NCBI RefSeq assembly: GCF_006345805.1
Contig: NW_021826191.1
Span: forward strand, 1-13,267
Origin: Octopus sinensis
Taxonomy: Eukaryota
Direction: 5' to 3'
DNA length: 13,267 nt
In this document: positions 1-13,267 of the stretch, piece by piece
Layout of the letters: every line of letters begins with the position of its first letter
How positions within the stretch are numbered: position 1 is the first letter of the stretch
Position numbers and translations under genes: made by a program
The notes under the pieces: generated by a model
What the model was told of the DNA's origin: nothing
Database searches by the model: none
Seen by the model: the letters and a program-made list of their open reading frames with translations, nothing else

Positions 1-254
1 AGAATGTAAATAAGTCTAAATTTTCGCTGAAGATCATAAGAAATATCCATGATTGAAAGTTTAGTCATACCGAGGTTTTATAAAAATGACTAAATTGTTA
101 ATCATGTATATTTGTTTTGACCTTCATTAAATATTTACACTGTCTACTATGCAAGACTTGTGTTTCTATAATTTGCACTAATTACACTGTATGGAATTTC
201 TAACAGCACCTCTGTACATGGTCTGTATGGCTATCACTGCCAGTTTCCTCTGTG

Positions 255-385
255 ACCACCAGATCAGAGAGAGTAAGGATCTCTGTCAAAGGTTTTCTAC
301 AGGTCATTGAACACAATTTTAGCAGATACTTCTCTTGCACTTACCCTACAATCACCACATATAATAACTTTTAATGATAGCTCTT
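255..385 (-). mobile_element. Possible highly degenerate Tc1/mariner transposase fragment
   Basis: Minus-strand translation ELSLKVIICGDCRVSAREVSAKIVFNDL*KTFDRDPYSL loosely resembles the mariner HTH region (DRRVTVRE...IxxxDL...RWVPHxL). By-eye similarity only; contains stops. Confidence 0.3.
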
Positions 386-625
386 TTTATGCTTCTTTCT
401 TTTCAGAATCACTAAGTGTATGTGTATTACTAATAATCTCACACCAAAATGAAATATAAAAACCAACTGTACAAAAAAGAAAAGGGTATGTAAAAACATT
501 CACAGAAAGCATTTAAAACGTTGCTGCTATACAAATACATTGCCGAAATCATGAACTGATTATTCAATAAAATTTCTACAGACAAGTATTATCAATAAAA
601 ATATTTAAAAGCATTAAAACATTAC

Positions 626-710
626 CTTTGCAATTTTCTGATCATGTTCTACAAACTTTACCTCACCAAATGCATCACAGGGATTTGATGCCTCTTCGTC
701 TCTAAGGTTT
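626..710 (-). CDS. TRPM: Exon of TRPM-like cation channel gene (MHR1, PxDAFG motif); 85 bp, phase 2 in / phase 0 out
   Basis: Acceptor cttttgtttgtcgttgatAG, donor AAG|GTAATG. Encodes (R)NLRDEEASNPCDAFGEVKFVEHDQKIAK, matching the spacing of human TRPM2 MPTDAFGDIVFTGLSQKVKK (recalled). Confidence 0.85.
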
Positions 711-1335
711 CTATCAACGACAAACAAAAGCCAAATGAACAATTGGAGTAAATTTGTGATGGGGAAGGTAGAAAAGGAAAATGACAAAATCAAAGAGATA
801 AAGAACAACTCCAATGAAAAATACAAATATTCACAGATATAGAGATATAAATCTATGCACAGAATGGATACTTATCTTTCAATTTAGTTGAATAAACCAT
901 GATTAATTTTAAATAAACTTAAAAGGAAAAGCAAAGAAACATTTTGCCATCAGAAGTAAATGGAGAAAAATGAGGCACACTGGGGAATAGTGATTCCACA
1001 TCTGGGATGATGCAGCCCTTACACATACAGGTCTCATAAGACCACATCAATAAAGAAAAACAGGTGACTCATCTGACTGGCATGAAGTCACTTACCAATA
1101 CACACTAAATTCTGACCTATAGTTGTGCTGTGTCCTCTCTTTGCCTTTTTTACCACTACTACAATAGCCTCTGCTCCACAGAACTGGTTGCTCTCTTTCC
1201 ACCCTATCCAGGTACCACTGATACACACATCTCTTGTGTCCATTTGACTTGATCCCCACACTAACAATATAAAAATTGAATTAAGTAGGTGTGAAAAGAA
1301 ACTGCATGAGATGTCCGGTAGTGTGTCTCCTTTTA

Positions 1336-1338
<3 letters not shown>

Positions 1339-1372
<34 letters not shown>
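1339..1372. repeat. (CT)n microsatellite
   Basis: Pure CT run, 17 units. Confidence 0.95.
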
Positions 1373-1374
<2 letters not shown>

Positions 1375-1897
1375 TTGTTCCCCTCTTGACCATGGTAAGA
1401 TAATGTTGATCTTATTGGATTTATTCCCCTTGCTTACTGTACAACTAAATTCATATGAAAGGTAATATTGGGTATGTGTATTTGTCACAGTAAACCGTAT
1501 CAGATATTATTTCTAATGTAGTTCCTCAATATATTAACAGTATTATCATTATTGATAGTATATATTCATTACAAATAAACAAATCAGAAAAATCTATTAA
1601 AATTTATGTTTTAATATACAAAAATATTTTTATTTTGAAAATTAGCATTCATTTTCTATGAAATTTGAAAATATATGATTATAATTATTATAGTTATGTA
1701 ACATTACCTGATATTACCTGGATTGGCAAAATATATGTATTCTCAGCATTAGCCAACATAGTAATTGATAAAAACTGTTTCTTAATTAATAATAATTTAT
1801 TGGTGAGTAAGAAAAGACAAGCTCCGATGAAGGCTATGCTTTGCTGAGGAAATCTAATTAGACTAAATATGTAAACAACAAGATCATTAGCGGTCAG

Positions 1898-2006
1898 AAA
1901 AATACCATGTGGTATTAGCTTCAAGTATTTATATTGAGTTCAAGTTTTACATTGCTCAACCTTTCATTTTTGTCTTTCTGGAGTTGGGGAGTCATTAAAA
2001 AGTACC
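1898..2006 (+). mobile_element. Very degenerate copy of the tRNA-derived SINE family seen at 3461-3686
   Basis: Colinear traces: aaaatacc..gtggtatt, tgagttcaa (B-box-like), aaaagtacca. Many substitutions. Confidence 0.45.
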
Positions 2007-2149
2007 AAAACATGTCAGTGACTGTTGCCTGCAAATGCAAAGGTCATATCAAATTAGTATCAGACACTGAGCCAAAGTATTTATTTCATAAATATTATCA
2101 ATTATTTAAAATTTCCTCAAAATTTAAAAAATAATGGCAGTACAGTTAT

Positions 2150-2339
2150 GAGCTGGCAGAATTGTTAAAACATATTACTTTTGATACTTAACATTCTGAG
2201 TTCAATTTTTGATGAAACCATCTTTGTCTTTTGTCCTCTTGGAGTTTGATAAAATAAAGTAGCAGTCAAGTGCTGGTGCTCATGGTATTAATTTAACCAT
2301 TCCCCTAAAAATTGCTGGTCTTGTGCTTAAATTAGAAAC
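2150..2339 (+). mobile_element. Degenerate tRNA-derived SINE, same family as 3461-3686
   Basis: gagctggcagaa head, acattctgagttcaa B-box, gataaaataaagtagcag body and cccctaaaaatt...ttgtgc tail are all colinear with the reverse complement of 3461-3686. Confidence 0.7.
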
Positions 2340-3460
2340 TCTTTTCCATCCAGATAAGAGTTAGTAGATAATTTCTCTCACATCTCTATCAATAGTGTAT
2401 ACATGATGTGATGGCTATTATGACTTTCCCATGATGCAATTGTTTTAGATTCAACATTCAACTTCAGATCAAGTCATTTGACAAACAAGTACAACATTAA
2501 AATTAATGGTTGTATTCATCAGTGAATATTTACACATGCATTCACATATGTGCATGCACACACATTCATGCACACCACACCTGTGTACGGAGTTGGTCAA
2601 CATGCTGTTGGCATTTACATTTCTCCGATATCCCATTCATCCAATAAAAGTCTTTGTAAACAATGATTGATTTTCTTATAAAGGCATCAATCCACAGCCA
2701 TAATTAATCCCTAAAGGTGAATTTTCCAGTATCAACCCCTAAAGGTAAATTTTCCCCTAAATTTTTCCTTTCACTTTTTAACCCCACTCCTTTGCTTAAC
2801 TGTCCCCTTATAAGTATTATCTCCCACTGGAATTAAAGATTATTTCTTTTTTTATCCAACTCCTTCCCTCATATTCCATCCACCACATACAAGTGCACAT
2901 ACATATTCACACTGCTTGAATCTTATACTTACCCTCTCACGCATATACATTATATAGTGGCACACATCTCTCCACACACACCTGTTGCTATTTACTCTTT
3001 CCTTATTTCTTTTTCACCTGAGTTCCACATGAACATCAACCACCCATCTCCACTCTCCTCTGCTAGAAATCCCATACCTACTAACACTTCTTGTATCCAA
3101 TATCATGATGACCATCTATAATAAGACATAGACAATCCTCATCTCCTTCCCTTAATTTTCTCTTTCCCTCTCCCCCCTCTCTCTCTCTGTTCTTCCATTT
3201 GCGCATGGCTTAATATACTGACTTTGTTTATATTTCTCATATTTTTGCTTCTTTGAATTCCTTTTGCTGAGAAACACAAAGATCTCATTTTCCCGTATAT
3301 TGTATTTCATGCATTAATCCTGCTTACCCCTCAGTATCTTTGGAAGCAGAGGAAACTGGAATCTATTGAATTATTAAATAACATAAAACGACATTTTGAA
3401 CTTCATCCCAAACCTCCAAAAAGTATGTATTTGATGTAACCTTTGAGACTTACTCATATT

Positions 3461-3686
3461 TAATATTCTTTTCTACTCTAGGCACAGGGCCCAAAATTTT
3501 TGGTAGGGGGACAGTCGATTAGAACGACCCTAGTACGCAACTGGTACTTAATTAATCGACCCTGAAAGGATGAAAGGCAAAGTCGACCTTGGTGGAATTT
3601 GAACTCAGAACGTAAAGACAGACGAAATACCGCTAAGCATGGTAATGTTTCACCCAGCATGGTAATGTTTCTGCCAGCTCGCCACC
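3461..3686 (-). mobile_element. tRNA-derived SINE (Octopus-type), near full length
   Basis: Minus strand begins ggtggcgagctggcagaaac (A-box region) and has B-box gagttcaaattcc (plus 3594-3606). The body gtcgactttgcctttcatcctttc...aagtaccag is recalled as an abundant octopus SINE. Two decayed copies are in this window. Confidence 0.8.
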
Positions 3687-3863
3687 TTAACTCATATTTA
3701 ATACTAAATATGAAAATATAAATATAGTGAATATAACAATAAATGTATGATGAGATGGCTATCATTCATCATCCGTGATGAAGTCATTTTACGTTCAACA
3801 CAAACTTTGGTGAAGTCTCTTGCCAGAAAGTAGAATTCCAAAATGAGTAAATCTTACTCTCTT

Positions 3864-3898
3864 TGTGTGTGTGTGTGTCTCTCTCTCTTTCTGTATCC

Positions 3899-3940
<42 letters not shown>
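3864..3940. repeat. Compound (GT)n/(CT)n microsatellite
   Basis: Direct reading. Confidence 0.95.
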
Positions 3941-3944
<4 letters not shown>

Positions 3945-4494
3945 GCATGAGTATAATATGAAGTATCATTAGCATACACTATGGATTTCCCACTGAGTTG
4001 ATTTACAGCAATCTGATCCTTACAAAACAGAGAAAGAAATCGATATCATAAACTCTAACTTCTTTCACCAAAAAAAAAAATGAGTCTGATTGTTAAAATT
4101 ATTAATACTAGAGCTGTCTTAAAAGAATTAAGTATACAGAAATGATGAATTCTCATTTTGCCAACCAAATTTTTTTTGAGCCTTCTGTTGACTTTTTTCC
4201 GCTATTGATAATAACACCAGTGATCTAATGGTGTAAGAGTTTTTGAAGTGTAGCAACTTAGTATATTTCAACATATTATGTGAAAACTTATGTATAATCA
4301 ACAATCAATTAATTTTAAGTTATCTTCATTGCTTGTTGTTTTGGGGTTACTGACATCCCCAGAAGTTTTTGTCAACTAGTTACTTGGATAATCTCGGTTG
4401 ACCAAAGTTTTTCAACTCACTATGTAGTATAACTGAAATCCTTCTACACATGTACTTATATTTATCAGAATTATGAGCTTATTGCTTGAATTAC

Positions 4495-4532
4495 CTCAAT
4501 TTTATGTTTTCCTGAATCCATTTCTTTACATC
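4495..4532 (-). CDS. TRPM: Exon of TRPM-like gene (N-terminal WIxENIK motif); 38 bp, phase 0 in / phase 2 out
   Basis: Strong acceptor aattttttttattttcAG, donor GAG|GTAATT. Encodes DVKKWIQENIKL(R), cf. TRPM2 SWIPENIKKK. Phases fit both neighbouring exons (AG+A = AGA, Arg). Confidence 0.8.
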
Positions 4533-5920
4533 CTGAAAATAAAAAAAATTTAAATTTGAATGTTTGAAGGAATGATGGAGTTCCAACATCTGACATTAAT
4601 TCTATGACAGAGAATCTCAAAATTTACAACAAATTATAGAGAAGACATATAAACAGTACAAGACACGAGTAAAGCCAAGAGTATCAGGTGGAGATAATCT
4701 CATCACTATTAATACAGATACACATGATTTCAGTTTGTCTTATTTACAATTTTTTGCATGGTACACTGGTTTTGACATTGGACTGTAATGAATGAAATTT
4801 TCTGGATAGAAACAGTGCCACATCATGATAACAGAATTTTGCTTAACCAGTTTAATCATTTGTGTAAAACTTATAAGCCATGTCAGACTTACAAAGATAT
4901 GATTATAATCTATTGAAAAGGTTGCAGGACGCAGTGAAAATTTTAGAAAAATAAAGAAGGAAATGAGTGAAAATTTTACCGGTGAGTTTGTCAGATTATA
5001 AGGCACTAAAAGAGAATGACTCTCCCCAGACACAAGAGAATAGCTCTAATATATCTTTAAAAAATGACTAAAATGAATGGGAAAATGAATACAAAGGACA
5101 GTTAAATAGTTCTGTTTATTTAATATTTTATAGTCTCCCGCCCCCTTGAAAGCATATTGCACTTCCAACCTGGGTAACTTTTTAACTTGAATTCACTAAA
5201 CATTCTACATTTCCAAGTGCTAAGTTTTGGAAATGGAACAAATATTCCATAAGGTTTCTGATTATTCATCTCTACAAGAACATGATTTTCATTCCATACA
5301 ATACGTTCATGATAGAATAGAACTTAAAGGAATATGGCACTGTCAAAGCCAACAAAGTCATCGAATGTTAACCTTGCTCTGTCTTTGATGCATTTTATAC
5401 GTTGACAGATCTGACTGAGATAATGGAGGTATACAGAGAAGGGTAATATTAATGATGAGTCACTGGAAGAAATGGTCAACTGTGACGTGAGAATGCAGGG
5501 TTTAACAAATAAAATTATGGAAGATCAACGGAATTGTGATATACAATAGAATAGACCTATGCAACAATGTGTCAGCACAGAAGGACAGATGTCTAACTGA
5601 TAATGATGATATTTAATATTTATCATATTCATAGTTTTATATGAAGCACGTGACAACAATTTTATAGGAAGAGAAATACAAATTTATGATAACTTCTTAA
5701 TTCCCTTCAAGCAGAAATTGAAACAAGGAATTGAAACTGGGAATTGAAACCAGGCCAGTGTCTCAGTTCACTGGATGTTTATCTTCCAATGTAAGAGGCT
5801 AAGGAATGTCCAACTATAACTACATTCTTCAAAGACTTTCTTCCTTTGTTTATGAAGTCAGTACCATCCAACTTTCATATTATATTCTGATTATTTTCCT
5901 CTTTTTCCCCCACTAAATAG

Positions 5921-6028
5921 AAACCATGCTAATGTAGACATTGGAGCTCAACACAGTCCTCCAGATGTTTGGATCCTATTGGATTGTCCAACCTACGTTA
6001 GCAAGGAAGATGGCAGTTAAATGATGAT
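5921..6028 (+). mobile_element. Degenerate 3' end of a SINE/LINE-tail repeat
   Basis: aaaccatgc...gtccaacc...gcaaggaagatggcagttaaatgatgat resembles a recalled octopus repeat 3' end terminating in (GAT)n. By eye only. Confidence 0.45.
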
Positions 6029-6045
6029 ACATAATTGTGTGTATG

Positions 6046-6052
<7 letters not shown>

Positions 6053-6088
<36 letters not shown>
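6053..6088. repeat. (AT)n microsatellite, left flank of the 153 bp element
   Basis: Direct reading. Confidence 0.95.
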
Positions 6089-6090
<2 letters not shown>

Positions 6091-6241
6091 TAGCAAAAAC
6101 TGTCCGATGAACGGCAACGGGAAACTCAGAGTAACAGGTTATGTTGAATTTTTTGCTGCTTTAAATAAAGCATTTTACACTACCACTGGTATTTGAGTAC
6201 TCTTTTTTCCACCTTGTTTCACATTTATGTGTTTACTCCGG
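6089..6241 (+). mobile_element. Short hammerhead-bearing element (solo or 5'-truncated pseudo-LTR of a second Penelope-like family) embedded in (TA)n
   Basis: 153 bp of unique sequence bounded on both sides by (TA)n. Contains a minimal hammerhead motif near its 5' end, AATAAA at 6164-6169 and a T-rich tail, the same layout as the 3' pLTR of the large element. Confidence 0.65.
6100..6137 (+). ncRNA. Minimal type I hammerhead ribozyme-like motif (variant or decayed)
   Basis: CTGT / CCGATGA (U4C variant of CUGANGA) / A-CG-GCAA-CG-G / GAAA / CTC-A-GAG / TA / ACAG. Stem I is 4 bp, stem II has a GNRA loop, stem III is palindromic, and the cleavage triplet is GUA (after 6133). Confidence 0.7.

Positions 6242-6263
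<22 letters not shown>
6242..6263. repeat. (TA)n microsatellite, right flank of the 153 bp element
   Basis: Direct reading. Confidence 0.95.
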
Positions 6264-6273
<10 letters not shown>

Positions 6274-6603
6274 TAGGGAGAGACAGACAGACAGAGATAA
6301 ATGCACACGGATGTACACAGCAGCATCTTACACATACTGACAAATAAGTATGCACACACACATACACAAGGTGCATAAATTTCCCACTTGCTATTCCTGC
6401 CTAAAGTGATCCTTCGACTATCTCCAATGAAAAAATTTAACAAACAAGCAATAATTATATTACAAGAATTCAAATTATTAAAACGATATTTAAAATACAT
6501 TTTTATTTAAAACATTTTACTCTTTATCCTCTCAAGAAGAAAAAAGATTTTAAATTTATTAATTGTTCACAACATGAAGTGATAAAAAAAGATATTATCT
6601 TAC

Positions 6604-6698
6604 TTCCCAGTGAGCTTCTCCTTTAAATATTAGACGTTTTAGAACATCAGGTTTGTTCCATTCCAATCCGAGCCTCATATTTTCTATGTTGTTCTTTG
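6604..6698 (-). CDS. TRPM: Exon of TRPM-like gene (MHR3/MHR4 junction, LxxxWNxxD motif); 95 bp, phase 1 in / phase 0 out
   Basis: Acceptor tctatattacAG, donor GAA|GTAAGA. Encodes (A)KNNIENMRLGLEWNKPDVLKRLIFKGEAHWE, with W-N-x2-D-x5-I-F-x5-W spacing identical to TRPM2 QLKLAVAWNRVDIARSEIFMDEWQW (recalled). Confidence 0.85.
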
Positions 6699-6749
6699 CT
6701 GTAATATAGATTTTACATGAAACAGTCTGTTGATATTAAAATGTTCTTG

Positions 6750-6914
6750 TGGCTGTGTGGTAAGTAGCTTGTTTACCAACCACATGATTCCGGGTTCAGT
6801 CCCGCTGCATGGCACCTTGGGCAAGTGTCTTCTACTATAGCCTTGGGCCGACCAAAGCCTTGTGAGTGGATTTGGTAGACAGAAACTGAAAGAAGCCCGT
6901 CGTATATATGTATT
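6750..6914 (+). mobile_element. 5' half of a tRNA/CORE-type SINE (OR-like), interrupted at its internal (TA)n
   Basis: tRNA-like head tggctgtgtggtaag..., B-box-like ggttcagtccc (6793-6803), CORE-like ccttgggcaag (within 6811-6830). Ends in cccgtcgtatatatgta. Confidence 0.8.
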
Positions 6915-6915
6915 A

Positions 6916-7126
6916 CACACACAAACACACACACACACGCAAAACACACACACACAACAGATACATATACTCCCTCACATATACGCATATACATACTCAC
7001 TAAACTCGATATATACAACAATATTTACACACCCACACTCATACAGATAAATAAATTAATTATACAACTAAAAACTCACAACCAATCTCATATACATAAC
7101 ACTCCTATGAAAACAACATTAAATAC
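6916..7126 (-). repeat. Inverted copy of element-internal segment 11623-11834
   Basis: Base-by-base comparison: the reverse complement is identical except for one A/T homopolymer indel (211 vs 212 bp). Confidence 0.95.
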
Positions 7127-7427
7127 TTATATTTTTTTTATTTATACTTTAATTATTTAAATTATTATTTTTATACTTTAAAATTTTGATTTTTTAGATT
7201 GGAAGTCCACCTGAAGATTGTCGATCAAGACAAGAACGATTGTAGTGGCGGTTTTTTTGACTATTTATTAAAATTTTATGTATTAAGTCTTTCCTTGTTT
7301 GTTTTGCAAAATAGTGGTTTTGTCTCTATAATATTTTTATATATTTTACTATAAAATTGGATTTAATCCTAAATCTGATTTTTTCCCTGTAAATTTGGAT
7401 TTATTCCCTAATATTATTATTTATATA
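7123..7427 (+). repeat. 5' pseudo-LTR (direct repeat of 12792-13099)
   Basis: ~305 bp copies differing by about seven single-base homopolymer indels and one substitution. Confidence 0.95.
7207..7248 (+). ncRNA. Minimal type I hammerhead ribozyme, 5' pLTR copy (reads GAA rather than GAAA)
   Basis: CCAC / CTGAAGA / TTGTC-gatcaa-GACAA / GAA / CGATTG / TA / GTGG. One A of the conserved GAAA is missing relative to the 3' copy. Confidence 0.75.
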
Positions 7428-7510
7428 ATATTGTGATATTTTGTATATTGAGTGTAATACCTCAATTTCGTAAATTAATAGAATTTTACAGGTAAGATAG
7501 AACCGCTGTT

Positions 7511-9983
7511 TTGGATTCATCTTTGAAAGATATTCCTATTCCTTCTAGAAAGGAATTTATCTTGAAACTTGTTAATAATGTTAAAAGAATTTTAGTTCTA
7601 GAATTATGGAAAGCTTTTTACTATAATTTTTATTTATTTAATGATATTGATAGTAGGAATGATAATTTTACCTCTAAATTTAATCTAGAAAGGAACCTCC
7701 ATTTAATAAAGATTACAATTACTTGAAGATAGTATATGGAAGGTGGTAAAAAATATTGAATTCCATAAATACCCAAATAGAAATAATGAATATTTAAGGA
7801 ATTTAGCAATTAAAATTAAAGATATGAGAAATATGGATGGTATTATAGTACAATCTGATAAAACAAGGAACTTATATAAATTAGATGTTAATTTATATGA
7901 TAAACTATTAGGGAAAGAAATAATTAAAAAATATAAAATTGTTCCAGATGATATTCTTTATAATATTAATAAGGCCTCTAAAGTAGTAATGTTAAAATAT
8001 GAGTTGGATAATAAAACTGAACCTTATGTACCTCTGCACCCCAGAATTACTCTTAAAGACCATAAAGATAATTTTTATTCAGACCCTAAAGTTAGATTAA
8101 TTTGCCCATGTAAATCGGACCTAGGTAAATTAAGTAAATTTATTTTAGATAAATATATTGATAAGTTAAATAAACTTAATTATTTAAAATTATGGTTTAG
8201 TAATAATAATACATTGAAATGGTTTAATAATTAAAGATAAAAATCGTTATAAATTTATTCAAATAGATATAGATAATTATTATTCTTCTATTAATGAAAT
8301 GGTGTTTAATAAAGCGCTTATTTTCGCAATGAATAAAGTGGGCATGTCACGGGAAGAAGTTATGTAATTAAAATGGCTAGGAAATCGCTAATTAAATATA
8401 AAAATAAATTATGGCTAGGAATGATACTAGAGATTGTTTTGATATACCTATGGGAGCACCAGATTCTGCACAGGCTACTGATTTAGTAGGTATTTTTCTT
8501 TTATCTGAACTCCAATTAGAAAATCTTAAGATAGAGGGTGGTTTATATAGAGACGATCTTCTACTAATTACAAAGAATTGTACTAATAGGAATCTAGAAG
8601 TATATAAGAAAAAACTATATAGTTTCTTTAAAAGATATGGTTTACGTATTACTATATATAAGGAGAATTATAATGTTAATTATTTAGATGTTAATTTTAA
8701 TCTTATACAGGTAAAACACAACCATATCATAAACTTAATGAGAACCTTAGATATATAAATGTTAATAGTAATCACCCATTTTCTATTAAAAAATCGTTGA
8801 TTAATAATTAGTAAACGTATTTCATTACTCTCTTATGATATAGAGATTTTTAATAAACATGCTAATTATTATAATGAGCCCTTAGAGGGGCAGGTTATAA
8901 TAGAATATTAAATTTTATAATATTAGCGATAAAGATTTAATGTGTTAATTTTCGAGATACTTCTAATAATAATTTAATTTTGTTAGGTTTAGTGGTAAAA
9001 ATAATAGATATTATAAAAAAAATAATAAAAATGATAAAAATATAAATAAGAATAATAATAATAATAATAATAAAATATAATAATATAATATAAATAAGAA
9101 TAATATAAATAAAAATAAATTTAATAATTATTATAATAATTATATTGATAAATTTAATAATATTAATAATTCCTTAAATGCTGTACATAGATATAATTCT
9201 GATAATAATTTTAATAAAATAAAGAATTATAAATATATTTATAATAATGATAATAATAATAAGGTTAATAAGAATAAAATTTGGTTAATAGTTCCTTATG
9301 GAGATCAAGTAAACGAATATTATTAAAGAGATTTTAGATGTTATAGAACTATTTATTAGAGATAATCGTAAATATAGAAACATTTTCTCTTTTAATAATT
9401 TTGGAGTTGGTTACTCTACCACTAATAATGTTGGTAACATTATTTCTTCATTTAATAAATATAAACTGAATAATTTTTATAAAAAGAAATTATTTGATAA
9501 TAATATTATAATGATAAGACTTTTATTAATTGTACATGTAGAGATAAATCTAATTGTATATTAAATAATAATTGTGATATTAACGATGTAGTGTATAAAT
9601 GTATAGTTACATTACATGATAATAACTTTAAGAATAATAATTACACAAAAGCGGTTTATATAGGTTCTACTTCCTCAAAAATAAAACTAAGAATCGCACA
9701 ACATATGAATTCTTTTAAAAATAAAAACTTAATCAACTCAACCGGACTTAGTAAGTACATTTGGAGTCTTAAATCACTAAATATTAATTATAGTTTAATA
9801 TGGGAAATAATTTGTGAAACTAAATCATATAATATAGGAGCTAATTGTTGTTATTTATGCTCTAATGAGTTTAAAGAAATTTTATTTTATAAGTATGATA
9901 ATTTACTTAATACTGGTGAAGAGCGCAAAATAAAATGCAGACATAAGTTACTTTACCTATATAATAAGTTTCATGATAAATAG
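7511..9983 (+). pseudogene. Frameshifted PLE polyprotein: reverse transcriptase + linker + GIY-YIG endonuclease
   Basis: N-terminal SLKDIPIPS, DKT (7857-7865), TLKDHK, motif A DIDNYYSSI (8266-8292), motif B MGAPDS, YRDD (8546-8557), thumb YINVNSNHP, linker IWLIVPY, CTCRDKSNC (CxCx5C, 9531-9557), VVYK...YIGST, CYLC and KCRH; stop at 9981-9983. At least ten small indels break the frame. Confidence 0.93.
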
Positions 9984-10410
9984 CAATAATAGTTCCCTTT
10001 TAGGTTACTTTAGTTTAGTTTATATTAGTTTAGATTATATTTTTGGTTATGTTGTCTAGGCTTTAATTATAGTTAGTCTTTATTGATATTTCTTGTTTTA
10101 AAGTTCATTTTTAATGTATAAATTTAACAGTTTATGGTACGTTAAAACTTTAATAATTTATATTAGATTTTTTATTTTTTTATTTTTATTTTTATTTTAT
10201 TATGTATTTTTATTTTGCATTTGTTATATGTATTGGAGGATATATTTATTTTTTGGGTGTTATTTAGTGGTTTTTTATTGAGTTTTGTAGTATGTGTGAA
10301 TGCTTAAGATCCCTTTGTTTTTTGTTTTTTATTTGGTATGTTGAATTGACAGATTTTATTTGGGTATTGTCTTTTATATAAAGTACACACACCCATAACA
10401 AATATAAGTG

Positions 10411-11165
10411 CCCACTTCATTCGTTGTACTTGGGATTGCATGTGAGCCTCAGCATATGCACCTAACGGCCACTCCCGCCCCACATGGATAAATAAACACA
10501 TACATCCCAAAAATGGGAGTAATCCCATTCACACCAATTATATGTATACAATTATACACACTAGAATAATACATAACTAACCCAAATATACAGAACACTA
10601 ATAATCACCAACTAACCACCATCACAAATGAAACCCACACCCATACAATGACAAAACTCCCCCCCCCATACCCTATTTACACACCCCATAGTAATCCCAA
10701 TATATTCATCCATATATGGACGCAAGTGCGTGAAGCACATGCACATAATTAGTACGTACAACCCCTAATACACACTAATATATACGTATCAAGCTCGACC
10801 TCCACAGCGATACGTTTACACCCACTTACACCCAGATGGGTGAATTGCACAACCAGTGAATGCTCACACACACGGGCGCGATTACATTGTTGCATATATC
10901 GAGCCAAAATAGTATGCATATGTACATGTGAGGGGTACACGCAAATGAAGTGAGCGTGTACCCCCTGCATTTATACCCGTGCGTGAATATACACATGGAG
11001 ACTACCACACAGGTACAAATTGTTTTGAAATGGGAGCCCCATCACTACACTTAATGTATACTCTCACCCATCCGCACGGATGTGTAAGTGTATCTCCGGC
11101 GCATATGTTGAGGCTTATATGTAGCGTTGTGGAAGGGAACGTCGTTTAAATTGTGAATGAATGGG
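10411..11165 (+). ncRNA. Putative large structured RNA domain in the PLE 3' trailer
   Basis: 24-bp long-range helix 10436-10459/11101-11124 (19 WC + 5 G-U), outer helix 10411-10422/11155-11165 and several internal hairpins. No family assignment. Confidence 0.55.
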
Positions 11166-11180
11166 TGGAGTTGGGAATTG

Positions 11181-12760
11181 TAACCGGGTGGTGGACTAGC
11201 GTTGCTTGGAATTGTGAATGGATTAGTGTGGTAGTGAGGTATGCATCGAGAATAGTTATGGGTTACTGTAAGTTGTTTGTTAGAGCTGCTAGGGTGAGCT
11301 AAAGCTCATAAATGTATATAATGATTTTCATGGTAGTTTTTAAAGAATCCATTCATAATAAATTTTTTGTAGCGTTGGTTTGCTACGTGGATATAGTTTT
11401 TAGTTCCATTATTATATTTCTCCATTCATATTTTGAATGACGTTTACTTTCTATGGCGCGTATTCTTTTTTTACATAAGTTATTTCTATGGTAACGTATT
11501 TTTGTTTGGTTTTTTAACGGCTAAGAATTTTTTCACTTCATAATTTGTAACTGAATTGTAAGTATGTATTTGATTTATCCTTATGTCATATTGTTATTTC
11601 TGATATTTTGGTTAATTACGATGTATTTAATGTTGTTTTCATAGGAGTGTTTATGTATATGAGATTGGTTGTGAGTTTTTAGTTGTATAATTAATTTATT
11701 TATCTGTATGAGTGTGGGTGTGTAAATATTGTTGTATATATCGAGTTTAGTGAGTATGTATATGCGTATATGTGAGGGAGTATATGTATCTGTTGTGTGT
11801 GTGTGTTTTGCGTGTGTGTGTGTGTTTGTGTGTGAATGTGTATTTGGGTTTGTTATTTAGGTTTTGGGATGTATGTGTTAATTTGTCTGTGTGGGAGGGA
11901 GTGGGTTTTGGTGTATTTTGAGGTTCATAAGTTAGTATAGGTTTGTGTATAAGTCTTGGGTCTGTGTTTACGTGTGTGTATTTGTGTGTGAATGTTTAGG
12001 TTTCGGGGATTGCTATATAAGTTTGTTATAGGGTTTAGCAAAGGGAGATTTTATCGTTATATGCTTTTATGAGTTTTGGTTTATCATGTTTTTTTTAGGT
12101 AATTCGTGGTAATTTGTCTATTTTCGATGTTGGTTATTTTTTACATTGTTTCATTCATAATTTTTGAGTGGTGTTCGTTTTGCCACGTGAATAACCGGGT
12201 GGTGGACTAGCGTTGCTTGGAATTGTGAATGGAATAGTGTAGTAGTGAGGTAGGCATAGACAATGGGATTGGGTTACTGTAAGTTGTTTGTTAGAGCTGC
12301 TAAGGTGAGTTAAAGCTCATAAATGTATTTAATGTTTTTTGTGGGTGTGTAAGTATTGTTGTATATGTCGAGTTTAGTGAGTATGTATATGCGTATATGT
12401 GAGGGAGTATATGTATCTGTTGTGTGTGTGCGTGTTTTGTGTGTGTGTGTGTGTTTGTGTGTGAATGTGTATATGGGTTTGTTATTTAAGTTTTGGGATG
12501 TATGAGTTAATTTGTCTGTGTGGGAGGGAGTGGGTTTTGGTGTATATTGAGGTTTATAAGTTAGTATAGGTATGTGTATAAGTCGTGGGTCTGTGGTTTA
12601 CGTGTGTGTATTTGTGTGTGAATGTTTAGGTTAGGGGGATTACTATATAGGTTTGTTTTAGAGTTTAGCAAAGGGAGATTTTATCGTTATATGTTTTAAG
12701 AGTTTTGTTTTATCATGGTTTTTTTTAGGGGATTCGTGGTAATTTGTCTATATTTTCGAT
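11181..12760 (+). repeat. Diverged internal tandem duplication: A1 11181-11328, B1 11713-12128, A2 12192-12339, B2 12340-12760
   Basis: Blocks align directly, roughly 85-93% identical by eye. The second unit lacks 11329-11712. Confidence 0.9.
11623..11834 (+). repeat. Source segment of the 5' inverted repeat
   Basis: Reverse complement of 6916-7126. Confidence 0.95.
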
Positions 12761-12791
12761 ATGGATTATATATAGGTTATATATGGATTAT

Positions 12792-13098
12792 ATACTTATA
12801 TTTTTTCATTTATACTTTAATTATTTAAAATTATTATTTTTATACTTTAAAATTTTGATTTTTTAGATTGGAAGTCCACCTGAAGATTGTCGATCAAGAC
12901 AAGAAACGATTGTAGTGGCGGTTTTTTTGACTATTTATTAAAATTTTATGTATTAAGTCTTTCCTTGTTTGTTTTGCAAAATAGTGGTTTTGTCTCTAAT
13001 AATATTTTATAATATTTTACTATAAAATTGGATTTAATCCTAAATCTGATTTTTTCCCTGTAAATTTGGATTTATTCCCTAATATTTATTATTTATAT

Positions 13099-13099
<1 letters not shown>
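12792..13099 (+). repeat. 3' pseudo-LTR
   Basis: Direct repeat of 7123-7427; its 3' end (tttatata) merges into (TA)n. Confidence 0.95.
12876..12918 (+). ncRNA. Minimal type I hammerhead ribozyme, 3' pLTR copy, complete core
   Basis: Stem I CCAC/GTGG; CUGAAGA 12880-12886; stem II TTGTC/GACAA; GAAA 12903-12906; stem III CGAUUG; cleavage triplet GUA, cut after 12914. Confidence 0.88.

Positions 13100-13128
<29 letters not shown>
13094..13128. repeat. (TA)n target tract
   Basis: Direct reading; one extra A at 13110. Confidence 0.95.
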
Positions 13129-13129
<1 letters not shown>

Positions 13130-13267
13130 GCGTGTGTGTGTTTGTGTGTCTTGTTTGTCCCCCTAGCATTGCTTGACAACCGATGCTGGTTGTTTATGTC
13201 CCCGTTACTTAGCGGTTCGGCAAAAGAGACCGATAGAATAAGTACAGGGCTTACAAAAGAATAAGTC
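13130..13267 (+). mobile_element. 3' half of the SINE begun at 6750 (runs off the window)
   Basis: gtgtgtgtttgtgtgtc...gcttgacaaccgatgctgg...cttagcggttcggcaaaagagaccgatagaataagtac is the continuation I recall for this octopus SINE after its internal (TA)/(TG) tract. Confidence 0.75.

Follow-up and report, generated by a model that had tools for sequence, protein, structure and literature searches.

How can a TRPM-like gene carry a WN segment ahead of the WIxENIK and PxDAFG motifs? This question is raised by a stretch of 13,267 nt from Octopus sinensis (contig NW_021826191.1; the window refers to this whole stretch), in which a first-pass annotation described three minus-strand exons in this order and proposed one protein with repeated MHR1-3 modules. 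The order is indeed unusual; in the canonical Octopus bimaculoides TRPM2 (P0020), the WILENIK exon begins near residue 98, and residues 510 to 542 are encoded by the LEWNRSD exon.

Exons and introns of the window

The three exons (Table 1) have canonical AG/GT splice sites and compatible phases, as had been proposed. Exon A begins with 2 nt of a split codon and finishes in phase 0, the A/B junction falls on a codon boundary on both sides, and at the B/C junction a codon is split between 2 nt of exon B and 1 nt of exon C. The spliced translation comprises 73 residues without a stop, exactly as annotated, and matches residues 840 to 912 of the predicted O. sinensis protein P0001 (LOC115221043) with 100% identity (E=1.8e-75), which excludes a reading by chance; exon A and exon C taken separately match residues 840 to 871 and 884 to 912, each at 100%. 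The window is a piece of LOC115221043 or of a near-identical copy. Identity of the 73 residues to paralogues and to orthologues in O. bimaculoides and Octopus vulgaris is 84 to 96%. The exon C product aligns with the PTDAFG segment of TRPM2 and nvTRPM2, and exons B and C provide the first residues of the third LSDAT_euk stretch.

Table 1. Features of the window (a slash marks a splice boundary)
Feature	Position	Strand	Length	Splice sites	Product	Remarks
Exon A	6604..6698	-	95 nt	acceptor tctatattacAG/CA; donor GAA/GTaaga	(A)KNNIENMRLGLEWNKPDVLKRLIFKGEAHWE	last exon of SLOG module 2; first MHR3-type helix, closing the module
Exon B	4495..4532	-	38 nt	acceptor ttttattttcAG/GAT; donor TTGAG/GTaatt	DVKKWIQENIKL(R)	opens SLOG module 3; phase 0 to phase 2
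Exon C	626..710	-	85 nt	acceptor gtcgttgatAG/AAA; donor AAG/GTaatg	(R)NLRDEEASNPCDAFGEVKFVEHDQKIAK	module 3, second exon; phase 2 to phase 0
Intron A-B	4533..6603	-	2071 nt	GT...AG		no other family exon
Intron B-C	711..4494	-	3784 nt			
AT-rich insertion	6914..13105	+	6.2 kb			in the intron upstream of exon A; non-coding for the gene

Head, tail, and MHR3/4 peptides were used as queries in sensitive tblastn searches (word size 2, E up to 5), which detected no extra exon in the two introns of the window or in L001, the paralogous locus, and no start, stop, head, tail, or MHR3/4 exon between the exons of the window. The claim that intron A-B contains no MHR4-continuation exon thus stands, and tblastn likewise found no Ion_trans exon in the window introns. 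Reading on past exon A into intron A-B gives ..HWE-VR-stop. AATAAA hexamers are present in this intron at 6560 and 6507, and these provide no evidence of a poly(A) site because the count is about as expected (3 found versus ∼4 expected from our own base-composition estimate). Intron B-C holds a tRNA-derived SINE-like element (∼3480-3700), together with (TC)n and (CT)n microsatellites.

The AT-rich insertion sits 216 nt upstream of exon A and is absent from the paralogous copy, with the window aligning to L001 on either flank but not across. It has terminal direct repeats of ∼330 nt (7118-7448 and 12787-13119), a related repeat is found in L001 at 8051-8362, and Pfam searches of its ORFs returned nothing; it is probably a degenerate retroelement.

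Serial SLOG modules in predicted octopus proteins

A domain scan of the gene model, as the first-pass annotation had suggested, reveals four Pfam LSDAT_euk (PF18139) stretches in P0001 (1423 aa predicted; 676 bits, relative to a gathering score of 25.7), with four also in P0002 (767 bits) and three in P0003 (597 bits); the LSDAT_prok and LSDAT_euk models both match every module. P0270 and P0272 have the same layout by sequence, and the precomputed Pfam entries for P0270 are LSDAT families only. There is no Pfam match to Ion_trans in P0001, P0002, or P0003 and none on record for P0270, and no match to PF25508 (MHR3/4) in P0001 to P0003, whose modules each end with the first helix (exon A) and nothing further of MHR3/4. 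The arrays otherwise consist of a disordered head and an acidic tail, without a recognizable effector. The junction of the window is present in seven other Octopus models, including gene models of O. bimaculoides and O. vulgaris, and tandem series of three to four SLOG domains with this exact junction are found among predicted proteins of three Octopus species. By their sequences, these predicted proteins constitute an octopus-only gene family with three to four TRPM SLOG domains in series and no pore in its own models. A literature search found no paper describing this tandem layout, and multi-SLOG proteins are unmentioned in two recent TRPM evolution surveys that include octopus (PMC13143021, PMC7306681).

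Each module is composed of MHR1/2 (the SLOG/LSDAT fold) plus the first MHR3 helix. Exon A had been placed at the MHR3/4 junction, but it codes for the first MHR3 helix, at the MHR1/2-MHR3 boundary; the MHR1/2 crystal construct 7aov ends just before the WN segment, and PF25508 starts at it. Module 3 aligns with residues 88 to 448 of nvTRPM2 (6co7; E=1.5e-55), with the WN helix last. An AF2 model of the two-module protein P0007 has pLDDT values of 80 to 94 in module 1 and 65 to 87 in module 2, with unreliable intermodule geometry, and Foldseek matches it to the TRPM2 MHR1/2 crystal structure (7aov, TMt 0.78) and to TRPM7 MHR1-3 (8sib, 0.68).

Compared with TRPM2-like channels (nvTRPM2, zebrafish and human TRPM2, and octopus P0015 and P0020), each octopus module thus corresponds to a full MHR1/2 SLOG domain, but the domain is repeated three to four times head to tail, and the array models lack MHR3/4 beyond one helix, the transmembrane domain, the TRP helix, and NUDT9H. 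Other models with two SLOGs are from oyster (XP_019919132; P0125), jellyfish (P0127), and a further animal (P0259; GCA_039555335.1). In P0125 and P0127, MHR3/4 lies between the SLOGs and these look like merged tandem genes, whereas P0259 is arranged as SLOG-SLOG-MHR3/4-pore, duplicated at a different boundary and with the pore kept; none of the three has three to four SLOGs without a pore.

Origin of the arrays and alternative readings

Modules within one protein are 45 to 63% identical, and modules at the same position in O. sinensis and O. bimaculoides are 76 to 82% identical, indicating that the array is older than the split of these species. In the tree, all modules belong to an octopus-only clade (support 100/99), which also takes in SLOG domains of neighboring TRPM-like channels, and within it module positions 1 to 3 each have their own starred clade. 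In the canonical TRPM2 gene (L003), phase 0 is found at the start of the WILENIK exon, at the end of the exon A orthologue, and at the start of the MHR3 exon that follows; the block from WIxENIK to the WN helix is bounded by phase-0 introns and can therefore duplicate in frame. In the canonical O. bimaculoides TRPM2 gene, the orthologue of exon A is tattacag/CA...TGGCCA/gtaaga, which has the same boundaries and is one codon longer. We propose that unequal, intragenic tandem duplication of this symmetric block gave rise to the in-frame repeats, that the modules then diverged with loss of the Cys-rich Zn-binding insert and alteration of pocket residues, and that whole arrays may later have been multiplied by segmental duplication. 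Serial SLOGs, positional orthologues, in-frame linkers conserved between species, the lack of intervening exons, and the phase-0 block support one predicted protein with repeated modules, in tandem rather than permuted, although the repeated unit is MHR1/2 with one helix and not MHR1-3.

It is highly improbable that predictors have wrongly merged what are in fact small single-SLOG genes in tandem, one per module, or haplotypes that were collapsed or duplicated in assembly. Short single-module models do exist (P0126, 250 aa; P0130, 156 aa; P0135, 254 aa), and the O. vulgaris orthologue of the window gene, P0007, is modeled as stopping just after exon A (..HWE/VR-stop); however, the short models are fragmentary, each with a splice site at its start or end, the absence of an in-frame ATG from exon B is confirmed on the sequence, and no start or terminal exon lies between exons A and B. 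Each array has a single head and a single tail sequence rather than one for every module, and three independent assemblies agree on the order of the four modules. The modules cannot be haplotype or assembly duplicates, as they are only 45 to 63% identical.

The window could alternatively hold intact-looking remnants in a rearranged, 3′-truncated copy that is unexpressed or yields non-functional RNA, with the reading frame being a construct of prediction. All of the models are computational and derive from a locus rich in near-identical duplicates, and protein searches found no RNA-derived assembled protein with the window junction. The P0001 model is cut short in module 4, and L001, an inverted partial copy with a 1-nt frameshift, lies within the 320-kb range of the P0001 gene. 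The splice sites of the window are identical in L001 (exon B including its splice sites at 32106-32144), and exon A differs from it by five nonsynonymous and no synonymous changes, with exons diverging to a similar extent as introns; the proximity of the 6.2-kb insertion to exon A would also fit with decay. Branch lengths indicate that the modules evolve several times faster than the SLOG of the canonical channel, and together with the exon A changes this could reflect relaxed constraint or pseudogenization. We note, however, that five nucleotide changes are too few for a selection test, that the frame is open over ∼1400 codons in several paralogues and three species with splice sites intact where checked, and that positional orthology and in-frame linkers, conserved between species, have been retained since the O. 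bimaculoides split. As O. sinensis and O. vulgaris have also each retained at least two paralogous arrays (P0001~P0007 and P0003~P0272), we regard decay as unlikely.

Every predicted array C terminus is an intron read-through (HWE/VR-stop, VVK/VSK.., FTK/M-stop, and NEE/VNF..). We consider it unlikely that the array is the 5′ part of a very long gene for a multi-sensor TRPM-like channel, with the transcript order head, modules 1 to 4, acidic linker, fifth SLOG, MHR3/4, and pore, the pore-less models being truncated predictions or intronic-polyadenylation isoforms. Several models point in this direction. The O. bimaculoides RefSeq array gene P0270 ends inside module 4 at VVVVK/VSK-stop, and the next accessions, XP_052830018-21 (P0263, P0013), begin in the last third of a module 4 and proceed through an acidic tail, spliced as ..AFAK/IFADIISSGHSGYKYGYKN.., to a SLOG, MHR3/4, and the first transmembrane helices. 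O. vulgaris P0010 does likewise and has Ion_trans, although it is an odd model without most of MHR3/4 and S1-S3; in both P0010 and P0013, the last module leads on into the neighboring TRPM channel. The P0003 C terminus, FTK/M-stop, would correspond to a donor read through (AT/GTAA), judging from protein ends and not DNA, and the pore-containing P0259 has serial SLOGs in an unrelated animal. RefSeq nonetheless has array and channel as separate genes, and the VVK/ exon is the last one in models of three species and may be a real 3′ end. Moreover, P0001 and P0003 point toward each other, and 8.4 kb separates their 3′ ends, so that no pore can follow the window's copy, truncated and tail to tail with its paralogue as it is, and its product would be pore-less.

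A related reading, and a distinctly unlikely one, is that the tandem blocks lie at the 5′ end of a TRPM-like channel locus as a combinatorial sensor cassette, giving three kinds of product: serial-SLOG channels, channels with alternative or hybrid SLOGs, and pore-less multi-SLOG decoys made through intronic polyadenylation. Because modules share exon boundaries and phases, exon k of one module can be spliced to exon k+1 of any module after it with the frame preserved; hybrid modules of that kind are present in P0003, P0005, P0006, and P0012, and P0010 and P0013 link array to channel. Homology-guided prediction can, however, also build such chimeras among near-identical duplicates.

Predicted ligand pocket and possible roles

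The MHR1/2 SLOG is the ligand sensor of TRPM2-type channels and in the literature searched is a single copy tied to a pore. The ADP-ribose site of human TRPM2 MHR1/2 includes M215, Y295, R302, and R358 (PMC6759353). Read from sequence alignment in that order, the equivalents are A, F, R, and P (R in O. bimaculoides) in module 1; A, deleted, R, and R in module 2; V or A, S or F, K, and K or Q in module 3; and A, S, and R in module 4, with the last position not covered; the canonical octopus channel has M, F, R, and R. The putative ADPR contacts are thus partly kept, with a basic residue retained at 302 while the others vary: F, S, P, or a deletion takes the place of Y295, and several modules have P, K, Q, or G where R358 would be. 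Modules 1 and 3 have a degenerate GGPGT. As pocket residues vary from module to module, it is probable that the modules bind different ligands or that binding has been lost in part. A Cys-rich Zn-binding N-terminal segment is reported as a TRPM hallmark that every type has apart from some TRPM5 (PMC13143021), and the canonical octopus channels P0015 and P0020 have ∼45 residues between the WIxENIK and DAFG motifs, including a CxCG..H pattern. This segment is missing from the array modules; the window has WIQENIKLRNLRDEEASNPCDAFG, with one Cys and 13 residues separating these motifs.

Isolated MHR1/2 domains provide the closest guide to how one module may behave. The human TRPM2 construct (residues 53-446) is soluble and binds ADPR with a Kd of ∼0.5 μM (bioRxiv 10.64898/2026.03.30.715250), and the boundaries of this and of the zebrafish construct (7aov) are nearly identical to those of one octopus module. 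These are single-domain laboratory constructs that fold and bind ADPR on their own in solution, whereas the octopus arrays are natural multi-domain reading frames known from gene models. By analogy, each module may fold alone as a bi-lobed nucleotide-binding clamshell, and an array could bind or buffer ADP-ribose-like ligands as a soluble multivalent protein.

Stand-alone SLOG/LSDAT proteins of prokaryotes and eukaryotes, which share the fold family with the octopus modules, usually have one SLOG and an effector domain, whereas the arrays have several SLOGs and no recognizable effector. For such proteins, binding of nucleotide-derived ligands has been proposed (Burroughs et al. 2015, as cited in PMC13143021).

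As an alternative or added role, the arrays may be partners and regulators of a paralogous TRPM-like channel, for which the pore-less TRPM2-S and melastatin-S, N-terminal TRPM parts without a working pore, provide a model. TRPM2-S keeps two transmembrane helices. It is described as a dominant negative on the full channel (PMC6230687). TRPM2-S and melastatin-S are splice or truncation isoforms with one MHR region, in contrast to the octopus proteins, in which SLOG is multiplied in a gene of its own as annotated. Overall, we think it rather probable that the window is part of an octopus tandem-SLOG gene that arose by intragenic block duplication and whose pore-less product serves as an ADP-ribose-type binder or buffer, a channel regulator, or both.

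The locus would present a clean case of in-frame exon-block duplication between phase-0 introns. If the array is instead a channel N terminus, this would be a TRP architecture without precedent in the literature searched. If there is a pore-less multi-sensor protein, it would show that the TRPM sensor is able to function on its own in animals, the modules would offer naturally varied binding pockets for the study of SLOG ligand specificity, and the arrays would be candidate soluble buffers or regulators of ADP-ribose-type signaling in cephalopods.

Window exons and the tandem SLOG array

The window is AT-rich animal sequence with microsatellites and SINE-like elements, and its three exons (A, B, and C; see the table) splice into the 73 stop-free residues proposed by the first-pass annotation, exon B lacking an in-frame ATG. 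A protein search, with the query padded so that long proteins qualified as candidates, places these residues at positions 840 to 912 of the 1,423-aa O. sinensis protein LOC115221043 (P0001), annotated as uncharacterized, at 100% identity (E = 1.8e-75); this match, the splice sites, and the phases confirm the exons and their product. Six further Octopus proteins match the 73 residues at 84 to 100%, and two 216/221-aa "TRPM-like 2" isoforms came from another search.

The Pfam family LSDAT_euk ("SLOG in TRPM") matches four stretches of P0001, four of the O. bimaculoides model P0002, and three of P0003 (O. sinensis LOC115221041), and neither an ion transport domain nor the MHR3/4 model PF25508 is reported in any of these proteins. 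By sequence, P0270 (1,474 aa, current O. bimaculoides RefSeq; LSDAT families are its sole precomputed Pfam entries) and P0272 (1,427 aa, O. vulgaris) have the same four-module layout. From the layout of the matching models, the window therefore contains the module 2/module 3 junction of a tandem-SLOG reading frame. In the models complete modules stand in series, each in canonical internal order, which rules out domain permutation within one module.

Module 3 aligns with residues 88 to 448 of Nematostella TRPM2 (6co7; E = 1.5e-55), with the WN helix as the last aligned element. The zebrafish MHR1/2 crystal construct 7aov (424 aa) ends just short of this helix, and the Pfam MHR3/4 model starts at it (residues 842 to 895 of the O. 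vulgaris channel model P0010). Exon A, previously labeled an MHR3/4 junction, therefore encodes the first MHR3 helix at the MHR1/2-MHR3 boundary, and a module comprises MHR1/2 plus one helix. The best fold matches of an AlphaFold model of the two-module O. vulgaris protein P0007 are TRPM MHR1/2 structures (7aov, TMt 0.78; TRPM7 MHR1-3 domain, 0.68); pLDDT is 80 to 94 in module 1 and 65 to 87 in module 2, and with a disordered head, a low-confidence linker, and a pTM of 0.55 the model is uninformative on inter-module geometry.

A genuine and conserved array is favored by several lines of evidence, as judged from computational gene models with gene ranges of 185 to 602 kb. Modules of one protein are 45 to 63% identical to each other, versus 76 to 82% to the same-position O. 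bimaculoides module, and in a maximum-likelihood tree complete modules at positions 1, 2, and 3 each form their own well-supported clade. The four-module order thus predates the split of O. sinensis and O. bimaculoides, which rules out assembly duplication as its source. Inter-module linkers are kept in frame across species, the N-terminal head and acidic tail occur once per array rather than per module, and a paralogous O. sinensis copy (locus L001) retains exons A, B, and C with intact splice sites. When the window introns and the paralogous locus were searched by sensitive tblastn for exons of the head, the tail, or MHR3/4, the matches were no more than noise; the first-pass annotation had likewise found no exon between 4532 and 6604 that continues MHR4. 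Its reading of the SLOG modules as a tandem series in a single frame is thus supported by models and conservation but not yet by transcripts: padded queries in two length ranges matched only genome-derived models, and none of the proteins recovered that carry the junction derives from assembled RNA.

Caution is called for by the inverted partial copies in the cluster, by the modeled stop of P0007 directly after exon A, and by hybrid SLOG modules in several models (P0003, P0005, P0006, and P0012). In the hybrids the opening exons of one module run into later exons of another, for example module 1 through EKIPE followed by TEVKIPAVAVMVGGGPGT of module 2 or by the channel's own SLOG. They may result from genuine exon skipping that links equivalent exons, or they may be artefacts of gene prediction guided by homology. 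The fast evolution of the modules fits diversification or decay alike. Array proteins are already in public databases, unnamed; we found no papers naming these loci and no description of the architecture in the literature, and surveys of TRPM and cephalopod TRP channels are silent on them.

Features of the window and related loci
Feature	Location	Strand	Description
Exon A	window 6698-6604	minus	95 nt; canonical splice sites; ends on codon boundary
Exon B	window 4532-4495	minus	38 nt; canonical splice sites; starts on codon boundary, ends 2 bases into codon
Exon C	window 710-626	minus	85 nt; canonical splice sites; gives third base of codon begun by B
Microsatellite	window 1339-1372		(CT)17
Microsatellite	window 3878-3940		(TC)n
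Microsatellite	window 6053-6088		(AT)18
SINE-like element	window ~3480-3700		tRNA-derived, intronic
SINE-like element	window ~6770-6900		tRNA-derived, intronic, opposite orientation to the other
Insertion	window 6914-13105		6.2 kb; GC 13-41%
Terminal direct repeats	window 7118-7448 and 12787-13119		~330 nt; 84-95% identical
Broken ORFs	window 7710-9980	plus	last with GIY-YIG-like motif (AVYIGSTSSKIKLRIAQH)
Inverted repeat	window 6916-7099 and 11651-11834		184 nt; 100% complementary; arms 4.5 kb apart
Weaker copies of inverted repeat	window 12340-12462		
Inverted copy	L001 10001-42734 (O. sinensis CM016875.1:13463577-13516209)	antisense to LOC115221043	partial, module 2-module 3 region; within the 320-kb range of LOC115221043
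Exon A copy	L001 25173-25268		compared with window 6604-6698
Exon B copy	L001 4427-4473	minus	module-1 type (KKWIEENIKLR/gtaattcaag); on strand of LOC115221043
Terminal-repeat relative	L001 8051-8362		
P0259 gene	L002 (GCA_039555335.1, CM076868.1:62601161-62646214)		39-kb gene; RefSeq model, 1,439 aa

Origin of the array and the inverted copy

Exons of the canonical O. bimaculoides TRPM2 gene (protein P0020) were mapped on genomic sequence. Its WILENIK exon starts in phase 0 (cag/GAA ACA GAA, slashes marking exon boundaries), and the exon tattacag/CA AAT ... TGG CCA/gtaaga is the orthologue of window exon A, with the same acceptor context and split Ala codon, one extra codon, and a phase 0 end; the MHR3 exon that comes next likewise opens in phase 0. 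Phase-0 introns thus flank the block that extends from the WIxENIK exon through the WN-helix exon, so its tandem duplication stays in frame, and such a duplication would yield exactly the A-to-B join in the window. All modules and the SLOG domains of neighboring TRPM-like channels (P0012 and P0013) form an octopus-only clade (support 100/99) nested in a mollusc TRPM2-like clade. Only Octopus has pore-less direct SLOG-SLOG arrays among the best 150 matches from 1.84 billion representative proteins scanned; non-octopus multi-SLOG models have MHR3/4 between the SLOGs or keep the pore. The model P0259, from an unrelated animal, is arranged SLOG-SLOG-MHR3/4-pore with a duplication boundary unlike that in octopus, and could represent a SLOG duplication that arose independently within a channel.

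The inverted copy at L001, annotated as the 216/221-aa "TRPM-like 2" isoforms, is 96 to 97% identical to the window, introns included, and looks like a pseudogene because the exon following exon C is frameshifted by 1 nt (NFS/CQTYLFL-stop). An exon B copy is also present at this locus, on the strand of LOC115221043; its position places the inverted copy in the intron between the head exons and the first module, so that only head exons occupy the first ~148 kb of the LOC115221043 model. All five nucleotide differences between the exon A copies of window and L001 change the encoded residue (E>A, F>S, K>E, G>R, and H>P), four of them packed into 15 nt at the linker end; exons B and C and 60 nt of flanking intron are identical. 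Gene conversion, diversifying selection, or chance could explain this pattern, five changes being too few to test.

The 6.2-kb insertion is very AT-rich and missing from the paralogous copy in L001. A relative of its terminal repeat is located elsewhere in L001, at 8051-8362. The GIY-YIG-like motif suggests a Penelope-like retroelement; Pfam finds no domains in the insertion ORFs. Because the junction falls within a TA microsatellite, the target-site duplication is ambiguous. The perfect identity of the 184-nt arms suggests either that the event is very recent or that the assembly is at fault. ARAGORN calls no tRNA at either of the SINE-like elements.

Array ends and the adjoining channel

All C-termini predicted for the family come from reading through a splice donor into the intron: HWE/VR-stop in P0007, directly after exon A; VVK/VSK(QTIL)-stop in P0002, P0270, P0272, P0006, and P0126; NEE/VNF..-stop in P0001; and FTK/M-stop in P0003, which we infer to be AT/GTAA because other models go on with FTK/I. 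P0007 is the O. vulgaris orthologue of the window's gene, its module 2 matching that of P0001. The VVK/VSK end is common to models from three species and points to either a conserved intronic poly(A) site or a shared predictor failure across a long intron. Hexamers after exon A, considered as a poly(A) signal, are not enriched relative to a base-composition estimate.

The O. bimaculoides models P0263 and P0013, whose accession numbers directly follow that of the array gene, begin in the last third of a module 4 and pass through the acidic tail, a SLOG, and MHR3/4 into the first transmembrane helices, as does the O. vulgaris model P0010. In O. bimaculoides and O. vulgaris, array and channel are therefore contiguous on the same strand, and one very long transcript could encode a multi-sensor channel. 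In O. sinensis, LOC115221043 is truncated in module 4, and LOC115221041 faces it in tail-to-tail orientation at a distance of 8.4 kb; the window's copy cannot continue into a pore.

Predicted function of the modules

Isolated human MHR1/2 (residues 53-446), whose boundaries nearly coincide with those of a single octopus module, is a soluble domain that binds ADP-ribose with a Kd of about 0.5 uM (bioRxiv 10.64898/2026.03.30.715250), and its contact residues are M215, Y295, R302, and R358 (PMC6759353). In the octopus modules the basic residue equivalent to position 302 is kept (R or K), the tyrosine equivalent has been replaced by F, S, or P or deleted, and only module 2 and some module 1 copies have R at the R358 equivalent. 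Modules 2 and 4 have an intact GGPGT loop; that of modules 1 and 3 is degenerate. Unlike canonical TRPMs, the modules are missing the Cys-rich Zn-binding insert. Pore-less TRPM isoforms such as TRPM2-S are described as channel regulators (PMC6230687). Our best guess is that the array is a pore-less multivalent nucleotide-binding protein whose modules differ in specificity, and that it would serve as a buffer or sensor of ADP-ribose-like ligands or, alternatively, would regulate the paralogous channel in the manner of TRPM2-S.
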